Source: Escherichia phage 132. From it: DNA of 64,000 nt. Positions within the stretch are counted from its first letter, which is position 1, and each line of letters starts with the position of its first letter. The notes under the pieces are model-generated. The model was given only the letters and a program-made list of their open reading frames with translations, made no database searches and was not told where the DNA came from. Of the stretch, positions 1-64,000 are shown piece after piece. The position numbers were made by a program, and so were the translations under genes. Location of the stretch: sequence record MZ417521. One strand, written 5' to 3'.

Positions 1-1
1 G

Positions 2-1783
2 TCTGCAATGAATTTCTTACAATATGGAAATGATTTGCGAGTTGTGCGTGCTGTCGATAGAGATACCGCTAAAAACTCATCTCCGATTGCTGGTAATATT
101 GAATACACTATTTCTACCCCAGGTAGTAACTACGCGGTTGGAGATAAAATCACAGTTAAGTATGTTTCAGAAGACATTGAAACGGAAGGTAAAATTACCG
201 AAGTAGATGCTGATGGAAAAATTAAGAAAATTAATATTCCTACCGCAAAAATTATCGCTAAAGCGAAAGAAGTCGGTGAATATCCAGCATTAGGTTCTAA
301 CTGGACCGCGGAAATTTCTTCGTCTTCCTCTGGTTTAGCTGCAGTAATAACTCTTGGAAAAATTATTACTGATTCTGGTATTTTATTAGCTGAAATTGAA
401 AATGCCGAAGCTGCTATGACAGCGGTTGAATTTCAAACAAATCTCGAAAAATATGGAATTCCAGGAGTAGTAGCTCTTTATCCAGGCGAGTTGGGCGATA
501 AAATCGAAATCGAAATCGTATCTAAAGCTGACTACGCAAAAGGAGCTTCTGCATTACTCCCAATTTATCCAGGTGGCGGAACACGCGCATCTACTGCCAA
601 AGCAGTGTTTGGATATGGACCACAAACTGATTCGCAATACGCTATTATAGTTCGTCGTAATGATGCTATTGTTCAAAGCGTTGTTCTTTCAACAAAGCGT
701 GGTGAAAAAGATATTTACGATAGTAACATCTACATTGATGACTTTTTCGCAAAAGGCGGTTCAGAATATATTTTCGCAACTGCACAAAACTGGCCAGAAG
801 GATTCTCTGGAATTTTAACTCTGTCTGGTGGATTATCATCAAATGCTGAAGTAACAGCAGGAGATTTAATGGAAGCCTGGGACTTCTTTGCTGACCGTGA
901 ATCTGTTGACGTTCAGTTGTTTATTGCGGGTTCTTGTGCCGGTGAATCTTTAGAAACAGCATCTACTGTCCAAAAACACGTCGTTTCAATTGGGGATGCT
1001 CGCCAGGATTGCTTAGTATTATGCTCACCACCGCGCGAAACTGTAGTTGGAATTCCTGTAACTCGCGCTGTTGATAACTTAGTCAATTGGAGAACTGCAG
1101 CAGGTTCATACACTGATAATAACTTTAATATCAGTTCAACCTACGCAGCAATTGATGGTAACTACAAATATCAATATGACAAATATAATGATGTCAATCG
1201 CTGGGTTCCATTAGCAGCTGATATTGCCGGTTTATGTGCAAGAACCGATAACGTTTCTCAGACTTGGATGTCTCCAGCTGGTTATAATCGCGGCCAGATT
1301 CTTAACGTTATTAAACTTGCTATTGAAACTCGCCAAGCTCAGCGCGACCGTTTATACCAAGAAGCTATCAACCCAGTAACTGGTACAGGTGGTGATGGTT
1401 ACGTATTATATGGTGATAAAACAGCTACTTCTGTTCCTTCTCCATTTGATCGTATTAACGTTCGTCGTCTGTTTAATATGTTGAAAACGAATATCGGACG
1501 TAGTTCAAAATATCGTTTGTTCGAATTAAACAACGCGTTTACTCGTTCATCATTCCGCACAGAAACTGCCCAATACTTACAGGGAATTAAAGCTCTCGGT
1601 GGAATTTATGAATATCGTGTAGTTTGCGATACAACAAATAACACTCCGTCAGTAATTGATAGAAATGAGTTTGTTGCAACATTCTACATTCAACCGGCGC
1701 GCAGTATAAATTATATTACTTTGAATTTCGTCGCAACTGCTACCGGTGCAGATTTCGATGAGTTAACTGGTCTTGCAGGTTAA
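2..1783 (+). CDS. 18: Tail sheath protein gp18 (5' partial; N-terminus lies upstream of window)
   Basis: Open frame runs from window edge; 591 aa shown match T4 gp18 C-terminal portion by recall; followed by gp19/gp20 in T4 order. Confidence 0.9.
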   Translation, partial: SAMNFLQYGNDLRVVRAVDRDTAKNSSPIAGNIEYTISTPGSNYAVGDKITVKYVSEDIETEGKITEVDADGKIKKINIPTAKIIAKAKEVGEYPALGSNWTAEISSSSSGLAAVITLGKIITDSGILLAEIENAEAAMTAVEFQTNLEKYGIPGVVALYPGELGDKIEIEIVSKADYAKGASALLPIYPGGGTRASTAKAVFGYGPQTDSQYAIIVRRNDAIVQSVVLSTKRGEKDIYDSNIYIDDFFAKGGSEYIFATAQNWPEGFSGILTLSGGLSSNAEVTAGDLMEAWDFFADRESVDVQLFIAGSCAGESLETASTVQKHVVSIGDARQDCLVLCSPPRETVVGIPVTRAVDNLVNWRTAAGSYTDNNFNISSTYAAIDGNYKYQYDKYNDVNRWVPLAADIAGLCARTDNVSQTWMSPAGYNRGQILNVIKLAIETRQAQRDRLYQEAINPVTGTGGDGYVLYGDKTATSVPSPFDRINVRRLFNMLKTNIGRSSKYRLFELNNAFTRSSFRTETAQYLQGIKALGGIYEYRVVCDTTNNTPSVIDRNEFVATFYIQPARSINYITLNFVATATGADFDELTGLAG

Positions 1784-1790
1784 TTGATAA

Positions 1791-1804
1791 GGGGCTTCGG
1801 CCCC
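1791..1804 (+). terminator. GGGGC-UUCG-GCCCC stem-loop downstream of gene 18
   Basis: Perfect 5-bp GC stem with UUCG tetraloop directly after gp18 stop. Confidence 0.5.
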
Positions 1805-1821
1805 TATTCTCGAGGAATCAA

Positions 1822-2439
1822 GTGATTATTTCTAAATTTATTAAAGTGAAAATTGTACCATCAAATTTTAAACATTATCAATCAAAGGGTTATAAATTAA
1901 CACCTCTTGGAGCGGTTAAACATGGATTTAGGTATTATGAAATTGATGTTAAAGTTGAAGACATTAAAGGTAGTACCGCGTATGTAAAATGCCGTTGCGA
2001 TAAATGTGGAATTGAATATAACCAACGCATTGGAAGAAACACTGATATTTGTCGTGATTGCCGTCATAAAGATAAAATGCGAAATAATTCATATGGTTCC
2101 GCGAATAAAGGAAAAACAGTAGAATGTATGCATGGCGTAAATCATCCAAGATGGAACCCAAATAAATCTGAAATGCGTGAATATATTTCATTGGTATATA
2201 AAGAAACTCGTAAGCATAAGAAAATTTGGTCAAAATGGCCAAATGCTGATAAAATAGGAGTGTGTGGTACAAAAGGTGCTTACCAACTTGATCATAAGGT
2301 ATCTATCAAATACGGTTTTGATAATTTAATTCCTGCTAAAATAATTGGCGGTATTAATAATTTAGAAATAATCACTTGGGAATCTAACCGAGAAAAATCA
2401 AAAAGAAATAGTGTAGATCTTTGGGATTTACTAGAATGA
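1822..2439 (+). CDS. HNH-family endonuclease (putative free-standing homing endonuclease), GTG start
   Basis: 205-aa ORF with Cys-rich CxxC...CxxC segment and H-N-N-type motif (QLDHKVS...NNLEII...N..K); GAGGA Shine-Dalgarno 5 nt upstream of GTG at 1822; sits between genes 18 and 19. Confidence 0.7.
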   Translation: MIISKFIKVKIVPSNFKHYQSKGYKLTPLGAVKHGFRYYEIDVKVEDIKGSTAYVKCRCDKCGIEYNQRIGRNTDICRDCRHKDKMRNNSYGSANKGKTVECMHGVNHPRWNPNKSEMREYISLVYKETRKHKKIWSKWPNADKIGVCGTKGAYQLDHKVSIKYGFDNLIPAKIIGGINNLEIITWESNREKSKRNSVDLWDLLE

Positions 2440-2446
2440 TTCTAAA

Positions 2447-2464
2447 GGCCTGTTTCGGCAGGCC
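2447..2464 (+). terminator. Stem-loop GGCCUG-N6-CAGGCC after HNH ORF
   Basis: 6-bp inverted repeat immediately 3' of HNH stop. Confidence 0.4.
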
Positions 2465-2465
2465 A

Positions 2466-2473
2466 TATAAATA
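2466..2473 (+). promoter_or_regulatory. T4-type late promoter -10 element TATAAATA
   Basis: Exact TATAAATA; 74 nt upstream of gene 19 start. Confidence 0.4.
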
Positions 2474-2524
2474 CACTATATCCTTAATTCTTTAATTCTA
2501 TATGCCCTAGGTTAAACATAGGGA

Positions 2525-2532
2525 TATAAATA
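2525..2532 (+). promoter_or_regulatory. T4-type late promoter TATAAATA for gene 19
   Basis: Exact TATAAATA 15 nt upstream of ATG 2547. Confidence 0.6.
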
Positions 2533-2546
2533 CTACAGAGGCTAAT

Positions 2547-3038
2547 ATGTTTGTAGATGATGTAACACGAGCGTTTGAATCTGGTGATTTTGCTCGACCT
2601 AACTTATTCCAAGTAGAAATTTCTTATCTTGGACAAAATTTTACGTTTCAATGTAAAGCCACTGCTTTACCAGCTGGTATTGTAGAAAAAATTCCAGTCG
2701 GATTTATGAACCGTAAAATTAACGTAGCAGGCGATCGTACATTCGATGACTGGACTATTACAGTAATGAATGATGAGGCGCATGATGCACGCCAGAAGTT
2801 TGTTGACTGGCAAAGCATTGCTGCTGGGCAAGGAAACGAAATTACTGGTGGAAAACCAGCAGAGTATAAAAAGAGTGCTATTGTACGCCAATATGCTCGT
2901 GACGCTAAAACTGTAACAAAAGAAGTCGAAATTAAAGGCCTGTGGCCTACTAACGTGGGTGAACTTCAGTTAGATTGGGATTCAAACAATGAAATCCAAA
3001 CCTTTGAAGTAACTCTCGCTCTCGATTATTGGGAATAA
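2547..3038 (+). CDS. 19: Tail tube protein gp19
   Basis: 163 aa, same length and sequence character as T4 gp19; position after gp18. Confidence 0.93.
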   Translation: MFVDDVTRAFESGDFARPNLFQVEISYLGQNFTFQCKATALPAGIVEKIPVGFMNRKINVAGDRTFDDWTITVMNDEAHDARQKFVDWQSIAAGQGNEITGGKPAEYKKSAIVRQYARDAKTVTKEVEIKGLWPTNVGELQLDWDSNNEIQTFEVTLALDYWE

Positions 3039-3044
3039 AATGAA

Positions 3045-3060
3045 TGGGGAGAAATCCCCA
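3045..3060 (+). terminator. Stem-loop UGGGGA-GAAA-UCCCCA after gene 19
   Basis: 6-bp inverted repeat with GAAA loop. Confidence 0.4.
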
Positions 3061-3070
3061 TCCTGCTTAA

Positions 3071-4695
<1,625 letters not shown>

Positions 4696-4696
<1 letters not shown>

Positions 4697-4944
4697 TGGA
4701 AGGTTTAATTGAAGCTATTAAATCAAACGACCTCGTAGCCGCTCGTAAATTCTTTGCTGAAGCCATGGCTGCAAGAACGATTGATTTAATTAAAGAAGAA
4801 AAAATCGCTATCGCTCGTAATTTCTTAATCGAAGGTGAAGAACCTGATGATGAGGATGACGAAGACGAGGATGATGACGAAGATAGCGATGATAAAGACG
4901 ACAAAAAAGACAAAGACTCTGACGAAGACGAGGATGATGAATAA
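4696..4944 (+). CDS. 67: Prohead core protein gp67 (acidic C-terminal tail)
   Basis: 82 aa ending in poly-D/E run; overlaps gp20 stop; T4 order 20-67-68-21. Confidence 0.9.
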
Positions 4945-5369
4945 TGCTTCTGATCCCTGAAACTCATGAATTAGTTCTCGAGAATGTCGAAGCACTTATT
5001 CCTGAAGCACAGGGTCGCTTTGACGAATTGTCTTCTGCTTTAAATAAAGACGATATAAATACAATTGTCGAGAATATGCTTGATGATGAAACCGATTTAG
5101 CAGTTGCATTAGCTTCTATTAATGAAAATATGCCGTTAAATGAATTCATTGTTAAGCACGTTTCAGCTCGTGGTGAAATTACACGTACTAAAGACCGCAA
5201 AACACGCGAACGTAATGCATTTCAAACCACTGGGCTGTCTAAAGCAAAACGTAGACAAATTGCTCGCAAAGCTACCAAAACGAAGATTGCCAATCCAGCA
5301 GGTCAATCTCGTGCTCAGCGTAAGCGTAAAAAAGCTCTTAAACGCCGTAAAGCATTAGGATTAAGCTAA
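4944..5369 (+). CDS. 68: Prohead core protein gp68
   Basis: 141 aa, basic C-terminus; synteny. Confidence 0.88.
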
Positions 5370-6007
5370 TGAATGAACCCCAATTACTAATTGAAACTTG
5401 GGGTCAACCTGGCGAAATTATTGATGGTGTGCCAATGCTTGAATCCCACGATGGAAAAGACTTAGGTTTAAAACCTGGTTTATACATCGAAGGAATATTC
5501 ATGCAAGCGGAAGTCGTCAATAGAAATAAACGTCTTTATCCAAAACGCATATTAGAAAAAGCGGTAAAAGACTATATTAATGAGCAAGTTTTAACTAAAC
5601 AAGCTCTCGGAGAATTAAATCATCCTCCACGCGCTAATGTTGACCCGATGCAAGCCGCTATCATTATAGAAGATATGTGGTGGAAAGGAAATGACGTATA
5701 CGGACGAGCTCGTGTTATTGAAGGTGACCACGGTCCTGGAGATAAATTAGCAGCTAATATTCGTGCCGGATGGATTCCAGGAGTTTCTTCTCGTGGATTA
5801 GGTTCATTGACTGACACAAATAAAGGTTATCGTATCGTAAACGAAGGATTCAAATTAACTGTAGGTGTTGATGCAGTATGGGGTCCAAGTGCTCCAGATG
5901 CATGGGTAACTCCTAAGGAAATTACCGAATCACAGACGGCGGAAGCCGATACAAGTGCCGATGACGCCTATATGGCTCTCGCAGAGGCCATGAAAAAAGC
6001 GTTATAA
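5369..6007 (+). CDS. 21: Prohead core protein and maturation protease gp21
   Basis: 212 aa; T4 gp21 length and sequence. Confidence 0.93.
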   Translation: MNEPQLLIETWGQPGEIIDGVPMLESHDGKDLGLKPGLYIEGIFMQAEVVNRNKRLYPKRILEKAVKDYINEQVLTKQALGELNHPPRANVDPMQAAIIIEDMWWKGNDVYGRARVIEGDHGPGDKLAANIRAGWIPGVSSRGLGSLTDTNKGYRIVNEGFKLTVGVDAVWGPSAPDAWVTPKEITESQTAEADTSADDAYMALAEAMKKAL

Positions 6008-6010
6008 ATA
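6003..6010 (+). promoter_or_regulatory. Late promoter TATAAATA for gene 22
   Basis: Exact TATAAATA 28 nt upstream of ATG 6038. Confidence 0.55.
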
Positions 6011-6037
6011 TTATTATCTAAACAACAGGACTACAAA

Positions 6038-6847
6038 ATGCTTAAAGAACAACTGATTGCTGAAGCGCAAAAAATTGATGCTTCCGTTGCTCTTGATAGT
6101 ATTTTCGAATCAGTTAATATTTCTCCGGAAGCAAAAGAAACTTTCGGCACTGTATTCGAAGCTACCGTCAAGCAGCACGCCGTTAAATTAGCTGAATCTC
6201 ATATCGCTAAAATTGCTGAAAAAGCAGAAGAAGAAGTAGAAAAAAATAAAGAAGAAGCCGAAGAAAAAGCTGAGAAGAAAATCGCTGAGCAAGCTTCTAA
6301 ATTCATCGACCATCTTGCGAAAGAATGGCTCGCTGAAAATAAATTAGCAGTTGATAAAGGCATCAAAGCCGAACTGTTTGAATCCATGCTTGGTGGATTA
6401 AAAGAGCTCTTTGTTGAACACAACGTTGTTGTTCCAGAAGAATCAGTTGATGTTGTGGCTGAAATGGAAGAAGAGCTGCAAGAACATAAAGAAGAATCAG
6501 CTCGTCTGTTCGAAGAACTCAATATGCGCGACGCATATATCAATTATGTGCAGCGTGAAGTGGCATTGAGCGAAAGTACTAAAGATCTGACTGAGTCTCA
6601 AAAAGAAAAAGTCTCTGCTCTGGTCGAAGGTATGGATTATTCAGATGAATTCTCAAATAAATTGAGTGCCATCGTAGAAATGGTGAAGAAGTCTAATAAA
6701 GATGAAAGCACTATTACTGAGGGTATAAATACTCCTGATACTGAAGCAGCCGGACTGAATTTCGTCACTGAAGCTGTAGAAGATAAAGCTGCACCTGGTG
6801 CAGAAGATATTGTAAGTGTATATGCGAAAGTCGCATCTCGTTTCTAA
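6038..6847 (+). CDS. 22: Prohead core scaffold protein gp22
   Basis: 269 aa, Glu/Lys-rich coiled-coil scaffold; synteny. Confidence 0.92.
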   Translation: MLKEQLIAEAQKIDASVALDSIFESVNISPEAKETFGTVFEATVKQHAVKLAESHIAKIAEKAEEEVEKNKEEAEEKAEKKIAEQASKFIDHLAKEWLAENKLAVDKGIKAELFESMLGGLKELFVEHNVVVPEESVDVVAEMEEELQEHKEESARLFEELNMRDAYINYVQREVALSESTKDLTESQKEKVSALVEGMDYSDEFSNKLSAIVEMVKKSNKDESTITEGINTPDTEAAGLNFVTEAVEDKAAPGAEDIVSVYAKVASRF

Positions 6848-6865
6848 TTTTAAAGGTTAACACAA

Positions 6866-8431
6866 ATGACTATCAAAACTAAAGCTGAACTTTTGAACAA
6901 ATGGAAGCCATTACTGGAAGGTGAAGGTTTACCGGAAATTGCTAATAGCAAACAAGCGATTATCGCTAAAATCTTTGAAAACCAGGAAAAAGATTTCCAG
7001 ACAGCTCCAGAGTACAAAGACGAAAAAATTGCTCAGGCATTCGGTTCTTTCTTAACAGAAGCTGAAATCGGTGGTGACCACGGTTACAACGCTACTAACA
7101 TCGCTGCTGGTCAGACTTCTGGCGCAGTAACTCAGATTGGCCCAGCTGTTATGGGTATGGTACGTCGTGCTATTCCTAACCTGATTGCTTTCGATATTTG
7201 CGGTGTTCAGCCGATGAACAGCCCAACTGGTCAGGTATTCGCACTGCGCGCAGTATATGGTAAAGACCCAATCGCTGCCGGCGCTAAAGAAGCATTCCAC
7301 CCAATGTATGGTCCAGATGCAATGTTCTCTGGTCAGGGTGCTGCTAAGAAATTCACAGCTCTGGCTGCTAGCACACAAACCACAGTAGGTGATATCTATA
7401 CTCACTTCTTCCAGGACACTGGTACTGTGTATCTGCAGGCTTCTGCTGTAGTAACAATCGATGCTGGCGCAACTGATGCAGCTAAATTAGATGCTGAAAT
7501 TAAGAAACAAATGGAAGCTGGTGCACTGGTAGAAATCGCTGAAGGTATGGCTACTTCTATCGCTGAACTTCAGGAAAGTTTCAACGGTTCCACCGATAAC
7601 CCATGGAATGAAATGGGCTTCCGTATCGATAAACAAGTTATCGAAGCTAAATCTCGTCAGCTGAAAGCTGCTTACTCTATCGAATTAGCACAAGACCTCC
7701 GCGCTGTTCACGGTATGGATGCTGATGCTGAACTGTCTGGTATTCTGGCTACCGAAATCATGCTGGAAATCAACCGTGAAGTTGTTGATTGGATTAACTA
7801 CTCAGCTCAGGTTGGTAAATCTGGTATGACCCTGACTCCAGGTTCTAAAGCTGGTGTATTTGACTTCCAGGATCCGATTGATATTCGTGGTGCTCGCTGG
7901 GCGGGTGAATCCTTTAAAGCTCTGTTGTTCCAGATTGACAAAGAAGCAGTTGAAATTGCTCGTCAGACCGGTCGTGGTGAAGGTAACTTCATTATCGCTT
8001 CCCGTAACGTAGTTAACGTTCTGGCTTCAGTTGATACCGGCATTTCTTATGCTGCACAGGGTCTGGCTACCGGCTTTAACACTGATACTACCAAGTCAGT
8101 ATTTGCTGGTGTTCTGGGTGGTAAATACCGTGTATATATCGACCAGTATGCTAAACAGGATTATTTCACTGTAGGTTATAAAGGTCCGAACGAAATGGAT
8201 GCTGGTATTTACTATGCTCCATATGTAGCTCTGACTCCGCTGCGTGGTTCCGATCCGAAGAACTTCCAACCAGTAATGGGATTCAAAACTCGTTACGGTA
8301 TCGGTATCAACCCATTTGCAGAATCCGCTGCTCAGGCTCCGGCTTCTCGCATCCAGAGCGGTATGCCTTCTATTCTGAATAGCCTTGGTAAAAACGCTTA
8401 CTTCCGCCGTGTATATGTTAAAGGTATCTAA
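6866..8431 (+). CDS. 23: Major capsid protein gp23
   Basis: 521 aa; N-terminus MTIKTKAELLNKWKPLLEGEGLPEIANSKQAIIAKIFENQEKDF matches T4 gp23 by recall. Confidence 0.97.
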   Translation: MTIKTKAELLNKWKPLLEGEGLPEIANSKQAIIAKIFENQEKDFQTAPEYKDEKIAQAFGSFLTEAEIGGDHGYNATNIAAGQTSGAVTQIGPAVMGMVRRAIPNLIAFDICGVQPMNSPTGQVFALRAVYGKDPIAAGAKEAFHPMYGPDAMFSGQGAAKKFTALAASTQTTVGDIYTHFFQDTGTVYLQASAVVTIDAGATDAAKLDAEIKKQMEAGALVEIAEGMATSIAELQESFNGSTDNPWNEMGFRIDKQVIEAKSRQLKAAYSIELAQDLRAVHGMDADAELSGILATEIMLEINREVVDWINYSAQVGKSGMTLTPGSKAGVFDFQDPIDIRGARWAGESFKALLFQIDKEAVEIARQTGRGEGNFIIASRNVVNVLASVDTGISYAAQGLATGFNTDTTKSVFAGVLGGKYRVYIDQYAKQDYFTVGYKGPNEMDAGIYYAPYVALTPLRGSDPKNFQPVMGFKTRYGIGINPFAESAAQAPASRIQSGMPSILNSLGKNAYFRRVYVKGI

Positions 8432-8446
8432 TCTTTGACGATTTAA

Positions 8447-8462
8447 GGGACCTTCGGGTCCC
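8447..8462 (+). terminator. GGGACC-UUCG-GGUCCC hairpin plus T-run after gene 23
   Basis: 6-bp GC-rich stem, UUCG loop, followed by TTTAGTTGTTTTTA. Confidence 0.65.
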
Positions 8463-8479
8463 TTTAGTTGTTTTTATGG

Positions 8480-8487
8480 TATAAATA
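8480..8487 (+). promoter_or_regulatory. Late promoter TATAAATA for gene 24
   Basis: Exact TATAAATA 27 nt upstream of ATG 8515. Confidence 0.55.
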
Positions 8488-8514
8488 AATCATATAAACC
8501 AAAAGGAAAGCGCA

Positions 8515-9798
8515 ATGGCTAAAATCAACGAACTTCTGCGCGAATCAACCACAACGAATAGCAACTCAATCGGTCGCCCAAATCTCGTTGCTTTGACTCG
8601 CGCTACCACTAAATTAATATATTCTGACATTGTAGCAACGCAAAGAACTAATCAACCTGTTGCTGCTTTTTATGGTATTAAATACCTTAACCCAGACAAC
8701 GAATTTACGTTTAAAACTGGTGCTACTTACGCTGGCGAAGCTGGGTATGTAGACCGAGAACAAATCACAGAATTAACAGAAGAGTCTAAATTAACTCTCA
8801 ATAAAGGCGATTTATTCAAATATAATAATATCGTTTATAAAGTATTAGAAGATACACCATTTGCTACCATTGAAGAAAGCGATTTAGAATTAGCTCTTCA
8901 GATTGCAATTGTTCTTTTAAAGGTTCGTCTATTTTCTGACGCAGCGTCAACGAGCAAATTTGAAAACTCTGATAGTGAAATTGCGGATGCTAGATTCCAG
9001 ATTAATAAATGGCAAACTGCAGTTAAATCTCGTAAACTTAAAACTGGCATCACAGTTGAATTAGCACAAGATTTAGAAGCAAATGGATTCGATGCTCCTA
9101 ATTTCCTGGAAGATTTGCTTGCAACTGAAATGGCGGATGAAATCAATAAAGATATTCTACAGTCTTTGATTACAGTATCAAAACGCTATAAAGTTACAGG
9201 AATTACTGATACTGGATTCATTGATTTGAGCTATGCATCTGCACCTGAAGCTGGTCGTTCATTATACCGAATGGTATGTGAAATGGTTTCACATATCCAA
9301 AAAGAATCAACTTATACAGCAACGTTCTGTGTTGCTTCAGCTCGTGCCGCTGCGATTCTTGCTGCATCAGGTTGGTTAAAACATAAACCAGAAGATGATA
9401 AATATCTTTCACAAAATGCCTACGGGTTCTTAGCTAATGGTTTACCGCTTTATTGCGATACTAACAGCCCATTAGATTATGTAATCGTTGGTGTAGTAGA
9501 AAATATCGGCGAAAAAGAAATTGTTGGATCAATTTTCTATGCTCCGTATACAGAAGGTCTTGACTTAGATGACCCTGAACATGTAGGTGCATTTAAAGTT
9601 GTAGTTGATCCAGAAAGTTTGCAGCCATCTATCGGTTTATTAGTTAGATATGCTTTATCTGCAAATCCTTACACTGTAGCAAAAGATGAAAAAGAAGCAA
9701 GAATAATTGATGGTGGAGACATGGATAAAATGGCGGGTCGTTCAGATTTGTCTGTTTTATTAGGTGTTAAGCTACCAAAAATTATCGTTGATGAATAA
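8515..9798 (+). CDS. 24: Head vertex protein gp24 (gp23 paralog)
   Basis: 427 aa; T4 gp24 length; directly follows gene 23 with no segD-like ORF between. Confidence 0.93.
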   Translation: MAKINELLRESTTTNSNSIGRPNLVALTRATTKLIYSDIVATQRTNQPVAAFYGIKYLNPDNEFTFKTGATYAGEAGYVDREQITELTEESKLTLNKGDLFKYNNIVYKVLEDTPFATIEESDLELALQIAIVLLKVRLFSDAASTSKFENSDSEIADARFQINKWQTAVKSRKLKTGITVELAQDLEANGFDAPNFLEDLLATEMADEINKDILQSLITVSKRYKVTGITDTGFIDLSYASAPEAGRSLYRMVCEMVSHIQKESTYTATFCVASARAAAILAASGWLKHKPEDDKYLSQNAYGFLANGLPLYCDTNSPLDYVIVGVVENIGEKEIVGSIFYAPYTEGLDLDDPEHVGAFKVVVDPESLQPSIGLLVRYALSANPYTVAKDEKEARIIDGGDMDKMAGRSDLSVLLGVKLPKIIVDE

Positions 9799-9801
9799 AA
9801 C

Positions 9802-9823
9802 AAAGGGACCTTTCGGTCCCTTT
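9802..9823. terminator. Bidirectional hairpin AAAGGGACC-UUUC-GGUCCCUUU between convergent gene 24 and rnlB
   Basis: Stem flanked by A-run on one side and T-run on the other; convergent gene ends. Confidence 0.65.
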
Positions 9824-9827
9824 TTAT

Positions 9828-10832
9828 TTAACTTACCAATTCAATCCAAGCCGGACGAAGTACATCTTGTACCATTTTAACCAATTCCTTTTTAATCAAA
9901 GAAGGATTATCCGCTTGAGTTAGAGTAATACCTTCACGAGAAGTTTCTTCCAAAATATCTTGAACAGTTAGCCCCATCACCTTTCCAAAATCCTTCGGAC
10001 CAATTTCGCCAATTTTAGAAATAACGTTATTTACTCGGTTCAGTGTAACGTAGCAAGCTAAAATTCCCAGCAATTTATTATCAGCTTCTGACAACTCAAC
10101 TTTAGCTTTAATAGGCTTATCAGACTTTTTCTTTTCACTAAATTTAGAGTTCTTGCATTTAATCGCTACGCGATTGCCATTAGGCATCCAAGAAGGATAA
10201 CAAGGTTTCAATACATATCCTTCAGCGGTAAATACTTCGCCTTTTGCTTCGGCATTCCAAACACATTTATTTGCATCAACTAATCCAGCATGGCCTACTG
10301 TAAAATTATAATCTTGGACGACAGAATCTAAATCATTTGGCAATTTAATAAGCTCTTCAAATTTACCGCGACCCAAAAGTGGAGCCATTTTAAATTTAAA
10401 TGTATTACAGAATGATTCCATCATATAATCATCGACATAAGTTACATCACCACTTTCTGTAGTAACAATAATGTCAAATACATAAAAATCTTTATCACCA
10501 TAATCGACATTCTTCTGAATGCCAGGTCCAGCGAATTCACCAAAGACTTGATAAGATACAACTGCTGAAGTTTCCATAATATCTTGTACTGCTTTAATGG
10601 AATCAGCGTAATTCTTTAGAATAATTTCATACCCAAAGAAATCTTCAGCAGGAAGAATCGGTCCAGTACGTTTAGCACAAGTTGCTTTATCGCGTTCAAT
10701 AATCAGTGAGAAATTTGTGCCATGAATCTTTTCACGAGCTACCCATTCGCCGCCAGTCAATCCTAAACTATAAAGTTTTTCAATGAATTTAGAATTGTAA
10801 TGATTTTCAAGACTGCTATACTTTTTAAACAT
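9828..10832 (-). CDS. rnlB: RNA ligase 2 (Rnl2)
   Basis: 334 aa; KIHGTN nucleotidyltransferase lysine motif; T4 Rnl2 length. Confidence 0.9.
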
Positions 10833-10841
10833 AATTAATCC

Positions 10842-11120
10842 TCAAAATGTAATTTCTAACCAATCACCATCACGTTGGTCACTATTGACTTTAAAGCTAA
10901 ATCCTTCTTTTCTCAGCCAATCACCAATTTCTTCAGTAATCAATTTATCGCGAGCAGTGCAATAATAACTAAAATATGTTTTACCTTGTTCAGCTGCTTT
11001 ATTAGCAAGTTCCGAAAAATCTTTAATAAAACACTCTAGCTTAAACTGTTTGCTTTTAAGTGCTTTTTCACGTAATTGATTAGCAAAAGATTCATTTTCA
11101 TAAAGATCATACTGTTCCAT
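10842..11120 (-). CDS. Hypothetical protein (T4 24.2-like position)
   Basis: 92-aa ORF, co-oriented and tightly packed. Confidence 0.6.
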   Translation of the reverse strand: MEQYDLYENESFANQLREKALKSKQFKLECFIKDFSELANKAAEQGKTYFSYYCTARDKLITEEIGDWLRKEGFSFKVNSDQRDGDWLEITF

Positions 11121-11322
11121 TTTTCACCTTCTTATTAATATGTCTTTTTCTATAGACAACTTTTTCTCGAGTCTCAAATTTATTCTTAGCAGTCATAGCT
11201 CGAGCCCATAATACAGCCACTTCCTTTGCCTGTAAGTTCAATTCACGAGCAATTTCAATGAATGACTTTCCAGACTCATGGAGTGTAAACACCACAACCT
11301 CAGTTCTCATAATCAATCTCAT
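11107..11322 (-). CDS. Hypothetical small protein, possible HTH (T4 24.3-like position)
   Basis: 71-aa ORF; segment SGKSFIEIARELNLQAKEV resembles a helix-turn-helix. Confidence 0.5.
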   Translation of the reverse strand: MRLIMRTEVVVFTLHESGKSFIEIARELNLQAKEVAVLWARAMTAKNKFETREKVVYRKRHINKKVKNGTV

Positions 11323-11391
11323 GTTATCGAGTTGGTGCCATTATATACATCGTTTTCTGATTGCGTTTTGTGTGCTTTCAAAATGAAGAAA

Positions 11392-11405
11392 GGGGCCGAA
11401 GCCCC
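11392..11405 (-). terminator. GGGGC-CGAA-GCCCC hairpin downstream of hoc
   Basis: 5-bp GC stem with 4-nt loop directly after hoc stop on minus strand. Confidence 0.5.
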
Positions 11406-11410
11406 TGAGA

Positions 11411-12835
11411 TTATGGATAGGTATAGATGATACCAGTTTCTAAAGCAGTTTTATGAATGATGTATCCATTACGCGATTCTTGAACATCAACTTCTGGATA
11501 GTCTTTCATCATCTTCTGAAGAGTGTAACGATGCAAGTAGTATTTACTATCTGGATCTTCAGTTTTCCAATCTTTACCTTCTTCAGTCATTTTTTGGATT
11601 TCATCCATAACCCACCAACCGCACCAGATATAAGCTGAGCTACGATGTGGAAGAGGATGAACATAAGGTAATTCACCTTCTGGTTCCGGAGCAACTTTAT
11701 CAGTCACTTGAACTTGACCTGTGGCTTTAACTGTTTTACTATCATAGTCAGTTGCTGTAACGACAGCAGTAACTTCAATAGTTTGACTTCCAATAGATGA
11801 GGTATCAACAGTATATACGTTAGTTGACCCTTCCACAGGAGAAGAATCTTTCTTCCATGAGTAAGTAATTTGTGCTGCTTCAGGTGCGCCAGTAACATTA
11901 GCAGTAAATGTAGCCGAAGCATCTTGCTGAACATTAATAGAAGGAGGAGTCAATGTAACCTGTGGATTCATTGTCTTCTTATTAACTGTCAATGATACTT
12001 CATTGGAAGTAACTTCCTTTTCATTATAATTTTCTGCAGTTACTTGGGCTACGCATTTAATTCTTTTTACTCCACTTGTAGTTGGAGTATAGTTAAATGT
12101 AGAGTTAGTTTCTCCACCAACTTGTGAATCATCTACATACCACTGATACGTGGCAGACGCTCCATCAGGTTGAGAAGCTAAGGCAGCAGTAAATTGAACC
12201 GGGGTTCCAATTACTCCAGCAGCAGGACTATCAGGAGTTACTGCCAAGGTAGTTGTCTGCGTCTTTTTATTAACCGTCAATGATACTTCATTAGAAGTAA
12301 CGCTCAGTGCATCATAATCTGTCGCAGTTACTTGAGCTACACACTTAATTTTTTTAACTCCGCTTGTAGTAGGAGTATAATTGAATGTAGCAGAAGTTGC
12401 TTCGCTCACAGGAGAACCGTCAACGTACCATTGATACGTAGCAGATGCGCCCGATGGCTGTGAAGCTAAGGCAGCAGTAAATTCAACGGCTGTTCCGATT
12501 ACTCCTTCTGGAGGACTATTAGGAGTTACAGCTAAGGTAGTTGTCTGTGTCTTATTTTGAACTGTGATAGTTGTACTAATTTCAGCTGTTTCAGCTTCAG
12601 CTTCAGCTTCTGGAACTGTATTTGTTGCAACCACTTTAATAGTCTTTTGACCAGCAGGTCCTTTTAATACATAATTAAAGGTTGCTTCAGCTCCATCCTG
12701 TGGAACATTATCTACACTCCAAGCATATGTAATAGGTCCATCTCCAGTTTGACCACTGGGTGTAGCAGTAAACTGCTTGGTTTCATCAATAACCCCTGTT
12801 GGTGTTTTAGGAGTTATATCAACTGTAAAAGCCAT
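11411..12835 (-). CDS. hoc: Highly immunogenic outer capsid protein Hoc, with an extra internal Ig-like domain
   Basis: 474 aa; N- and C-terminal regions match T4 Hoc by recall; contains two near-identical tandem ~98-aa Ig-like modules. Confidence 0.9.
   Translation of the reverse strand: MAFTVDITPKTPTGVIDETKQFTATPSGQTGDGPITYAWSVDNVPQDGAEATFNYVLKGPAGQKTIKVVATNTVPEAEAEAETAEISTTITVQNKTQTTTLAVTPNSPPEGVIGTAVEFTAALASQPSGASATYQWYVDGSPVSEATSATFNYTPTTSGVKKIKCVAQVTATDYDALSVTSNEVSLTVNKKTQTTTLAVTPDSPAAGVIGTPVQFTAALASQPDGASATYQWYVDDSQVGGETNSTFNYTPTTSGVKRIKCVAQVTAENYNEKEVTSNEVSLTVNKKTMNPQVTLTPPSINVQQDASATFTANVTGAPEAAQITYSWKKDSSPVEGSTNVYTVDTSSIGSQTIEVTAVVTATDYDSKTVKATGQVQVTDKVAPEPEGELPYVHPLPHRSSAYIWCGWWVMDEIQKMTEEGKDWKTEDPDSKYYLHRYTLQKMMKDYPEVDVQESRNGYIIHKTALETGIIYTYP
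11969..12556 (-). repeat. Tandem in-frame duplication (2 x ~294 bp) encoding adjacent Ig-like domains of Hoc
   Basis: Two consecutive ~294-bp units with high nucleotide identity; protein copies both begin KTQTTTLAVTP and end VTSNEVSLTVNKK. Confidence 0.8.
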
Positions 12836-12844
12836 AAGTTATCC

Positions 12845-13525
12845 TTATTTTAATGTTACGAAAGAAGAGTTACGCGTTTCACGAATTAGAACTGATCCGT
12901 CACGGTTAATGTAGTAAATTAAGCTAAATAAAGTTTGGTGTGCCGACGCATGTTCAAAACTAGTTGGGTGAGATTTCCAATCCGGAGTTTCAGCAATCCA
13001 CTGGTAAATCCACCAAGGAACAGTGCAGAATCCTGGATTTTTTCCAATCAGCTGAAGATTCGGACTAAAGTTTTCCGGAAGAGTAAATACAGACGGCTTT
13101 TCAGATTCAATAATCTCAGCTACAGCCTGTTCGAATTTTTCTTCAACAAAAGGAGTATCTTCAATCAAAACATCGGTATTTTCAGGAATTTTATCCGTTT
13201 CTACTACTTCAATTTTAATGTCAGATTTAACCGGAGAATCAATCAGAAGTGCTGCTTCTGGATTGACTTCTTCATCGTCATATTTTAATCCCTCTGCGGC
13301 ATCAGCAGCATCAATTAAGTCTTTAATAGATAACCCATCAGTCTCTGGCATAGGTTCACTAGCGAGCTTCTGGAGGGCTTCTTCAATATCAATAACGATA
13401 TTATCAAAAGATTTATTCTTTTTGACCTTTATACCAAACTGTTCAGCATATTCAGCTAATTTAGCTTTAGCTTCTTTATTATCATCAAGAGCCTTCAGCT
13501 CTGCAATATAATCTTTATCTATCAT
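12845..13525 (-). CDS. inh: Inhibitor of prohead protease (Inh)
   Basis: 226 aa; T4 Inh length; position between hoc and uvsW. Confidence 0.85.
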   Translation of the reverse strand: MIDKDYIAELKALDDNKEAKAKLAEYAEQFGIKVKKNKSFDNIVIDIEEALQKLASEPMPETDGLSIKDLIDAADAAEGLKYDDEEVNPEAALLIDSPVKSDIKIEVVETDKIPENTDVLIEDTPFVEEKFEQAVAEIIESEKPSVFTLPENFSPNLQLIGKNPGFCTVPWWIYQWIAETPDWKSHPTSFEHASAHQTLFSLIYYINRDGSVLIRETRNSSFVTLK

Positions 13526-13538
13526 AATATTTCCTCAG

Positions 13539-13546
13539 TATAAATA
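13539..13546 (+). promoter_or_regulatory. Late promoter TATAAATA for uvsW
   Basis: Exact TATAAATA 30 nt upstream of ATG 13576. Confidence 0.55.
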
Positions 13547-13575
13547 TAGATATATTTATTACATGGTATTTAGAC

Positions 13576-15087
13576 ATGACTGACATTAAAGTACATTTTT
13601 ATGATTTTAGTCACGTGAGAATTGATTGTGAAGAAAGTACATTTCATGAACTCCGTGATTTCTTTAGCTTTGAAGCTGACGGGTATCGTTTTAATCCGAA
13701 ATACAAATATGGTCACTGGGATGGACGAATCCGTCTTTTAGATTATAATCGCCTTCTTCCATTCGGCTTAGTCGGGCAAATTAAAAAGTTCTGTGATAAT
13801 TTTGGCTATAAAGCCTGGATTGACCCACAAATTAATGAAAAAGAAGAATTATCAAGAAAAGATTTTGATGAATGGCTTTCTAAATTAGAAATCTATTCAG
13901 GAAATAAAAGAATTGAACCACACTGGTATCAAAAAGATGCAGTGTTCGAAGGATTAGTTAATCGTCGTAGAATTCTTAATCTTCCAACATCCGCAGGTAA
14001 ATCTTTAATTCAAGCTTTGCTTGCACGTTATTATTTGGAAAATTATGAAGGTAAAATTCTTATCATTGTTCCAACAACTGCTCTGACAACTCAGATGGCT
14101 GATGACTTTGTTGACTATCGTTTATTCAGTCATGCAATGATAAAGAAAATCGGTGGTGGAGCATCAAAAGATGATAAATATAAAAATGATGCACCGGTAA
14201 TTGTTGGTACATGGCAAACTGTAGTAAAACAACCAAAAGAATGGTTCTCACAGTTTGGAATGATGATGAATGATGAATGCCATCTTGCCACAGGAAAAAG
14301 TATTTCATCTATCATATCAGGTTTAAATAACTGCATGTTCAAATTCGGTCTATCAGGTTCATTACGTGATGGCAAAGCCAATATAATGCAGTATGTTGGA
14401 ATGTTTGGTGAAATATTTAAGCCAGTAACGACTTCTAAATTAATGGAAGATGGGCAAGTAACTGAGCTAAAAATTAATAGTATTTTTCTTCGCTATCCCG
14501 ATGAGTTCACTACTAAATTAAAGGGAAAAACTTACCAAGAAGAAATAAAAATTATTACTGGGCTCAGTAAAAGAAATAAATGGATCGCTAAATTAGCTAT
14601 TAAGCTTGCGCAAAAAGATGAAAACGCTTTTGTCATGTTTAAGCATGTATCACATGGTAAAGCTATTTTCGATTTAATTAAAAATGAATACGATAAAGTT
14701 TATTACGTATCAGGGGAAGTTGATACTGAAACACGCAATGTAATGAAAACCTTAGCTGAAAACGGTAAAGGAATAATTATAGTAGCTAGTTATGGTGTAT
14801 TTTCTACTGGTATTTCAGTTAAAAATCTGCATCACGTTGTTTTAGCGCACGGTGTTAAATCTAAAATTATTGTATTGCAAACAATAGGTCGCGTATTACG
14901 TAAGCATGGTTCTAAAACAATCGCAACGGTCTGGGACCTCATTGATGATTGCGGTGTTAAGCCAAAATCTGCTAATACGAAAAAGAAATATGTTCATTTG
15001 AACTATCTTTTAAAACACGGCATTGATCGTATTCAGCGCTACGCAGATGAAAAATTTAATTACGTAATGAAAACAGTTAATTTATAA
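13576..15087 (+). CDS. uvsW: UvsW SF2 DNA helicase
   Basis: 503 aa; Walker A-like PTSAGKS and DECH box; T4 UvsW sequence by recall. Confidence 0.95.
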   Translation: MTDIKVHFYDFSHVRIDCEESTFHELRDFFSFEADGYRFNPKYKYGHWDGRIRLLDYNRLLPFGLVGQIKKFCDNFGYKAWIDPQINEKEELSRKDFDEWLSKLEIYSGNKRIEPHWYQKDAVFEGLVNRRRILNLPTSAGKSLIQALLARYYLENYEGKILIIVPTTALTTQMADDFVDYRLFSHAMIKKIGGGASKDDKYKNDAPVIVGTWQTVVKQPKEWFSQFGMMMNDECHLATGKSISSIISGLNNCMFKFGLSGSLRDGKANIMQYVGMFGEIFKPVTTSKLMEDGQVTELKINSIFLRYPDEFTTKLKGKTYQEEIKIITGLSKRNKWIAKLAIKLAQKDENAFVMFKHVSHGKAIFDLIKNEYDKVYYVSGEVDTETRNVMKTLAENGKGIIIVASYGVFSTGISVKNLHHVVLAHGVKSKIIVLQTIGRVLRKHGSKTIATVWDLIDDCGVKPKSANTKKKYVHLNYLLKHGIDRIQRYADEKFNYVMKTVNL

Positions 15088-15099
15088 GGGCTTCGGCCC
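15088..15099 (+). terminator. GGGC-UUCG-GCCC hairpin after uvsW
   Basis: Short GC stem with UUCG loop; may be an RNA stability element since uvsW.1 follows. Confidence 0.35.
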
Positions 15100-15100
15100 T

Positions 15101-15343
15101 TTGGAGAAAAAGATGTTACTAGAATTTAAACAATTTCTTTATGAAGCTTCTATTGATGAATTTATGGGTAAAATTGCCTCTTGCCAAACATTAGAAGGTC
15201 TAGAAGAACTTGAAGCTTATTATAAGAAAAGAGTTAAAGAAACTGAATTAAAAGATACTGATGACATCTCCGTGAGAGATGCTTTGGCAGGAAAAAGAGC
15301 TGAATTAGAAGATTCAGACGATGAAGTAGAAGAAAGCTTTTAA
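15101..15343 (+). CDS. uvsW.1: UvsW.1 small acidic protein
   Basis: 80-aa ORF immediately downstream of uvsW. Confidence 0.75.
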   Translation: MEKKMLLEFKQFLYEASIDEFMGKIASCQTLEGLEELEAYYKKRVKETELKDTDDISVRDALAGKRAELEDSDDEVEESF

Positions 15344-15398
15344 ATTAAAAAAGGCCCAACCAAAAAGGAAGGGCCAAAACTATAGACTAAAGGTCACA

Positions 15399-15566
15399 CT
15401 ATAGCAAAAGTTGTGTTTCATTTAATTGTTCTTCCGAACTTTCTGAAACTGGTAGTTCTTTAATGTAATTATAGCAAGGCCCAGGATGTACAGGACCTTT
15501 GTCTGTTTCAACAACCAATGCAGAATCGATTGGAGTTTTACAGACAACACAAATCTTATCTGACAT
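15399..15566 (-). CDS. Small Cys-containing protein (T4 uvsY.-2-like position), not in supplied ORF track
   Basis: Hand-translated 55 codons MSDKICVVCKTPIDSALVVETDKGPVHPGPCYNY..., stop TAG at 15399-15401; below the 60-aa track cutoff. Confidence 0.5.
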   Translation of the reverse strand: MSDKICVVCKTPIDSALVVETDKGPVHPGPCYNYIKELPVSESSEEQLNETQLLL

Positions 15567-15591
15567 GATTGTCTCCTCTAAATTATATATC

Positions 15592-15599
15592 TATTTATA
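15592..15599 (-). promoter_or_regulatory. Late-promoter-like TATAAATA on minus strand upstream of the small ORF at 15566
   Basis: Plus-strand TATTTATA equals TATAAATA on minus strand, 26 nt upstream of ATG. Confidence 0.35.
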
Positions 15600-15819
15600 T
15601 AACTCTCATATGCATATCAATGCCCATATCTTTAGAATAAAAATATTCATCAAGATATCCGGCAAATTTTCCTTTAATATAAAGTACATCTTCACCGCAT
15701 GGGTGGTCAGCCAGGATACGAATATCCTGACGCTTGAGATTATACTTTTTCATTAAGAATTGAATTTCCGTTTCGAATTCTTCTTCATAATTAAAAGCAT
15801 CATCAATGCTATATTTCAT
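15595..15819 (-). CDS. Hypothetical protein (T4 uvsY.-1-like position)
   Basis: 74-aa ORF immediately downstream of uvsY, overlapping its stop. Confidence 0.65.
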   Translation of the reverse strand: MKYSIDDAFNYEEEFETEIQFLMKKYNLKRQDIRILADHPCGEDVLYIKGKFAGYLDEYFYSKDMGIDMHMRVI

Positions 15820-16232
15820 TATTTTCCAGCCTCAAATGCTCGCATGTCTTGAATATGCTTAATAGCAAATCCACGTGATTTAATAGCATCAAGAGCTCCG
15901 CTACAGAAATCCAATAAAATTCCCCAATATTGTAATGAAGTATCAACTTTTAAAACATCCTTATCAGCTGATAGAACTGTCTTCATTTCTGATTTTTCAT
16001 AACGATCCATACTAAATTCATCACCATCTCCTCGTCCCGAGTAGTAGTCTAATTTAGCTTTAAGAGCAACTTTTTTCTGTGCGTCAATTCTAAGCATTTC
16101 CTTTTTAATACTTGAATGCTTATTAAGCCATTTACTATATAACATCACATTATTAGCTGCTTCATACTGTAATTTAGTCGAATCTATAAACACATCTTTC
16201 TTCAATTCTTCTTGAAGATCTTCTAATTTCAT
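15819..16232 (-). CDS. uvsY: UvsY recombination mediator protein
   Basis: 137 aa; matches T4 UvsY by recall. Confidence 0.93.
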   Translation of the reverse strand: MKLEDLQEELKKDVFIDSTKLQYEAANNVMLYSKWLNKHSSIKKEMLRIDAQKKVALKAKLDYYSGRGDGDEFSMDRYEKSEMKTVLSADKDVLKVDTSLQYWGILLDFCSGALDAIKSRGFAIKHIQDMRAFEAGK

Positions 16233-16298
16233 ATTGTTCTCTATTCAATTGTTATTGGATGGACTTAGATTCATTATACCACGTTTATACGTGAAGCA

Positions 16299-16697
16299 TT
16301 ATACTCTATTACTGGAAGCCAGTTGCAGTTTTATCTGCTCAATATCATCAGGGTTATCGATGACCGAAAAGCGTATTTCTACTATCAGAGTATAATCATC
16401 ATAAACTGGTATTACATTAACTGCTAATTTATCAATACGCGGCTCGTAGTTTCTTACTGCGCTTTCGATGTTACGCTCAACTGTATCAGCAGTAAGAGGA
16501 GTCATATTCTCAAAAAGTTGATCAGATAAATCGCATCCAAATTCTGGGTCAAACGGTCTCGACCCTTTTCTGGTTGTGATAATTCCCAAAAGGCTATTTT
16601 TAATTGACCTTAATCCAAGAGATCTAGAAACATCTTTGTCCCAATCCATTTTCATTTCTGGGTCAATGTCAGAATAAAGCTTATTAATATTTGCCAT
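16299..16697 (-). CDS. 25: Baseplate wedge protein gp25
   Basis: 132 aa; T4 gp25 length and synteny. Confidence 0.9.
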   Translation of the reverse strand: MANINKLYSDIDPEMKMDWDKDVSRSLGLRSIKNSLLGIITTRKGSRPFDPEFGCDLSDQLFENMTPLTADTVERNIESAVRNYEPRIDKLAVNVIPVYDDYTLIVEIRFSVIDNPDDIEQIKLQLASSNRV

Positions 16698-17323
16698 TAC
16701 AATAGCTCAAAGAATTCTTTGAGTCCTCTTATTACATGAGCGTGAGTTTTTCCACACTCTGGACACTTAATTGGAACAGCCAAATAAACAGTAGGCTTTA
16801 AAAGCATATCTTTTATAGCTACAATATCTGACTCTGTGATGATAGAATATAAATCTTCCAGTTCCTTTTCATTTAAATCTTCAACTGGAATGCTTTCCCC
16901 GTTAGCATGAATCGTTTCTATGCATGATACTATCATGTGGGCTATATTTTTATCATCAAAAATTTTAGGGTAATGGAACTTAATTTTAATGTCACCCAGT
17001 GTATACCAGAGGTCTTCTGGTGCATCTATTTGTGTATGTAATAGATTTATATGGGTTGGTATTTCAGTTCCACAGGTGCATTTCCAGGAGTTTTCGTGAT
17101 TAACTTCTCCAAGAGAATGCGCCCATAAATGAATCAGCAGTAGTTCTGATTCTTGGCGGTTTAAATCTTTTGCATTTGTGCAGTCTTTGATTAGCTTTTT
17201 AACAATTTCTTCGACTGAACCGTTCTTTTTAGCAGTAATAAGTTCTAGATATTCTTTAAGAGTAAATGCGCGACAGTTGATTATTTTAGAACCAACTCTC
17301 ACGTCAAATTTGTATTCATACAT
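16697..17323 (-). CDS. 26: Baseplate hub protein gp26
   Basis: 208 aa; synteny with divergent gene 51. Confidence 0.88.
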
Positions 17324-17344
17324 ATTTAGCTCCTTTATTTATCA

Positions 17345-17356
17345 TATTTATAAATA
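17345..17356. promoter_or_regulatory. Overlapping divergent late promoters (palindromic TATTTATAAATA) for gene 26 (minus) and gene 51 (plus)
   Basis: TATAAATA at 17349-17356 on plus strand and at 17345-17352 on minus strand, within the 50-bp divergent intergenic region. Confidence 0.55.
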
Positions 17357-17373
17357 GAATAAAAGGAGCATCT

Positions 17374-18123
17374 ATGGCAAACATTATTCGTTGTAAATTA
17401 CCAGATGGTGTTCATCGTTTTAAACCATTTACGGTAGAAGATTATCGAGATTTTTTGTTAGTTCGAAACGATATAGAACATCGGTCACCACAAGAACAAA
17501 AAGAAATAATTGCTGATTTAATTGCCGATTATTTTGGAGACTATCCGAAGACTTGGCAACCATTTATATTTTTGCAGGTATTTGTAGGGTCAATAGGTAA
17601 AACTAAAGTACCGGTCACATTTGTATGTCCAAAATGTAAAAAAGAAAAGACAGTTCCATTTGAAATATATCAAAAAGAATTAAAGGAACCTGTTTTTGAT
17701 GTAGCTAATGTTAAAATTAAATTAAAGTTTCCTTCTGAGTTTTATGAAAATAAAGCAAAGATGATTACTGAAAATATTCATTCTGTTCAAGTAGATGAAA
17801 CATGGTATGATTGGAAGGAAATTAGTGAATCAAGTCAAATAGAACTTGTTGATGCCATCGAGATAGAAACATTAGAAAAAATTCTCGATGCAATGAATCC
17901 TATTAATTTAACGCTACATATGTCCTGCTGTGATAAGTATGTAAAAAAATACACTGATATAGTAGATGTGTTTAAGCTATTAGTTAACCCAGATGAGATA
18001 TTTACTTTTTATCAAATTAATCACACACTTGTAAAAAGTAATTATAGCTTAAATTCAATAATGAAAATGATTCCTGCCGAGCGCGGATTCGTATTAAAAC
18101 TGATTGAGAAGGATAAACAATAA
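17374..18123 (+). CDS. 51: Baseplate hub assembly catalyst gp51
   Basis: 249 aa; T4 gp51 length and synteny. Confidence 0.88.
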
Positions 18124-19298
18124 TGAGTATGTTGCAACGCCCTGGATATCCAAATCTCAGCGTTAAATTATTTGATAGCTACGACGCTTGGAGTAATAAT
18201 AGATTTGTTGAATTAGCTGCTACTATTACCACATTAACTATGCGGGATTCTCTTTATGGCCGAAATGAAGGAATGCTGCAGTTTTATGATTCTAAAAACA
18301 TCCATACAAAAATGGATGGAAATGAAATAATTCAGATTTCTGTAGCTAATGCAAACGATATTAATAATGTTAAAACAAGAATTTATGGATGTAAGCATTT
18401 TTCTGTGTCAGTAGATTCAAAGGGTGATAACATCATTGCTATTGAATTGGGAACTATTCATTCTATAGAAAATCTTAAATTTGGCAGACCGTTTTTCCCT
18501 GATGCAGGTGAATCTATAAAGGAAATGCTTGGCGTCATTTATCAAGACCGCACATTATTAACTCCAGCAATAAATGCTATAAATGCTTATGTTCCTGATA
18601 TTCCGTGGACTAGTACATTTGAAAACTATTTGTCATATGTCAGAGAAGTTGCTCTAGCTGTAGGAAGTGACAAATTTGTATTTGTATGGCAAGACATCAT
18701 GGGAGTTAACATGATGGACTATGATATGATGATAAATCAAGAACCATACCCAATGATTGTCGGTGAGCCATCTTTAATAGGTCAATTCATCCAAGAATTA
18801 AAATATCCATTAGCATATGATTTTGTTTGGTTGACTAAATCGAATCCTCACAAACGTGACCCAATGAAAAACGCTACTATCTATGCTCATTCATTTTTAG
18901 ATTCTTCATTGCCAATGATTACTACAGGAAAGGGCGAAAACTCTATTGTAGTGTCAAGGTCAGGTGCTTATTCTGAAATGACTTATAGGAATGGATATGA
19001 AGAAGCTATTCGTCTTCAAACTATGGCGCAATACGATGGCTATGCTAAATGTTCTACTGTCGGTAATTTTAACTTGACACCTGGCGTTAAAATTATTTTT
19101 AATGATAGTAAAAACCAATTTAAAACAGAATTTTACGTTGATGAAGTTATCCACGAATTATCCAATAATAATTCAGTAACTCATCTATATATGTTCACTA
19201 ATGCAACGAAACTGGAAACAATAGACCCAGTTAAGGTTAAAAATGAATTTAAATCTGATACTACCACTGAAGAAAGTAGTTCTTCCAATAAGCAATAA
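18123..19298 (+). CDS. 27: Baseplate hub protein gp27
   Basis: 391 aa; synteny. Confidence 0.92.
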
Positions 19299-19776
19299 AG
19301 AAGTTTCTATTCCTAAAATGGGTCTTAAACATTATAACATTTTAAAAGATGTTAAAGGTCCTGATGAAAATTTAAAACTTTTGATCGATTCTATTTGTCC
19401 GAATTTATCACCGGCAGAAGTTGATTTCGTTTCTATTCATTTATTGGAATTTAATGGAAAGATTAAATCTCGCAAAGAAATAGATGGTTATACTTATGAC
19501 ATTAATGATGTTTATGTATGCCAAAGATTGGAATTTCAATACCAAGGAAATACATTTTATTTTAGACCTCCTGGAAAATTTGAACAATTTTTAACGGTGA
19601 GCGATATGTTATCCAAGTGCTTACTTAAGGTCAATGATGAAGTTAAAGAAATTAATTTTCTTGAGATGCCAGCATTCGTTTTAAAATGGGCAAATGACAT
19701 TTTTACAACTTTAGCAATTCCTGGCCCTAATGGTCCAATAACCGGAATTGGCAATATTATTGGATTATTTGAATGA
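19243..19776 (+). CDS. 28: Baseplate hub distal subunit gp28
   Basis: 177 aa; overlaps 3' end of gene 27. Confidence 0.85.
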
Positions 19777-21545
19777 AAAAGCCACAAGAAATGCAAACGA
19801 TGCGCAGAAAAGTTATTTCAGATAATAAACCAACACAGGAAGCGGCTAAATCCGCTTCTAACACTTTATCTGGACTTAACGATATATCTACGAAATTGGA
19901 TGATGCTCAAGCTGCTTCTGAATTAATTGCTCAAACTGTTGAAGAAAAATCGAATGAAATAATTGGAGCAATTGACAACGTAGAAAGCGCAGTAAGTGAT
20001 ACTACTGCTGGTTCTGAGTTAATTGCTGAAACTGTCGAAATTGGCAATAATATTAATAAAGAAATCGGTGAATCACTCGGGAGCAAATTAGATAAATTAA
20101 CGAGTTTACTAGAGCAAAAAATTCAGACAGCTGGAATTCAACAAACAGGAACCAGTTTAGCCACGGTTGAAAGTGCTATTCCTGTTAAAGTTGTTGAGGA
20201 CGATACAGCTGAATCTGTGGGTCCTTTATTACCGGCTCCTGAAGCAGTTAATAATAATCCTGATGCTGATTTTTTCCCTACCCCTCAGCCAGTTGAACCT
20301 AAACAAGAATCGCCAGAAGAAAAACAGAAAAAAGACGCATTTAACTTAAAATTATCTCAAGCTTTAGATAAATTAACAAAGACTGTTGATTTTGGATTTA
20401 AGAAATCCATTTCAATTACTGATAAAATATCAAGCATGTTATTTAAGTATACCGTCAGTGCTGCTATTGAAGCCGCTAAAATGACTGCAATGATATTGGC
20501 TGTTGTTGTTGGAATAGACCTGTTGATGGTTCATTTCAAATATTGGTCAGATAAATTTTCGCAGGCTTGGGATTTGTTTAGTACGGACTTTACTAAATTC
20601 TCTAGCGAAACCGGAACATGGGGTCCTTTATTACAGAGCATCTTTGGTTCTATTGATAAAATTAAACAGCTTTGGGAAGCTGGAGATTGGGGCGGATTGA
20701 CAGTAGCTATTGTAGAAGGGCTTGGAAAGGTTCTTTTTAATTTAGGAGAGCTTATTCAATTAGGTATGGCTAAATTATCTGCTGCAATTCTTCGAGTCAT
20801 TCCTGGCATGAAGGATACCGCTGATGAAGTAGAAGGAAGAGCACTAGAAAATTTCCAAAATACTACAAATGCTTCTCTTAACAAAGAAGACCAAGAAAAA
20901 GTTGCAAACTATCAATATAAAAGAATGAATGGAGAACTTGGTCCGATAGCAAAAGGACTAGACAAAATTGCGAACTGGAAAACTCGTGCATCTAACTGGA
21001 TTCGCGGTGTTGATAATAAAGAAGCACTAACGACTGATGAAGAGAGAGCAGATGAAGAAGAAAAATTAAAGCAACTTTCTCCGGAGGAAGCTAAAATTGC
21101 TTTAATGAAAGCTAATGAAGCTCGTGCTGCTATGAATCGTTTTGATGAATATGCTGATTCAGCTGATATGAGTAAAGACTCAACAGTTAAATCAGTTGAA
21201 GCTGCCTATGAAGACCTTAAAAAACGGATGGATGACCCGGATTTAAATAATTCGCCGGCAGTTAAAAAAGAACTTGCTGCTAGATTTTCTAAAATTGATG
21301 CTACTTATCAAGAGCTCAAGAAAAATCAGCCTAATGCCAAACCTGAAACTTCTGCTAAATCGCCAGAAGCAAAACAAGTCCAGGTAATAGAAAAGAACAA
21401 AGCACAGCAAGCTCCTGTTCAACAAGCATCTCCTTCGATCAATAATACTAATAATGTTATTAAGAAAAATACTGTCGTTCATAATATGACACCTGTTACG
21501 AGTACAACTGCTCCCGGTGTATTTGACGCGACTGGAGTTAATTAA
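19773..21545 (+). CDS. 29: Baseplate hub / tail length determinator gp29
   Basis: 590 aa; T4 gp29 length; synteny. Confidence 0.9.
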   Translation: MKKPQEMQTMRRKVISDNKPTQEAAKSASNTLSGLNDISTKLDDAQAASELIAQTVEEKSNEIIGAIDNVESAVSDTTAGSELIAETVEIGNNINKEIGESLGSKLDKLTSLLEQKIQTAGIQQTGTSLATVESAIPVKVVEDDTAESVGPLLPAPEAVNNNPDADFFPTPQPVEPKQESPEEKQKKDAFNLKLSQALDKLTKTVDFGFKKSISITDKISSMLFKYTVSAAIEAAKMTAMILAVVVGIDLLMVHFKYWSDKFSQAWDLFSTDFTKFSSETGTWGPLLQSIFGSIDKIKQLWEAGDWGGLTVAIVEGLGKVLFNLGELIQLGMAKLSAAILRVIPGMKDTADEVEGRALENFQNTTNASLNKEDQEKVANYQYKRMNGELGPIAKGLDKIANWKTRASNWIRGVDNKEALTTDEERADEEEKLKQLSPEEAKIALMKANEARAAMNRFDEYADSADMSKDSTVKSVEAAYEDLKKRMDDPDLNNSPAVKKELAARFSKIDATYQELKKNQPNAKPETSAKSPEAKQVQVIEKNKAQQAPVQQASPSINNTNNVIKKNTVVHNMTPVTSTTAPGVFDATGVN

Positions 21546-21553
21546 GGAATAAT

Positions 21554-22648
21554 ATGGCAATTGTTAAAGAAATAACTGCTGATTTAATTAAAAAGTCCGG
21601 TGAGAAAATTTCAGCCGGACAGAGTACTAAATCAGAAGTAGGAACTAAAACATACACTGCCCAGTTTCCAACTGGGCGTGCTAGTGGTAATGACACTACA
21701 GGGGACTTCCAGGTAACAGATCTATATAAGAATGGATTATTATTTACTGCATACAATATGTCATCTAGGGATTCTGGAAGTCTTAGATCGATGAGATCTA
21801 ACTACTCTTCTTCATCTTCGAGTATTTTACGTACAGCCAGAAACACTATCAGTAATACAGTATCAAAACTGTCAAATGGATTAATATCAGATAATAATTC
21901 AGGAACAATAAGTAAAGCTCCTGTGGCAAACATTCTTTTACCGAGATCTAAATCTGACGTTGATACATCATCACATAGATTTAATGATGTTCAAGAAAGT
22001 CTTATCAGTAGAGGCGGAGGAACTGCTACTGGTGTGCTAAGTAATATTGCTTCAACTGCAGTATTTGGGGCACTGGAAAGTATAACACAAGGTATAATGG
22101 CTGATAATAATGAACAGATTTATACTACAGCCAGAAGTATGTATGGTGGTGCTGAGAATAGAACTAAAGTGTTTACATGGGATTTGACTCCACGTTCAAC
22201 AGAAGATTTAATGGCTATTATTAATATCTATCAGTATTTTAACTATTTTTCTTATGGTGAAACGGGCAAATCTCAATATGCTGCTGAAATAAAAGGGTAT
22301 TTAGATGATTGGTATCGTTCTACATTAATTGAACCTTTATCTCCGGAAGACGCAGCTAAAAATAAAACACTATTTGAGAAAATGACATCGAGTTTAACTA
22401 ACGTTCTAGTAGTTTCAAACCCGACAATTTGGATGGTGAAAAACTTTGGTGCAACATCTAAGTTTGATGGAAAAACGGAAATATTTGGTCCATGTCAAAT
22501 ACAGAGTATCAGATTTGATAAAACACCTAATGGTAACTTTAACGGATTAGCTATTGCTCCAAACCTCCCTAGTACATTTACTCTTGAGATTACTATGAGA
22601 GAAATTATCACGTTAAACCGTGCTTCTTTATATGCGGGGACTTTTTAA
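21554..22648 (+). CDS. 48: Baseplate tail tube cap gp48
   Basis: 364 aa; synteny. Confidence 0.9.
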   Translation: MAIVKEITADLIKKSGEKISAGQSTKSEVGTKTYTAQFPTGRASGNDTTGDFQVTDLYKNGLLFTAYNMSSRDSGSLRSMRSNYSSSSSSILRTARNTISNTVSKLSNGLISDNNSGTISKAPVANILLPRSKSDVDTSSHRFNDVQESLISRGGGTATGVLSNIASTAVFGALESITQGIMADNNEQIYTTARSMYGGAENRTKVFTWDLTPRSTEDLMAIINIYQYFNYFSYGETGKSQYAAEIKGYLDDWYRSTLIEPLSPEDAAKNKTLFEKMTSSLTNVLVVSNPTIWMVKNFGATSKFDGKTEIFGPCQIQSIRFDKTPNGNFNGLAIAPNLPSTFTLEITMREIITLNRASLYAGTF

Positions 22649-23613
22649 TGTATTCTTTAGAGGAATTTAATAATCAAGCAATAAACGCAGATTTCCAACG
22701 TAATAATATGTTTAGCTGCGTTTTTGCGACAACTCCATCAACTAAAAGCTCTTCGTTGATAAGTTCAATTAGCAACTTTTCTTATAATAACTTGGGTCTA
22801 AATTCAGATTGGTTAGGATTGACTCAAGGCGATATTAATCAGGGAATTACCACGCTAATTACAGCTGGCACACAAAAACTGATAAGAAAATCAGGAGTTA
22901 GTAAATATCTTATTGGTGCCATGAGTCAACGTACAGTTCAAAGTTTATTAGGCTCATTTACAGTTGGTACATATTTAATTGACTTCTTTAACATGGCATA
23001 TAACTCATCTGGATTGATGATATATTCCGTAAAAATGCCAGAGAATAGATTATCCTATGAAACTGACTGGAACTATAATTCTCCTAATATTCGTATAACT
23101 GGGAGAGAATTAGACCCTTTGGTTATTTCATTTAGAATGGATTCAGAATCATGTAATTATCGTGCAATGCAAGACTGGGTTAACGCTGTTCAAGACCCAG
23201 TAACTGGACTGCGTGCTTTGCCACAAGATGTCGAGGCAGACATTCAGGTTAATCTTCATGCTCGTAATGGATTACCTCATACTGCTGTGATGTTCACCGG
23301 ATGCATTCCGGTGTCAGTGAGCGCTCCTGAGTTATCATACGATGGAGATAACCAAATAACTACATTTGATGTTACTTTTGCGTATAGAGTCATGCAGGCT
23401 GGAGCAGTTGATAGACAAGCTGCGCTTGAATGGCTTGAATCTGCTGCTATAAACGGTATTCAAAGCGTTCTCGGAAATAGCGGAGGCGTTACTGGACTAT
23501 CTAATTCGCTTTCACGACTTAGTAGATTAGGAGGAACTGCTGGAAGCATTTCAAACATTAATACTATGACGGGAATTGTCAACTCGCAAAGTAAAATATT
23601 AGGAGCAATATAA
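22648..23613 (+). CDS. 54: Baseplate tail tube initiator gp54
   Basis: 321 aa; synteny. Confidence 0.9.
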   Translation: MYSLEEFNNQAINADFQRNNMFSCVFATTPSTKSSSLISSISNFSYNNLGLNSDWLGLTQGDINQGITTLITAGTQKLIRKSGVSKYLIGAMSQRTVQSLLGSFTVGTYLIDFFNMAYNSSGLMIYSVKMPENRLSYETDWNYNSPNIRITGRELDPLVISFRMDSESCNYRAMQDWVNAVQDPVTGLRALPQDVEADIQVNLHARNGLPHTAVMFTGCIPVSVSAPELSYDGDNQITTFDVTFAYRVMQAGAVDRQAALEWLESAAINGIQSVLGNSGGVTGLSNSLSRLSRLGGTAGSISNINTMTGIVNSQSKILGAI

Positions 23614-23615
23614 CA

Positions 23616-23637
23616 ATGGGGACCGAAAGGTCCCCAT
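23616..23637. terminator. Bidirectional hairpin AUGGGGACC-GAAA-GGUCCCCAU between convergent gene 54 and minus-strand alt block
   Basis: 9-bp stem, GAAA loop, T-run following. Confidence 0.65.
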
Positions 23638-23641
23638 ATTT

Positions 23642-23932
23642 TTATTTACGGAATGAAATAAAAGCAGCAACTGAAGCAACTAAACTGTCTTCAATATAAA
23701 CTTCAATTTTTACCGGAGCTTCTGACTCAAATTTACCTGTTACTACACCTTGGAAAATGCTTTCAGTCTGTTCTGGCTTTGAAAAATTTTCAGAAGGAAA
23801 AATTCCGAACTTTTTATCTGTTCCAAAAATTTTGATAAATTCGTCGTAAACCGCTTCATTAAAAGCGTTATCAGCAGGAATAACGCCTTCAACTGTGAGT
23901 TCTTGACCTAAAAAGCGTAAAGAAGATTTCAT
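23642..23932 (-). CDS. Hypothetical protein downstream of alt block (alt.-x-like position)
   Basis: 96-aa ORF co-oriented with alt genes. Confidence 0.6.
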   Translation of the reverse strand: MKSSLRFLGQELTVEGVIPADNAFNEAVYDEFIKIFGTDKKFGIFPSENFSKPEQTESIFQGVVTGKFESEAPVKIEVYIEDSLVASVAAFISFRK

Positions 23933-23992
23933 TTTGTGTTCCTCATGTTATGTCAGTAAAATTATTATAACACAACACGAGGGACTTGTAAA

Positions 23993-26050
23993 CTACATTT
24001 TGAACTTTTTAGACATTCCGTTGATGTTAACCAAAGAAGCCAAGATTTGAGAAACTTCGTTTTCCTCTTCTTTTGATTCTTCTACAAGGAATTGATTAAA
24101 TCCAGCCATTGGACGAACTTCACCAGTTTCCATTAGATGGTCGCCATCATATACCGATTCTTCTAATTGTTCAGAAGGAGGAACGATTGTGCCTTCGATT
24201 AGATACTTGTTATAAGCAGTTTCTTTCATCATGTACGTACTCACTTTATTAATCTTCAGCAAAATTCCACGCGGTAAAATAACTTCAGCTTCTGATGGAA
24301 ATCCTGATAAATGTCCTGGAACGATAACTTTGATTCGCTCAGCTCCTTTAATTACCATACCCACGCTAGTTTCAGCATCTTCATTCGCATAAGCAGAGTG
24401 ACTGCCCATATGCATCAAATCTTCAGCATCAACTGAACCTTCTCCTTCACCAGAAAATACTGTGCCGGAATCATCTAGGGCCATATAGTTTTTACCATAC
24501 TCACCGAAGATATTTGGTTTAAGCGATGTGGATACGAAGTTCTTGAAGTAGAACATTTTATTTTCAATGTTATGACGCAAAGTTTTAAAGGTAACTTCTT
24601 GCCCACGATAAAGAGTAGTTCCTGGAGGAAGAACAGAACCTTTAGCAAATGCAGAATCCAACGTCTCGATGTGTTTAATAGCTCGTTCCATATATTCTTC
24701 ACGGGTAGAATCAGGTTTACCTAAAAGGAACGAGTTCATTTCAACATATGAATCTGCACAATAATCTTCAATTACATCAGATTCAGCTTGAGTTAATCCT
24801 TTTGGAGTTACTTCGGTGCTTGCGTATTCATATGCCTGAGCGGCAGATTCATTAATCAATTTATAAATGCCATTCATGACAAATTGAATAATAGCTGTCT
24901 TTTCATCTGGTGTAGCTTTAGAACCTTTAACTAAATCATTGATAATTTTCTTAATAACATCAAAGCTATTAGAAATATTAATGTCAGCAAGATCGCTTAA
25001 AATTTTATCAGTTTTATAATCAAAGAATTCTTTATTCTTTAAATATTCTTGAGAACCTTGATATGTTATATCGCTCTGCAACTTGATAGATGGATCACGT
25101 AAACGTGCATGGGCTAATGCAATATGATTTCGGAAACTTTCTAGTTCATAATCGTTAGATTTAAAACGAGAAGCACTTCTCATACCACCGATAGCTCCTT
25201 TGCTAAAGTTTGAACCAATCTGAATAACGCCAGAGTTCATCGGACCTTCTGCTTTATATACCGGAACTTTAGATTCAAACTCTTGATATTTCTTAGCAGC
25301 GAAGCTATCACCCTGAAGTGAAGCATCAACAGTAGAATATTGAGCTTGTGCTGCTAATCGACGACTAATTTTAGTTTTCTGAATAACAGCTTGATCCGTG
25401 CGCTTATCATTTTCTAAAGCAATAGAAGCAGCAACAGCGACAGCTTTAGGAACAGCATTACCTGTTTTAACGTCTACATAAACATCACCAACCTTTGATT
25501 CAACTTTTGTGAATAACTCAGTTGAAATAGGAGGTACACCTGGAATGTCTTCTAAATTGGCATTTTTACGGTAAACCATAATATATGCATATTTCTTATC
25601 ATAGTCCCAGATTTCCTTTAAAAGAACATATCGACCTGCTCCTTTAGTACGTACTAAACGGTCGGCAATAACTTGCATTTGACGAGCTGCACCATTTGTT
25701 TTACTCTTTAGTACGCGGAATAAGCATGCGTCAATTTTATATTGTTTCATTGTTTGAAGAGCAGTATCAAAAACGGCATTAATGACACCAATTGGATTTC
25801 CACCCAAGTTTCTAAGTTTAACTAATGATAGTTTCTCATTAACACCTATCATTACGATATGCATCATTTTATCGCCTGGCTTAACGTTTTTATTTGTATC
25901 ACCACCAGAGGTGTATGTACAAAATCTAAATCCAGGAAGCACACTTTCTTCACCGGCTTGAATAGCAAAAATTTGAGGTATTTTATGCTTAGGATTTAAG
26001 TTAACAACCGGCGCCGAAGCGCCGTCAAATAATTCTGTAATAAGTTCCAT
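23993..26050 (-). CDS. Alt-like ADP-ribosyltransferase, tandem paralog
   Basis: 685 aa; N-terminal MELITELFD... and first ~230 aa closely parallel the adjacent alt ORF; C-terminal R (LYRG), STS and EAE triad motifs of R-S-E ADP-ribosyltransferases. Confidence 0.85.
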   Translation of the reverse strand: MELITELFDGASAPVVNLNPKHKIPQIFAIQAGEESVLPGFRFCTYTSGGDTNKNVKPGDKMMHIVMIGVNEKLSLVKLRNLGGNPIGVINAVFDTALQTMKQYKIDACLFRVLKSKTNGAARQMQVIADRLVRTKGAGRYVLLKEIWDYDKKYAYIMVYRKNANLEDIPGVPPISTELFTKVESKVGDVYVDVKTGNAVPKAVAVAASIALENDKRTDQAVIQKTKISRRLAAQAQYSTVDASLQGDSFAAKKYQEFESKVPVYKAEGPMNSGVIQIGSNFSKGAIGGMRSASRFKSNDYELESFRNHIALAHARLRDPSIKLQSDITYQGSQEYLKNKEFFDYKTDKILSDLADINISNSFDVIKKIINDLVKGSKATPDEKTAIIQFVMNGIYKLINESAAQAYEYASTEVTPKGLTQAESDVIEDYCADSYVEMNSFLLGKPDSTREEYMERAIKHIETLDSAFAKGSVLPPGTTLYRGQEVTFKTLRHNIENKMFYFKNFVSTSLKPNIFGEYGKNYMALDDSGTVFSGEGEGSVDAEDLMHMGSHSAYANEDAETSVGMVIKGAERIKVIVPGHLSGFPSEAEVILPRGILLKINKVSTYMMKETAYNKYLIEGTIVPPSEQLEESVYDGDHLMETGEVRPMAGFNQFLVEESKEEENEVSQILASLVNINGMSKKFKM

Positions 26051-26053
26051 GAT

Positions 26054-28150
26054 TTATCCTTGAACGAACTTGTAAGGCATGTTTGTAATATCTATGCAAG
26101 ACGCAATAATTCCGAGAGATGATTCTGCTTTCTGTTTAACATTTGATGAAACAAATGATGCAAAGTCAACTCTGTCTTCTATTTCAATATCACCTGTCAT
26201 TGCAACCAATTCACCAGTTTCCATTAAATGGTCTCCATCATAGATTACCGATTCGGTGAGCTCTTCCGTGGTCATAACTTCAGCTTGAATGAGTTTTGTA
26301 TTATTAGATGTTGTTCCGTCATTATTAGAAGCATCAGTTATTTTATTAACCTTGACCATCAATCCGCGTGGTAGAATAACTTCAGCTTCTGTTGCTATTC
26401 CGAGACTTCCTGGATATACAACATTAACTTTATGAGCTCCATCAATTGCCCATCCTATTTGAACTTTAACGTATTCAGGATTTTCTTTATACGCTCTTAT
26501 TTCGTTTGGATTAATAGTTATTCCTTCTTCATTTTTATCAACTGTTAATTCATTGCGAGCTTCTGGTTCTAAAAGACCAATACCAGCATGTGTGATTCCA
26601 AAACGTCCAAAAATGATAGGAGTTAAAGAAGTAGATACAAAATTTCTGAAGTAGAACACTTTATTTTTAACTAAAGCTTCGTATATAGGAGCAGTCATAC
26701 TCTGAGCACGATAAACTGTAATGCCTTCTGGTATACGATCACCATTTTCAAAAGCAGAATCTAAATTAGTTATAGCAGCTTCAATTTCTTTTTCACTCAT
26801 TACTTCATAACGTTCTGGATCATAACGACCCAAAAGAAGATTATTGATGTCAGTATACCCTGATCCACAGTATTCTCTAATACCTCTCTTTTGTGATGGA
26901 GTATATTTAGAACCATCACGAGCGATTGTAATATCAATCATAGGACCAGCTCCTACGCCAGAGAAACTGTATATCATTCGTTTAAGAAATTTAGTTTTTG
27001 CTGCGTTCCAGGAATTTTTAGTTATTTCTTCCCAGACTTCATCTGGTTGTCCTTTACGATTTTTATTGTGTTTAGCAAGCCAACTATCTTTGTATTCATC
27101 AAAAAGTGAATTAACTGCTGCTGCGTATTTTTCTAAACATTTTATTGAGGTAGTTGGCTCATTTTTAATAGCATGTAGAATTGTATCTTTAATTTTTTCA
27201 GAAACTTCACCAACCCGACTCAGCGGAAAGAATTTATAATCATAATGAAGTTCATCTGCCGTTCCTTCAGCAATAATTTTTGCTGCCTTTGTTTTAGAAG
27301 CTAATGAATTAATTCCAATTTTCATTTCTTCTGCTTCGGGAATTAAAGGTGCAGTAGCTGGTTTATTAAAATTAGCTGCTGTAGATTCATACTTCTGGAA
27401 TAATTCACTTTCAAATCTAGAAGATTCCAATGACTGACTTTGTGCAATTGCTCTACGGGAAATTTTAACTTTAGTAATAACAGCTTGGTCAGAACGCTTA
27501 TCATTTTCTTGTGCAATTGATGCTGCAATTGCCTCATTTTTAGTTACTTGGGCTCCAGTATCTTTATTGATATAAACATCGCCGACCTTCGATTCAACTT
27601 TAGTAAAGAGCTCGGTACTAATTTCCGGAACTCCTGGAATGTCTTCTAGTGATACGTTTTTGCGATGTATAAGAATATATGCATACTTTTTATCATAATC
27701 CCAGAGTTCCTTAAGAAGGACGTATCTGCCACCTGAACGACTACGGATAAGTCTATCAGCAATAACTTGAATTTGTCGAGCTTGACCAGCGGTTTTAGAC
27801 TTAAGAATACGGAGCATACAAGCATCAATTTTATATTGACGCATTGTTTGCATTGCAACAGTAAAAACTGAATTGATATAATTAATTGGGCTTGGACCGA
27901 GACCTTTTAATTTAGCAATTGAACCTTTAGCAGTTAATGTAAAAGGAACAATGTGCATCATTTTATCGCCCATCTTTAAATCACGGTTAGTATCACCTCC
28001 AGATGTATAGGTACATAAACGAAAGCCTGGTTGCTCAATTGCGTCATCAACATGAACTGAAAAAATTTGCGGTATTTTCTTCTTTGGATTTAAGTTTGTA
28101 ATCGGAAGAGTAGTATCTTCGTCAAATAATTCTGTAATAAGTTCCATCAT
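26054..28150 (-). CDS. alt: Alt ADP-ribosyltransferase (capsid-packaged)
   Basis: 698 aa; MMELITELFDEDTTLPITNL... resembles T4 Alt by recall; R (VYRAQ), STS and EAE motifs near C-terminus. Confidence 0.85.
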   Translation of the reverse strand: MMELITELFDEDTTLPITNLNPKKKIPQIFSVHVDDAIEQPGFRLCTYTSGGDTNRDLKMGDKMMHIVPFTLTAKGSIAKLKGLGPSPINYINSVFTVAMQTMRQYKIDACMLRILKSKTAGQARQIQVIADRLIRSRSGGRYVLLKELWDYDKKYAYILIHRKNVSLEDIPGVPEISTELFTKVESKVGDVYINKDTGAQVTKNEAIAASIAQENDKRSDQAVITKVKISRRAIAQSQSLESSRFESELFQKYESTAANFNKPATAPLIPEAEEMKIGINSLASKTKAAKIIAEGTADELHYDYKFFPLSRVGEVSEKIKDTILHAIKNEPTTSIKCLEKYAAAVNSLFDEYKDSWLAKHNKNRKGQPDEVWEEITKNSWNAAKTKFLKRMIYSFSGVGAGPMIDITIARDGSKYTPSQKRGIREYCGSGYTDINNLLLGRYDPERYEVMSEKEIEAAITNLDSAFENGDRIPEGITVYRAQSMTAPIYEALVKNKVFYFRNFVSTSLTPIIFGRFGITHAGIGLLEPEARNELTVDKNEEGITINPNEIRAYKENPEYVKVQIGWAIDGAHKVNVVYPGSLGIATEAEVILPRGLMVKVNKITDASNNDGTTSNNTKLIQAEVMTTEELTESVIYDGDHLMETGELVAMTGDIEIEDRVDFASFVSSNVKQKAESSLGIIASCIDITNMPYKFVQG

Positions 28151-28170
28151 ATCCTCTCTAGTGTTTATTC

Positions 28171-28178
28171 TATTTATA
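28171..28178 (-). promoter_or_regulatory. Late promoter TATAAATA (minus strand) for alt
   Basis: Plus-strand TATTTATA equals TATAAATA on minus strand, ~20 nt upstream of alt ATG. Confidence 0.5.
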
Positions 28179-28183
28179 AAATT

Positions 28184-28201
28184 AAAGGCCCGAAGGCCTT
28201 T
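28184..28201 (-). terminator. AAAGGCC-CGAA-GGCCUUU hairpin upstream of alt
   Basis: 7-bp inverted repeat between the 62-aa ORF and alt. Confidence 0.45.
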
Positions 28202-28388
28202 AATAATCTAGTGGTAAGAGAGTACGATATATTTCAAACTTCGGACCTTTTTCATAGGCATCAAATGTTTCTGTGAATTTATTATAAGCATATGCATCTA
28301 CAAATTCGAGAATGACTTGTGATACAGAAGTAGAAACATCTCCACCTTCTTTTTGAGCAATGACAATTGTTTCTAAGTAAGCTTTCAT
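28200..28388 (-). CDS. Hypothetical small protein
   Basis: 62-aa ORF overlapping gene 30 stop by 4 nt. Confidence 0.55.
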   Translation of the reverse strand: MKAYLETIVIAQKEGGDVSTSVSQVILEFVDAYAYNKFTETFDAYEKGPKFEIYRTLLPLDY

Positions 28389-29848
28389 AGACCAGTTACC
28401 TCATGAAAATCACCAAATACATCCTCGAATGTATTAGCTTTAGTTTTATCTTCACGTAAACGAATCGCAATCGGAAGAAATAATTTAACGTAATCAGTGC
28501 GGCCATCAGATTTTAACCAACCGTTGCATTCGCACTCTAGAATTTTTCCAATATAATAATTTTGGTTTTCCATAATGCGAGTACGGTCAAGTTCATGCGA
28601 TTTTACACCGGCTTTATCTTTTAAGCCTGAACCAGCATTTACTTTAATTTTTCCACACTCTGACTCAAGAATAAATCCACCTGCTTTAGTAGGGTCTTTA
28701 CGGTGAGGATAAATTCCTACAATTTTTAAATCAACATCAATTACTTCTTTAAATTTATAGAGATTTTTTGAACGAGCATTTTCCCATAATCCATCGATAT
28801 TTTTGAGAATAATACCTTCAAGACCTTGGTCAATATACTTTTTATAAATTACCTTAGCTTCATCTAGGTTATTTACTACCTGGTTTTCAATTAAAATTAC
28901 TTTATCATATCCCGATGTCATTTGTTCTAGTTTAGAAAAACGTACATCATATTTTAAACGAAACGCTGGAAGACCGTATATTTCTACCAACGGGACATAA
29001 TCCCAGACCTGAAACTTCATACATTGAGCTTCTTTTTCAGAAATGGTTCCTTTTAAGGATTTATTGGCGATTCCATTAGAAGTAGTACGAGATTCCGCTA
29101 CTTCGGCGAATTCTTTGGCTTTACTAATTTCAGGATAAGCATCAAAAAGAAAATCTAGGCCTTCTGGTTCCTTTTTAACTTGCTCATGGTATACCAATTC
29201 GCCATCAATTAACACACCTTCTGGATGAATCTGGCGGGCTTCAGCAGTCATTTTGATTAACTCTTCCTTAAGAAGATCTAATCCTAGATATTCATTACCA
29301 GCTCGTGATAAAAGACGAACATCATCTAATTCATCGCCTCGGACTTCAGCAAAACACCGAGCTCCATCTGCTTTTAACTGCGCAAAGGCTGGAAACTTGA
29401 TATTCTTATTAATGCCTTTTTCATCATAAGAACTTGCAAGCATTTGAGGTTGTTCAGGAATTAAACCTGGCCAAACTTTATTTGCAATAGATACTGAAGC
29501 ACCGCATTCAAGGTCTCGCATCATAACTCGACGCAAAACTTCAACATCATCCTTTTTACCATCAGTGATATATCCAGTTAATTCCTCAATTGCAGCATTT
29601 CCAGTCAATTTCCGAGTAGCTAACGTGAATTCAATGAAGTCAAGCATATCGGTAATAGTCAGCATTCCAAAACTCTGGGTAGCAATACCCGGTTTAGGCC
29701 ATTTCTTGATATAATACTGTAACCCACGAGAATAAGTCAGACGATATACTCGTTTAAGCAATTCATTATCTTTATTCTTTTCAAGAATTGCTTGCTTCTG
29801 CTTAGTTGAACCAATAGATGCTATTTCGTTCAGAATTTTAAGAATCAT
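28385..29848 (-). CDS. 30: ATP-dependent DNA ligase gp30
   Basis: 487 aa; T4 DNA ligase length and N-terminus MILKILNEIASIGSTKQKQAILEKNKDNELLKRVYRLTYS by recall. Confidence 0.95.
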   Translation of the reverse strand: MILKILNEIASIGSTKQKQAILEKNKDNELLKRVYRLTYSRGLQYYIKKWPKPGIATQSFGMLTITDMLDFIEFTLATRKLTGNAAIEELTGYITDGKKDDVEVLRRVMMRDLECGASVSIANKVWPGLIPEQPQMLASSYDEKGINKNIKFPAFAQLKADGARCFAEVRGDELDDVRLLSRAGNEYLGLDLLKEELIKMTAEARQIHPEGVLIDGELVYHEQVKKEPEGLDFLFDAYPEISKAKEFAEVAESRTTSNGIANKSLKGTISEKEAQCMKFQVWDYVPLVEIYGLPAFRLKYDVRFSKLEQMTSGYDKVILIENQVVNNLDEAKVIYKKYIDQGLEGIILKNIDGLWENARSKNLYKFKEVIDVDLKIVGIYPHRKDPTKAGGFILESECGKIKVNAGSGLKDKAGVKSHELDRTRIMENQNYYIGKILECECNGWLKSDGRTDYVKLFLPIAIRLREDKTKANTFEDVFGDFHEVTGL

Positions 29849-30114
29849 TGTTCATCCTTTAGAGTTTGGTTTACAGCTCTATTATAAATCAATTCATCAT
29901 TAAGCTCAGTCAAAGACCTGTGGTACGTGGTTCTAACTTTATTTCCTTGCATCCAGTGCTTGACGTAAATGAAACCTTGCTCTACACATTTTTTAAAAAT
30001 TCGTTCGTCTTTTTGAGCTCGGAATTCTGGATTGCATCTAAAAAATTGATTTACGTGACCGTAATCACGTGTAGTATTACCTTCATTTTCATAAATAGTG
30101 TGAACAACAAACAT
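29845..30114 (-). CDS. Hypothetical protein (30.1-like position)
   Basis: 89-aa ORF overlapping neighbours. Confidence 0.6.
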   Translation of the reverse strand: MFVVHTIYENEGNTTRDYGHVNQFFRCNPEFRAQKDERIFKKCVEQGFIYVKHWMQGNKVRTTYHRSLTELNDELIYNRAVNQTLKDEQ

Positions 30115-30977
30115 TAGAATGCTCCTTGGAAAATATTATCACCACTAGTAAATCTATTAAAATATCCTGCATCACCAGGCTTAGTATAACTCCACGTATG
30201 GAATGGATTCATATGATACGGGTGTGTATAATATGGATTATATGGATGTGTATAATATGGATTATACGGATTAAATCCAGGAGTTCTCCAGGTAGTGTTC
30301 CAACGAAAAGAATCGTTTTTAACCATCTTCTCAATTACATCTTTTATAGCTTTTTCACTATCAAAACTTTCTTTATTTTCCTTCGGTGAAAAAAGCTTAT
30401 TTTCTACATCATTCCATGTATAAACTCGCTGCGCAGTTTTTGGAATATTGTCACGCTCTCCTCGAGCCATCCAATAAACAGGAACATTTAATATTTCACT
30501 CGCATGATCGCAGTGGTGGGCGAGATCGTCAATATAACAAATTACATTATATTTCTCTTTTGCCTTTTTGAATAACTCTTCTTTTGAAGAATCATGACCA
30601 CACATCATTACTTCTGAGAAGGCACCAGGAAAAAGAGCATTCAAATTAAATTGACGATTCAGCAGAGCGTCAATAGAATCACCCAATGCTGTAACAGCTA
30701 CAAAATTATAATCTTCTTTTAGTTTGTTAATTACGCACAGGGCATCTTTATATGGAGACAGGTAACGAATAAAATCTGATCGATTGTATTTTTCAATTAG
30801 CTTGACACCAAGTTCTTCATCACAATTAAAGAGTTTACCCGGAGAAATAAATTTCTCATCTTGGATCATTTTTAAAATATGTTCTAACGGAAGATTATAT
30901 TTCTGAGCAAAATAAGGAAGACCTGATTGCCAGCTTAAACATACTCCATCAATATCAGTTAAAATAGTAGGCTTCAT
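30114..30977 (-). CDS. HAD-like hydrolase with C-terminal Pro/Tyr-rich tandem repeat (30.2-like position)
   Basis: 287 aa; N-terminal TDIDGV matches HAD motif I (DxDG); C-terminal NPYNPYYTHPYNPYYTHPY. Confidence 0.65.
   Translation of the reverse strand: MKPTILTDIDGVCLSWQSGLPYFAQKYNLPLEHILKMIQDEKFISPGKLFNCDEELGVKLIEKYNRSDFIRYLSPYKDALCVINKLKEDYNFVAVTALGDSIDALLNRQFNLNALFPGAFSEVMMCGHDSSKEELFKKAKEKYNVICYIDDLAHHCDHASEILNVPVYWMARGERDNIPKTAQRVYTWNDVENKLFSPKENKESFDSEKAIKDVIEKMVKNDSFRWNTTWRTPGFNPYNPYYTHPYNPYYTHPYHMNPFHTWSYTKPGDAGYFNRFTSGDNIFQGAF
30224..30271 (-). repeat. Direct 24-bp tandem repeat (2 copies) encoding the repeated octapeptide in the 30.2-like protein
   Basis: GTGTATAATATGGATTATA recurs at 30224-30242 and 30248-30266, period 24 nt. 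Confidence 0.8.
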
Positions 30978-31438
30978 AGAGAGTCTCTTAATAGGTTTAA
31001 CACATCAATAAATTCAGCTTCGGTTAGTATTGTATCATCTTTTGTTAGACCACTAGCCATGCTGTGCTTCAAAACTTTTCCTTTCGAGGCTTGTAATGCA
31101 TCGCGAAAGCCCCTGTTTTGGAACGCTGCTTCAAAATATGCATTTGTGTATAATTCTTTCCACGCTGGAGAGTATCTTGAAAACGGAACTCCAAGCCAGA
31201 AGAGGGTCCCACGGTCCTGAGCTCTAGCATAAGACCTTCCAGCTTGTTGGGCGGCAAGCCCGGATAACCCAAATATACGACGTTGCTGTTCAATATTTTT
31301 CACCTTACACCCTTGGAGGAATCCTTCGAGACCTCCAAATTGGATACCATCCATAACAAAAGGCCATTGGGCGAAATTACTTAATGCGCATGATGGCCAT
31401 CTAAAATTGCTTCTAATCTCTAACTCAGACATTTTCAA
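30974..31438 (-). CDS. NADAR/YbiA-like (DUF1768) protein, putative ADP-ribose-processing enzyme (30.3-like position)
   Basis: 154 aa; segment ALSNFAQWPFVMDGIQF...FLQGCK parallels the YbiA/NADAR N-terminal signature as recalled; not confirmed by search. Confidence 0.5.
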   Translation of the reverse strand: MKMSELEIRSNFRWPSCALSNFAQWPFVMDGIQFGGLEGFLQGCKVKNIEQQRRIFGLSGLAAQQAGRSYARAQDRGTLFWLGVPFSRYSPAWKELYTNAYFEAAFQNRGFRDALQASKGKVLKHSMASGLTKDDTILTEAEFIDVLNLLRDSL

Positions 31439-31631
31439 TACTTATAATTTCAACATCAGCCCAATGACCATAGCAAGGAAGACGAAATTCAACTGGCCAG
31501 TTAGGGTCCTTTTCTAATATAATAGACTTAACTTGTGGTTCTTCGTGTTCATCAGTATATGGATTTTTATCTGTTACTTTATATGTGACCTTAATGTACT
31601 GAATTCCAAAAATCTTATTAATTATATTCAT
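31425..31631 (-). CDS. Hypothetical protein
   Basis: 68-aa ORF in co-oriented operon. Confidence 0.55.
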   Translation of the reverse strand: MNIINKIFGIQYIKVTYKVTDKNPYTDEHEEPQVKSIILEKDPNWPVEFRLPCYGHWADVEIISIENV

Positions 31632-31825
31632 ACTAATTCCTTTAATCCGTAGATAGGAGATAATTCATCACCCATACGAAGGTCTTCATTTCCATCTACC
31701 CAGGAAACAATATAAGCCTCTTTTATTTGAATACCACTCCATTTAAATGGAGGTAGAACCTTAGAAATTAATCCAGGTATACCAACTCCCTTTAATTCAA
31801 CAGTTTGACCTAAAAAGAATTTCAT
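31628..31825 (-). CDS. Hypothetical protein
   Basis: 65-aa ORF, overlapping start/stop. Confidence 0.55.
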   Translation of the reverse strand: MKFFLGQTVELKGVGIPGLISKVLPPFKWSGIQIKEAYIVSWVDGNEDLRMGDELSPIYGLKELV

Positions 31826-32112
31826 TAAAACCTCATCTGAAAACCGTGCGATTTAACATTACCGCCATTAATATCAGAACTATTAATTTCACGTGCAATT
31901 GAGGGATCAATGTCAATTTCGCGATTGAGTTTAGTGATAGCTAAAGTATCGCGCCCATTTACAGTACGGAACTCTAAAGGGCAGACTACATTAACGTAGT
32001 TTTTAATCGATTCACTGGTAGGTTGCAAATGTGCAGGAAGGTCTTTAGGCGCCTTTGAGAAAACTACTTCGCAGAAGTTTTTACGGGTATCAAAATAAGT
32101 AGTCATAAACAT
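31825..32112 (-). CDS. Hypothetical protein
   Basis: 95-aa ORF. Confidence 0.55.
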   Translation of the reverse strand: MFMTTYFDTRKNFCEVVFSKAPKDLPAHLQPTSESIKNYVNVVCPLEFRTVNGRDTLAITKLNREIDIDPSIAREINSSDINGGNVKSHGFQMRF

Positions 32113-32127
32113 AACATTTCCTCAGTA

Positions 32128-32143
32128 AGGGGCCAAAGCCCCT
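32128..32143 (-). terminator. AGGGGC-CAAA-GCCCCU hairpin
   Basis: 6-bp GC stem between two minus-strand ORFs. Confidence 0.4.
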
Positions 32144-32151
32144 CATTTATT

Positions 32152-32529
32152 TTAAATATCAAATTCGTTAAGAACTACATCAAAGATTGCTTCAAGATGC
32201 TCAGGTTTAGCTCTGTTACTCAGAATATGACGAATCCAAGTTTTAACCAAAAGCTTGCGATTAACGCCATTCCAGCAAGGATGAGTCCCTAAATCGCGTT
32301 CACGGAAATCATCATCCAGAGCGATTTTAAAGTTGGAACCTTCCATCGTGATTGAAACCGTGATACCGTTTTCAAATCGCATATAAACGTAATTAGGAGT
32401 CATATACTGCTCAATTTCGCATACTGATCCATTTTGATGTTTCCAAAGGCAAATAGTATCAATAGAACCTGCAATACCATTAGAAACATATTTACGTTCA
32501 AAGTTGATGTAGTTCATTTTATTCTCCAA
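32152..32529 (-). CDS. Hypothetical protein
   Basis: 125-aa ORF. Confidence 0.6.
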   Translation of the reverse strand: MENKMNYINFERKYVSNGIAGSIDTICLWKHQNGSVCEIEQYMTPNYVYMRFENGITVSITMEGSNFKIALDDDFRERDLGTHPCWNGVNRKLLVKTWIRHILSNRAKPEHLEAIFDVVLNEFDI

Positions 32530-32584
32530 GATGTTTAATTGCGGTACAGGTATATAATATCATATCCTGTACCAAAGTAAACAA

Positions 32585-32917
32585 TTATTTTACTACTTTC
32601 CAATGCTGCATGTCAAGTTTACCAACTTTTTTCATCTTCTCAATTAAGCGTTCGGCACGTTGGCGAGCTGTAACATAATACCATTCACCTAATTCATTTT
32701 GTTCAATTTTTCCAACGATTACTGTATTCAATTCATAAATCCAACCAGTAAAGAAATTATGAACTTGAATTGTAAAGGTGAAATCTGTTCCCATACCTTC
32801 TGTTGTTTCTACTTCAATAATATCACCTTCAACTGCCATTAAGAACCACATAGTTTCATCATATTTACCATTGAAGCATTTAGTTTTAACTGCAGCGTTC
32901 AGATTAATCGTTTTCAT
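32585..32917 (-). CDS. Hypothetical protein
   Basis: 110-aa ORF. Confidence 0.6.
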   Translation of the reverse strand: MKTINLNAAVKTKCFNGKYDETMWFLMAVEGDIIEVETTEGMGTDFTFTIQVHNFFTGWIYELNTVIVGKIEQNELGEWYYVTARQRAERLIEKMKKVGKLDMQHWKVVK

Positions 32918-33003
32918 TTTATTCTCCTTTGTTTGTGTAAGATAATACTATCACAAAGGAACCATACTGTAAACAACTTTATGCAATCTTTGGAAAATAA
33001 AAA

Positions 33004-33023
33004 AGGACTCCCGAAGGAGTCCT
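33004..33023 (-). terminator. AGGACUC-N6-GAGUCCU hairpin downstream of the 30.9-like ORF
   Basis: 7-bp inverted repeat flanked by A-run. Confidence 0.45.
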
Positions 33024-33027
33024 CAAC

Positions 33028-33246
33028 TTATGCTTTCTGCTTACCAAAACGAGAAGCATCATCTCGAAGAACCGCACGTGCTCGGCGCATGATCTTCTCA
33101 ACAGTTTGATTGATACGAGAGTTCGACCCACGCTTGTAGCCAGCGCGTTTAGAATCACCAACTTTCTTTTCAACTGCTTTCTTTGCTTTAGCTTGTTTTG
33201 CCATTATAAATTCTCTTTTAAATGAAAATGCAGGACTTATTGGCAT
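33028..33246 (-). CDS. Small basic protein (30.9-like position); true start may be the internal Met giving MAKQAKAKKA...
   Basis: 72-aa ORF, Lys/Arg-rich; internal ATG preceded by AAAAGAGAA. Confidence 0.55.
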   Translation of the reverse strand: MPISPAFSFKREFIMAKQAKAKKAVEKKVGDSKRAGYKRGSNSRINQTVEKIMRRARAVLRDDASRFGKQKA

Positions 33247-33448
33247 TGCCTGCGCAAGCCCTCAAGGGGAACATAGGTTTTTGGATATTTAACGACCAGG
33301 ATAACCATAAACCCGTCATCATTCACATTCAAGAGGTACACCGTAAAACTGCCGGGGTCTTAAAACTATAATGATTCGCAAATCATTAATCAGACAGTTC
33401 GACGGCTCCTCGATTTAGCTCACACTAAGGCAGTGAATCTCCAATAAA

Positions 33449-33697
33449 TTACTTCAATGTTACCACAAAGTGACGAACTGCTTTTCGCGCAGCAGAAGCC
33501 AAAGGCTTAGCATATTTAAGTTCATCTTTTTCCTGAAGCTCAGCAGCTAATGCAGTTTGAGCAGGATTCAGATGTTTGAAATAACGCAGGATTTCAAGAG
33601 CTTCGGCTTCAACATCAATAGATGCGCCATAGTTTTCGTGACCATTATTCCATGCGTTTCGTTGCAGTTCAAGAGCGTGTTGTAATTGTTTAATCAT
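33449..33697 (-). CDS. rIII: rIII lysis-inhibition accessory protein
   Basis: 82 aa; matches T4 RIII by recall. Confidence 0.9.
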   Translation of the reverse strand: MIKQLQHALELQRNAWNNGHENYGASIDVEAEALEILRYFKHLNPAQTALAAELQEKDELKYAKPLASAARKAVRHFVVTLK

Positions 33698-33836
33698 TTA
33701 AAAATTCTCGTTAGAGATTAAAACTCGGTAGTCACGTTCTTCTGAATTTCATCTTCTTTCGACAGATCTCTCAGTTGTAGACTACCACATAGAATTGTTC
33801 GGTTAACTTATTATTCCGACACCCAATTCATATTAT

Positions 33837-33844
33837 TATTTATA
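33837..33844 (-). promoter_or_regulatory. TATAAATA late-promoter-like element on minus strand, ~140 nt upstream of rIII
   Basis: Plus-strand TATTTATA; unusually distant from the next ATG. Confidence 0.3.
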
Positions 33845-34180
33845 TCACTTATAAAGACACGGAATAGCTTTATAGTGACAAGTAACGAATTTTTGTTTAA
33901 TTTCTTTTGGCTGCTTAAGACCCAGAGCTACAAAAGGATGCGGAACATTTCGAATTTGACCAACTGGAAGAGAAGTCAAATCACCAACTTCGCAGAAACC
34001 TTCAGGAACATCAGGACCGACAGAGTGAACTACACACAGTTCAGGAACTTCACCTTGAACACGTTTACCGATAATAAGTCCTGATTCTGTAACTTCTTCA
34101 TCACCGGCTTGTGCAGGTTCAGAAACTAAAATAACATATTCACCGACAGCACGAATTGGTAGCTGTTGTACTTCAGACAT
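33845..34180 (-). CDS. 31: Co-chaperonin gp31 (GroES functional analog)
   Basis: 111 aa; matches T4 gp31 by recall. Confidence 0.93.
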
Positions 34181-34236
34181 CGTTTTTCCTTTTTGTTAAC
34201 AGATGAATTAATAATAACAAATAATTCTTAAAGCAT

Positions 34237-34434
34237 TTATTTACCAATAAATTGGAGCAAATGCTCAACTTTCATACCATTAACGGAAATCAATTTGTCA
34301 ATAGAAAAACCTCGCCATGCACCAAGTTCAACATCAAATACTGGAATCATATCAGTAGATTCTTTCCGAGTAGATTCAGTCAATTTACCAGTTTGCATGG
34401 TTGGCATAAAGTCAGCATCGCGAGTACCTTTCAT
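34237..34434 (-). CDS. Hypothetical protein, C-terminal part of a possibly split 31.1-like gene
   Basis: 65-aa ORF whose frame is open for 17 more codons upstream with no ATG. Confidence 0.5.
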   Translation of the reverse strand: MKGTRDADFMPTMQTGKLTESTRKESTDMIPVFDVELGAWRGFSIDKLISVNGMKVEHLLQFIGK

Positions 34435-34466
34435 AACACGAATAGTACCATCAGACTTTTCAAAAA

Positions 34467-34544
34467 CTACGTTTGAAACACCATGGACAATTTAGTTTTC
34501 AAAATTTCACGAATTGCTACTTTTTGTTCAGTCGTCAGTTTCAT
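34467..34544 (-). CDS. 25-codon ORF (MKLTTEQKVAIREILKTKLSMVFQT), possible N-terminal fragment of the same 31.1-like gene
   Basis: Hand-translated; starts directly after upstream ORF stop; differs from downstream ORF frame by one nucleotide near a GG run. Confidence 0.35.
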   Translation of the reverse strand: MKLTTEQKVAIREILKTKLSMVFQT

Positions 34545-34781
34545 TTATTTACCTATTACAGTTTTAATATGAGTTGTTCCACGTTCTTTAAGAGTGGAAA
34601 GTAATTTTTGGCATTTTTCTAAATCAGATTTCCAACTATGTGGTCTATCAATACAAACCCAGTTTGACTTATAATACTGCTTCCATTTAGAGAAAAAATA
34701 CTTCTTATACTCTACAGCAAATGAAATGTTCTCGTTGGAATAAGAACTAATTGCTGTGAGCTGTACCAAACGAAATTTCAT
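34545..34781 (-). CDS. Hypothetical protein
   Basis: 78-aa ORF downstream of cd. Confidence 0.55.
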   Translation of the reverse strand: MKFRLVQLTAISSYSNENISFAVEYKKYFFSKWKQYYKSNWVCIDRPHSWKSDLEKCQKLLSTLKERGTTHIKTVIGK

Positions 34782-35362
34782 TATTCACCACAGAATTCGT
34801 TGATATTTTCCCAGTTTAACTTATTTAAGTTTTTCTTAGGAACATTAAACACTTCAATACCTGCATTTCGCAGAATATCATCCCAGCCAGGTTTATTTTT
34901 ATCGTATGTTTCACAATAAACCAGCTTTTTAATTCCAGATTGAGCTATTGCTTTTGCACAATCTGGGCAAGGAGAAAGTGTTACATACATAGTAGCACCT
35001 TCAATTGAAGAACCGTTTCGTGCAGCAAACAAAATCGCATTTAGTTCAGCATGAATTTCATTTTTAGACGACCATTCAGAGTGCGCGCTACGATGTTCTT
35101 TCGCCAATACAAAACGATCAGTTGAACCAAACGATACACATTCAGGCTTATGACCTTGAATGATAGTATGTTTAGGCTTATTCAGCAACCAACCTTGCTC
35201 AGCAGCATAATCACAGCAATTCACACCACCTGCAGGCGAACCATTATATCCAGTAGAAATAATACGTCCATTCTTTTCAATTACTGCTCCTACCTTCCAG
35301 GAGCAACATTTTGATTCTTGTGATACTAAATATGCAATTTGAAGTACTGTACTCGCTTTCAT
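34781..35362 (-). CDS. cd: dCMP deaminase
   Basis: 193 aa; zinc-binding HAE and PCxxC motifs (HAELNAI...SPCPDCAKAI). Confidence 0.93.
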   Translation of the reverse strand: MKASTVLQIAYLVSQESKCCSWKVGAVIEKNGRIISTGYNGSPAGGVNCCDYAAEQGWLLNKPKHTIIQGHKPECVSFGSTDRFVLAKEHRSAHSEWSSKNEIHAELNAILFAARNGSSIEGATMYVTLSPCPDCAKAIAQSGIKKLVYCETYDKNKPGWDDILRNAGIEVFNVPKKNLNKLNWENINEFCGE

Positions 35363-35697
35363 TTCATAATCACCAGATAAGCAGATTTAGCAGTTTCAAC
35401 ACGATAAATTTCGTGACGAAGTTTAGTTATACTTTTAATAACAGAACTAATTATATTCTGCCCATCTTTAAAGCGGTTTTTCTTATCAATAAAAATTGCG
35501 CCAACCATCTTTTTGTGAAGCTCAACCGGATACTTCGTCACAATAATAGCATCATACACAGAAGGATGAATACTATTCACCAGAGTATCATTCATTAAAG
35601 TTATTCTAATGAACTTTGCTGTTTCAGAGTCAAGCGCTCTATGATCGCCAGTATCATTTTCAAGACAATTATCAATTATATCAGTTAAATTCATCAT
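35359..35697 (-). CDS. Hypothetical protein (cd.1-like position)
   Basis: 112-aa ORF. Confidence 0.6.
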   Translation of the reverse strand: MMNLTDIIDNCLENDTGDHRALDSETAKFIRITLMNDTLVNSIHPSVYDAIIVTKYPVELHKKMVGAIFIDKKNRFKDGQNIISSVIKSITKLRHEIYRVETAKSAYLVIMK

Positions 35698-35930
35698 AGT
35701 ACGCCATACACCCTTTGTGCTTCAACTAATCCATCAAAATCCAATTTGAGATGTGTTATTTGGTCACCATCACCTGGATTCACAATTACTAATACCGAAC
35801 GAGGAGTTTCGGTAATAACACGAACCGACGTTTCAGGAAATCGTTCAGAAACCTTATTTACCAATTCTTGAGCAAATAGTTTAACTTTTTCTTGGAATTC
35901 TTTAACAGTAATTGGTTTTTCGCTTAGCAT
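35694..35930 (-). CDS. Hypothetical protein
   Basis: 78-aa ORF. Confidence 0.55.
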   Translation of the reverse strand: MLSEKPITVKEFQEKVKLFAQELVNKVSERFPETSVRVITETPRSVLVIVNPGDGDQITHLKLDFDGLVEAQRVYGVL

Positions 35931-36451
35931 GTTGATCCTAGCTCCTTACTTTCAACATTTTTAACTAATTTGACAGAAACTAATTCAGCATCTTGGGTAA
36001 TCATTACCGGACCTTCTTCATGCTCTTCAAGATATTCTAGAGCTTTCTTTTTAGCTTCTTCCTTCGTATCAGTTTGAGCATAGATATAGAACATACAACC
36101 AGTAATACCTACTACTTTCCACTTAATTTCTTTATCAGTTTTAATTTCAAATTTACTTACAGAATCATCTTTTTGAACTTCTTCGAAAAAAGAATATTCT
36201 AACATATAAGCAATTGAAAATAACGGGCTAACTTTATAGGATTCACCCATTACATCAACAGCTTTATACCAACAATCATCAATTTCACGTTTAATGCTAA
36301 TAACATTTTTCGCAGGATCTATTTTTACTTTAAATGAATTTTCCCCAATAAACTGGGCAATTCGTTTATTAGCCCCGCAAGTTTCATTAAAAATATCTTT
36401 ATACCCAGTTTTAAAGCGATAAACCTTATCTTCTTCAAACCATTCGCTCAT
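35924..36451 (-). CDS. Hypothetical protein
   Basis: 175-aa ORF. Confidence 0.6.
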   Translation of the reverse strand: MSEWFEEDKVYRFKTGYKDIFNETCGANKRIAQFIGENSFKVKIDPAKNVISIKREIDDCWYKAVDVMGESYKVSPLFSIAYMLEYSFFEEVQKDDSVSKFEIKTDKEIKWKVVGITGCMFYIYAQTDTKEEAKKKALEYLEEHEEGPVMITQDAELVSVKLVKNVESKELGSTC

Positions 36452-36512
36452 TTCAATTTCCTCGTTTGTTTTGGTAGAGCTATAATATCACAACTCTACC
36501 GTAAAGTAAACT

Positions 36513-36788
36513 TTAAATTGCTTTGAATTCTGATGTCTGTGATTCAAAGCGAATATCGCCTTTGATGACTAGCTCAGCATCAAGACCGAATACGACAATG
36601 ATATGCGCGGAACCTGGATACAACGTGATGGCAACAGAATCCACCTGGTCTGGAAGCAAAGTGTTCAATACATGAGTCACTTGAGCATGGATTCGAAGCT
36701 CAGCTGCGTTATCAAGTTTTTCAAACATATTATTAGCGATAATTTGGCTAAACACTACTTCTACGATTTTAGAGTAAGTCGGAAACAT
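36513..36788 (-). CDS. Hypothetical protein
   Basis: 91-aa ORF. Confidence 0.55.
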   Translation of the reverse strand: MFPTYSKIVEVVFSQIIANNMFEKLDNAAELRIHAQVTHVLNTLLPDQVDSVAITLYPGSAHIIVVFGLDAELVIKGDIRFESQTSEFKAI

Positions 36789-36790
36789 AT

Positions 36791-36991
36791 TTACCTCACA
36801 TAATTTTCTTCAAGCCAATCAATAACATCCAAAGCGTTATCAAAAGTTGCGCCATCTACTTTGTCTTCTGTTTCATAATCAAGAACATCTAAGCCTACTC
36901 TTCCGTCAACAATAGGCCATAGACAAAATAGATATTTCTTTTCTTTTTCAATTTTATCACAAAGACGATAAATCTTTTCTAGATTATTCAT
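36791..36991 (-). CDS. Hypothetical protein
   Basis: 66-aa ORF. Confidence 0.5.
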   Translation of the reverse strand: MNNLEKIYRLCDKIEKEKKYLFCLWPIVDGRVGLDVLDYETEDKVDGATFDNALDVIDWLEENYVR

Positions 36992-37180
36992 AAGTTTTCC
37001 ACGGTAAAGGCAGTTTAGTTTTCTTTACTGTTAGTTCAACATCAGGATTCTTTTCTCTTAATTTAAGACATTCCTCCCAAGCCCTAATTTCACTAGCGAA
37101 TATGCAAAATTGCCCATTACTAGTACCAACTAAACCGCTATTTACAATAACAATAGCCCAAGTTTCATGATGCCAAGCCA

Positions 37181-37181
<1 letters not shown>
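36984..37181 (-). CDS. Hypothetical protein
   Basis: 65-aa ORF immediately upstream of pseT. Confidence 0.5.
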
Positions 37182-38384
<1,203 letters not shown>

Positions 38385-38388
<4 letters not shown>

Positions 38389-38615
38389 TTATTTTTCTCA
38401 ACCAATGATTGAATATAATCATGCAGGTCTTTAGATGCTTTACCCCACTTATTTTGGTATTCATTTTTGAGATTAGCACGTGATTGAGCTAATAAAACAT
38501 CATTAGTTGGAGGTAAAGATTCTAATCGTTGAATCTGGCGTCCATAAATCATTGCAGCCATCTCAGATTCATAAATCAATCCTTTGAGATGTTCAAATTG
38601 ATGCCATGAAATCAT
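38385..38615 (-). CDS. Hypothetical protein
   Basis: 76-aa ORF. Confidence 0.55.
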
Positions 38616-38911
38616 TTACATTTATCCTCTTTTAGCTCTTGACGATAATAACATATCATAGTTTTTTGATCATGTACATATCGTTTTACATCATTAAGCC
38701 AAATGCGAAATTCCTGGGAATCTTCAAATGGCATACCGACCCAAGCTTTGCCATCAATAACTTTAACTTGCCAAGATAGTTTAGCTTCATCATATGACTT
38801 TATCTGCAAAGGCCAATTAGGATGAACTGTTTCTTTCTTTACTTCTAGAGGCTTTGTCGAACAACCAACTAGAAGACCAATAGATAATATTACTGCCGAT
38901 AGTTTAATCAT
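38612..38911 (-). CDS. Outer-membrane spanin (o-spanin) lipoprotein
   Basis: 99 aa; signal peptide with lipobox LVGC (MIKLSAVILSIGLLVGCSTKP); adjacent to i-spanin candidate. Confidence 0.7.
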   Translation of the reverse strand: MIKLSAVILSIGLLVGCSTKPLEVKKETVHPNWPLQIKSYDEAKLSWQVKVIDGKAWVGMPFEDSQEFRIWLNDVKRYVHDQKTMICYYRQELKEDKCK

Positions 38912-39261
38912 TTAGAAAGGTCCTGGATGTCTTCTGCGAACTTGTTGAAGGAGTTGTTGATTTGTTTTTCAACCAATCCTGGCTTATGAGCCACCACATC
39001 CGCCTTCTTTGCGTCTTTGCGCAGTTTTTCATTTTCACGCTCAATAGCAGCAATTGCCTCACGATTTTTATTATTCATCGCATCAATATAATTATACTGA
39101 ATTCGCAAATTATCTAATGCTAAAGCGTTTTCATTGGCCGTTTTTGTAATTTCAGTAATCGATGTTTCTAATCTTTCTACCTTATTTTTTAAAATAATAG
39201 ATGTTCCGCCAAATGCTATTACAAGTAATAGCAATCCAGCTGTAAAATTACTTACATGCAT
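38908..39261 (-). CDS. Inner-membrane spanin (i-spanin)
   Basis: 117 aa; N-terminal transmembrane helix (FTAGLLLLVIAFGGTSIIL) then charged coiled-coil region. Confidence 0.7.
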   Translation of the reverse strand: MHVSNFTAGLLLLVIAFGGTSIILKNKVERLETSITEITKTANENALALDNLRIQYNYIDAMNNKNREAIAAIERENEKLRKDAKKADVVAHKPGLVEKQINNSFNKFAEDIQDLSK

Positions 39262-39758
39262 AAAGTTTTAATAACCTCTACAATATCGTCTTGAGAAAGA
39301 CCGTTAATTAAAATATGATGTTCAGCTGGAGATTTAGAAATTTTAAAGCATGCCTCAACATCTTCTGCCATATCTGATGCACTACGATTTGGATTACTAA
39401 TTCCAAGACGATGTTTTCCCGTCAAAGGATTAACGATGATGTAGCATTTACAGCTATTAATGTGAACATTAGGTTGAGTCTGATTAATGAATACTTCGCA
39501 GTCGTATTTCGCAAGCTGATTTTCTAAAAAGACTTTCATCTCCTCAACCGCATCAGGAAGCATATCACGGGCTTGCTCAAGACGACGATTTCGATATTCT
39601 TTAATGGTCGTTTTCCGCTTTGCTTGCTTAGCTAAATCTTTCTTAAGATCGGTGATATATCCAACTCGACGATTTCCTTTAAATACAGAAATCCCATCCG
39701 TGGTATCACCGTATGCTTCAACGACCATTTCAGTAGTAATAAGCTGTAAATCCATCAT
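39252..39758 (-). CDS. alc: Alc, inhibitor of host transcription
   Basis: 168 aa; T4 Alc length; position between spanins and rnlA. Confidence 0.8.
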   Translation of the reverse strand: MMDLQLITTEMVVEAYGDTTDGISVFKGNRRVGYITDLKKDLAKQAKRKTTIKEYRNRRLEQARDMLPDAVEEMKVFLENQLAKYDCEVFINQTQPNVHINSCKCYIIVNPLTGKHRLGISNPNRSASDMAEDVEACFKISKSPAEHHILINGLSQDDIVEVIKTLCM

Positions 39759-39819
39759 AAAGTCCTCATGTTATGTCAGTAAGTCTACTATAACACAACA
39801 TGAGGAACTTGTAAACAGC

Positions 39820-41407
<1,588 letters not shown>

Positions 41408-41414
41408 AATAAAA

Positions 41415-41430
41415 TGGGCCTTGCGGCCCA
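41415..41430 (-). terminator. UGGGCC-UUGC-GGCCCA hairpin between nrdB and denA
   Basis: 6-bp GC stem directly after nrdB stop. Confidence 0.45.
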
Positions 41431-41434
41431 CTCC

Positions 41435-42613
41435 TTAAAAATATTTTTTAAAACTCATCATAACTTTATCATCAACATCATTATCAATCTGTGCTACAAG
41501 GTAAGATGACAGTTCTACTTCTTGTGGCGCGGATTGAACATTATCAGAATTAAGGTATTCACGAATCCAAGGATATGGATGTTTAACCGGAGCATCGATA
41601 ATTGGGCATGGAAGACCACACTGTTTCATACGAGATACAGTTAAGTAATCAATAAAGCTCCACATGCTATTTGTATTTAATCCAGGAACATCACCATCTT
41701 TAAATAAATGAACTGCCCAGTCTTTTTCTTGGCGGTTAACTTCCATGAAAATATCAACTGCTTCTTGTTCACACTCTTGAGCAATTTTAACCCATTCATC
41801 ACCGTCAGTGCCAAGTTGAAGTTGACGAATAATATATTGAGTGCCTTTAAGATGAAGTTGTTCATCACGCGCAATGAACTTCATAATCTTGGCATTACCT
41901 TCCATGATTTCCATGTTCTTATGGAAGTTAAAGGTACATGCGAAAGATACATAAAAACGAATAGCTTCCAATGCATTGATTACATGGAGGCAAAGATAAA
42001 GAGATTTCATTAGTGCTCGTTTAGCTTCGGCTTCTTGTTTAATAGCTCGATTTAAACGAAAATCAGCATCAGGAGATTCTTTAGCTAGTTCTACAAATTC
42101 TTTAGCATTTTCCCATTCACGGGTCTTCTTAAGAACATCATCGTAATAGCGGCCAATGGACTCAGCGCGTTTCATAATATCTTCATCTAATACAATCTCA
42201 TCAAATACCTTTGATGGGTCAGTATAAAGATTTCGCATGATATGAGTATATGAACGGCTGTGAATAGTTTCACTAAAAGTCCATGTAGCAACCCATGTAT
42301 CAAGGCTTGGGTCTGAAATTAACGACATAAGTACAGCAGACGGTGCACGACCCTGAATGCTATCCAAAAGTGATTGATACTTCAGGTTATTAGTAAAAAT
42401 ATCTTGCTGATACTGAGGAAGCTTGTTAAATTGTGCAGCATCCATCATTAAGTTTACTTCTTCAGGACGCCAGAAAAATGACAACTGCTTTTCGGTTAAA
42501 TCTTCAAAAACTTTATGACGTTGAATATCATAACGCGCAATACCAAGACCTGATCCGAAGAACATAGGTTCTTTTAAAACATCAACTGGATTTGTATTAA
42601 AAACTGTGCTCAT
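41435..42613 (-). CDS. nrdB: Ribonucleotide reductase small subunit, uninterrupted (no intron)
   Basis: 392-aa continuous ORF with R2-type sequence. Confidence 0.93.
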   Translation of the reverse strand: MSTVFNTNPVDVLKEPMFFGSGLGIARYDIQRHKVFEDLTEKQLSFFWRPEEVNLMMDAAQFNKLPQYQQDIFTNNLKYQSLLDSIQGRAPSAVLMSLISDPSLDTWVATWTFSETIHSRSYTHIMRNLYTDPSKVFDEIVLDEDIMKRAESIGRYYDDVLKKTREWENAKEFVELAKESPDADFRLNRAIKQEAEAKRALMKSLYLCLHVINALEAIRFYVSFACTFNFHKNMEIMEGNAKIMKFIARDEQLHLKGTQYIIRQLQLGTDGDEWVKIAQECEQEAVDIFMEVNRQEKDWAVHLFKDGDVPGLNTNSMWSFIDYLTVSRMKQCGLPCPIIDAPVKHPYPWIREYLNSDNVQSAPQEVELSSYLVAQIDNDVDDKVMMSFKKYF

Positions 42614-42664
42614 AAATTTTCCGCTTAGTTAGTAGATAGTGACTCGTCCGTGAGTCAAATTATA

Positions 42665-44929
42665 TCATAATTTACAGGATGAACAATCTTCAGCTTTTGG
42701 AGTTTCTATTTCATAATCATCAGTACCAGAACCGTCGCGGGTATTATGATAATAGAAATTTTTTCCGCCAAAATACCAAAAGTACAAAAGGTCATCAATC
42801 ATTACAGACATTGGAACCTTTCCTTTTGGAAAAATCTGCGGGTCATAATATGTATTCGCTGAAGCTGATTGACATACCCATTTCAGCATAATAGCTACCT
42901 GCGTAAGATAAGGTTTATTACCTTTCTTAGCTAATTTCCATGTATAATCATAGAGGTCTATGTTATGTTCAATATTGGGCACGACTTGATTAAAGGAACC
43001 CTCTTTTGATTCTTTAACCGAGACTGGTCCACGTGGAGGCTCGATACCGTTTGTACTGTTAGAAACTTGGGAAGATGACTCACATGGCATAAGTGCTGAT
43101 AATGTGCTATTACGGATGCCAAAGAGCTTAAGGTCTTCCCGCAGCGACGACCAGTCACAAACGTATTTTGGAGCTGCGATTTGGTCAATCTTTTTATTGT
43201 ACCAGTCGATAGGTAATTCGCCTCGAGACCAACGAGTGTCTGAATAATATTCGCAAGGTCCTTTTTCTTTGGCGAGCTTAATGGATGCTTTAATGAGTCC
43301 ATACTGCAATCTCTCAAATAGTTCATGTGTTAAATCGTTAGCATCTTCATAAGAAGCAAAGTTACTTGCCAGCCAAGCTGCATAGTTGGTAACACCTACG
43401 CCAAGATTACGACGCTTTTTAGCTTTTTCTGCTTCAGGAACTGGATATCCTTGGTAATCCAAAAGATTATCAAGAGCGCGAACTTGAACTTCTGCTAATT
43501 CATTAATTTTATCTTGGTCTTGCCAATCGAAGTTATCCAACACAAATGCAGATAACGTACACAATCCAATTTCAGCATCAGGACTATTTACATCATTTGT
43601 TGGAATAGCAATTTCACAACACAAGTTACTCTGGCGAATAGGTGCCTTTTCACGAATAAACGGAGTATAGTTATTCGTATTATCAATGAACTGCACATAA
43701 ATCCTTGCTGTTCCTGAGCGTTCAGTCATGAGCAATTCAAATAGTTCACGGGCTTTAATACGCTTTTTACGAATATTAGGGTCTTTTTCTGCGGCTTCAT
43801 ATAATTCACGGAAACGGTCTTGGTCTTTAAAATAAGAATAATAAAGCTCGCCACCCATTTCGTGTGGACTGAACAAAGTAATGTAGTCGTTCTTTCCGAA
43901 TCGTTCCATCATTAGGTCATTCAGCTGGACACCATAATCCATATGGCGGATACGGTTTTCTTCTACGCCTTTGTTATTTTTCAAAACGAGAAGATTTTCA
44001 ACTTCCAAATGCCAAATAGGATAATAAGCAGTAGCAGCGCCGCCACGAATTCCGCCCTGTGAACATGATTTAACAGCAGTCTGAAAATGTTTCCAAAAAG
44101 GAATAACACCAGTATGACGCACTTCACCTGTGCCAATCTTAGAACCTTCGGCACGAATCATACCAACGTTAATACCAATTCCAGCGCGTTTGGAGATATA
44201 TTCAACAATTGAAGCGGAAGCCTTATTGATAGACTTCAGCGAATCACCTGCCTCAATAACAACGCATGAACTAAACTGTCGAGTCGGAGTACGACAGCCA
44301 GCCATAATAGGAGTTGGTAATGAAATCTGTCGAGTAGATACTGCTTCATAAAAACGAATAACATGTTTTAATCTATTAACAGGTTCATCTTGATGCAATG
44401 CCATTCCAATAGTCATAAATGCAAACTGTGGAGTTTCATAAATTTGACCAGTGGTTTTATCTTTAACGAGATATTTTTCTTTTAATTGCATCGCCCCGGA
44501 ATAAGTAAATTCCATATCCCGCTCGTGCTTAATTTTTGATTCTAAAAATGTAATTTCTTCTGCAGAATATTTTGACAACAATTCAGGGTCATATTTACCT
44601 TCATTTACACAGTAAGAAATATGGTCAATAAATGAACGTGGTTCATACTGACCGTAAACATGCTTACGAAGAGCAAACATTAAACAGCGTGCAGCTACAT
44701 ATTGATAATCAGGCTCTTCAACTGAAATAGAATTCGCAGCAGCCTTAATTACAATGGTTTGAATGTCATCAGTGGTCATTCCATCACGGAGATATGATTT
44801 AATATTTTCATATAATTCATAAGGATCTACAGATGTTCCTTCAGCTGCCCAAGATAAAACTTTAATAATTTTTTGCGGGTCAAAGCTTTGAGAAACACCA
44901 CTACTTTTGATAACATTAATTAATTGCAT
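42665..44929 (-). CDS. nrdA: Ribonucleotide reductase large subunit
   Basis: 754 aa; T4 NrdA length; C-terminal CxxC tail. Confidence 0.95.
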   Translation of the reverse strand: MQLINVIKSSGVSQSFDPQKIIKVLSWAAEGTSVDPYELYENIKSYLRDGMTTDDIQTIVIKAAANSISVEEPDYQYVAARCLMFALRKHVYGQYEPRSFIDHISYCVNEGKYDPELLSKYSAEEITFLESKIKHERDMEFTYSGAMQLKEKYLVKDKTTGQIYETPQFAFMTIGMALHQDEPVNRLKHVIRFYEAVSTRQISLPTPIMAGCRTPTRQFSSCVVIEAGDSLKSINKASASIVEYISKRAGIGINVGMIRAEGSKIGTGEVRHTGVIPFWKHFQTAVKSCSQGGIRGGAATAYYPIWHLEVENLLVLKNNKGVEENRIRHMDYGVQLNDLMMERFGKNDYITLFSPHEMGGELYYSYFKDQDRFRELYEAAEKDPNIRKKRIKARELFELLMTERSGTARIYVQFIDNTNNYTPFIREKAPIRQSNLCCEIAIPTNDVNSPDAEIGLCTLSAFVLDNFDWQDQDKINELAEVQVRALDNLLDYQGYPVPEAEKAKKRRNLGVGVTNYAAWLASNFASYEDANDLTHELFERLQYGLIKASIKLAKEKGPCEYYSDTRWSRGELPIDWYNKKIDQIAAPKYVCDWSSLREDLKLFGIRNSTLSALMPCESSSQVSNSTNGIEPPRGPVSVKESKEGSFNQVVPNIEHNIDLYDYTWKLAKKGNKPYLTQVAIMLKWVCQSASANTYYDPQIFPKGKVPMSVMIDDLLYFWYFGGKNFYYHNTRDGSGTDDYEIETPKAEDCSSCKL

Positions 44930-45246
44930 AAGTCCTCAACTTGAAAATCGTCTTTAAACAATCGGTTAACTATATGAGCTATTATATCACCATGACACGG
45001 CTTTGGTTTACATGTGCATCCTAGCCTCATTCCACGTAAAGGCTCTAAATGTGCTTTAGTTATTTCTCCGGATTTAATTCGACGTATAAAATCTTTTTTG
45101 AATAATTCAATGGCAGCCTCCCGGCTGCCAGCATCTTTACCGACGTAATTTCCCCAAAATGTACCACGGTGAATATTAACATCAAAGTCGGATTTATATT
45201 TATTCACTACCTGGCATAGACGGCCCGCGCGGTGATAATTCGTCAT
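44920..45246 (-). CDS. Hypothetical protein (nrdA.1-like position)
   Basis: 108-aa ORF with [11 protein letters not shown] Cys/His cluster. Confidence 0.6.
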
Positions 45247-45475
45247 ATTGTTTTTCCGTTAAAACAGTAATATCATAGTAACAATCTGAAGAAGTTTTAA
45301 CTGTAGAAATTTTATTATCAAAATACTCACGAGTCATTTTATGAGTATAATATTTTTTGCCATAAATGATAATAGGCTGATTTGGTCCTGGAACTTCTAA
45401 CTCACTTGGGTTAGGAAGTGTAAAAAGAACTACACCAGAAGTATCTTTAAATCGTAAAATCATATATCCTCGCAA
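45200..45475 (-). CDS. Hypothetical protein (nrdA.2-like position)
   Basis: 91-aa ORF. Confidence 0.55.
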
Positions 45476-45486
45476 TTAATAATTAA

Positions 45487-46347
45487 TTACACCGCCATTT
45501 TTCCTTTAATAGGAGGGTGTGATTCGTAACCTTTAAGAACGAAATCTTTAGGCCTGAGTTTAAGAACATATTTTAATTGTTCTTTAGTAGAAAGATGACG
45601 GAATTTATAAGGCAATCCGCCTATTACCAGTTCACAAAGCTCTTTAGGTTCACGACGTAAAATTTCTTTACATTGTTCAACGTGATTCATATAGATATGA
45701 GTATTACCGCCAGAAAATATCAAATCTCCAGGAATAAGATTACACATCTTAGCTACAATATGAACTAACGCAGCATATGATGCAATATTAAATGGAAGAC
45801 CGAGGAAAACATCTACTGATCGTTGATACCACTGTAAATCCAAATAGCCATTACGCACATTAAACTGATAGAACATGTGACAAGGCGGTAATGCCATTTG
45901 CTTGAGTTCAGCTGGATTCCATGCTGAAACAACTTGACGTCTATCATTTGGCAGTTTTTTAATACGATCAATAACTTCTACAATTTGGTCTACACCGCCA
46001 AAATCACGCCATTGTTTTCCATAAATTGGACCAAGTTCACCGCTATGGTATCCTAAATCTTTTGCTTGATTTTCGTAATTTTCATCCCAGACTGTTTTGC
46101 CTTGAATTAATGAATCATGCTGAATTAATCGTAAATCATTTACGTTAGTACTTCCTGACAAAAACCATATTAGCTCAGCAATACAAGCTTTCCAGGCGAG
46201 CTTCTTAGTCGTTACTGCAGGAAAACCTTTAGTTAAATCCCAGCGTAATTTAGTACCGAACAAAGCAATTGTTCCTGTGCCTGTTCGGTCATCGGTTTCA
46301 TAGCCATTTTCAAAAATGTCTTTAATTAAATCTTGGTATTGTTTCAT
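45487..46347 (-). CDS. td: Thymidylate synthase, uninterrupted (no group I intron)
   Basis: 286-aa continuous ORF; conserved TS motifs including active-site PPCH. Confidence 0.95.
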   Translation of the reverse strand: MKQYQDLIKDIFENGYETDDRTGTGTIALFGTKLRWDLTKGFPAVTTKKLAWKACIAELIWFLSGSTNVNDLRLIQHDSLIQGKTVWDENYENQAKDLGYHSGELGPIYGKQWRDFGGVDQIVEVIDRIKKLPNDRRQVVSAWNPAELKQMALPPCHMFYQFNVRNGYLDLQWYQRSVDVFLGLPFNIASYAALVHIVAKMCNLIPGDLIFSGGNTHIYMNHVEQCKEILRREPKELCELVIGGLPYKFRHLSTKEQLKYVLKLRPKDFVLKGYESHPPIKGKMAV

Positions 46348-46392
46348 TTAGTACCTTATATAAATTATAATACATTTTATGAAGCTAAATAA

Positions 46393-46755
46393 TCAATACG
46401 GTTTAGCATCAAATTTTCTTTCAATTTCAGGCGTGAAATACAATTCTTTACCGCGTTTGGAAAAGCGACCAATAATATGATAATTATTCTCATCAAACGT
46501 AATATTGCCAATATCCATAGCTTTCAACCAAATATCGATATTTCTATCCAGTTTTATATCAAAATTCCAATACGGAGAACTATTACCGAAAATACTGCAA
46601 GCGGATTCAGTGCAATAACTGCTGCTATAAATCTTGTCTTTGGGAACTACTAATTGATAGACGCCTTTGATAAACTGAGGACCCTGCCATTTTGGTTGTT
46701 TCGCGTCTTTTTCTAATAGAATAGGATAATAATTAAAGTTCATATTTTCCGCCAC
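46393..46755 (-). CDS. Hypothetical protein inserted between frd and td
   Basis: 120-aa ORF in a position where frd and td abut in T4 as recalled. Confidence 0.6.
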   Translation of the reverse strand: MAENMNFNYYPILLEKDAKQPKWQGPQFIKGVYQLVVPKDKIYSSSYCTESACSIFGNSSPYWNFDIKLDRNIDIWLKAMDIGNITFDENNYHIIGRFSKRGKELYFTPEIERKFDAKPY

Positions 46756-46763
46756 GCGTTATT

Positions 46764-47593
<830 letters not shown>

Positions 47594-47603
47594 ATTATTT
47601 TCC

Positions 47604-47846
47604 TTAAACAGACTTTTTCACAATTTTCCAATCAGCTTTAAACTGTTCAACGTCAGAGTGGTAAATCCAGAATCCTGCGCTTTCTCCATCCTCATAAAGA
47701 GGGCATCCATCGCATTCATCTTCCCATCCCATGTCACGTAAAAGATGTTCAGCTTTTTCAACAAGTTCAGAATCTTTACCTATGATATTAAAATACCATT
47801 TACCTCTAACTTCTGAATCTTTAATGCTCTGGCGTTGTAATCTCAT
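47604..47846 (-). CDS. Hypothetical protein (frd.2-like position)
   Basis: 80-aa ORF. Confidence 0.55.
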   Translation of the reverse strand: MRLQRQSIKDSEVRGKWYFNIIGKDSELVEKAEHLLRDMGWEDECDGCPLYEDGESAGFWIYHSDVEQFKADWKIVKKSV

Positions 47847-47900
47847 TTTATTCTCCTTAGTTGATAGGGTAATAGTATCACACTACTACCCTACTGTAAA

Positions 47901-48281
47901 CTACTTTTTGAAAGTTTTTCGCAAAAGTTCAATGATTTCATCTACATTGTTTTCGTCTACAATGCAGTGAATTTTTGTTACGCCAGAAATCTTGTCTTCG
48001 ACTTCATCTTCTTCAGAAGTCGGTTCTTTATACTCACGAAAACAATGAAATTCGTCTTCACAAATTTCTAAAAGTCTATCTTTGAGGTAAAAATGCTTTC
48101 CATTTGCGCATTCAATGTGTTTTACTGCTTTATATCCATTAGCGACAGAAACTTCTTTAACTTCAAACCATCCGCCATTATCTCGAATAGCTTTAACTAT
48201 TGATGAATTAGAACGTGGGCTATAATTAATAAATGTATCAATAAGTCTTGGAACAAGTTCATACTTTCTACCAGTATACAT
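47901..48281 (-). CDS. Hypothetical protein (frd.3-like position)
   Basis: 126-aa ORF. Confidence 0.6.
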   Translation of the reverse strand: MYTGRKYELVPRLIDTFINYSPRSNSSIVKAIRDNGGWFEVKEVSVANGYKAVKHIECANGKHFYLKDRLLEICEDEFHCFREYKEPTSEEDEVEDKISGVTKIHCIVDENNVDEIIELLRKTFKK

Positions 48282-48301
48282 TGTGTTTTCCTCATTTTAA
48301 C

Positions 48302-48318
48302 GGGGCTGTAATAGCCCC
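48302..48318 (-). terminator. GGGGCU-N5-AGCCCC hairpin
   Basis: 6-bp GC stem between two minus-strand ORFs. Confidence 0.4.
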
Positions 48319-48325
48319 TTGATAA

Positions 48326-48556
48326 TTATTGTTCAATCAGTCCCATATAAAATTCTGCATCTTCAGAATCCATGCCATCACAATATTCATTAGCCATAAA
48401 GCGGGTGAGGTCTTCAAGAGGACCTTCAATGACAATAGAAAAATTGCAATAATTGGGATCATCATGAATACTTGTGATACTAAGTTCAGGATAACGATTA
48501 CGAATAATTTCTTCAATATATTCAAAATCAACGATGTCAATATCAACTTTAGCCAT
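48326..48556 (-). CDS. Hypothetical acidic protein (32.1-like position)
   Basis: 76-aa ORF downstream of gene 32. Confidence 0.55.
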
Positions 48557-48661
48557 ATTATTTTCCTCTTTTAATCATCAGCAGTATTGCCGATAGTTGT
48601 ATAGTACCATGGAATGACAAGAATGTAAACTGTTTTGTGAAAAAATTTTAAAATAAAAAAA

Positions 48662-48680
48662 GGGGACCTCTAGGGTCCCC
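48662..48680 (-). terminator. Intrinsic terminator hairpin after gene 32
   Basis: GGGGACC-N5-GGUCCCC stem followed on the mRNA by a U-run. Confidence 0.65.
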
Positions 48681-48702
48681 AATTAATTAGTAATATAATC
48701 TA

Positions 48703-49611
48703 TTAAAGGTCATTCAAAAGGTCATCCAGGTCCGTGTCATCAGCACCAGATGAACTGCCAGAGCTTGAGCTCATAAAATCATCTTCAGTTTTTGTTTTGA
48801 AGTCATCAACATTGAATGCATCCAAATCATCAGCAACTTTATCAGCTTTCTTAGCGGCAGTTGCTGCGGCACCGCCCATAGCAGCAGTTCCCATAACTTG
48901 ACTGAACTTAGTGCTCAGTTCTTCAAACGATTTGAATTTATCTTTAGAAGTCATTTCAGAAAGGTCAACCATTTGTTCGAACAGTTCTTTCTGGAAAGAT
49001 TCATCATCAATGTTTGGAATCGCAGATTGATTCAGGAATTTAGATTCGTCGTAGTTACTAAAACCAGAAACTTGTTTAACTTTCAGTACAAAGTTAGCAC
49101 CTTCCCACGGACAAGTTACATCAACCGGAGTTTCACCCATTTCAACATCAACTGCAATCATTGCATTGATTTTATCCCAGATTTTCTTACCGAAACGGTA
49201 TTTAAATACTTTACCTTCATTTTCTGGAGCAGCTGGGTCTTTTACTACAAGAATGTTAGCCCAGTAAGAAGTTTTACGTTTAACAAGACCGTACTCTTTA
49301 TTGTCAGTGTTATACAAATCATTTTTACTGATGTACTGACATACTGGACAAGAATCGTAATCACCGTGGGTAGATGAACAGTTTTCAATATACCATTTAC
49401 CATTTTTCTTGAAACCGTGATTTACAAGAATTGCGAATGGTGCTTGTTCATCATTTTTAGACGGAAGAAAACGAATTACTGCTTGACCGTTACCCGCATT
49501 GTCGAGTTTCAGTTTCCACTCGCCTTTATCTTCAGAAGAAAAACCACCTTTATTTCCAGCCAGTTTAGCCATTTGTGCAGCGAGTTCAGCAGTAGATTTA
49601 CGTTTAAACAT
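48703..49611 (-). CDS. 32: Single-stranded DNA-binding protein gp32
   Basis: 302 aa; [17 protein letters not shown]... and acidic Ser/Asp-rich C-terminus match T4 gp32 by recall. Confidence 0.96.
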
Positions 49612-49677
49612 TTTTATTTCCTTTTTAATTTAATTAACAGTTGGTGCTATGACGATGTATGACCTCATAGCTGGTCA
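49612..49677 (-). promoter_or_regulatory. Gene 32 autoregulatory translational operator: H-type RNA pseudoknot (49646-49677) plus A/U-rich unstructured leader
   Basis: On the mRNA: UGACC-A-GCUAUGA-GGUCA-UACAUCG-UCAUAGC, two interleaved stems, then 34 nt of A/U-rich sequence to the AUG. Confidence 0.75.
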
Positions 49678-49710
49678 GTGAGATAATTATAATCTATTTA
49701 TAATAAGCAA

Positions 49711-50364
49711 TTAATACTTGCAGGATTTCACAGTTTCAATGAAAACACTTTTGGCTTTCTGTGAATCAATATTTAAAATTTTTCTATAAGCTTTTAACTT
49801 TATAGAATAATTATTCCAGATTAAATTATCAGTCTGTTCATCATGTTTATCAATTATATTTAAAAACGAATCAAGCAAGATAAACGTCTCAAACGAAATT
49901 ATATTCGATTGAAGTAGTTTAAAAATATAACTTGATTGAACTTTTGGATTATATTCAAAGATTTCTTTAAAAGCAGAAACTTCAACTTTTTTACTAAAAT
50001 AGTAAATATTGCGAATATCTTCTTCAAACTTAAATTTAATTTGCTTTAAGCGTCCGATATATTCACGATAAAACACAAGTGCATCAGCGTCAGAGATGTC
50101 ACCAATCCAAGCATCCTGGTTAGCAACAAGATTGCTTATAAAGATTAAAGCAAGTTCCTTTAATTTATATTTTTCTGATAACTTCTGGAAAAAATACTTA
50201 TCCCTTCGCTTTTGATAAGCGGCATCAGACACCCGCATGCACCAATTATACTTAATTACATCATACTTTCCATTCATATGTTGTTTTATCATTAAGTATA
50301 ATTTATAAACTGATTTACCATCAATATATCTTTCACCACCAGCAGGCATGCGGAGTTTAATCAT
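49711..50364 (-). CDS. 59: Helicase loader gp59
   Basis: 217 aa; matches T4 gp59 by recall. Confidence 0.93.
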   Translation of the reverse strand: MIKLRMPAGGERYIDGKSVYKLYLMIKQHMNGKYDVIKYNWCMRVSDAAYQKRRDKYFFQKLSEKYKLKELALIFISNLVANQDAWIGDISDADALVFYREYIGRLKQIKFKFEEDIRNIYYFSKKVEVSAFKEIFEYNPKVQSSYIFKLLQSNIISFETFILLDSFLNIIDKHDEQTDNLIWNNYSIKLKAYRKILNIDSQKAKSVFIETVKSCKY

Positions 50365-50699
50365 AGTAGAAAATCTAATGTATTAGTTTTTTCACAACGA
50401 ACAACAGAAGGACGTAAAAGATTTTCGTCAATAGCTTCTGACTGAATTTTTTCAATTATACCCGAAGGAATAAATTTAGCAAATTGAGTTTCAGGAATAG
50501 AATTTTCTTCCAAGAATGCTGTTGTAGCTTCAAGATAACTCATTCCAAACTCTTCTACCATTTTTTCAATAATAAATCCATTTTCTTGGCGGTCAAGAAG
50601 TTTTGCTATTTCATCCTTTTCTTTCTTAATTGAAAGTTCTTTTTCTGAAAGACCGGTCTCATCGACCGGACGAATATCATTTAGAGAAAACTGTGTCAT
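50361..50699 (-). CDS. 33: Late transcription co-activator gp33
   Basis: 112 aa from Met MTQFSLNDIRPV... (T4 gp33 by recall); track ORF has 3 extra codons. Confidence 0.88.
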   Translation of the reverse strand: MTQFSLNDIRPVDETGLSEKELSIKKEKDEIAKLLDRQENGFIIEKMVEEFGMSYLEATTAFLEENSIPETQFAKFIPSGIIEKIQSEAIDENLLRPSVVRCEKTNTLDFLL

Positions 50700-50946
50700 A
50701 AAGTTCAACTACCTCTTCGGTTTCAGCTTCAAACACATCACGGTTATCTTTATGATACAAAGCTAACAGACGATTAAACATCTTACCATCAACGCCAAGT
50801 TCATCTTTAGCACGAATTCGAATATCTTTAATCAATTCATTATAACCAGAAATTTTCAGTTTATGGTCAGATGCTTCTTTAATAAATTTAGCTAAGTCTT
50901 CGCCATGGATAGCTTCATCAAATTCAACCATTTCTTTTTTAGCCAT
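50677..50946 (-). CDS. dsbA: DsbA double-stranded DNA-binding protein
   Basis: 89 aa; position between rnh and gene 33. Confidence 0.8.
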   Translation of the reverse strand: MAKKEMVEFDEAIHGEDLAKFIKEASDHKLKISGYNELIKDIRIRAKDELGVDGKMFNRLLALYHKDNRDVFEAETEEVVELYDTVFSK

Positions 50947-50954
50947 TATTCACC

Positions 50955-51872
50955 TCAAAATTCATTAATGCTATTAGTTAATTTAGAAAGACCCGCTTTT
51001 ACAAAATATGAATAAATTTTGCCACGCGGTGGTAATTTATATGAATTATAGTAATTCACAATGTTTGAAGCAATATTATCAGGAATATAATCAAAATCAA
51101 TTAGAACTAAATTTTCTTTGTATCGATTATATTCAGATTCGGTGAGAAGCACCTTAGCTTGCTCACGGTCATTAGCAATAGCTTCAACAATAGATGTTTT
51201 CATTGAAGGAGTTCGTTCACCTTCAACTCTGGTAAACCAAAAGTCAGATCGTACTTTAACTGAAGCGACGTTATCCTTTTTGTCGCCTTTAAGGATTTTA
51301 GTCATACAGTCAATTTCAGCAGAACCGCTTTTAATTTTAACCCATTTCTTGTGCATCGGTGACCATTGCTTAACATTTGGGTATTTATGAAGTTGAGTAA
51401 AGTCACCATCCGATGAAATGATTAAAATCTTATGTCCTTCTAAAGAGAACTTTTTAACAAGAACAGCAATATGGTCATCTGCTTCATACTTATCAATATC
51501 CATAACAATGTATGGCATATAAGCTTTCAATTCATCTATAACTTTATGGCTGGATTCAAAATAACCTTCCCAGTCCCAAGTAGATTCTTCTCGTGCTTTT
51601 CCACGGTTTTTCTTATAGTAATAAGCAAAATCACGACGCCAGTATCCAGATTTCGCGTTATCGATACACAGTACAATTTTAGTGTATCCAAGAGTTTTTG
51701 CTTTTTTGACATTAAACTTAATTGAGTTCAATATCAAATGACGAACCATTGATAAATTAATTTTTTCTTTATCTGGAAAGTTTACTAAAGCAGTCGAAAG
51801 TGCAATTTGACTAAAGTCAATTAAGCAAATTCCTTCTTTGTAATCTTCATCCAGCATCATTTCTAAATCCAT
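50955..51872 (-). CDS. rnh: RNase H (5'-3' exonuclease / flap endonuclease)
   Basis: 305 aa from Met MDLEMMLDEDYKEG... (T4 RNase H by recall); track ORF has 5 extra codons. Confidence 0.93.
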   Translation of the reverse strand: MDLEMMLDEDYKEGICLIDFSQIALSTALVNFPDKEKINLSMVRHLILNSIKFNVKKAKTLGYTKIVLCIDNAKSGYWRRDFAYYYKKNRGKAREESTWDWEGYFESSHKVIDELKAYMPYIVMDIDKYEADDHIAVLVKKFSLEGHKILIISSDGDFTQLHKYPNVKQWSPMHKKWVKIKSGSAEIDCMTKILKGDKKDNVASVKVRSDFWFTRVEGERTPSMKTSIVEAIANDREQAKVLLTESEYNRYKENLVLIDFDYIPDNIASNIVNYYNSYKLPPRGKIYSYFVKAGLSKLTNSINEF

Positions 51873-51934
51873 ATGAACCTCGTTCAATTAGTGAGATTTC
51901 TATTATATACCATCCAAATCTTAAAGTAAACAAG

Positions 51935-51942
51935 TATAAATA
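51935..51942 (+). promoter_or_regulatory. Late promoter TATAAATA for gene 34
   Basis: Exact TATAAATA 35 nt upstream of ATG 51977. Confidence 0.55.
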
Positions 51943-51976
51943 CTTATTATTGAAAACACAATAGGAGCCCGGGAGA

Positions 51977-54900
51977 ATGGCCGAGATTAAAAGAAAGTTC
52001 AGAGCAGAAGACGGTCTGGACGCAGGTGGCGATAAAATAATCAACGTAGCTTTAGCTGATCGTACCGTAGGAACTGACGGTGTTAACGTTGATTACTTAA
52101 TTCAAGAAAACACAGTTCAACAATACGATCCAACTCGTGGATATTTAAAAGATTTTGTAATCATTTATGATAACCGCTTTTGGGCTGCTATAAATGATAT
52201 TCCAAAACCAGCAGGAGCTTTTAATAGTGTACGCTGGAGAGCATTACGTACTGATGCTAATTGGACAACTGTTTCATCAGGACCTTATCAATTAAAGTCA
52301 GGCGAATCAATTTCAGTTGATACTGCAGCTGGTAATGACATTACATTTACTTTACCATCTTCCCCAATTGATGGAGATACTATCGTTCTCCAAGACATTG
52401 GAGGAAAACCTGGAGTTAACCAAGTTTTAATTACCGCTCCGGTGCAAAGCATTGTAAATTTTAGAGGTCAGCAAGTACGATCAGTACTAATGACTCATCC
52501 AAAATCGCAGATAGTTTTAATTTTTAGTAATCGTCTGTGGCAAATGTATGTTGCTGATTATAGCAGAGAAGCTGTAGTCGTAACACCGGCAAGTCTTTAT
52601 CAGGCGCAATCTAACGATTTTATCGTGCGTAGATTTACTTCCGCTGCGCCGATTAATATTAAACTTCCGAGATTTGCTAATCATGGCGATATTATTAATT
52701 TCGTCGATTTAGACAAATTAAATCCACTTTATCATACAATTGTTACTACATACGATGAAACAACTTCAGTGCAAGAAGTTGGAACTCATTCCATTGAAGG
52801 CCGTACATCGATTGATGGTTTCTTGATGTATGATGATAATGAAAAATTGTGGAGATTGTTTGACGGGGATAGTAAAGCACGTTTACGTATTATAACAACT
52901 AATTCTAGTATTCGTCCAAATGAAGAAGTTATGGTATTTGGAGCGAATAACGGAACAACCCAAACAATTGAACTTCAGCTTCCAACCGATATTTCCATTG
53001 GTGATACTGTTAAAATTTCCATGAATTATATGAGAAAAGGACAAACAGTTAAAATCAAAGCTGCTGGTGAAGATAAAATTGCTTCTTCAGTTCAATTGCT
53101 GCAATTCCCAAAACGTTCAGAATATCCACCTGAAGCTGAATGGGTGACTGTTCAAGAATTAGTTTTTAACGGCGAAACCAATTATGTTCCAGTTTTACAG
53201 CTTGCTTATATAGAAGATTCTGATGGAAAATACTGGGTGGTGCAGCAAAACGTGCCAACAGTTGAAAGAGTTGATTCTTTAAATGATTCTACTAGAGCAA
53301 GATTAGGCGTAATTGCTTTAGCTACACAAGCTCAAGCAAATGCTGATTTAGAAAATTCTCCGCAAAAAGAATTAGCAATTACTCCAGAAACATTAGCTAA
53401 CCGTACTGCTACAGAAACTCGTAGAGGTATCGCAAGAATAGCAACTACTTCCCAAGTGAACCAGGATACTACATTCTCTTTTGCTGATGATATTATCATC
53501 ACTCCTAAAAAGCTGAATGAAAGAACTGCTACAGAAACTCGTAGAGGCGTTGCTGAAATTGCTACACAACAAGAAACTAATGCAGGTACTGATGATGCTA
53601 CAATCATCACTCCTAAAAAGCTTCAAGCTCGACAAGGTTCTGAGTCATTATCTGGTATTGTAACCTTTGTATCTACTGCAGGAGCTACTCCAGCTTCTAG
53701 TCGTGAATTAAATGGTACAAACGTTTATAATAAAAACACTAATAATTTAGTTGTTTCGCCTAAAGCTTTGGATCAGTATAAAGCTACTCCAACCCAACAA
53801 GGTGCAGTAATTTTAGCAGTTGAAAGTGAAGTAATTGCTGGACAAAGCCAAGAAGGATGGGCAAATGCGGTTGTAACGCCAGAAACGCTACATAAAAAGA
53901 CATCAACTGATGCAAGAATTGGTTTAATTGAAATTGCTACGCAAAGTGAAGTTAATACAGGAACTGATTATACTCGTGCAGTCACTCCTAAAACTTTAAA
54001 TGACCGTAAAGCAACTGAAAGTTTAAGTGGTATAGCTGAAATTGCTACACAAGTTGAATTCGACGCAGGCGTCGACGATACTCGTATCTCTACACCATTA
54101 AAAATTAAAACCAGATTTAATAGTACTGATCGTACTTCTGTTGTTGCTCTATCTGGATTAGTTGAATCAGGAACTCTCTGGGACCATTATACCCTTAATA
54201 TTCTTGAAGCAAATGAGACACAACGTGGTACACTTCGTGTAGCTACGCAAGTTGAAGCTGCTGCAGGAACATTAGATAATGTTCTAATAACTCCTAAAAA
54301 GCTTTTAGGTACTAAATCTACTGAAGCGCAAGAAGGTGTTATTAAAGTTGCAACTCAGTCTGAAACTGTGACTGGAACATCAGCAAATACTGCTGTATCT
54401 CCAAAAAATTTAAAATGGATTGTGCAGAGTGAACCTACTTGGGCAGCAACTACTGCGATAAGGGGCTTTGTTAAAACTTCATCTGGTTCAATTACATTCG
54501 TTGGTAATGATACAGTAGGTTCTACCCAAGATTTAGAACTGTATGAGAAAAATAGTTATGCAGTATCACCATATGAATTAAACCGTGTATTAGCAAATTA
54601 TTTGCCATTAAAAGCAAAAGCGGTAGATAGTAATTTATTGGATGGTCTAGATTCATCTCAGTTCATTCGTAGGGACATTGCGCAGACAGTTAATGGTTCA
54701 CTAACCTTAACCCAACAAACGAATCTGAGTGCCCCTCTTGTATCATCTAGTACTGCTACGTTTGGTGGATCAGTTACAGCAGATAGTGTACTAACTATTT
54801 CTAATACTGGAACAGAAACTCATCTGATTTTTGAGAAAGGACCTCAAACTGGAACTAACCAAGCACAGACGGTGACTATTAGAGTGTGGGGTAATCAATT

Positions 54901-55846
54901 TAGTGGGGAATCAGATGCAACACGTTCTACTGTATTTGAAGTTGCCGATGAAACATCTTATCACTTTTATTCTCAGCGCGAAAAAGCTGGAAATATAACG
55001 TTTAGCATTAATGGTACTGTAATGCCAATAAATGTGAATGCTTTAGGTTCTTTGAACGCGAACGGCGTTGCAACATTTGGTAGTTCAGTTACAGCCAATG
55101 GTGAATTCATTAGCAAGTCTGCAAATGCCTTTAGAGCAATAAATGGTGATTATGGATTCTTTATTCGCAATGATGGATCAGTAACGAATTTTATGCTTAC
55201 TGCATCGGGTGATCAGACTGGTGGATTTAATGGATTACGTCCTTTAGCTATTAATAATGCATCTGGCCAAGTAACGATTGGTGAAAGCTTAATCATTGCC
55301 AAAGGTGCTACTATAAATTCAGGTGGTTTGACTGTTAACTCGAGAATTCGTTCTCAGGGTACTAAAACATCTGATTTATACACCCGCGCACCAACATCTG
55401 ATACAGTAGGATTCTGGTCAATCGATATTAACGATTCAGCCACTTATAACCAGTTCCCTGGTTATTTTAAAATGGTTGAAAAAACTAATGAAGTGACTGG
55501 GCTTCCATACTTAGAACGCGGTGAAGAGGTTAAATCTCCTGGTACGCTGACTCAATTTGGTAACACACTCGATTCGCTTTACCAAGATTGGATTACTTAT
55601 CCAACGACCCCAGAAGCGCGCACCACTCGCTGGACGCGTACATGGCAGAAAACCAAAAATTCTTGGTCAAGCTTTGTTCAGGTATTTGATGGAGGTAACC
55701 CTCCTCAGCCATCTGATATCGGTGCTTTACCATCTGATAATGCTATAATGGGGAATCTTACTATTCGTGATTTCTTACGAATTGGTAATGTTCGCATTAT
55801 TCCTGACCCAGTGAATAAAACGGTTAAATTTGAATGGGTTGAATAA
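51977..55846 (+). CDS. 34: Long tail fibre proximal subunit gp34
   Basis: 1289 aa, same length as T4 gp34; internal repeated motifs. Confidence 0.93.
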   Translation: MAEIKRKFRAEDGLDAGGDKIINVALADRTVGTDGVNVDYLIQENTVQQYDPTRGYLKDFVIIYDNRFWAAINDIPKPAGAFNSVRWRALRTDANWTTVSSGPYQLKSGESISVDTAAGNDITFTLPSSPIDGDTIVLQDIGGKPGVNQVLITAPVQSIVNFRGQQVRSVLMTHPKSQIVLIFSNRLWQMYVADYSREAVVVTPASLYQAQSNDFIVRRFTSAAPINIKLPRFANHGDIINFVDLDKLNPLYHTIVTTYDETTSVQEVGTHSIEGRTSIDGFLMYDDNEKLWRLFDGDSKARLRIITTNSSIRPNEEVMVFGANNGTTQTIELQLPTDISIGDTVKISMNYMRKGQTVKIKAAGEDKIASSVQLLQFPKRSEYPPEAEWVTVQELVFNGETNYVPVLQLAYIEDSDGKYWVVQQNVPTVERVDSLNDSTRARLGVIALATQAQANADLENSPQKELAITPETLANRTATETRRGIARIATTSQVNQDTTFSFADDIIITPKKLNERTATETRRGVAEIATQQETNAGTDDATIITPKKLQARQGSESLSGIVTFVSTAGATPASSRELNGTNVYNKNTNNLVVSPKALDQYKATPTQQGAVILAVESEVIAGQSQEGWANAVVTPETLHKKTSTDARIGLIEIATQSEVNTGTDYTRAVTPKTLNDRKATESLSGIAEIATQVEFDAGVDDTRISTPLKIKTRFNSTDRTSVVALSGLVESGTLWDHYTLNILEANETQRGTLRVATQVEAAAGTLDNVLITPKKLLGTKSTEAQEGVIKVATQSETVTGTSANTAVSPKNLKWIVQSEPTWAATTAIRGFVKTSSGSITFVGNDTVGSTQDLELYEKNSYAVSPYELNRVLANYLPLKAKAVDSNLLDGLDSSQFIRRDIAQTVNGSLTLTQQTNLSAPLVSSSTATFGGSVTADSVLTISNTGTETHLIFEKGPQTGTNQAQTVTIRVWGNQFSGESDATRSTVFEVADETSYHFYSQREKAGNITFSINGTVMPINVNALGSLNANGVATFGSSVTANGEFISKSANAFRAINGDYGFFIRNDGSVTNFMLTASGDQTGGFNGLRPLAINNASGQVTIGESLIIAKGATINSGGLTVNSRIRSQGTKTSDLYTRAPTSDTVGFWSIDINDSATYNQFPGYFKMVEKTNEVTGLPYLERGEEVKSPGTLTQFGNTLDSLYQDWITYPTTPEARTTRWTRTWQKTKNSWSSFVQVFDGGNPPQPSDIGALPSDNAIMGNLTIRDFLRIGNVRIIPDPVNKTVKFEWVE
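53380..54420 (+). repeat. Degenerate in-frame repeats within gp34 (approximate bounds)
   Basis: Protein motif (I/V)TPxxL...T...G...IAT recurs at least 8 times; spurious antisense ORFs arise here. Confidence 0.5.
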
Positions 55847-55854
55847 GAGGTATT

Positions 55855-56973
55855 ATGGAAAAATTTATGGCAGAGTTTGGACAAGGATATGTCCAAACGC
55901 CATTTTTATCGGAAAGCAATTCAGTAAGATATAAAATAAGTATAGCGGGTTCTTGCCCGCTTTCTACTGCAGAAGGACCATACGTTAAATTTCAGGATAA
56001 TCCTGTTGGAAGTCAAACATTTAGCGCAGGACTTCATTTAAGAGTTTTTGACCCTTCTACAGGAGCATTAGTTGATAGTAAGTCATATGCTTTTTCGGCT
56101 TCAAATGATACTACATCAGCTGCTTTTGTTGGTTTCATGAACTCTTTGACGAATAATAGACTTGTTGCTATATTAACTAACGGAAAAGTTAATTTTCCTC
56201 CTGAGGTAGTATCTTGGATAAGAACCGCAGGAACGTCTGCTTTTCCATCTGATTCTGTATTGTCAAGATTTGACGTATCATATGCTGCCTTTTATACTTC
56301 TTCTAAAAGAGCTATTGCATTGGAACATGTTAAACTAAGTAATAGAAAAAGCACAGATGACTATCAAACTATTTTAGATGTTGTATTTGATAGTTTAGAA
56401 GACGTCGGAGCTACAGGATTTCCTAAAAGAACATATGAAAGTGTCGAGCAATTTATGTCAGCAGTTGGTGGAACTAATAACGAAATTGCGCGATTACCAA
56501 CTTCAGCTGCTATAAGTAAACTATCTGATTATAATTTAATTCCTGGTGATGTTCTTTATCTTAAAGCACAGTTATATGCTGATGCCGATTTACTTGCGCT
56601 TGGAACTACAAATATATCTATCCGTTTTTATGATGAATCGAATGGATATATTTCTTCAACACACGCTGAGTTTACTGGTCAAGCTGGGTCATGGGAATTA
56701 AAGGAAGACTATGTAGTTGTTCCTGAAAATGCAGTAGGATTTACGATATATGCACAAAGAACTGCCCAAGCAGGTCAAGGAGGCATGAGAAATTTAAGCT
56801 TTTCTGAAGTATCAAGAAATGGCGGAATTTCAAAACCTGCTGAATTTGGCGTCAATGGTATTCGAGTTAATTATGTCTGTGAATCTGCTTCACCTCCAGA
56901 TATAATGGTACTTCCTACACAAGCATCGTCTAAAACTGGTAAAGTGTTTGGACAAGAATTTAGAGAAGTTTAA
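55855..56973 (+). CDS. 35: Long tail fibre hinge connector gp35
   Basis: 372 aa; synteny. Confidence 0.9.
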   Translation: MEKFMAEFGQGYVQTPFLSESNSVRYKISIAGSCPLSTAEGPYVKFQDNPVGSQTFSAGLHLRVFDPSTGALVDSKSYAFSASNDTTSAAFVGFMNSLTNNRLVAILTNGKVNFPPEVVSWIRTAGTSAFPSDSVLSRFDVSYAAFYTSSKRAIALEHVKLSNRKSTDDYQTILDVVFDSLEDVGATGFPKRTYESVEQFMSAVGGTNNEIARLPTSAAISKLSDYNLIPGDVLYLKAQLYADADLLALGTTNISIRFYDESNGYISSTHAEFTGQAGSWELKEDYVVVPENAVGFTIYAQRTAQAGQGGMRNLSFSEVSRNGGISKPAEFGVNGIRVNYVCESASPPDIMVLPTQASSKTGKVFGQEFREV

Positions 56974-56978
56974 ATTGA

Positions 56979-56996
56979 GGGAGCCTTCGGGTTCCC
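56979..56996 (+). terminator. GGGAGCC-UUCG-GGUUCCC hairpin plus T-run after gene 35
   Basis: 7-bp stem (one G-U pair), UUCG loop, then TTTTTCTTTAT. Confidence 0.55.
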
Positions 56997-57004
56997 TTTT
57001 TCTT

Positions 57005-57012
57005 TATAAATA
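57005..57012 (+). promoter_or_regulatory. Late promoter TATAAATA for gene 36
   Basis: Exact TATAAATA 25 nt upstream of ATG 57037. Confidence 0.55.
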
Positions 57013-57036
57013 CTATTAAAATAAAGGGGCAATACA

Positions 57037-57726
57037 ATGGCTGATTTAAAAGTAGGTTCAACAACTGGAGGCTCTGTCATTTGGCATCAAGGAAATTTTC
57101 CATTGAATCCAGCCGGTGACGATGTACTCTATAAATCATTTAAAATATATTCAGAATACAATAAACCACAGGCAACTGATAACGATTTCGTTTCTAAAGC
57201 TAATGGTGGCACAAAGTCTCAAGGTTTCCAAAAAGAAGTAGAATTTAAAGAAGGCGTTAAGATTTCTGCAACGTTTTCTGGCGGTTCAGACCTGAATGGG
57301 TTATATTCTGGCAATGGAGATGGAGCTTCCAGAGAAAAAGCTAACATGGATTTACGTTCATGGTACGGCATTGGTATTTGGAACACATGCACAAGCGATG
57401 GGATCCAGGGACGCACAATCTGGTTTAATGCCAGGAGTGGTAAAGTTGAAACAGTTGGCAATATTGTTTCTGGCCAACAAGTTATTTCTAATGCTTCAGT
57501 ACCGACCGGCCCAGCACACTTAACTCGCAAAGATTATGTCGATGGAGCAATAAATATTGTTACAGCAAACGCAAACTCTAGAGTATTACGCTCTGGAGAT
57601 ACTATGACAGGAAATTTAACTGCGCCAAACCTTTTTTCACAGAATCCTGCATCTCAACCCTCGCATGTTCCACGATTTGATCAAATTGTTATTAAGGATT
57701 CTGTTCAAGATTTCGGCTATTATTAA
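57037..57726 (+). CDS. 36: Long tail fibre distal connector gp36
   Basis: 229 aa; synteny. Confidence 0.9.
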   Translation: MADLKVGSTTGGSVIWHQGNFPLNPAGDDVLYKSFKIYSEYNKPQATDNDFVSKANGGTKSQGFQKEVEFKEGVKISATFSGGSDLNGLYSGNGDGASREKANMDLRSWYGIGIWNTCTSDGIQGRTIWFNARSGKVETVGNIVSGQQVISNASVPTGPAHLTRKDYVDGAINIVTANANSRVLRSGDTMTGNLTAPNLFSQNPASQPSHVPRFDQIVIKDSVQDFGYY

Positions 57727-57734
57727 GAGGACTT

Positions 57735-60700
57735 ATGGCTACTTTAAAACAAATACAATTTAAAAGAAGCAAAACCGCAGGAGCACGTCCTGCCGCTTCA
57801 GTATTAGCCGAAGGTGAATTGGCTATAAACTTAAAAGACCGTGTACTTTTTACTAAAGACGATCAAGGGAATATCATTGATCTGGGTTTTGCTAAGGGTG
57901 GTAGTATTGACGGGAATGTTATTCATATAGGAAACTATAATCAAACCGGTGATTATGCCCTGAAAGGTACTTTTACCCAAACAGGTAGTTATGCGGCATC
58001 CGGAAGTATAACAGCAAATGGTGATATTACTGCAAAAACCCGTTTAATGACAGATAATGGTGAAGTTCTTGTACGAGGTACAGGAACCACTCATGTTCGA
58101 TTCCAGGATTTGGCTGATGCACGTGAAAGAGGCATAATTTATTCACAATCACGCCCAGGAAATACCAAGCAAATCTTGAACGTTCGCGTCCAGGATTACG
58201 CTAATTCAACATCTAATATTTTTGCATTCAACGGTGATGGTTTATTTTATGCCCCATCTATTTCCGGCGGAACATCAGTAAAATCTCCAGTAATTTATAC
58301 CAATACTGTTAATACAGACAGTAAGAATATTGGCGATTACGATATATCTTCATTAGCAAATAATAATTCTGACACAGATAAAAACTATTTGCGCATTGTA
58401 CGTACCGATCCAGCGGCCGCAATGCTCCATGAAATTTGCGAAAATAACGGCATAAGTTGGTATTCGGGTTCGACTCCAACTGAGTATATGTTGTCATTTT
58501 CTTATTCTGGTGGGCTTCAAGCAGGCCATTCAATTGCAGTAGGTATGGAATCAATGCCTATGACATATTCAGCCTTAGGTAAAGGTTCTATTGCTCTTGG
58601 CGATAATGATACCGGGCTAAAATGGCATCAGGATGGATATTTCTATACAGTAAACAACGGAACAAGAACTTTCATCTATGGTCCAGGAGAAACGCAAAGC
58701 CTTAGAAAAATGGTTATGGCTTATTCTCCAGATGGGCTTCTTATGACAACGCCACCGACAGAAAACTATGCTTTGGCTACTGTTGTTACTTACCATGATA
58801 ATAACGCGTTTGGAGATGGTCAGACTCTTTTAGGATATTACCAAGGTGGTAATTATCATCATTATTTCCGCGGTAAGGGTACTACAAACATTAATACTCA
58901 CGGCGGTTTATTAGTTACTCCAGGCAATATTGACGTTATTGGTGGTTCGGTTAATATTGATGGTCGTAATAATGCTTCTACTCTGATGTTTAGAGGTAAC
59001 ACAACTGGTAGCAGTTCAGTTGATAATATGACAATTTCTGTATGGGGTAATACGTTTACTAATCCTAGTGTAGGTAATCGTAAAAACGTCATGGAAATTT
59101 CTGATGCAACTAGTTGGATGAGCTATATTCAAAGACTTACAACAGGTGAAGTAGAAATGAACGTTAACGGTTCATTTGAATCATCTGGTGTTACTGCTGG
59201 ACATAGAGGAGTTCACACAACAGGTGAAATTTCATCTGGAGCAGTGAATGCGCTTCGCATTTGGAATGCAGATTATGGAGTCATTTTCCGTCGTTCAGAA
59301 AACAGTCTTCATATTATTCCGACTGCTTACGGTGAAGGTAAAAATGGAAATATCGGTCCACTTCGCCCGTTCCGTATGGACCTTGATACAGGTAAAGTAA
59401 GTATTCCTAATATGGATACTACTAATTTGACTATGAACTCAAATGGTTCTATTAAATTTACTGGTCATGGTAATGGTACCGAGCTGTATATTAATCAGTA
59501 TGGGCAAGCGGCACCGATTTATCAAGAAATTAATAATGATTCCGCTTCTGCTTATATTCCAATTATAAAACAGAAATACTTAAATGGCGGTATAATGTGG
59601 TCTATGGGAACAGAACTTAATTCCGGTGATTTTGTAATCCATAGAATTAATGCCGCCGGTGATGAAAACCAAATTATTAAATTTGATAGTAACTGCGTTC
59701 CGCATTTCCCGGATAACGTGCTGGTTGGCGGTGATATTAACATGAAAGGCGCGATGACTTTTGACGCCGGACGTTTAGGATCACGAGATTATTTTAAATT
59801 TAACCATTGGGGTGATAGTAATAATGCTCGTGATAACATCATCCAGTTAGAAGATAGTCAAGGCGCCCATTTTTCCACTGAACGTACTTTAGCGACTGGT
59901 GCAATTAAAACTCGTTTCTTTGGCGAAACATTCACTGATGGTACATTATACCTAAATCAGATGAATAATAGCTCTGAACGATTCCATATCAATAATTGGG
60001 GAAATTCAGAAGTTGGTCGCGCGGCAGTGATGGAAGTCGGTGATTCCAAAGGTTATCACTTCTATACGGAACGCAGGACAGATAACAGTTTGACGTTTGA
60101 TGTTGCTGGCGATTTTACTGTGCATGGATCTTCCGGGATTACTATCAAAACCTCTACTGGTGCTCGCCATGTTTGGTTTAGAGGTGATAGCGATATAGAA
60201 AAGGCTGTTATTTGGGCGACCAATGATGGTATTTTACATATACGAAATAATTTTGGGGGTTCATTTAGTCATCACTTCCAGGGCGCAATGATTAAAGCGG
60301 GAGAGCGTGTTCCTTATGCCGGAGATCAAGGGCTTATTCGCGGTGAAGTTTCTGGTGGTGCTTATGTGGATTGGAGAGGCCGCCCTGCTGGTTTGTTGCT
60401 TGACTGTCAACAAAGCGTTGATAGTGCTCATGCTATTTGGAAAGCGGTTGATTGGGGGCGTAACTACATCGCTGCTCTGGACGTTCATATGCCCGGTAAT
60501 AGTAATAATACTGCAGCAGCGGTTCTCCATGTTCAGTCTGCTGATTATCAATTCCATGCAAGTGGAGAATTTCATGCCACTGGTAACGGAAGCTTTAACG
60601 ATGTGTATATTCGTTCTGACCGTCGCCTTAAAGACAATATAGAAGATTATACAGGAAATGCAACTGATTTAATCGGTAAACTGAAAGTTAAAACCTACGA

Positions 60701-60968
60701 TAAAGTTAAATCATTATCCGACCGTGAAATTATCGGTCATGAGATCGGCATTATCGCACAGGATTTACAAGAAATATTACCAGAAGCGATTAATATTTCG
60801 AAAATTGGCAATCTTGATAAACCAGACGAAGTTCTGACAATTTCTAACTCTGCTGTGAATGCTCTTTTAATTAAGGCCATTCAGGAAATGAGTGAAGAAA
60901 TTAAAGAATTGAAAACGCCTTTCTTCACTAAAATTGCTCGCAAAATTGGTAAATACTTTAAATTCTAA
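57735..60968 (+). CDS. 37: Long tail fibre distal subunit gp37 with C-terminal intramolecular chaperone (peptidase S74-like) domain
   Basis: 1077 aa; C-terminal ~116 aa begin S-DRRLKDNI (Ser961/Asp962 at 60615-60620), the signature at the autocleavage site of tail-fibre chaperone domains. Confidence 0.9.
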   Translation: MATLKQIQFKRSKTAGARPAASVLAEGELAINLKDRVLFTKDDQGNIIDLGFAKGGSIDGNVIHIGNYNQTGDYALKGTFTQTGSYAASGSITANGDITAKTRLMTDNGEVLVRGTGTTHVRFQDLADARERGIIYSQSRPGNTKQILNVRVQDYANSTSNIFAFNGDGLFYAPSISGGTSVKSPVIYTNTVNTDSKNIGDYDISSLANNNSDTDKNYLRIVRTDPAAAMLHEICENNGISWYSGSTPTEYMLSFSYSGGLQAGHSIAVGMESMPMTYSALGKGSIALGDNDTGLKWHQDGYFYTVNNGTRTFIYGPGETQSLRKMVMAYSPDGLLMTTPPTENYALATVVTYHDNNAFGDGQTLLGYYQGGNYHHYFRGKGTTNINTHGGLLVTPGNIDVIGGSVNIDGRNNASTLMFRGNTTGSSSVDNMTISVWGNTFTNPSVGNRKNVMEISDATSWMSYIQRLTTGEVEMNVNGSFESSGVTAGHRGVHTTGEISSGAVNALRIWNADYGVIFRRSENSLHIIPTAYGEGKNGNIGPLRPFRMDLDTGKVSIPNMDTTNLTMNSNGSIKFTGHGNGTELYINQYGQAAPIYQEINNDSASAYIPIIKQKYLNGGIMWSMGTELNSGDFVIHRINAAGDENQIIKFDSNCVPHFPDNVLVGGDINMKGAMTFDAGRLGSRDYFKFNHWGDSNNARDNIIQLEDSQGAHFSTERTLATGAIKTRFFGETFTDGTLYLNQMNNSSERFHINNWGNSEVGRAAVMEVGDSKGYHFYTERRTDNSLTFDVAGDFTVHGSSGITIKTSTGARHVWFRGDSDIEKAVIWATNDGILHIRNNFGGSFSHHFQGAMIKAGERVPYAGDQGLIRGEVSGGAYVDWRGRPAGLLLDCQQSVDSAHAIWKAVDWGRNYIAALDVHMPGNSNNTAAAVLHVQSADYQFHASGEFHATGNGSFNDVYIRSDRRLKDNIEDYTGNATDLIGKLKVKTYDKVKSLSDREIIGHEIGIIAQDLQEILPEAINISKIGNLDKPDEVLTISNSAVNALLIKAIQEMSEEIKELKTPFFTKIARKIGKYFKF

Positions 60969-60974
60969 TAACAA

Positions 60975-60987
60975 GGGGCATTGCCCC
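60975..60987 (+). terminator. GGGGC-AUU-GCCCC hairpin after gene 37
   Basis: 5-bp GC stem followed by TTT; gene 38 SD follows, so possibly an RNA stability element. Confidence 0.35.
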
Positions 60988-61001
60988 TTTGGAGATAAAT
61001 T

Positions 61002-61781
61002 ATGGCAGTAGTTGGTGTTCCTGGTTGGATTGGAAGTTCATCCGTAAATGAAACAGGACAACGATGGATGAGTCAAGCGGCTGGTCAATTAAGATTGGGT
61101 GTTCCTTGCTGGATGAGTCAATTTGCAGGACGCTCAAGAGAAATTATTCACACACTTGGAGCAGACCATAACTTCAATGGTCAATGGTTCCGAGATAGAT
61201 GTTTTGAGGCAGGTAGTGCACCTATAGTGTTTAATATCACTGGAAATTTAGTATCATATAGTAAAGATGTTCCATTATTCTTTATGTATGGCGATACACC
61301 AAATGAATATGTTACTTTGAATATTCATGGTGGAGTTCATATGTGGGGACGAGGTGGTAACGGTACTGTAAATGGAAACCCAGGCACAAATGGCGGCGAT
61401 GTAATCCAAAATGATATCGGCGGAAGACTTCGTATTTGGAACTATGGCGTTATTGCATCAGGCGGCGGTGGTGGTGGTGCAGTGTCATTACAGAATAGCT
61501 GGGCGCCAAATGCTACAGCAGGTGGCGGTGGTGGTAGACCATTTGGCATCGGCGGAGGCGGCGTTAATTGGCCGGGTGGTAATGCTAGTTATGACGCCCC
61601 GGGCGGTGCCGGTTACACTTCCCAATTCGGCGGAGGCAATGGCGGTGATGCTGGAGGTCGGGGCGGAGATGGATGGGGTAATCACTTATCTAGATCTGGC
61701 GGTGGTGCTCCTGGCAGAGCAGTATTCGGTTCTTCACCATCATGGGGCGCTACAGGCACGATCTACGGCTCCTGGATTTAA
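61002..61781 (+). CDS. 38: Receptor-recognising adhesin gp38 (T2-type, glycine-rich motifs)
   Basis: 259 aa; several poly-Gly islands ([41 protein letters not shown]) separated by variable segments, as in T2-family gp38. Confidence 0.85.
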
Positions 61782-61799
61782 ACGATAATACCTCTCAGT

Positions 61800-61807
61800 T
61801 ATAAATA
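61800..61807 (+). promoter_or_regulatory. Late promoter TATAAATA for holin gene t
   Basis: Exact TATAAATA 20 nt upstream of ATG 61827. Confidence 0.55.
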
Positions 61808-61826
61808 TTGATAAATTGGAGGTAAT

Positions 61827-62483
61827 ATGGCAGCACCTAGAATATCATTTTCGCCCTCTGGTATTCTGTTTGGTGTTCTAGATCGCTTGTTCAAAGATAA
61901 CGCTACCGGGAAAGTTCTTGCTTCCCGAGTAGCTGTCGTAATTCTTTTATTTATGATGGCGATTGTTTGGTATAGGGGAGATAGTTTCTTTGAGTACTAT
62001 AAGCAATCAAAGTATGAAACATACAGTGAAATTATTGAAAAGGAAAGAAATGCACGCTTTGAATCTGTCGCCCTGGAACAACTCCAGATAGTTCATATAT
62101 CATCTGAGGCAGACTTTAGCGCGGTATATTCTTTCCGCCCTAAAAACTTAAACTATTTTGTTGATATTATAGCATATGAAGGAAAATTACCTTCAACAAT
62201 AAGCGAAAAATCACTTGGAGGATATCCTGTTGATAAAACTATGGATGAATATACAGTTCATTTAAATGGACGTCATTATTATTCTGATTCAAAATTTGCT
62301 TTTTTACCAACTAAAAAGCCTACTCCCGAAATAAACTACATGTACAGTTGTCCATATTTTAATTTGGATAATATCTATGCTGGAACGATAACCATGTACT
62401 GGTATAGAAATGATCATATAAGTAATGACCGCCTTGAATCAATATGTGCTCAGGCGGCCAGAATATTAGGAAGGGCTAAATAA
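61827..62483 (+). CDS. t: Holin T
   Basis: 218 aa; single N-terminal TM segment and large periplasmic domain; matches T4 T by recall. Confidence 0.95.
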   Translation: MAAPRISFSPSGILFGVLDRLFKDNATGKVLASRVAVVILLFMMAIVWYRGDSFFEYYKQSKYETYSEIIEKERNARFESVALEQLQIVHISSEADFSAVYSFRPKNLNYFVDIIAYEGKLPSTISEKSLGGYPVDKTMDEYTVHLNGRHYYSDSKFAFLPTKKPTPEINYMYSCPYFNLDNIYAGTITMYWYRNDHISNDRLESICAQAARILGRAK

Positions 62484-62756
62484 TTATTTGTTTGTATACA
62501 TCTCTAGATATCGATATACACCTTCAAAACCCTCGTTGAATTCGTCGATGAGGGTTTTCTTATCTTCTTGGGTTAATTCAGAAACAATTTTACGGAATGA
62601 ATTCTGATTTAACTTTCTACCTTCATGCGTTACTCCAATCTCATTCAGAAATGCAATAAAATTAGCACGATTCTCAACAATATCTTCTCTGGAAAATTTA
62701 ATCAAAATAGATGCAACAGTAATAATTTCACGAACTGTATCAATGTTTTTATTCAT
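62484..62756 (-). CDS. asiA: Anti-sigma70 factor AsiA
   Basis: 90 aa; MNKNIDTVREIITVASILIKFSREDIVENRANF... matches T4 AsiA by recall. Confidence 0.95.
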   Translation of the reverse strand: MNKNIDTVREIITVASILIKFSREDIVENRANFIAFLNEIGVTHEGRKLNQNSFRKIVSELTQEDKKTLIDEFNEGFEGVYRYLEMYTNK

Positions 62757-62767
62757 TAACTATACCA

Positions 62768-62921
62768 CTCAATTAGTTGACTTTATTATAATATCATCAG
62801 ACACTTGATTTGTAAACCGGTCTGTGCTATTTTCTTCAAAAATTTTTTCTACGAATTCCTTGAACGACTCACGTTCCTGAGCTACATTATGCTCGATTAC
62901 CTTTTCAAGATTATGACTCAT
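62768..62921 (-). CDS. Small hypothetical ORF (~50 codons) overlapping the upstream stop as ATGA
   Basis: Hand-translated MSHNLEKVIEHNVAQERESFKEF...; below track cutoff. Confidence 0.35.
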
Positions 62922-63196
62922 TCGAAATAATCTTCAATTTCGTAATCATGGACGTAAATCATTATAGTTTTTAATACATCATCAATACTTTTTCCTGGAG
63001 CTGGAATTACGTAAAAATATCCCGCCTTTGAGTTATCTTTATAAGTTCCAACCAAGAAATCATTATTCTCGAGATGTAGTTCTTCAACTAATTCATTAAC
63101 AATTGAGTGGTATAAATTTGGTAGAAACTTATATAGCTTTTCTAGAATATCAATTTTTATTGTATATTGAACTACAGATTGAGAATCAATAATCAT
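62918..63196 (-). CDS. arn: Putative Arn anti-restriction protein
   Basis: 92 aa, acidic; T4 Arn length and position after asiA; sequence identity not verified. Confidence 0.5.
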   Translation of the reverse strand: MIIDSQSVVQYTIKIDILEKLYKFLPNLYHSIVNELVEELHLENNDFLVGTYKDNSKAGYFYVIPAPGKSIDDVLKTIMIYVHDYEIEDYFE

Positions 63197-63279
63197 AGAC
63201 CTTCCCCTTATGTTTCTGTTTGCGATTAGATTCTTTAAACGCTTTCTTCTTATCTTTATGGACAGAAGCTCTATTAAAA

Positions 63280-63498
63280 TTATGTTTTGCGACTAAATTG
63301 TTCATAGTGCTGAATTACCTCTCTCAAACATTTGCACGTGAATGAAAACTTTTTAGCTACACCACATTCAAATATATGTTCTCTTAAATCACGTGTATCA
63401 GTATATCCCATCTCAACAATAAAATGCCGTATTAGATTTTTATCTTTATCATTGAGAGAGTTAAAATAATCGGATTTTGAATTAATTTCCCTGGCCAA
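63280..63498 (-). CDS. Hypothetical protein
   Basis: 72-aa ORF. Confidence 0.5.
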   Translation of the reverse strand: MAREINSKSDYFNSLNDKDKNLIRHFIVEMGYTDTRDLREHIFECGVAKKFSFTCKCLREVIQHYEQFSRKT

Positions 63499-63778
63499 AT
63501 TGAATCACCTTCAGTTGACGTTTTAGTTCTTTTATCATTTCTTCGTTCATCGCAATATAAAGATCGCGTAAAGCAGGTTTTAGCATTCCATTTATTGGAG
63601 AACTAAATGGACACACATAATCTTTTCCTACGAGCTTTTTGGTGAATTCCATATTACAGAACTGAAATGCCGGTTCATTGGCATAAATTCCCCAATTAGT
63701 TGACATCATTTTATTGGCATATTCTAATGCCTGGATTTGATTCATAATTCCATCAATTTGAAACTTTTTAATATTCAT
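63482..63778 (-). CDS. Hypothetical protein
   Basis: 98-aa ORF. Confidence 0.55.
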   Translation of the reverse strand: MNIKKFQIDGIMNQIQALEYANKMMSTNWGIYANEPAFQFCNMEFTKKLVGKDYVCPFSSPINGMLKPALRDLYIAMNEEMIKELKRQLKVIQFGQGN

Positions 63779-63972
63779 TAGTAAAGGTCCTCAGAGTAAA
63801 GTTCTTTTTCACTACCACCACGTTCAATACGTACTTGTCCAGCGTAAGTTGCAATAATCATTGCTTCTTCACGTGTCCAATAATTACTATATTGGTCAAT
63901 AAACCCTTGATCATCATCACAAACTTGCTGAGTAACTAATTGGGGTTTAACTACATCTAAAACTGCTGCCAT
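63778..63972 (-). CDS. Hypothetical protein
   Basis: 64-aa ORF near window edge. Confidence 0.45.
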
Positions 63973-64000
63973 ATCTTTAGAATAATGACGAGCACCTGGA

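Follow-up and report, generated by a model that had tools for sequence, protein, structure and literature searches.

Escherichia phage 132 carries a five-domain Hoc with two diverged copies of domain 2, and many four-domain Hocs look like deletion derivatives of such genes

The hoc gene of Escherichia phage 132 lies within a stretch of 64,000 nucleotides from record MZ417521 (hereafter the window), and it contains an in-frame tandem duplication that is real and far beyond chance. The product would be a head-decoration fibre of five domains rather than the four of T4 Hoc. We consider it very likely that the two units, D2a and D2b, are diverged paralogues, and that the gene represents one of three long-standing length alleles in a recombining D2 region. 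As a discovery this is minor, an ordinary and widely deposited allele of a well-known gene: the architecture is already known from hundreds of public records, and variation in the number of Ig-like domains of Hoc has been published. What is new, in a modest way, is that many four-domain Hocs of T4 length look, from comparison of their sequences, like deletion derivatives of five-domain genes.

The open reading frame at 11411-12835 on the minus strand is hoc, and its product is the predicted head-decoration fibre of this T4-like phage, a Tequatrovirus: its position is T4-like, with inh and 24.3 as neighbours, and its C-terminal domain is ~99% identical to that of T4. The genomic position is conserved more widely, the gene order rnlB-24.2-24.3-hoc-inh, all on the same strand, being common to the window, T4, PP01, and AR1, and a phmmer comparison of the window protein with T4 Hoc chains in the PDB (5vf3_Z and others) gave E=1e-218. 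The window is Tequatrovirus genome; several deposited phages show ~96-97% identity to it over 24 kb, and none matches it exactly. The gene and its parts are as follows.

12842-12846, minus strand: Shine-Dalgarno AAGGA that precedes the hoc ATG and overlaps the stop codon of inh, read from the sequence
11411-12835, minus strand: hoc coding sequence, highly immunogenic outer capsid (head decoration) protein Hoc, five-domain allele, 474 aa plus stop in the open reading frame listing
12554-12835, minus strand: Ig-like domain 1 (D1, aa 1-94), aligning to T4 Hoc aa 1-92, all-beta, pLDDT about 80-90
12593-12610, minus strand: hexanucleotide repeat with three GAAGCT hexamers on the coding strand, which give EAEAEA in a domain-1 loop
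12266-12553, minus strand: Ig/PKD-like domain 2a, formed by repeat unit 1 (aa 95-190), scoring 191 bits with the unit HMM, predicted beta-sandwich with pLDDT about 90
11978-12265, minus strand: Ig/PKD-like domain 2b, formed by repeat unit 2 (aa 191-286), scoring 197 bits with the unit HMM
11702-11977, minus strand: Ig-like domain 3 (D3, aa 287-378), counterpart of T4 domain 3, aligned to T4 aa 189-280
11414-11701, minus strand: C-terminal capsid-binding domain (aa 379-474), counterpart of T4 281-376, about 99% identical to T4
11391-11406, minus strand: terminator-like GC hairpin (AGGGGCTTCGGCCCCT) with a T-run, 5 nt past the hoc stop

A terminator is annotated at the position equivalent to 11391-11406 in other phage records. 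T4 hoc is a late gene; a scan for sigma-70 promoters around hoc in the window found them at background level (9 found versus 8.1 expected). On the other side of inh (12845-13525), the gap at 13526-13575 that separates it from uvsW (13576-15087) is without the segE homing-endonuclease gene that T4 has there. The UvsW open reading frame is 503 aa both in the window and in a contig from SRR23754808 (L007), versus a 587-aa CDS in NC_000866.4, and the latter record bears a note of 'sequence discrepancies'.

Alignment to T4 gives the domain order as D1, two copies of T4 domain 2, D3, and the C-terminal domain. The last of these (aa 379-474) can be aligned over its full length with T4 Hoc 281-376, and two substitutions are all that the alignment shows; residues 281-376 are the capsid-binding domain of T4 Hoc (PMC10385173). 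Ahead of it, Pfam, structure prediction, and structural comparison all point to an N-terminal linear string of Ig-like domains. PKD, Ig_2, Ig_3, and I-set each score above their cut-offs, with the best PKD stretch at aa 197-269 (40.6 bits versus a cut-off of 23.5) and with Ig_3 and I-set at aa 291-376; against the HMM of the D2 unit, D1 of the window reaches only ~32 bits. An AlphaFold2 model built with 39 homologues (mean pLDDT 83) predicts an all-beta fold for four successive domains (aa ~1-93, 95-189, 191-285, and 287-378; pLDDT about 90), followed by an alpha/beta C-terminal domain at low confidence (pLDDT 40-65). In the PDB, the top Foldseek matches are proteins with several Ig domains in a row (Dscam Ig1-4, ICAM-5 D1-D4, and NCAM Ig1-3, with E down to about 1e-14), and further matches include CD22 and an RTX adhesin.

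The original prediction had placed this Hoc at 474 aa and T4 Hoc at 376 aa and had proposed five domains for the one and four for the other; both lengths are correct, and the alignment, the unit HMM, and the AlphaFold2 model agree in making the fifth domain a second copy of T4 domain 2. It had also put the repeat unit at ~294 bp and ~98 aa, a figure derived from 474-376. The actual unit is 288 nt and 96 aa, and the 98-aa surplus over T4 Hoc (376 aa) is made up of one 96-aa unit and 2 aa, 'EA', from the domain-1 hexamer. The same extra GAAGCT hexamer accounts for a length of 474 aa here versus 472 aa in most two-copy Hocs. In the domain-1 loop, the window has the hexamer count of PP01 plus one (GAAGCT), AR1 has a loop of the same length in an ESESEP version, and T4 has a shorter, unrelated loop.

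A repeat search located two direct 288-nt copies, at 11973-12260 and 12261-12548, with 78% identity, and Tandem Repeats Finder reported 11973-12553 with a period of 288, 2.0 copies, 79% matches, and a score of 738. When aligned in codon register, unit 1 and unit 2 are identical at 226/288 nt (78.5%) and at 76/96 aa (79%). Both begin with KTQTTTLAVTP and end with VTSNEVSLTVNK, and each has peptides of its own, SPPEGVIGTAVEFT and ATDYDALSV in unit 1 and SPAAGVIGTPVQFT and AENYNEKEV in unit 2. The tandem in-frame duplication of an Ig-like domain that had been claimed inside hoc is thus borne out by both searches and by the codon-register alignment, and neither a 474-aa T4 Hoc nor units less than 70% identical, either of which was to have spoken against it, was found. 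However, the units had also been called 'near-identical' at the DNA level and a 'perfect direct repeat', and neither description survives: the longest exact blocks that they share in register are 22, 17, 14, and 11 nt.

The mismatches between the units fall 13, 12, and 37 at codon positions 1, 2, and 3, a pattern that points to an old duplication under purifying selection. With ~21% divergence, the repeat would make a poor substrate for recombination, and the duplication does not look recent. The suggestion that it is a recombination substrate for copy-number variation nevertheless finds support in natural variants with one, two, and three units. We considered a contingency or phase-variable tandem-repeat locus, which would need long repeats, perfect or nearly so, that change copy number reversibly and often, and rejected it, as the units share 78.5% identity and no exact block longer than 22 nt; copy-number change is documented between phages only, and as deletion only.

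A megablast search with hoc against 50,697 phage records matched 678, and spans were read in 60 of these, evenly spaced. About 21/60 had a two-copy span (1419 or 1425 nt) and about 30/60 a T4-like single-copy span (about 1131 nt), while two looked three-copy and seven were partial or divergent. The five-domain hoc is not unusual, roughly a third of the sampled related records sharing its architecture, and although talk of an 'extra' domain suggests that this phage gained one, its two-copy form belongs to a widespread and apparently old allele class. The nearest record is the hoc of vB_EcoM_SP1 (98.6% nt identity), and none is identical. Carriers of the two-copy form include RefSeq AR1 (1425 nt), PP01, wV7, and several BASEL phages, and the window protein, with two 96-aa D2 units and a length in the range of 472-474 aa, belongs to this two-copy five-domain Tequatrovirus class (AR1/PP01 type).

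Among the best 120 representatives of 90%-identity protein clusters, drawn from a collection of 5.8 billion proteins, the lengths are 376 (73), 472 (29), and 568-570 aa (9), with a few odd ones, and the unit HMM gives one, two, or three strong matches (>170 bits) according to length class, with D1 and D3 at ~30 bits. Hoc homologues are reported to bear variable strings of one to ten Ig-like domains (PMC10385173). In the open-access literature, we found no description of D2 duplication or copy-number polymorphism in Tequatrovirus, and likewise none of the origin of T4_ev240.

Several individual records stand out. Phage moskry (MN850651, hoc at 301-1719 of the extracted locus) is filed under Mosigvirus and has a Tequatrovirus-type two-copy hoc with 89.8% nt identity to the window, inside which the submitter annotated a 533-nt repeat_region; hoc could have been exchanged between genera, or the phage could be misfiled. 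In IME537, T2 PV958097, and vB_EcoM_CE1, hoc is annotated as two or three CDS, and the spans are 1132, 1117, and 1130 nt rather than 1131, which suggests frameshifted or disrupted genes or sequencing errors. When positions 11411-11690 of the window are compared with RB69 and DalCa, megablast does not align the part with the Ig domains, which gives a sharp module boundary where the capsid-binding domain begins.

The direction of copy-number change was assessed by fitting the D2 unit of single-copy genes as a chimera with a unit-1 head and a unit-2 tail, the expected deletion product, and using the reverse chimera, which has the same degrees of freedom, as a control. The comparison covered 82 single-copy genes and 31 two-copy donors x 97 breakpoints, mostly at the protein level. 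Across these representatives, which stand for 90%-identity clusters and are phylogenetically non-independent, the better fit was forward in 42, reverse in 10, and tied in 30. Under a strict comparison, which required at least 95/96 matches and a closer fit than that of any pure unit, 15 cases were forward, with at least nine different breakpoints among them, and none was reverse.

Two genes could be followed at the nucleotide level. The single unit of the SRR23754808 contig (protein P0054) corresponds to window u1[1-70]+u2[71-288] at 288/288 nt: all 62/62 informative sites partition perfectly, and the switch lies within the 22-nt exact block. The remaining hoc of this contig is 98.8% identical to that of the window, and inh is identical at 670/681. 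The unit of T4_ev240 fits u1[1-219]+u2[220-288] at 286/288 nt, with the switch in the 11-nt block. The blocks concerned are the following.

12462-12483, minus strand: 22-nt exact block (AATTTACTGCTGCCTTAGCTTC), the longest that the units have in common, unit-1 copy, the putative crossover interval of the P0054-type deletion allele
12174-12195, minus strand: unit-2 copy of the same 22-nt exact block, from the in-register comparison of the units
12324-12334 (unit 1) and 12036-12046 (unit 2): 11-nt exact block shared by the units

Judged by these matches, the SRR23754808 and T4_ev240 genes appear to be one-step in-frame deletion derivatives of a window-like allele, and it is such exact forward chimeras, together with the outcome of 15 versus 0, that make many four-domain Hocs look like deletion derivatives. 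The event that we propose is a recurrent unequal homologous crossover of unit 1 with unit 2 in exact blocks of 11-22 nt, by which 288 nt would be lost in frame and a five-domain gene would become a four-domain gene of T4 length. For the domain 2 of T4 itself, the best fit (273/288 nt, 94/96 aa) comes from joining the window units the other way round, with a unit-2-like head and a unit-1-like tail, so that not every single-copy allele would be a simple deletion product of a window-like gene. We also rejected the use of T4 to infer the ancestral copy number, given this reverse chimera and the reassortment of segment alleles in nearly all combinations.

The three-copy Hocs (EC101 UIS74392, UGKSEcP1, and UGKSEcP2; 568-570 aa) have the same type of 96-aa tandem unit and one more of them than the window, and their units are mutually 73-84% identical. 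In EC101 (OL310488), hoc occupies 1201-2907 of the extracted locus (1707 nt, 568 aa), and its units are mutually identical at 220-228/288 nt. The idea that three-copy genes are recent reciprocal products, in which the middle unit would consist of a unit-3 head and a unit-1 tail, was rejected, EC101 giving 229/288 versus 228/288 for the control; the same test of the middle unit across the three-copy proteins gave 74-85/96, with no asymmetry. Since the middle unit of EC101 is no chimera of its neighbours, the three-copy hoc is probably another old allele class. There was also no polarity when two-copy genes were fitted as deletion derivatives of the sampled three-copy genes (forward 11, reverse 13, ties 7), and although some two-copy genes agree at 191/192 with a three-copy gene from which one entire unit is removed, that match is uninformative on direction.

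At the 20 amino acid positions that differ between the two units of the window, the units of other phages show nearly every combination of unit-1, unit-2, and other residues, and this mosaicism is seen alike in one-, two-, and three-copy genes. Variation is concentrated in D1 and D2, with a median pairwise identity across the family of 0.85 and 0.84, respectively, whereas D3 (0.95) and the C-terminal domain (0.99) are conserved. Orthologous units are closer to each other (median identity 0.88-0.89) than are paralogous units within a gene (0.79), which argues that the units have not been homogenised and that the duplication is old; concerted evolution of the two units was rejected on this comparison. 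Proteins with 100% identical non-repeat parts bear one, two, or three units, and copy number thus appears to change on short time scales. The clusters P0076, P0040, P0036, and P0006, for example, have 100% identical D1 and D3+C-terminal parts with one, two, two, and three D2 units, respectively, and differing mosaics, and they constitute a natural near-isogenic series for copy-number effects.

This diversity bears on how the two-copy gene arose, as it might have been born diverged, through an illegitimate or unequal exchange that put two different single-copy D2 alleles from co-infecting phages in tandem, rather than through duplication in place and later divergence. Single-copy D2 alleles differ among themselves (aa identity 0.73-1.00, median 0.85) as much as the units of a gene do (0.79), the region is heavily mosaic, and T4-like phages recombine freely in co-infection. 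However, such an origin requires a non-homologous join precisely at the domain boundary, and many single-copy alleles are chimeras of two-copy units, so that the diversity may itself be a consequence of the array; on balance we think it improbable. In the reading that we prefer, D2a and D2b would be diverged tandem paralogues, of 96 aa each, of the single domain 2 of T4 Hoc, the genus would hold length alleles with one, two, and three D2 units (376, 472/474, and 568/570 aa), and the D2 region would be a recombination hot spot in which segment alleles reassort among units and among phages.

Far less plausible is a recent lineage-specific gain, with domain 2 of a four-domain hoc duplicated in this phage or its near ancestors. 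The reference phage T4 does have one copy, and the units are clear paralogues, so that a duplication must have happened at some point, but 21.5% DNA divergence between the units with an excess at third positions, the greater closeness of orthologous units in about 30 other cluster representatives, an architecture common to about one third of the sampled records, the 15 deletion-type chimeras versus 0 reverse, and the existence of exact 288/288 deletion derivatives all speak against recency. That the second unit is an assembly artefact, from a mis-assembled repeat or a mix of phages with different D2 alleles, can be dismissed even though tandem repeats are known to cause assembly error and mixed T4-like lysates are common, as 62/288 positions differ between the units and would place reads unambiguously, the frame is intact with RBS and terminator present, and hundreds of independent records, RefSeq AR1 and PP01 among them, have the same architecture.

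Set beside T4 Hoc (NP_049793, 376 aa; PDB 5vf3, 8t1x, and others), the window has the same gene at the same locus, with two D2 units where T4 has one, and the role as a capsid fibre at hexamer centres is presumably common to both. AR1 (YP_009167995, 474 aa), PP01 (BBC14520, 472 aa), wV7, and vB_EcoM_SP1 are five-domain with two D2 units, like the window; their hoc genes are collinear with that of the window over the whole gene at 92-98.6% nt identity, and they differ from it by point changes and by the presence or absence of a single hexamer in the loop of D1. Among other Hoc-like proteins, that of Klebsiella phage PMBT63 has an additional Ig-like domain, that of Serratia phage Muldoon has 10, and that of PhiPNJ-9 is without D3 (PMC10385173, PMC13435897, PMC11853027). 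These follow the same principle of a conserved capsid-binding domain and a variable Ig string, but they are distant homologues from other genera, whereas the variation described here is within one genus, proceeds in whole 96-aa steps, and has identifiable crossover products.

T4 Hoc forms a fibre of ~180 angstroms that is built from Ig-like domains and contributes to adhesion to mucus and glycans (PMC10385173, PMC11853027). By analogy with it, each gp23 hexamer of the mature capsid would bind one Hoc molecule at its centre through the conserved C-terminal domain, a binding domain nearly identical to that of T4, and the linear string of Ig-like domains would project from the capsid. With the extra domain, the fibre would be longer by about the length of one Ig domain, which we estimate at roughly 4 nm, and would offer glycans or mucus a second D2-type surface that differs from the first; from this we infer a longer fibre and altered adhesion.

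A possible but tentative extension is that the D2 array acts as a population-level variation device, with one to three copies and their mosaics under diversifying selection and with the four-domain Hoc of T4 as a derived, shortened form. Homologous and unequal recombination would then shuffle D2, and selection would act on fibre reach and on glycan or mucus specificity.

Hoc is the T4 surface fibre on which phage display and vaccine scaffolds draw, and the "bacteriophage adherence to mucus" model is built on it. A five-domain Hoc occurs in many natural T4-like phages, among them therapeutic phages and O157:H7 phages (AR1, PP01), and it seems that this form can collapse to four domains through a precise in-frame 288-bp deletion, which is relevant to the comparison of adhesion phenotypes, to the design of Hoc fusions, and to checks on the stability of phage stocks. 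If the deletion reading is true, the T4 reference architecture would be one outcome of a recombining D2 array rather than the prototype.

Follow-up and report, generated by a model that had tools for sequence, protein, structure and literature searches.

Two genes for enzymes that attach ADP-ribose and a gene for an enzyme that may remove it lie on one strand within 7.5 kb of the genome of Escherichia phage 132 (sequence record MZ417521), which raises the question of whether they form a single functional system. A first-pass annotation of the stretch analysed here (64,000 nucleotides, "the window") had read them as a writer pair plus a candidate eraser in one operon, constituting a coordinated ADP-ribosylation toolkit. 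The reading favored here identifies the region as the usual alt / gene 30 / 30.x segment of an RB32-like Tequatrovirus, carrying two independent, already-described ADP-ribosylation functions that are situated 2.8 kb apart by chance. Its probability is estimated at roughly 0.92, a joint figure for the whole explanation of the two alt genes and of gp30.3/AdfN.

The window derives from a Tequatrovirus (T4-like) genome. The 8-kb region is 96-97% identical to hundreds of sequenced phages, 389 records cover at least 80% of it, and the gene order from alt.-3 to 30.4 is identical in T4 and in the window. The analysis of these sequences directly established which genes are present and how widely they are distributed, the folds and catalytic residues of their products, and the layout of promoter and terminator. 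In the ORF listing, the three ORFs in question were found on the minus strand at 23993-26050, 26054-28150 and 30974-31438, as had been reported; the lengths of 698 and 154 aa given for the latter two are probably 697 and 152 aa. The downstream neighbor (23642..23932, minus strand) is an alt.-3 homologue of 96 aa (Pfam DUF5498), 99% identical to T4 Alt.-3, with an early-type promoter-like site at 23964-23992 (TTTACA-17-TATAAT, 11 of 12 positions matching). In T4, C-terminal extension mutants of Alt.-3 escape from the CmdTAC defense (PMC11618068).

The gene alt1 (26054..28147, minus strand, 697 aa) is the orthologue of T4 alt. Its ORF would encode 698 aa when read from 28150; since T4 Alt begins with MELITELFD, the second ATG, at 28147, is the likelier start. 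The product matches Pfam PF03496 (ADPrib_exo_Tox) with 126.7 bits (E = 9e-37; gathering cut-off 23.4) and displays the motifs YRAQ479, STS505 and EAEVILPRG587, with R480, S505-T-S507 and E587-A-E589 as catalytic residues. It agrees with T4 Alt (NP_049811) in gene position, in the upstream late promoter and hairpin, in the R-S-E motifs, in the N-terminal 240 aa (99% identity) and in the tail (91%), whereas the central region (38% over aa 241-440) and the ART domain (60% over aa 441-640) have diverged and E-x-E is EAE in alt1 and EME in T4 Alt. alt1 is an RB32/RB6/wV7-type allele; the central and ART part of the RB32-type version is at least 90% identical in ~318 phage records. RNA polymerase alpha is the classic target of T4 Alt, and Alts with an E-x-E motif, as R-S-E ARTs, are arginine-specific protein transferases. 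The T4 prohead core holds ~40 copies of Alt, the N-terminus of which is trimmed by gp21 (PMC9958956), and T4 Alt is known for its presence in the virion, its processing by gp21 and its ADP-ribosylation of RNA polymerase alpha (PMC9958956, PMC5512222). By orthology, alt1, an allele of the RB32 type, most likely encodes an arginine ADP-ribosyltransferase that is packaged into the head and injected.

The second gene, alt2 (23993..26050, minus strand, 685 aa), is an intact version of the gene named alt.-2. Its ATG follows the stop codon of alt1 at a distance of 3 nt and is preceded by AAGGA, 8 nt upstream; alt2 thus appears to be translationally coupled to alt1. Its product consists of an N-terminal Alt module (aa 1-240), a divergent helical center, a C-terminal R-S-E ART domain and a disordered tail. 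The motifs are YRGQ481, STS507 and EAEVILPRG587, with R482, S507-T-S509 and E587-A-E589 as catalytic residues, and the match to PF03496 scores 73.4 bits (E = 2e-20; same gathering cut-off of 23.4). Both proteins match PHROG 802, "Alt-like RNA polymerase ADP-ribosyltransferase", alt2 with E = 3e-256. A phmmer search of alt2 against the PDB found no match. Confidence in the AF2 model of alt2 is moderate overall (pLDDT 75.6): loops within the ART domain (residues 514-554) are poorly predicted, and the tail is disordered. In Foldseek, the ART domain of this model matched Vis, Certhrax, C3, CDTa/iota and VIP2 at probability 1.00 (E 7e-8 to 1e-5, target TM 0.6-0.67). The catalytic R, S-T-S and E-x-E are invariant in an alignment of 27 homologues extending down to 42% identity. 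Both large ORFs are hence Alt-type R-S-E ADP-ribosyltransferases of the Alt/VIP2 clade with diverged centers, in line with the motifs originally quoted for them, and the model of the second one shows an intact ART fold.

Aligned end to end, alt1 and alt2 share 41% identity (E = 2e-165). Both start with MELITELFD, which places I-T-E at residues 4-6 in each, and their N-terminal ~240 aa are 66% identical; the initial description of this part as highly similar is appropriate, the alternative wording "near-identical" is too strong. Divergence of the centers had also been noted, and pairwise alignment puts it at 18% identity, with 35% in the ART region. At the DNA level, identity between the two genes is no more than 63-72% across the N-terminal part and falls to 36-58% outside it, values on which a recent gene conversion or duplication of the alt copies was rejected.

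Whether T4 has two full-length alt genes as well had been left as a question by the first-pass annotation. T4 possesses one, and the second survives as the remnants alt.-1 and alt.-2, which are near-identical to alt2 residues 1-117; the gene is broken in T4 and whole in the window. The stretch matching window positions 24013-25702 is missing from T4, a 1.69-kb internal deletion that cost it the second alt, and T4 additionally has an internal stop. The closest counterpart of alt2 is RB32 alt.-2 (NC_008515), which is 98% identical over the paralogue-specific part (aa 240-683). The duplication as such is already known from the T4 annotation and from comparative papers since 2003-2006.

The state of T4 invites the notion that the second alt is a redundant or decaying duplicate, devoid of a function of its own and heading the same way. 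T4 is fully viable with mere remnants of it, so that phages can do without alt.-2, on laboratory hosts at any rate; the T4 record speaks of an old duplication, and literature searches on alt.-2 retrieved no functional study, only a comparative-genomics mention. The latter may have a simple cause, as alt.-2 is absent from T4, the laboratory model. Against decay, the 685-aa ORF is intact, retains the catalytic residues that are invariant among the homologues and carries a coupled ribosome-binding site. Its paralogue-specific part is at least 95% identical in ~401 phage records, RB32 "alt.-2" included, its 90%-identity cluster comprises 772 sequences and intact versions also occur at 74-93% identity; this conservation indicates purifying selection on alt.-2. 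RB32 and ~400 other phages carry it under annotations such as "alt.-2 / Alt-like ADP-ribosyltransferase". Moreover, the identity of 18-35% to alt1 outside the N-terminal module implies that the duplication is old and that the copy has been retained, rather than being recent. A redundant or decaying duplicate is therefore improbable.

Gene 30.3, or adfN (30974..31432, minus strand), encodes the presumed eraser. The ORF at 30974-31438 comprises 154 aa when read from a TTG, but translation almost certainly begins at the ATG at 31432, yielding 152 aa as in T4 gp30.3, to which the protein is 97% identical across all 152 residues. As in T4, the gene is positioned between 30.2 and 30.4, and the product shares with T4 AdfN the residues E36, K43 and H123 (T4 numbering), the C-terminal helix and the NADAR fold; the sole differences are four conservative substitutions, none of them catalytic (V47I, I104F, K107R and I125M, the T4 residue being named first and the window residue last, with T4 numbering). 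Pfam Phage_30_3 (PF08010) is matched with 231 bits (cut-off 36) over model positions 1-138 of 138. Across 63 homologues, E36 and H123 never vary, and conservation of K43 is at least 90%. The catalytic roles in AdfN have been defined by the mutants E36A and K43A (PMC11825919), and in phage NADARs a His replaces the Glu/Asp of the last strand (PMC11125620). The window gene is full length, in contrast to adfN of RB69, which is truncated and inactive-leaning (PMC11825919).

Membership of this protein in the NADAR/YbiA family had been guessed from a motif in the sequence alone, and the guess proved correct. The profile link is transitive rather than direct, and the assignment rests on the fold, on family-level profiles and on the literature: searched on its own against Pfam, the window protein matched just Phage_30_3, with NADAR not matched at E <= 1, an NCBIfam search returned nothing, and phmmer against the PDB gave a chance match only (E = 1.1). 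At the family level, 25 of the 63 members match Pfam NADAR (PF08719; best E = 1.5e-7), and the family profile has YbiA as its best PDB match (E = 0.006). The AF2 model (pLDDT 93.4), which has the alpha+beta YbiA/NADAR fold, gave YbiA (2b3w) as the top Foldseek match (E = 4.6e-5, TM 0.67), followed by PnNADAR (8bau) and GlNADAR (8bat), with probabilities of at least 0.99; the next match has a probability of 0.03, such that NADARs are the only confident PDB matches. gp30.3 belongs to the NADAR/YbiA superfamily, within the phage gp30.3 clade, the nearest relatives of which are DarG1-type NADARs (PMC11825919). T4 AdfN, named as the anti-DarT factor NADAR, strips ADP-ribose from guanine in DNA and counters DarTG1 (PMC11825919, PMC11125620). 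By analogy with this protein, window gp30.3 is very probably a guanine-ADP-ribose DNA glycohydrolase and an anti-DarTG1 factor. The counter-defense against host ADP-ribosylating toxins that had been suggested for the locus is in this sense well founded, and both the NADAR identity and the anti-DarTG1 role of gp30.3 are already known, having been published in 2024-2025.

The genomic arrangement separates 30.3 from the alt genes. The 30.3 ORF lies 2.8 kb upstream of alt1 on the same strand, and the intervening segment (28200..30977, minus strand) is occupied by four genes, none of them for ADP-ribosylation (Pfam Phage_blade and DUF3045 are found here): alt.1 (28200-28388), the gene 30 DNA ligase (gp30, 28385-29848), 30.1 (29845-30114) and 30.2 (30114-30977; 94% identical to T4 30.2). 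Some 20 nt ahead of the alt1 start codon, at 28171..28178 (minus strand), there is an exact match to TATAAATA, the T4 late-promoter consensus; exact matches to it number 17 in the window, where 8.5 would be expected by chance. Just before it, a terminator-like hairpin (AAAGGCC-TTCG-GGCCTTT, then AATTTTAT; 28184..28201, minus strand) overlaps the alt.1 stop codon; it was read directly from the sequence, the automatic terminator scan not having listed it. A terminator upstream of alt is reported to be conserved in T4-like genomes (PMC1524935). With such a hairpin and a late promoter directly before it, alt is not expected to be in the transcription unit of 30.3: the hairpin appears to separate the gene 30/alt.1 unit from alt, placing the 30.x genes in the upstream unit, contrary to the single operon originally envisaged.

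The arrangement recalls DarT1-NADAR (DarTG1) pairs in that an ART and a NADAR hydrolase occur within one genome. The ARTs of the phage, however, are protein transferases of the Alt/VIP2 type and not DarT. In operonic ART-hydrolase pairs the genes are adjacent and co-transcribed, whereas here 2.8 kb and four genes separate them, and they are neither adjacent nor co-transcribed; unlike in DarTG1, the NADAR of the phage is an "orphan antitoxin" directed against host DarT1. A coordinated toolkit, in which the NADAR would reverse or tune the ADP-ribosylation made by the Alts and the three genes would be co-regulated, has in its favor the shared strand, the earlier remarks on this neighborhood by Iyer et al. 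(2022; PMC9503650) and the requirement of AdfN for a further T-even factor to be fully active (PMC11825919), but it is very improbable given that hairpin, late promoter and four unrelated genes intervene, that Alt is a late-made virion protein (PMC9958956) while 30.3, like other phage NADAR genes, is described as an early gene (PMC9503650), that the tested NADARs including T4 gp30.3 hydrolyze guanine-ADPr on DNA and not thymidine-ADPr (PMC11125620) whereas the mark set by Alt is on protein arginine, and that alt.-2/alt and adfN vary independently, T4 having adfN without an intact alt.-2 and RB69 having alt with a truncated adfN. Proximity is all that links writers and eraser.

Two independent functions would then operate in the following manner, the packaging and activity of Alt and the activity and counter-defense role of AdfN being taken from the literature on the near-identical T4 proteins. 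The tandem alt genes would be expressed late from the TATAAATA promoter. Both products possess an N-terminal Alt module; in T4 Alt, this module is associated with entry into the prohead core and with N-terminal trimming by the gp21 protease, and we infer it, by analogy, to be the packaging determinant. Since this module and an intact R / S-T-S / E-x-E domain are kept in both, both Alts are most likely head-packaged proteins that enter the host along with the DNA. Upon injection, they would attach single ADP-ribose units to arginines on proteins of the host, the classic case for T4 Alt being RNA polymerase alpha, and their unrelated centers probably confer different sets of targets. Early gp30.3/AdfN would remove ADP-ribose from guanine in phage DNA and would thereby neutralize DarT1, the toxin of host DarTG1.

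The first-pass annotation was largely right, and what it described is ordinary, nearly all of it being already documented; as a discovery, the locus carries little weight. The second Alt is the part with room for experiment. From its homology we infer packaging, activity and a distinct target, and alt.-2 may tentatively be proposed to encode a second injected ADP-ribosyltransferase, which its unrelated center directs to a substrate other than that of Alt, a possibility that we regard with somewhat more doubt than confidence. MazF, a host defense or stress protein, is a further substrate of T4 Alt. If the proposal holds, the substrate of alt.-2 could likewise be a host defense or stress protein, or even a nucleic acid; in a more remote variant, an Alt-type protein may be the additional T-even factor on which AdfN depends. 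As alt.-2 is intact and conserved in ~400 sequenced T-even phages, its target is a tractable, if incremental, experimental question, and phages of the RB32 type would, if the proposal is true, deliver a payload of two effectors.

Many Tequatrovirus (T4-like) genomes share 96-97% identity with the segment from 23600 to 31700 (8.1 kb), which matches 723 phage records, 389 of them covering at least 80% of its length. The genes follow one another on the minus strand in the order alt.-3, alt2, alt1, alt.1, DNA ligase (gene 30), 30.1, 30.2, 30.3, 30.4 etc.; T4, according to its reference record, has the same arrangement except for the second alt gene. The three open reading frames (ORFs) described in the first-pass annotation, the upstream alt gene (alt1, 26054-28147), the downstream one (alt2, 23993-26050, 685 residues) and gene 30.3 (30974-31432), are all present, confirming its observation, and its interpretation is largely right.

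The alignment with T4 Alt suggests that alt1 more likely starts at the second ATG of its 698-residue ORF (28147), yielding 697 residues. An end-to-end alignment of the two Alt proteins gives 41% identity (E = 2e-165), unevenly distributed: residues 1-240 reach 66%, residues 241-440 18%, the catalytic region 35% and the tail 33%. Their N-termini, initially called near-identical, are better described as similar. The motifs proposed for the pair were recovered (YRAQ / STS / EAEVILPRG and YRGQ / STS / EAEVILPRG), both proteins exceed the gathering score of Pfam ADPrib_exo_Tox (23.4) with 126.7 bits (alt1) and 73.4 bits (alt2), and each matches PHROG 802 ('Alt-like RNA polymerase ADP-ribosyltransferase') along its whole length. 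Across 27 aligned homologues with identities as low as 42%, R482, S507, S509, E587 and E589 (alt2 numbering) never vary. The C-terminal domain of the AlphaFold2 model of alt2 (pLDDT 75.6) resembles the R-S-E toxins Vis, Certhrax, C3, CDTa/iota and VIP2 with a probability of 1.00; the second alt gene is therefore predicted to encode an intact ART fold, contrary to the lack of one that the first-pass annotation had named as refuting its reading. The prohead protease gp21 recognizes sites of the pattern L/I-x-E, which is fitted by I-T-E at Alt residues 4-6 and likewise by L-M-E within YDGDHLMETGE (24115-24147 and 26201-26233, both minus strand), an element kept in alt1, alt2 and T4 Alt amid divergent C-terminal regions. 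The element may mark C-terminal processing of Alt proteins; the tail beyond it is predicted to be disordered.

In T4, 1.69 kb equivalent to 24013-25702 are missing, and the small ORFs alt.-1 and alt.-2 are near-identical to residues 1-117 of alt2, which is the intact form of the gene that T4 keeps as these two pieces. The T4 record itself remarks that alt.-1 and alt.-2 represent an old duplication of alt, an account also given by Nolan et al. 2006 (PMC1524935), with phage 44RR carrying a full-length duplicate. The paralogue-specific part of alt2 occurs at 95% identity or more in ~401 phage records. T4, for which the question had been raised, thus lacks a second full-length alt gene, whereas a large share of its relatives possess one. 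The RB32 equivalent is annotated 'alt.-2: Alt-like RNA polymerase ADP-ribosyltransferase', the 90%-identity cluster of alt2 holds 772 sequences, and the presence of two full-length genes in T4 relatives is annotated public knowledge. The upstream gene, alt1, is orthologous to T4 alt but has a mosaic structure: residues 1-240 are 99% and the tail 91% identical to T4 Alt, the centre and catalytic domain only 38-60%. About 318 phage records, RB32, RB6 and wV7 among them, carry this allele at 90% identity or more. Residues 241-600 (26348-27427, minus strand) show 18-68% identity to T4 Alt in 40-residue windows, and in Tequatrovirus the segment occurs in no fewer than two allele classes, the alt1 type in ~318 records and T4-type records at ~45% identity.

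The product of gene 30.3, gp30.3 (AdfN), more likely starts at the ATG at 31432 and comprises 152 residues, as judged from the alignment with T4 gp30.3, to which it is 97% identical and untruncated. Its Pfam Phage_30_3 score is 231 bits; alone, it matches neither Pfam NADAR nor any PDB sequence directly. The NADAR assignment of the first-pass annotation nevertheless stands on other grounds: 25 of 63 homologues match Pfam NADAR (best E = 1.5e-7), the family profile finds YbiA as its best PDB match (E = 0.006), the high-confidence model (pLDDT 93.4) matches NADAR structures only (YbiA 2b3w, PnNADAR 8bau, GlNADAR 8bat), and all 63 homologues keep E36 and H123, nearly all of them K43. T4 gp30.3 defines the phage clade of NADARs, with His in place of the last-strand Glu/Asp, and in vitro it removes guanine-ADPr, but not thymidine-ADPr (PMC11125620). 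Renamed AdfN, it is both necessary and sufficient for T-even phages to resist DarTG1, a host defence with an ADP-ribosylating toxin, and is impaired by E36A, K43A and an RB69-type C-terminal truncation (PMC11825919). Because these two studies covered the near-identical T4 protein, the profile and structure checks, hydrolase assay and DarTG plaque assays that had been proposed are essentially published. Within gene 30.3, a TTG-initiated ORF of 74 residues in another frame (31069-31293, minus strand) lies at the position of the annotated T4 internal translation product gp30.3'.

Directly 3' of the alt.1 stop codon lies a hairpin (AAAGGCC-TTCG-GGCCTTT) with AATTTTAT behind it; the T4 late-promoter box TATAAATA (28171-28178), GAGAGGA and the alt1 ATG then follow in this order. 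Only 3 nt separate the alt1 stop from the alt2 ATG, which is preceded 8 nt upstream by AAGGA. A separate promoter-like site of the early type (TTTACA-17-TATAAT, 23964-23992, minus strand) precedes alt.-3. The two alt genes therefore form one late unit, which fits the place of T4 Alt in the prohead core, where it is present in ~40 copies and has its N-terminus trimmed by gp21 (PMC9958956). Gene 30.3 belongs to a separate unit upstream, so the single operon assumed initially is not supported. That NADAR and ART genes lie close together in T4-like phages has been remarked before (PMC9503650) and could suggest a coordinated toolkit, with the Alt transferases as writers and the NADAR protein as eraser. 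Such functional coupling is nonetheless very improbable, because the substrates (DNA guanine for NADAR, protein arginine for the Alts), timing and transcription units differ; the genes also vary independently, T4 having adfN without alt.-2 and RB69 having alt with a truncated adfN.

Directly downstream of alt2, the alt.-3 homologue (23642-23932, minus strand; 96 residues, DUF5498) is 99% identical to its T4 counterpart, of which C-terminal extension mutants escape CmdTAC, a defence with an mRNA-ADP-ribosylating toxin (PMC11618068). A strong bidirectional terminator-like hairpin (23616-23637, both strands; 9 bp, 6 GC) separates alt.-3 from the converging gene 54 (tail tube, plus strand). In gp30.2 (gene 30.2, 30114-30977), the Pro/Tyr-rich C-terminal part contains, relative to T4, an extra 10-residue unit of the YTHPYNPY type, added by a 24-nt tandem repeat of 2.3 copies (30216-30271, minus strand); gp30.2 has a HAD-like DxDGV motif at its N-terminus and matches no Pfam family. 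With the exception of the alt.-2 target, the reading of the whole locus is already known.

What the first reader, a model, noticed from the sequence alone, without database searches (positions are those of the whole stretch)
30114..30977. HAD-like protein with a perfectly duplicated 24-bp repeat encoding a Pro/Tyr-rich C-terminal tail
The N-terminus TDIDGV matches HAD phosphatase motif I, resembling 5'(3')-deoxyribonucleotidase-type enzymes. The C-terminus contains NPYNPYYTHPYNPYYTHPY, produced by an exact 24-bp direct repeat (GTGTATAATATGGATTATA core at 30224-30242 and 30248-30266). Short perfect tandem repeats are slippage-prone, so the tail length may vary between isolates; an aromatic/proline-rich tail on a nucleotidase-like enzyme is unusual and could mediate protein-protein interaction.
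Basis: partly seen in the sequence, partly recalled or inferred. Interest (0 to 1): 0.45.

Follow-up and report, generated by a model that had tools for sequence, protein, structure and literature searches.

The report
T4 gene 30.2: nucleotidase-like enzyme, variable tail
This is the T4-type phage gene 30.2: a strongly conserved phosphatase domain related to enzymes that remove the phosphate from DNA building blocks, followed by a floppy proline/tyrosine-rich tail whose length differs between phage isolates, partly through gain and loss of a 24-base repeat. It is a sensible functional prediction for an uncharacterised gene, not a new kind of system.

Summary
The ORF 30114-30977 (minus strand, 287 aa) exists, starts MKPTILTDIDGV, and carries a 24-nt tandem duplication at 30222-30269. 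The two units are 22/24 identical and both differences are synonymous, so the octapeptide PYNPYYTH is exactly doubled.

The window is a Tequatrovirus, and the gene is the ortholog of T4 gene 30.2, between 30.3 and 30.1/DNA ligase.

Residues 223-287 are predicted to be disordered. This part is hypervariable within the genus, while the core is under strong purifying selection.

The repeat lies in a variable spacer between two motifs that are conserved across genera. Natural isolates carry 1, 2 or 3 copies, always in frame.

Substrate, biological role and tail partner remain untested. Interest is modest.

The parts
30114..30977 (-). Whole gene, ortholog of T4 gene 30.2 (287 aa plus TAA stop at 30114-30116). 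Its start overlaps the stop of the 30.3-like ORF, and its stop overlaps the start of the 30.1-like ORF.
   Evidence: ORF list and sequence. 100% identical to phages ES12/ES26, with 617 phage records matching. Labelled 30.2 in T2, RB14 and Shfl2 records. PHROG 420, E 3e-89.
30393..30977 (-). HAD phosphatase core with helical cap, aa 1-195.
30942..30956 (-). HAD motif I, D8-I-D10-G-V12 (nucleophile Asp and Asp+2 general acid/base).
   Evidence: D8 and D10 are invariant in 82 close and 84 distant homologs.
30750..30941 (-). C1-type helical cap inserted just after motif I (aa 13-76; helices 16-26, 32-40, 46-50, 54-65). Carries the invariant W16, S18, Y64 and S67 and the nearly invariant F43.
   Evidence: Secondary structure of the model. 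Conservation. Alignment of this stretch to mouse cytosolic 5'(3')-deoxyribonucleotidase 2jao.
30690..30692 (-). HAD motif II, T96, at the end of strand VAVT.
   Evidence: Nearly invariant.
30582..30584 (-). HAD motif III, K132.
   Evidence: Invariant in all three alignments.
30525..30530 (-). HAD motif IV, D150-D151 (YIDDL), the Mg2+ ligands.
   Evidence: Nearly invariant. D151 is at least 90% conserved in distant relatives.
30312..30392 (-). Linker plus one predicted amphipathic helix (aa 196-222; helix 207-220).
   Evidence: Model secondary structure; pLDDT about 87 for the 211-220 block. A helix at the same place appears in the model of the Klebsiella-phage homolog.
30117..30311 (-). Pro/Tyr/Trp/Phe/Asn/Thr-rich, acid-poor C-terminal tail (aa 223-287), predicted to be disordered.
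   Evidence: pLDDT 36-58. Composition: P 12%, Y 14%, F 11%, E 0%. Within the genus, 21 non-synonymous and 28 gapped columns against 8 synonymous-only.
30276..30290 (-). Tail motif A, W230-R-T-P-G234 (W[RK]xPG), conserved across genera.
   Evidence: The Trp is nearly invariant in alignment A4. The pattern occurs in 17 tails and in 0 cores.
30222..30269 (-). Two 24-nt tandem units encoding PYNPYYTH twice (aa 237-252). They lie in the variable spacer between motifs A and B.
   Evidence: Copy number is 1, 2 or 3 in related phages.
30147..30176 (-). Tail motif B in a degenerate form, G268-DAGYFNRF-T277. It corresponds to GGIEYLYNRPT in T4 and GxGIEYLxRQPT in Klebsiella-type and other T4-like phage homologs.
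   Evidence: Alignment A4: E, Y and T are nearly invariant. The motif lies 6-10 residues from the C-terminus in 16 homologs.
30117..30143 (-). C-terminal nonapeptide GDNIFQGAF, conserved within Tequatrovirus only.
   Evidence: Alignment of 17 Tequatrovirus proteins.

Best explanation
The gene is the ortholog of phage T4 early gene 30.2 and encodes a two-part protein.

Part 1 (aa 1-195) is a Mg2+-dependent HAD phosphomonoesterase with a small four-helix cap. It belongs to a divergent, phage-borne branch next to the 5'(3')-deoxyribonucleotidase (NT5C, PF06941) family. It most likely removes the phosphate from nucleoside or deoxynucleoside monophosphates through an aspartyl-phosphate intermediate on D8, with D10 as acid/base, T96 and K132 holding the phosphate, and D150/D151 holding Mg2+. 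In this way it would adjust the nucleotide pool of the infected cell.

Part 2 (aa 196-287) is one helix followed by an intrinsically disordered, aromatic/proline-rich tail. The tail is built as: anchor motif W[RK]xPG, then a variable [NH]P[YF]-rich spacer, then a Y-[LF]-x-N-R-x-T motif, then a short end. It most likely tethers the enzyme to an unidentified partner.

The 24-nt duplication sits in the spacer. It is an in-frame slippage or unequal-recombination polymorphism that changes spacer length by 8 residues per step and has no on/off effect.

Shown here: gene identity, fold, catalytic motifs, family links, predicted disorder, copy-number variation, and selection pattern. Inferred: nucleotide substrate, role in the nucleotide pool, and tethering by the tail.
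For: Identity and context:
- 100% identical to Tequatrovirus ES12/ES26.
- Neighbours are Pfam Phage_30_3, DUF3045 (30.1), ATP-dependent DNA ligase, Gp30.7 and Gp30.8.
- The gene is labelled 30.2 in T2, RB14 and Shfl2 records.

Fold:
- pLDDT above 90 for residues 1-190.
- Foldseek E 1.6e-8 to 5e-8, with cdN and mdN among the top hits.

Catalytic residues:
- D8, D10 and K132 are invariant; T96, D150 and D151 are at least 90% conserved in 82 homologs.
- D8, D10, R108 and K132 remain invariant at about 25% identity.

Family link:
- The core profile finds 1,368 clusters in 1.84 billion representative proteins.
- 43 of 83 distant members hit PF06941 NT5C, more than hit the generic HAD models.
- P0166, from a phage-like contig, scores 38.4 bits on NT5C against a cut-off of 24.8. 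It is 27% identical to the window core over 189 aa, E 2e-19.
- Profile against PDB: 3bwv putative 5'(3')-deoxyribonucleotidase E 2.3e-6 over its full length, the SSM1 nucleotidase, mdN 5e-4, XMP phosphatase.
- Among predicted viral structures, the hits after the orthologs include many phage '5' nucleotidase' or 'deoxyribonucleotidase' entries.

Precedent: the PBS1 dTMP phosphatase is a biochemically shown phage enzyme of PF06941 (PMC12697855).

Selection: in the core, 70 codon columns vary only synonymously and 7 non-synonymously.

Tail:
- pLDDT below 60 in two independent models.
- The motif architecture is conserved across genera.
- 16 of 17 Tequatrovirus genes keep the reading frame despite many indels.

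Repeat: 1, 2 and 3 exact units in D5505, the window and BYEP01.
Against: - The window protein itself matches no Pfam or NCBIfam model, even at E up to 1.
- Its narrow family profile reaches cdN only at E 0.1. hhalign against the 3bwv sequence gives 9% probability. Assignment to the nucleotidase branch therefore rests on intermediate sequences and on structure.
- No activity, substrate or phenotype data for T4 30.2 turned up in the searchable literature.
- T4 recycles host dNMPs, so it is not obvious why it would destroy them.
- No partner for the tail is known. Many homologs lack the tail (lengths 196-220 aa), so the tail is not needed for catalysis.
- The window allele carries a degenerate motif B (DAGYFNRFT against the GIEYLxxQPT consensus).
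Confidence: 0.6

Rival explanations
1. The HAD domain is a phosphatase for a non-nucleotide small molecule, such as a sugar phosphate, a ribose or ADP-ribose-derived phosphate, or a cofactor intermediate, and not a (d)NMP phosphatase.
For: - One homolog is named 'FMN phosphatase YigB' by JGI.
- A few homologs match only the generic Pfam HAD models.
- The gene sits beside 30.3 and near the Alt ADP-ribosyltransferase gene in several genera.
Against: - Among specific families, NT5C is the one most often matched by relatives (43 of 83).
- Every significant solved relative with a defined substrate is a nucleotide monophosphatase.
- The cap size and the coverage of the target are closest for 3bwv and cdN.
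- The invariant W16 aligns with the aromatic residue six positions after the second Asp in cdN.
Confidence: 0.2
2. The protein is a polynucleotide 3'-phosphatase that heals DNA ends for the DNA ligase encoded directly downstream, like the phosphatase domain of polynucleotide kinase-phosphatase.
For: - The gene lies immediately upstream of the DNA ligase gene in Escherichia, Klebsiella, Acinetobacter and Shewanella T4-like phages.
- There are weak hits to the polynucleotide kinase PHROG (E 1.2e-3) and, for one relative, to PF25109 HAD_PNKP (E 3e-3).
- Phage kinase-phosphatases appear low in the viral fold search.
Against: - The model has a roughly 60-residue helical cap over the active site. 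From general knowledge of HAD cap classes, this is typical of small-molecule HAD enzymes, whereas PNKP-type phosphatases have no cap.
- The PNKP hits are below threshold and much weaker than the NT5C links.
- The Acinetobacter and Shewanella phages with this gene also encode a separate kinase-phosphatase (AAA_33 plus HAD_PNKP) nearby.
- The conserved gene order may simply reflect the general synteny of T4-like genomes.
Confidence: 0.07
3. The tail is a rapidly evolving host-interaction module under diversifying selection, for example evading or engaging a host defence factor or a strain-specific partner. On this view the repeat polymorphism is adaptive, not neutral.
For: - Within one genus the tail shows 21 non-synonymous and 28 gapped columns against 8 synonymous-only, while the core shows 7 non-synonymous against 70 synonymous-only.
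- The reading frame is kept in 16 of 17 genes.
- Distinct allele classes (T4-type GGIEYLYNRPT and T2/window-type GDAGYFNR[LF]T) coexist in Tequatrovirus.
Against: - The same pattern is expected for a disordered spacer under relaxed constraint.
- Among about 60 records with this allele, nearly all have two copies.
- Many homologs lack the tail altogether.
- No partner or phenotype is known.
Confidence: 0.12

Closest known systems
5'(3')-deoxyribonucleotidases of the HAD superfamily (Pfam PF06941 NT5C: human/mouse cdN and mdN; Staphylococcus epidermidis 3bwv)
   Same: - Rossmann-like HAD core with a small helical cap inserted after motif I.
- DxDGV motif I, Thr motif II, Lys motif III and DD motif IV.
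- Similar size, about 190 aa.
- An aromatic residue (W16) at the position aligned with F18 of cdN.
- Structural superposition covers nearly the whole target (3bwv 161/168, cdN 173/190).
- Linked through P0166, which passes the NT5C threshold.
   Different: - The window protein does not reach any Pfam threshold, and identity to solved members is 16-19%.
- It carries a 90-residue C-terminal extension (helix plus disordered Pro/aromatic tail) that is missing from the roughly 168-200-residue solved nucleotidases and from the mostly 190-215-residue distant relatives.
- Its activity has not been tested.
Phage PBS1 dTMP phosphatase Dtm (PF06941), which removes dTMP so that dU-DNA can be made (PMC12697855)
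   Same: A phage-encoded HAD enzyme of the deoxyribonucleotidase family acting on the nucleotide pool. It was recognised the same way, by structural similarity to mitochondrial deoxyribonucleotidase at low sequence identity.
   Different: - PBS1 replaces T by U and needs to purge dTMP. No comparable need is known for T4-type phages, which (from general knowledge) exclude dC through dCTPase and dCMP hydroxymethylase.
T4 gene 30.2 product and its orthologs (PHROG 420, 'unknown function')
   Same: Same gene. The first 110 residues are identical to T4, and the 195-aa core is 98.5% identical to T4. Same position between 30.3 and 30.1/ligase.
   Different: The T4 tail lacks the PYNPYYTH duplication (PYNPYHPYQTHPF instead) and has the fuller motif GGIEYLYNRPT. 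The T4 protein is 278 aa against 287 aa here.
In-frame coding tandem repeats (minisatellite-type length polymorphisms) in disordered protein regions
   Same: - A short tandem unit, nearly identical at the DNA level.
- Copy number varies among isolates in whole-unit steps.
- The junction sequences fit slippage or unequal recombination: the single D5505 unit is a chimera of the 5' end of unit 1 and the 3' end of unit 2.
   Different: It is not a phase-variation switch. The unit is 24 nt (8 codons), so expression is never turned off, and only three copy-number states were seen, with two strongly predominant.

Membership tests
HAD superfamily, phosphatase branch | Rossmann-like alpha/beta core of the HAD fold | tested here: met
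HAD superfamily, phosphatase branch | Motif I DxDx[TV], with Asp at +2 (phosphotransferases, as opposed to dehalogenases) | tested here: met
   D8-I-D10-G-V12. D8 and D10 are invariant in alignments A1, A2 and A3.
HAD superfamily, phosphatase branch | Motif II Ser/Thr, motif III Lys/Arg, and the acidic motif IV pair | tested here: met
   T96 is at least 90% conserved, K132 is invariant, and D150-D151 are at least 90% conserved. K132 is invariant and D151 at least 90% conserved in distant relatives.
HAD superfamily, phosphatase branch | Mg2+-dependent phosphoryl transfer through an aspartyl-phosphate intermediate | not testable with these tools
   Needs an enzyme assay.
NT5C / 5'(3')-deoxyribonucleotidase family (PF06941) | Score above the Pfam gathering threshold for PF06941 | tested here: not met
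   No Pfam hit for the window protein at E up to 1. Among 82 close homologs, 17 give sub-threshold NT5C hits, best E 1.2e-4. Homolog P0166 (27% identical, E 2e-19) passes with 38.4 bits against a 24.8 cut-off. The window protein is therefore filed as a neighbouring divergent branch, not as a member by Pfam's criterion.
NT5C / 5'(3')-deoxyribonucleotidase family (PF06941) | Small helical C1 cap inserted after motif I; overall size about 170-200 aa | tested here: met
   Helices 16-26, 32-40, 46-50 and 54-65 lie between strand 1 and the next core helix. 3bwv aligns over 161 of 168 residues and cdN over 173 of 190.
NT5C / 5'(3')-deoxyribonucleotidase family (PF06941) | Aromatic cap residues that stack on the base (cdN F18, F44, Y65; their role is recalled from memory and was not verified in a paper here) | tested here: inconclusive
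   In the HMMER alignment to 2jao, the invariant W16, the nearly invariant F43 and the invariant Y64 fall at or next to the cdN aromatic positions. That alignment has E 0.1, and literature searches for the residue roles found nothing.
NT5C / 5'(3')-deoxyribonucleotidase family (PF06941) | Phosphatase activity on 5'- and 3'-(deoxy)nucleoside monophosphates | not testable with these tools
   Needs an enzyme assay.
PNKP-type HAD polynucleotide 3'-phosphatase (PF25109) | Capless HAD core open to nucleic-acid ends; match to the family model | tested here: not met
   A cap is present in the model. The window protein has no PF25109 hit. There is only a weak PHROG 415 hit at E 1.2e-3, and one distant relative hits at E 3e-3, below threshold.
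Phase-variable contingency repeat | Copy number varies among isolates | tested here: met
   1 unit in D5505, 2 in the window, HY01 and Shfl2, and 3 in BYEP01.
Phase-variable contingency repeat | Unit changes shift the reading frame or promoter spacing and so switch expression | tested here: not met
   The unit is 24 nt, or 8 codons. All variants stay in frame with the same C-terminus.

The most novel reading that the evidence does not exclude
The hypervariable Pro/aromatic tail could be a docking module that evolves in an arms race. It would place a nucleotide monophosphatase on a specific host or phage complex, for example a defence sensor or the nucleotide-synthesising and replication machinery, where the enzyme removes a nucleotide-derived toxic or signalling molecule. 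On this reading T4 30.2 would be a counter-defence or pool-editing factor, and the tail alleles, including repeat copy number, would set host-strain specificity.
Probability: 0.1. Interest if true: 0.7.

Novelty: new member of a known kind. Interest (0 to 1): 0.3.

Why it matters
T4 is the reference lytic phage, and gene 30.2 is conserved across T4-like phages of Escherichia, Klebsiella, Acinetobacter, Shewanella and other hosts. Even so, PHROGs lists its family as 'unknown function', and no study of it turned up in the searchable literature.

A well-supported prediction that it is a nucleotide monophosphatase next to the NT5C family gives a direct, cheap experiment: a dNMP/NMP phosphatase panel plus a D8N mutant. 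It would also add a missing activity to the well-studied T4 nucleotide metabolism.

The strongly constrained enzyme core next to a hypervariable disordered tail with conserved end motifs is a tidy natural data set for asking what such tails do in phage early proteins.

In itself the finding is an annotation improvement and a minor coding length polymorphism, not a new mechanism.

Tried and rejected
- Direct family searches with the window protein found nothing: Pfam at E up to 1, NCBIfam, and a PDB sequence search. Only PHROG 420 'unknown function' matched.
- The narrow family profile against PDB gave cdN only at E 0.1. hhalign of the core profile against the 3bwv sequence gave 9% probability. 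The direct sequence link is therefore weak, and I relied on the intermediate P0166 and on structure.
- Literature searches for T4 30.2 / gp30.2, for a T4 deoxyribonucleotidase, and for the cdN/mdN base-stacking residues returned nothing usable.
- The three-copy probe found no match, probably because of the low-complexity filter. The number of three-copy genomes is therefore known only as at least one (BYEP01).
- A second AlphaFold2 run, on a homolog carrying the consensus GIGTGIEYLNRQPT motif with a tail-matched alignment, tested whether the tail docks back on the enzyme. The tail stayed at pLDDT 35-46, so there is no support for an intramolecular latch. The result is uninformative more than negative.
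- I asked whether the C-terminal extension of the Yersinia phage homolog P0067 is a fused 30.1 domain. No similarity was found.
- I asked whether 30.3 has a solved relative. None was found by sequence. My recollection that 30.3-like proteins are related to NADAR/YbiA enzymes therefore stays an untested lead.
- The afdb50 fold library was not available.
- Rejected ideas: phase variation (the unit is a multiple of 3), an overlapping gene on the plus strand (the 87-aa ORF at 30126-30389 is just the low-complexity reverse reading of the repeat, with no support), and an RNA element (no Rfam or tRNA hit in the window).
Full report
**1. What is in the sequence**

The minus strand of 30114-30977 carries a 287-codon ORF that starts MKPTILTDIDGV. 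Its ATG overlaps the stop of the upstream 154-aa ORF (30974-31438). Its stop overlaps the ATG of the downstream 89-aa ORF (29845-30114), which is followed by a 487-aa ORF.

The exact repeat is 20 nt, with 2 matches against 0.00 expected from shuffles. Tandem Repeats Finder gives period 24, 2.3 copies, 90% matches and score 98, and this is one of only two tandem repeats in the 64-kb window.

On the coding strand the units are CCGTATAATCCATATTATACACAT and CCATATAATCCATATTATACACAC. They are 22/24 identical and both differences are synonymous. PYNPYYTH (aa 237-244) is therefore exactly repeated (aa 245-252) and followed by PYH. 'Perfect' is true of the peptide but not of the DNA.

**2. What genome and which gene**

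The gene is 100% identical to Escherichia phages ES12 and ES26. It matches 617 phage records, almost all Tequatrovirus.

The neighbours are Pfam Phage_30_3, DUF3045 (T4 30.1), ATP-dependent DNA ligase, Gp30.7 and Gp30.8. An Alt-type 698-aa ORF lies beyond the ligase. In the T2, RB14 and Shfl2 records the orthologous gene is labelled 30.2.

This is therefore the ortholog of T4 early gene 30.2. PHROGs places it in family 420, 'unknown function'. No study of it turned up in the searchable literature.

**3. The N-terminal domain**

The window protein matches no Pfam or NCBIfam model and no PDB sequence.

An alignment of 82 homologs shows the following:
- D8, D10, W16, S18, Y64, S67, R108, K132 and R172 are invariant.
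- T96, D150 and D151 are at least 90% conserved.

These positions are HAD motifs I (DxDGV), II (T), III (K) and IV (DD).

AlphaFold2 with this alignment gives pLDDT above 90 for residues 1-190. The model has a Rossmann-like core and four short helices (16-65) inserted right after motif I, which is a C1 cap.

The Asp at +2 (D10) places the enzyme among the phosphotransferases and not the dehalogenases. This rests on established HAD knowledge.

**4. Which branch of the HAD superfamily**

A core-only profile (A2) finds 1,368 50%-identity clusters in 1.84 billion representative proteins. Most are tail-less proteins of 190-215 aa.

Of 83 distant members (E 1e-19 to 1e-30 to the profile), 43 match PF06941 NT5C, 19 match PF00702 and 14 match HAD_2.

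One of them, P0166, lies on a phage-like contig. It passes the NT5C gathering threshold (38.4 against 24.8 bits, full length) and is 27% identical to the window core over 189 residues, E 2e-19.

A profile that includes these relatives finds the following in the PDB:
- 3bwv at E 2.3e-6 over its full length.
- The SSM1 nucleotidase at 2e-5.
- Mitochondrial deoxyribonucleotidase at 5e-4.
- XMP phosphatase at 3e-3.

All the solved relatives with a defined substrate are nucleotide monophosphatases.

Among predicted viral structures, the hits after the orthologs include many phage proteins named 5' nucleotidase or deoxyribonucleotidase.

The direct links are weak: cdN at E 0.1, and hhalign against 3bwv at 9% probability. 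I therefore file the protein as a divergent branch next to NT5C, not as a member by Pfam's own criterion. In the alignment, the invariant W16 falls on the cdN aromatic residue six positions after the second Asp. Its base-stacking role is my recollection and could not be verified.

A biochemical precedent exists. The PBS1 dTMP phosphatase belongs to PF06941 and was found the same way (PMC12697855).

**5. The tail**

Homolog lengths run from 176 to 347 aa. Many stop a few residues after the core.

In the window protein, a linker and one helix (207-220) are followed by 65 residues rich in P, Y, F, N, T and W, with no Glu. This part has pLDDT 36-58.

Tails from different genera share an architecture:
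- W[RK]xPG, with a nearly invariant Trp.
- A variable Pro/aromatic spacer.
- GxGIEYLxxQPT, with E, Y and T nearly invariant, ending 6-10 residues from the C-terminus.

Other clades end instead in LRAYY-type or Y-x-LLNKVTAND motifs. T4 has GGIEYLYNRPT. The window allele has the degenerate form GDAGYFNRFT.

The 24-nt repeat lies in the spacer. That spacer is itself a run of [NH]P[YF] triplets, which matches the 9-nt sub-period reported.

A second AlphaFold2 model, of a homolog with the consensus motif, also left the tail at pLDDT 35-46. Nothing therefore suggests that the tail packs onto the enzyme.

**6. Variation among isolates**

I compared 17 Tequatrovirus genes. Excluding the truncated KMB42 gene, the counts of codon columns are as follows:

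| Region | Invariant | Synonymous only | Non-synonymous | With gaps |
|---|---|---|---|---|
| Core, aa 1-195 | 118 | 70 | 7 | 0 |
| Tail, aa 223-end | 22 | 8 | 21 | 28 |

- Gene lengths range from 825 to 888 nt and all are multiples of 3. Only KMB42 (762 nt) is truncated.
- The PYNPYYTH unit occurs once in D5505, twice in the window, HY01 and Shfl2, and three times in BYEP01. The junctions are those expected from slippage or unequal exchange.
- About 60 records carry this allele. Of these, 41 are at least 99% identical to the two-copy probe, and 2 match the one-copy probe at 99% or better. The three-copy probe was lost to filtering.
- A second 6-nt indel (TSG against TSGSG) lies nearer the C-terminus.

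The variation is in frame, rare, and confined to one allele class.

**7. Mechanism**

Shown: a strongly constrained, catalytically complete, capped HAD phosphatase joined to a hypervariable, predicted-disordered tail.

Inferred: the substrate is a (deoxy)nucleoside monophosphate, the enzyme edits the nucleotide pool of the infected cell, and the tail tethers it to a partner through its conserved end motifs while the spacer tolerates length change.

The gene sits directly upstream of the DNA ligase gene in Escherichia, Klebsiella, Acinetobacter and Shewanella T4-like phages. This prompts the rival idea of a DNA-end 3'-phosphatase. The cap argues against it, and so does the presence of a separate kinase-phosphatase gene nearby in the Acinetobacter and Shewanella phages.

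**8. Verdict**

Both the observation and the interpretation are supported. The result is a better functional prediction for a long-known but uncharacterised T4-type gene, plus a minor coding length polymorphism. It is a new member of a known kind, of modest interest.

Noticed in passing
window 11411-12835 (-), repeat at 11973-12553: The only other tandem repeat in the window is 288 nt x 2 at 79% identity. It lies inside a 474-aa ORF with repeated Ig-like segments that looks like the head decoration protein Hoc with one extra duplicated domain. From memory, T4 Hoc is about 100 aa shorter.
   Followed up: partly
protein P0014 (302 aa, Logan contig of 1378 nt): A tail-less HAD core is fused in frame to a homolog of the downstream gene 30.1 (DUF3045; 40% identity to the window's 30.1, E 9e-18). 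This is either a genuine fusion linking the two genes functionally or an assembly or frameshift artefact.
   Followed up: partly
L017, L018, L019 (Acinetobacter, Shewanella and Klebsiella T4-like phages); window 28385-30977: The HAD gene lies directly upstream of the ATP-dependent DNA ligase gene in all four genera examined, with or without a 30.1-like ORF between them. The 30.3-like gene precedes it in the Acinetobacter phage.
   Followed up: partly
L006 (Escherichia phage vB-Eco-KMB42, OR539221.1), locus 244-1135: The 30.2 ortholog is truncated to 253 aa within the tail (annotated CDS 244-1005, then a 130-nt unannotated gap before 30.1). This is a natural or sequencing-derived loss of the C-terminal motifs.
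   Followed up: no
window 30123-30146 region; L003, L005, L007, L008: A second small in-frame length polymorphism lies near the C-terminus: TSG in the window, HY01 and D5505, against TSGSG in Shfl2, T2, PhiZZ23 and YUEEL01 (6-nt AGTGGT duplication).
   Followed up: partly
window 30974-31438 (-): The listed 30.3-like ORF starts at a TTG and is 154 aa, whereas several records annotate shorter versions (381 nt against 459 nt). It has no solved relative by sequence. My recollection of a link to NADAR/YbiA-type enzymes was not tested.
   Followed up: partly
database records H14 (OR062944.1), P0076, and L010 (NC_041919.1): Likely annotation errors. The 30.2 ortholog is labelled 'RNA repair pathway DNA polymerase beta' in phage 303Ecol101PP. 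A homolog is labelled 'DNA ligase' in Acinetobacter phage AB1I1M-1. Phage HP3 carries the taxonomy line 'Rosemountvirus' although this locus is Tequatrovirus-like.
   Followed up: no
window 1-64000: No tRNA gene and no Rfam family reaches threshold anywhere in the window.
   Followed up: yes

Follow-up and report, generated by a model that had tools for sequence, protein, structure and literature searches.

The window analysed here is a stretch of 64,000 nucleotides from Escherichia phage 132 (sequence record MZ417521), a T4-type (Tequatrovirus) segment that is collinear with T4 from ~97 kb to 161 kb and in which the minus-strand gene order cd - 31.2 - 31.1 - 31 - rIII is the same as in T4, Shfl2 and DalCa (Table 1). 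Between 31.2 and the co-chaperonin gene 31, and on the same strand as these neighbours, lies the orthologue of 31.1, with ~96% nucleotide identity to the T4 gene in the same position, which is 309 nt long (NC_000866 131573-131881), is annotated as 'SH3 beta-barrel fold-containing protein' and is also listed as 'Uncharacterized 11.5 kDa protein in Gp31-cd intergenic region' (NP_049826.1; PHROG 1086). Gene 31 is the essential neighbour, and the one that any polar effect of a break in 31.1 would reach, while on the other side the 31.2 gene is matched in related contigs by the Pfam family PF26895 (Phage_T4_Y13C). Elsewhere in the same region, a 175-aa ORF without a Pfam match is located between the cd.2 and cd.3 orthologues (35924-36451, minus strand); it is present in the window, in Shfl2 (Shfl2p218) and in the contigs of the ERR1601xxxx runs described below, is absent from T4 and from the SRR34430154 and SRR35361999 contigs, and represents a presence/absence polymorphism of a gene of no known function.

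Table 1. Coordinates of 31.1, its remnants and its neighbours in the 64,000-nt window.
Feature	Position	Strand	Remarks
31.1 orthologue	34237..34544	-	WYL_2 / DUF2693, Sm-like SH3 barrel; 308 nt vs 309; -1 frameshift; assigned by alignment and synteny
25-codon remnant ORF	34467..34544	-	MKLTTEQKVAIREILKTKLSMVFQT; gp31.1 residues 1-21 plus out-of-frame VFQT; GenBank QWY90580.1
Deletion site	34481..34482	-	GG vs GGG in all intact relatives; codons 21-22, ATG GGT
Codons for residues 22-37, GVSNVVFEKSDGTIRV	34435..34482	-	Modelled strand beta-1 and start of beta-2; now in the -1 frame
65-codon remnant ORF	34237..34434	-	MKGTRD...FIGK; starts at internal Met38; GenBank QWY90579.1
31.2 orthologue, intact, 78 aa	34545..34781	-	Upstream neighbour of 31.1
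Gene 31, intact, GroES-like co-chaperonin, 111 aa	33845..34180	-	56 nt downstream of 31.1
cd (dCMP deaminase)	34781..35362	-	
rIII	33449..33697	-	

In place of a single ORF of ~93-111 codons that covers the whole domain, the 31.1 locus of the window holds ORFs of 25 and 65 codons in different frames, both of which are found in the ORF list exactly as the original prediction had described them. The shorter ORF begins, as was also claimed, right after the upstream stop, its ATG directly following the TAA of 31.2, and by virtue of this arrangement it would still be translationally coupled to 31.2; it ends at a TAG (34467-34469) and holds most of helix alpha-1 of the structural model discussed below. 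The frame of the longer ORF had been described as open upstream of its ATG without a start codon, which is correct in that no ATG, GTG or TTG is found there, although the open stretch measures 19 codons (*IVHGVSNVVFEKSDGTIRV-M) and not the 17 that had been counted. Likewise, the codons for residues 22-37 have none of these three start codons in their frame, so that they form part of no predicted product. The TAG of the 25-codon ORF is positioned 32 nt upstream of the Met38 ATG, and the sequence that precedes this ATG at 34434 (GATGGTACTATTCGTGTT) contains no Shine-Dalgarno-like motif at a useful distance.

Comparison with intact relatives reduces this arrangement to one base. Where T4, Shfl2, DalCa and JK08 read CCATGGGTG, the 31.1 copy of the window reads CCATGGTG, and in the alignment with T4, DalCa and JK08 this is the sole gap in the gene (CCAT-GGTG in the window versus CCATGGGTG), placed at window position 34481 by a DNA-level comparison with T4 and Shfl2. 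The single-G gap relative to all four phages bears out the proposal that a frameshift splits a 31.1-like gene. Over 938 nt spanning 31.2, 31.1 and 31, the window is identical to DalCa and JK08 but for the one missing G, and because the flanks of the deletion match ~40 GenBank phages at 99.8% identity, with the gap as the only difference, the observed gap is not a product of chance. When one G is restored the two ORFs fuse, as had been anticipated for a protein of ~100 aa, into a protein that measures 102 aa by alignment with T4 and three other phages, is identical to the DalCa and JK08 product and differs from T4 gp31.1 by a single change at residue 37 (V in the window, T in T4). Both vB_EcoM_DalCa (YP_010067627.1) and Shigella phage JK08 (CAD2272940.1) are intact twins with GGG and a 309-nt ORF, whereas the window copy, being one G short of T4 31.1 at codons 21-22, cannot encode the 102-aa protein. 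The GenBank entries of Escherichia phage 132, QWY90579.1 (65 aa) and QWY90580.1 (25 aa), match both ORFs of the window exactly and are presented as two independent hypothetical proteins, whereas they are regarded here as remnants of one gene.

Family and fold of gp31.1 and the effect of the frameshift

A homologue search over 5.8 billion proteins yielded 37 cluster representatives, with 54-98% identity, from T4-like phages of Escherichia, Shigella, Klebsiella, Erwinia, Salmonella and Yersinia, and in 36 of these 37 the gene is a single ORF of 93-111 aa that covers 97-100% of the query. It is because the window breaks the single ORF kept in these 36 representatives that its 31.1 copy is called a pseudogene here; orthologues consisting of two ORFs with independent starts, which according to the original prediction would argue against a frameshift, were not seen among them. 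The 37th representative, a 56-aa homologue from Shigella phage Sfk20, was considered as a further disruption and discarded as an artefact, given that the linear record starts inside 31.1. In that record (MW341595.1, 1-105) the 56-aa 'hypothetical protein' stands at one end and a misc_feature labelled 'similar to hypothetical protein' at the other.

The restored protein consists of one Pfam WYL_2 domain (PF10902; 73.2 bits, cut-off 26.7), matched at residues 13-86 and over profile positions 2-74 of 74. This family, formerly DUF2693, is described as having an 'Sm-like SH3 beta-barrel fold' and was placed in the WYL superfamily on the basis of HHpred (Makarova et al. 2014, PMC4012209). The best PHROG for the restored protein is 1086 (function unknown; E = 1.1e-47), and a search of the literature on T4 31.1 and DUF2693 found no experimental work or functional data. 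When taken separately, the 65-aa remnant scores 38.2 bits against WYL_2 (cut-off 26.7) over profile positions 27-74 of 74 only, and the 25-aa remnant has no Pfam match. The N-terminal third ranks with the best conserved parts of the family alignment and the N-terminal 37 residues are highly conserved, with L3, Q7, R12, E13, L15, K16, L19, G22, V27, F28, E29, K30, D32, G33, T34 and R36 each conserved at 90% or more, and it is residues 22-37, including VFEKxDGTxR, that constitute the most conserved block of the family.

An AlphaFold2 model of intact gp31.1, built on the family alignment (mean pLDDT 81.7), comprises a helix at residues 5-19, strands at 24-29, 35-41, 66-71, 76-81 and 85-88, and a second helix at 93-100, a predicted topology of the Sm/WYL type in which a five-stranded small barrel follows a helix. 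A Foldseek search of this model against the PDB returned Hfq, XC5848 and the WYL domains of BrxR, CapW and PafBC, and since these matches are weak and of the small-barrel kind only (best E ~0.05, TM 0.35-0.47), no functional inference is drawn from the structure. The model thus appears to share its small-barrel fold type with the WYL sensors BrxR, CapW and PafBC and with Sm/Hfq barrels, but unlike these three sensors gp31.1 lacks an N-terminal wHTH DNA-binding domain, as it contains a single Pfam domain and, in the model, one helix plus the barrel.

Projected onto this model, the frame changes at codon 22, in the interval that separates helix alpha-1 from strand beta-1, and translation is stopped after 25 codons, while the start of the 65-aa ORF (Met38) falls inside strand beta-2; neither remnant is predicted to be capable of forming the five-stranded barrel. 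We infer that the 31.1 copy of the window is a null allele without a functional product. Replication slippage would be the simplest cause for the loss of one G from the GGG run at codons 21-22. Translation would then initiate as usual at the ATG of 31.1, which is coupled to the stop of 31.2, and the ribosome would read 21 native and 4 out-of-frame residues before reaching the TAG, giving rise to a 25-aa peptide with the N-terminal helix only. The following 16 codons, which correspond to the most conserved block and include beta-1, would be left untranslated, and the C-terminal 65 codons would be readable only through inefficient re-initiation at Met38, without a Shine-Dalgarno sequence, the product of which would miss beta-1 and part of beta-2 of the five-stranded barrel. 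A quasi-palindrome-templated origin at CCATGG, assessed by eye, was also considered and rejected, since loss of the G leaves the palindrome no more perfect than before.

The deletion in other sequence datasets

Contigs bearing the deletion were identified by look-up of the exact 65-aa product, an approach that detects only disruptions upstream of Met38. The exact product is encoded in the same gene neighbourhood on at least 24 Logan assembly contigs, although the sameness of the 65-aa ORF across these contigs is an ascertainment effect, because the look-up used the exact sequence, and says nothing on function. By exact look-ups, intact 31.1 alleles are present on well over 1,200 contigs (546, 273, 178, 77, 48 etc. 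per sequence) and the truncated 65-aa product on a few dozen. Megablast queries with 40-mers that have the deletion at their centre, designed for each of the two haplotypes, had no match in a collection of 50,697 phages in which ~500 records hold the region; such queries cannot be seeded by the intact form, and they were used because a 91-base query could not tell 'deletion plus one mismatch' from 'intact'. The deleted form was also absent from IMG/VR and JGI metagenome contigs in exact 27-mer scans.

Among the contigs that carry the deletion, a 101-kb Logan contig from SRR14895627 matches the window across 6,198 nt at 100% identity, the missing G included. It probably represents the same phage, assembled from the same reads, and agreement with it would therefore be expected also if a systematic chemistry error affected this isolate. 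The same GG is carried by seven contigs from ERR1601xxxx runs, which are 98.0-98.9% identical to the window, and the same deletion is found, in a GGTA context, on a contig of SRR34430154 that is 96.9% identical to it. A different lesion occurs on the SRR35361999 contig, where over positions 2891-3198 (equivalent to window 34237-34544) the GGG is kept and one T is lost from a T5 run. This loss, 15 nt downstream of the GGG, changes GTAGTTTTTG to GTAGTTTTG and results in a 37-aa ORF together with the same 65-aa ORF.

In a comparison over 938 nt the ERR contigs follow the haplotype of the window as far as and including the deletion and do not depart from it before column 498, a pattern that fits common descent of the deletion in these contigs and the window, with a downstream crossover. 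The SRR34430154 haplotype, on the other hand, shows 33 differences in the 938 nt, among them marker sites close to the deletion on both sides (42 and 51 nt upstream, 3 nt downstream); in this case a separate origin would be more parsimonious than a conversion tract of <45 nt. As judged from the sequences, the haplotypes over 938 nt would point to more than one origin of the deletion.

The original prediction had left three options open, namely a genuine pseudogene, a sequencing error in a homopolymer and two real small genes, and the first of these is the best supported, as the deletion occurs in independent runs and on diverged backgrounds and is the sole frame change among the annotated genes in 64 kb. 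We place at roughly 85% the probability that the gene 31.1 copy in the window is a disrupted member of its family, a pseudogene, and that the mutation is genuine. It has to be considered, as a refinement of this explanation whose share is counted within that same probability, that the loss was selected or reflects on/off switching, with gp31.1 being costly on some hosts, for example through being sensed by a defence system. This seems unlikely, although within one 15-nt stretch of the 309-nt gene at least two -1 events, and probably three, have arisen independently, GGG having become GG on two unrelated haplotypes and T5 having become T4 on a third, and although recurrence at a mere 3-G run exceeds the expectation from simple slippage, since A5 and T5 runs are located nearby. 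Against it, the allele is rare (a few dozen contigs versus more than 1,200 intact ones, and none in ~500 GenBank genomes), the search saw only disruptions upstream of Met38, and the literature shows neither a function for gp31.1 nor a defence that senses it. It appears quite unlikely that 31.1 is a recurrent inactivation target in wild T4-like phages, whether as a WYL_2 protein that is costly on some hosts or with its short runs acting as a reversible on/off switch.

Sequencing error, a working split gene and recoding as alternatives

A sequencing or assembly error would mean that the phage truly has GGG and that one G was dropped in base-calling or in the consensus. The site is a homopolymer, though of just 3 nt, none of the ~500 GenBank T4-like records with the region has the deleted form, and the only assembly that is 100% identical to the window probably comes from the same reads. 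However, at least eight further contigs, obtained in different runs and on backgrounds 1.1-3.1% diverged from the window, share the deletion, so that the indel, found in both the ERR1601xxxx and the SRR34430154 contigs, is not confined to one dataset as an artefact would be. A window-wide check of reading frames, in which all ORFs of at least 60 aa from the syntenic regions of T4 and Shfl2 were compared with the 64-kb window by tblastn, further revealed a changed frame in 31.1 and in no other annotated gene that the window shares with T4 or Shfl2, despite the presence of many longer coding A/T runs; companion frameshifts in further conserved genes, as expected of a homopolymer artefact, were lacking in this comparison. 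The remaining 1-nt indels common to the T4 and Shfl2 comparisons are intergenic T-run lengths adjoining Shine-Dalgarno complements, and the T-run variants at 32146, 32517 and 36513 recur in independent contigs, which argues for accurate homopolymer calling in spite of the unusual lengths of these runs in the window; as the variants at 32146 and 32517 were found again in the independent ERR contigs, they are inherited and not errors. Given this clean 64-kb window and the occurrence of the deletion in independent runs and diverged backgrounds, an assembly-specific error, and with it the homopolymer option of the original prediction, is distinctly unlikely.

Other flags raised by the tblastn comparison were discarded as frameshifts. 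The flag in uvsW corresponds to the known uvsW/uvsW.1 arrangement, which is also that of Shfl2, those in frd.1, frd.3 and pseT.1 are located upstream of the annotated starts, the one in cd.5 reflects a later start, as in Shfl2, and the others concern antisense ORFs without annotation. In the window uvsW and uvsW.1 (13582-15340, plus strand) are separate ORFs, as they are in Shfl2, while the T4 RefSeq has one fused uvsW of 587 aa with a note on sequence discrepancies. One-base T-run contractions relative to T4 and/or Shfl2 are seen at window positions 32117, 32146, 32517, 33414, 38394 and 47846, and each of these six adjoins a CCTC Shine-Dalgarno complement and hence affects the Shine-Dalgarno-to-start spacer of a minus-strand gene.

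It could also be envisaged that the split gene is functional, with the 65-aa part being produced by re-initiation after the TAG and acting either by itself or jointly with the helix peptide of 25 aa. The 65-aa ORF does score above the Pfam cut-off (38.2 versus 26.7 bits), the allele persists in several wild lineages, both frameshift sites are upstream of Met38 and leave an identical 65-aa ORF, and GenBank annotates both pieces as CDS. Yet the shared 65-aa ORF is accounted for by the exact-sequence look-up through which the contigs were ascertained, the best conserved block, residues 22-37, is contained in neither piece, and the 65-aa fragment begins inside beta-2 of the modelled five-stranded barrel, so that the split runs through one domain. 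In addition, ATG 34434 has no preceding Shine-Dalgarno motif and has the TAG 32 nt upstream, and there is no natural member of ~65 aa among the 37 family representatives, the 56-aa protein of Sfk20 being an artefact. A working split gene is therefore highly improbable, and the suggestion of two real small genes fares no better, considering that 36 of the 37 representatives are single ORFs and the 37th is cut short by the start of its record within the gene, that the split lies inside one domain and that the N-terminus is conserved. As for a programmed -1 ribosomal frameshift or other recoding that restores full-length gp31.1, the shift needed is indeed -1 and a 24-nt overlap exists between the target-frame TAA and the zero-frame TAG, but this reading is already effectively refuted, as the overlap (TTG TCC ATG GTG TTT CAA ACG TAG) has no X XXY YYZ slippery heptamer, the local RNA has an MFE of -17.3 kcal/mol versus a shuffle mean of -17.0 (z = -0.10), giving no support for a stable stem-loop or pseudoknot, and no Rfam match, and >99% of orthologues use one frame, so that the two-frame arrangement is not conserved.

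Annotation of the locus and dispensability of 31.1

The pseudogene reading bears directly on annotation. What is now entered for phage 132 as two 'hypothetical proteins', of 25 and 65 aa, should become a single disrupted 31.1 pseudogene, and the longer of these GenBank entries should not be used to seed protein families. A further point regarding the names given to this family is that many GenBank T4-like genomes call the orthologues of 31.1 and 31.2 'tail fiber protein', 'tail fibers protein' or 'capsid scaffolding protein'. The restored protein has a secondary, weak PHROG match to phrog_10657 'tail fiber protein' (E = 8e-11), and this match probably seeds the propagated 'tail fiber' mis-annotation, whereas Pfam indicates WYL_2 and PHROG 1086 is of unknown function.

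A comparable case is provided by T4 alt.-1 and alt.-2, which according to the annotation notes are likewise two short adjacent ORFs from one ancestral coding sequence, although these are the remnant of an old duplication in the T4 reference, whereas the 31.1 split is a recent one-base deletion found in a minority of genomes. With respect to the Alt genes themselves, the window has two full Alt-like ADP-ribosyltransferase paralogues (~25800-28150, minus strand), as does Shfl2, while the second copy exists in T4 only as the alt.-1/alt.-2 remnants, and blastn alignments cross-match between the paralogues.

In conclusion, the break in 31.1 is an ordinary event in a dispensable accessory gene, and the one feature that is at all uncommon, and only mildly so, is that the same deletion appears to have recurred on unrelated backgrounds. 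On the strength of the viability of phage 132 and of the wild contigs that carry the allele, we infer that a T4-type phage can remain viable without 31.1, and with it this WYL_2/DUF2693 protein, in the laboratory as well as in the wild.

Follow-up and report, generated by a model that had tools for sequence, protein, structure and literature searches.

A small gene of T-even phages, td.1, is probably an old resident of the frd–td junction that was deleted in phage T4

td.1, a small gene between the dihydrofolate reductase gene (frd) and the thymidylate synthase gene (td), is probably an old resident of this junction, represents the majority state in Tequatrovirus and was very probably deleted in T4 and a few of its relatives. 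We studied it in a 64,000-nucleotide stretch of the genome of Escherichia phage 132 (MZ417521), hereafter called the window. The gene is already known, as a catalogued hypothetical gene with a simple presence/absence polymorphism. As T4 is the reference genome of the group, the overlap of its frd and td genes has been taken as the norm, although it is apparently derived. Annotation or comparison that relies on T4 only misses two genes that most relatives keep, td.1 and an ORF of 81 aa upstream of frd.

Gene order at the frd–td junction

The window is a segment of a Tequatrovirus genome with its early genes on the minus strand, and in the td.1 region it shows 99.9% identity to Escherichia phage vB_EcoM_SP1. 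The junction contains the following features (window coordinates).

47348-47593, minus strand: 81-aa ORF upstream of frd (phrog_3183), overlapping the frd start codon by one base
46764-47348, minus strand: frd, dihydrofolate reductase, 194 aa (Pfam DHFR_1, 1.3e-18; phrog_316), upstream neighbour of td.1
46759..46770, minus strand: upstream copy of a direct repeat, TAAATGAAATAA in gene orientation, at the frd stop
46393-46755, minus strand: the td.1 ORF of the program-made ORF list, GTG start, 120 aa
46748..46753, minus strand: predicted td.1 ribosome-binding site GGCGGA, 4-5 nt before the ATG at 46743, from reading of the sequence
46393..46743, minus strand: td.1 coding sequence, 116 aa from the conserved ATG (PHROG 1928)
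46348-46392, minus strand: td.1–td spacer, 45 bp from the td.1 stop to the td start
46339..46350, minus strand: downstream copy of the direct repeat, TAAATGAAACAA, at the td start
45487-46347, minus strand: td, thymidylate synthase, 286 aa, uninterrupted, downstream neighbour of td.1

The td product matches Pfam Thymidylat_synt over residues 2-286 (5.3e-96), and the GTG of the listed ORF follows the frd stop after only 8 nt. A preliminary description of this DNA had placed an ORF of about 120 codons (46393-46755) and a 45-bp spacer (46348-46392) between frd and td, a layout that our analysis reproduces. It had also stated that in T4 the frd stop overlaps the td start; this is the case in NC_000866, where the overlap is 4 nt (ATGA) with no ORF between the genes, and a check of the T4 junction for the ORF found it absent. 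Its remark that td has an upstream region of its own is likewise correct. The 45-bp spacer carries an AAGG ribosome-binding site that belongs to td.

td.1 is a conserved gene of the PHROG 1928 family

The GTG that opens the listed ORF is not kept in Mosigvirus phage OLB35, which has CTG at this position. The ATG at 46743 and the GGCGGA before it were conserved in a comparison that included OLB35, GGCGGAAAAT is conserved in T2, SP1 and OLB35, and the ATG is the annotated start in the vB_EcoM_SP1 and T6 records. As the GTG is not conserved, the ATG and GGCGGA are, and other records annotate the ATG, the td.1 product most likely consists of 116 aa beginning at ATG 46743.

Compared with T2, T6, Lutter and OLB35, the gene has 10-36 synonymous and 2-11 non-synonymous differences, with dN/dS of 0.025-0.040. 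Public data hold a cluster of 100% identical proteins with 154 member sequences (P0001). The ORF matches phrog_1928 with E=1.3e-33 (residues 8-116 of the 120-aa ORF, profile positions 2-125 of 126), and the GenBank records of T6 (AY262134.2) and T2H (AY262132.2) name the gene td.1, with the product 'hypothetical protein'. The homology and HMM searches that the preliminary description had proposed lead to a PHROG 1928 member already catalogued under this name. Homologues in hundreds of phages and the low dN/dS argue against a chance ORF, and td.1 is evidently a real protein-coding gene of this family. In four records (MZ501089, MZ501106, NC_054937, PQ571308), GenBank labels of 'putative homing endonuclease' or 'putative glucose-1-phosphate adenylyltransferase' were unsupported by our library searches.

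Distribution and synteny of td.1

DNA of the 416-bp interval between frd and td occurs in 363 phage records, in 362 of which at least 80% of the interval is covered; carriers include T2, T6, RB3, RB6, RB27, RB32 and RB51. Empty junctions of the T4 type, counted with a 40-nt junction probe, were found in 35 records (T4 isolates, RB55, RB59 and a few relatives), and those of the RB69 type in 142 Mosigvirus-type records. Within Tequatrovirus, the junction filled with td.1 is thus about ten times commoner than the T4-type empty one, whereas in Mosigvirus the empty junction is the majority state (142 records versus about 14-17 with td.1).

At the protein level, tblastn matched 584 records, 222 of them below 60% identity; these more distant matches come from phages of Klebsiella, Enterobacter, Citrobacter, Salmonella, Serratia, Erwinia and Kosakonia. 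Family members lie directly after frd in Kanagawavirus 305, Jiaodavirus PKO111, Moonvirus Merlin, Gelderlandvirus Melville and Mosigvirus OLB35, as well as in Edwardsiella phage PEi20 and four metagenomic contigs. By taxonomy lines, the slot after frd is occupied in six genera including Tequatrovirus, usually with overlapping stop and start codons, and in all 15 contexts examined (the window and 14 others) the family sits between frd and td. The relatives in other genera and contigs show 30-46% identity and all belong to PHROG 1928, as did 23 of 23 aligned relatives matched against phrog_1928. In the same phages, amino-acid identity to the window is 33-46% for td.1 and 45-48% for frd; this similar divergence fits a long co-residence of the two genes.

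A HMMER scan of 1.84 billion representatives yielded only 23 clusters at 50% identity. The genuine homologues, 95-130 aa long, each have a single domain and show no fusions, and two longer proteins among the clusters (P0039, P0043) were rejected as repeat artefacts. We found no td.1 paralogue elsewhere in the window and no family member in a six-frame translation of the whole T4 genome.

Several contexts contain tandem td.1 paralogues before td, the second copy carrying a 17-residue insertion (ALVxQGxxPTIxxxKRNPxxY). A second td.1-like gene lies between td.1 and td in the Kanagawavirus (L005, 2817-3176), Moonvirus (L007, 2787-3134) and Gelderlandvirus (L008, 2809-3156) loci, and one metagenomic phage (L014) has the second type only.

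The preliminary description had called the ORF a lineage-specific insertion. The label fails, as 363 records including T2 and T6 carry the DNA and the same slot is used in other genera of Tevenvirinae; the synteny comparison that it had suggested, with the family after frd in many genera, speaks against its own reading. The td.1 family would instead have long resided in the nucleotide-metabolism operon, with the frd–td slot as its probable home within Tevenvirinae.

The 420-bp difference between the window and T4

The window and T4 differ at this junction by 420 bp bounded by a direct repeat, TAAATGAAA(C/T)AA; the repeat search returned 12 nt, 11/12 identical, at a spacing of 420 nt. The upstream copy includes the frd stop TGA (46764-46766) and an orphan ATG-AAA-TAA (46759-46767), and the downstream copy includes the td start ATG (46345-46347) and td codons 2-3. 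In gene orientation, the two junctions read as follows.

Window: ...GTGTA TAAATGAAATAA CGCGTGGCGGAAAAT ATG(td.1)...TGA...AAGGTAC TAAATGAAACAA TACC...
T4: ...GTATA TAAATGAAACAA TACC...

Removing exactly one repeat period from the window thus gives the T4 junction. Both T4 and RB69 have a single repeat copy, the downstream one, fused to the end of frd. The frd gene of T4 is of the same allele type as that of the window. Next to it, about 200 bp are missing in T4 from the 81-aa ORF upstream of frd, whose 5' and 3' ends are retained. As these remnants are still present, the T4 locus has demonstrably suffered deletion, and the loss of the 81-aa ORF appears to be a second T4-specific deletion at the frd locus. 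This ORF had no match in Pfam; in T2 it is found at 97.5% identity and is unannotated in AY310907.

Together, the outgroups, the single repeat copy and the deletion remnants next door indicate that the frd/td overlap of T4 is very probably a deletion scar and that T4 is the derived form, a polarity that we infer and do not claim to prove. The empty majority in Mosigvirus and the lateral acquisition of the frd-td.1 block by OLB35 (see below) weigh against it. T4 and a small set of relatives would have lost the 420 bp between the two repeat copies by recombination or replication slippage, and this deletion would have put the td ATG onto the frd TGA, giving the overlap seen in T4. The repeat itself is in large part forced by the C-terminus of frd (YK-stop) and the ATGAAA start, and chance microhomology is a plausible account of it. 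In the window, the orphan ATG upstream shares the td.1 reading frame, and in phage Lutter it does not, which makes it weak evidence for an ancestral coupled start.

Spacer and expression

T2, T6, Lutter and SP1 have almost the same 45-bp spacer, and its counterpart in OLB35 is only 13 nt long. On the minus strand, from 46396 down to 46367, there is a sigma-70-like match (TTGATT, 18 nt, TATTAT; 9/12 positions), and such matches are no more numerous in this region than in shuffled sequences. A promoter is annotated in the spacer in the Lutter record, and a putative MotA-type middle promoter (AGCTTCA, then 12 nt, then TAATTT) may also be present there. Rfam gave no match for the spacer, and its predicted RNA fold is unremarkable (z = -1.6). 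We infer that td.1 is translated from the frd-td transcript through its own GGCGGA site, and that the spacer would provide td with a ribosome-binding site of its own and possibly with a promoter.

Mosaicism and lateral exchange around frd

Within frd, a patch of about 200 bp (about 46950-47150) shows 62-72% identity to T2 and T4 and 94-96% to Mosigvirus OLB35, and its flanks are 97-100% identical to T2. This patch looks like a gene-conversion tract. OLB35 (locus L010) in turn carries a Tequatrovirus-type block of the 81-aa ORF, frd and td.1 in a Mosigvirus-type td/nrdA.2 background. At the nucleotide level, the frd of this block is 94-96% identical to that of the window, and the frd of RB69 45-68%. 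The RB69 gene (locus L020) is a very different allele, coupled directly to td. OLB35 has acquired its frd-td.1 block laterally, so td.1 does pass from genome to genome by recombination.

Alternative explanations for the origin of td.1

The preliminary description had envisaged an insertion into a T4-like coupled frd/td junction, specific to this lineage, that brought in an accessory or anti-defence gene. Both T4 and RB69 have the clean coupled junction that such an event presupposes, the 11/12 repeat around the segment fits insertion with target duplication as well as it fits deletion, and the segment could be viewed as a cassette with its own ribosome-binding site that supplies a new upstream region to td. 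However, the rarity of the T4-type empty junction, the filled junctions of the outgroups and the deletion remnants beside frd in T4 speak against this direction of the event. With td.1 in 363 records, its family at this site in six genera or more and a divergence that roughly tracks that of frd, we regard such an insertion as improbable. The anti-defence component draws on the likeness of a small, uncharacterised and variably present gene to many anti-defence genes, but the dN/dS of td.1 is without the fast evolution common in counter-defence genes, and the gene has no match in any annotated library searched. No match to td.1 or its paralogues was found in Pfam, NCBIfam or PADLOC, of which the PADLOC result covers defence proteins and not their inhibitors. 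Td.1 may still have an anti-defence role, although none of these searches supported one. A transposon- or IS-type insertion was considered separately and rejected: a direct repeat is present, no terminal inverted repeats were found around the 420-bp segment, and td.1 is its sole ORF.

It has also to be considered whether td.1 and its flanking regulatory sequence form a mobile cassette that is cut out and put back repeatedly at gene boundaries via short repeats, with filled and empty states both arising often. Direct repeats at both borders, filled and empty junctions side by side in two genera and the laterally acquired block of OLB35 would all agree with this, and it would resemble the PeSL-mediated modular shuffling of T4-type phages; PMC2839356 documents indels bounded by repeated regulatory motifs in these phages. 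Yet the td.1 repeat represents the context of a start codon and no promoter-stem-loop, the segment lacks terminal inverted repeats, the unremarkable fold of the spacer offers no help, and the only promoter-like match lies in the downstream spacer, whereas a PeSL cassette would have an early promoter and a stem-loop at both borders. Moreover, the family was found nowhere other than between frd and td in the 15 contexts, and in OLB35 the transferred piece is a larger block including frd, as ordinary homologous exchange would produce. Such a cassette is accordingly quite improbable. A free-standing homing endonuclease, as td.1 is annotated in phages KarlGJung and TadeuszReichstein, is in our judgement extremely improbable. 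Two GenBank records carry this label and the T-even td/nrd region is rich in such genes, but a Pfam search of 23 members with E up to 1 gave no GIY-YIG, HNH or other nuclease domain, no LAGLIDADG, GIY-YIG or HNH catalytic motif is recognisable, and the family has no invariant Asp, Glu, His or Cys. Td.1 is also short (116 aa, versus 141-245 aa for the intact T-even endonucleases annotated in these loci), and structure searches led to barrel folds, not nuclease folds. The related suggestion of the preliminary description, that the ORF belongs to an intron or homing hot spot, finds no footing in the td gene either. In T4 and T6, the I-TevI group I intron adds about 1017 bases to td at the site that corresponds exactly to 45798/45799; the window td, like that of T2, has no intron. 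As td.1 is found both with the intron (T6, RB3) and without it (window, T2), and its protein has no nuclease motif, we reject a link between the two. An old td.1 that was deleted in T4 and a few relatives is the reading that we retain.

The Td.1 protein and its possible function

No variation was seen across 23 sequences at Q16, W19, G27, Y29, G92, R93, F94, K96 or G98, and at least 90% of the sequences have F103; the family motifs QxKW, G(I/V)Y and GRFxKxG...F are all present in the window Td.1. The isoelectric point ranges from 6.0 to 9.5 across the family. An AlphaFold2 model built from the 23-sequence alignment (mean pLDDT 80.6, pTM 0.76) contains eight strands, one helix (69-77) and a long C-terminal hairpin (87-105) that bears the invariant GRFxKxG. 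The only part of the model below pLDDT 50 is a loop in which the window gene is one codon longer than that of T2, T6 and Lutter (46606-46620 of the window, around td.1 residues 42-46; YSSSYCTES versus YSSCFTES). A Foldseek search of the model against the PDB returned nothing below E = 0.3, a PDB-sequence profile search gave a single chance match (E = 0.5), and BFVD matches were restricted to uncharacterised proteins of T4-like phages. On the model, Td.1 would be a small, non-enzymatic beta-barrel of roughly 13 kDa, neutral to basic and possibly OB-like. The aromatic and basic residues that it conserves hint at a binding surface.

Our literature search found no functional study of td.1. We tentatively propose that Td.1 may be a binding module, with a partner in the DHFR/thymidylate synthase/dNTP-synthesis machinery or with single-stranded nucleic acid as its ligand, a proposal that we consider possible and no stronger. 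The guess at an accessory binding protein comes from the strict DHFR–thymidylate synthase synteny, the strong constraint and the gene overlaps in most genera, which suggest translational coupling. As DHFR and thymidylate synthase work without Td.1 in T4 and in the 142 RB69-type phages, it is not a required subunit. It would raise fitness in nature and be dispensable in the laboratory, as T4 has no copy anywhere in its genome. A more specific and unlikely version is that the family is an OB-like, non-catalytic adaptor in the thymidylate cycle of the phage, expressed alongside DHFR and thymidylate synthase, that would bridge both enzymes or tether the dNTP-synthesis complex to ssDNA/gp32 at replication forks. 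If this were true, the loss from the model phage T4 would explain why such an adaptor was not discovered earlier. In T2 and T6, td.1 offers a cheap and well-defined target for knock-out and pull-down experiments that ask whether it encodes an accessory protein of the thymidylate machinery.

Comparison with known systems

The closest known system is the Td.1 of T6 and T2H, which is the same gene in the same place between frd and td and encodes a 97% identical protein; the window gene differs by one extra codon (116 versus 115 aa). Among structural systems, the candidates for comparison are the OB-fold domains that bind single-stranded nucleic acid or protein (RPA, SSB, PriB, Teb1, S1), whose fold is a closed barrel of five strands with a helix between strands 3 and 4; Foldseek against the PDB gave no match below E = 0.3. 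The PeSL shuffling and short-repeat deletions of T4-type phages (PMC2839356) likewise involve the presence or absence of small ORFs and a short direct repeat at gene boundaries. A PeSL consists of a promoter and a stem-loop, whereas the borders of td.1 are formed by a 12-nt translation-start context, where no significant stem-loop was found. The T4 junction (NC_000866) has the same flanking genes and is identical in sequence apart from the missing segment. In T4, the absence of the 420-bp segment leaves td translationally coupled to frd, whereas the td of the window has an independent ribosome-binding site.
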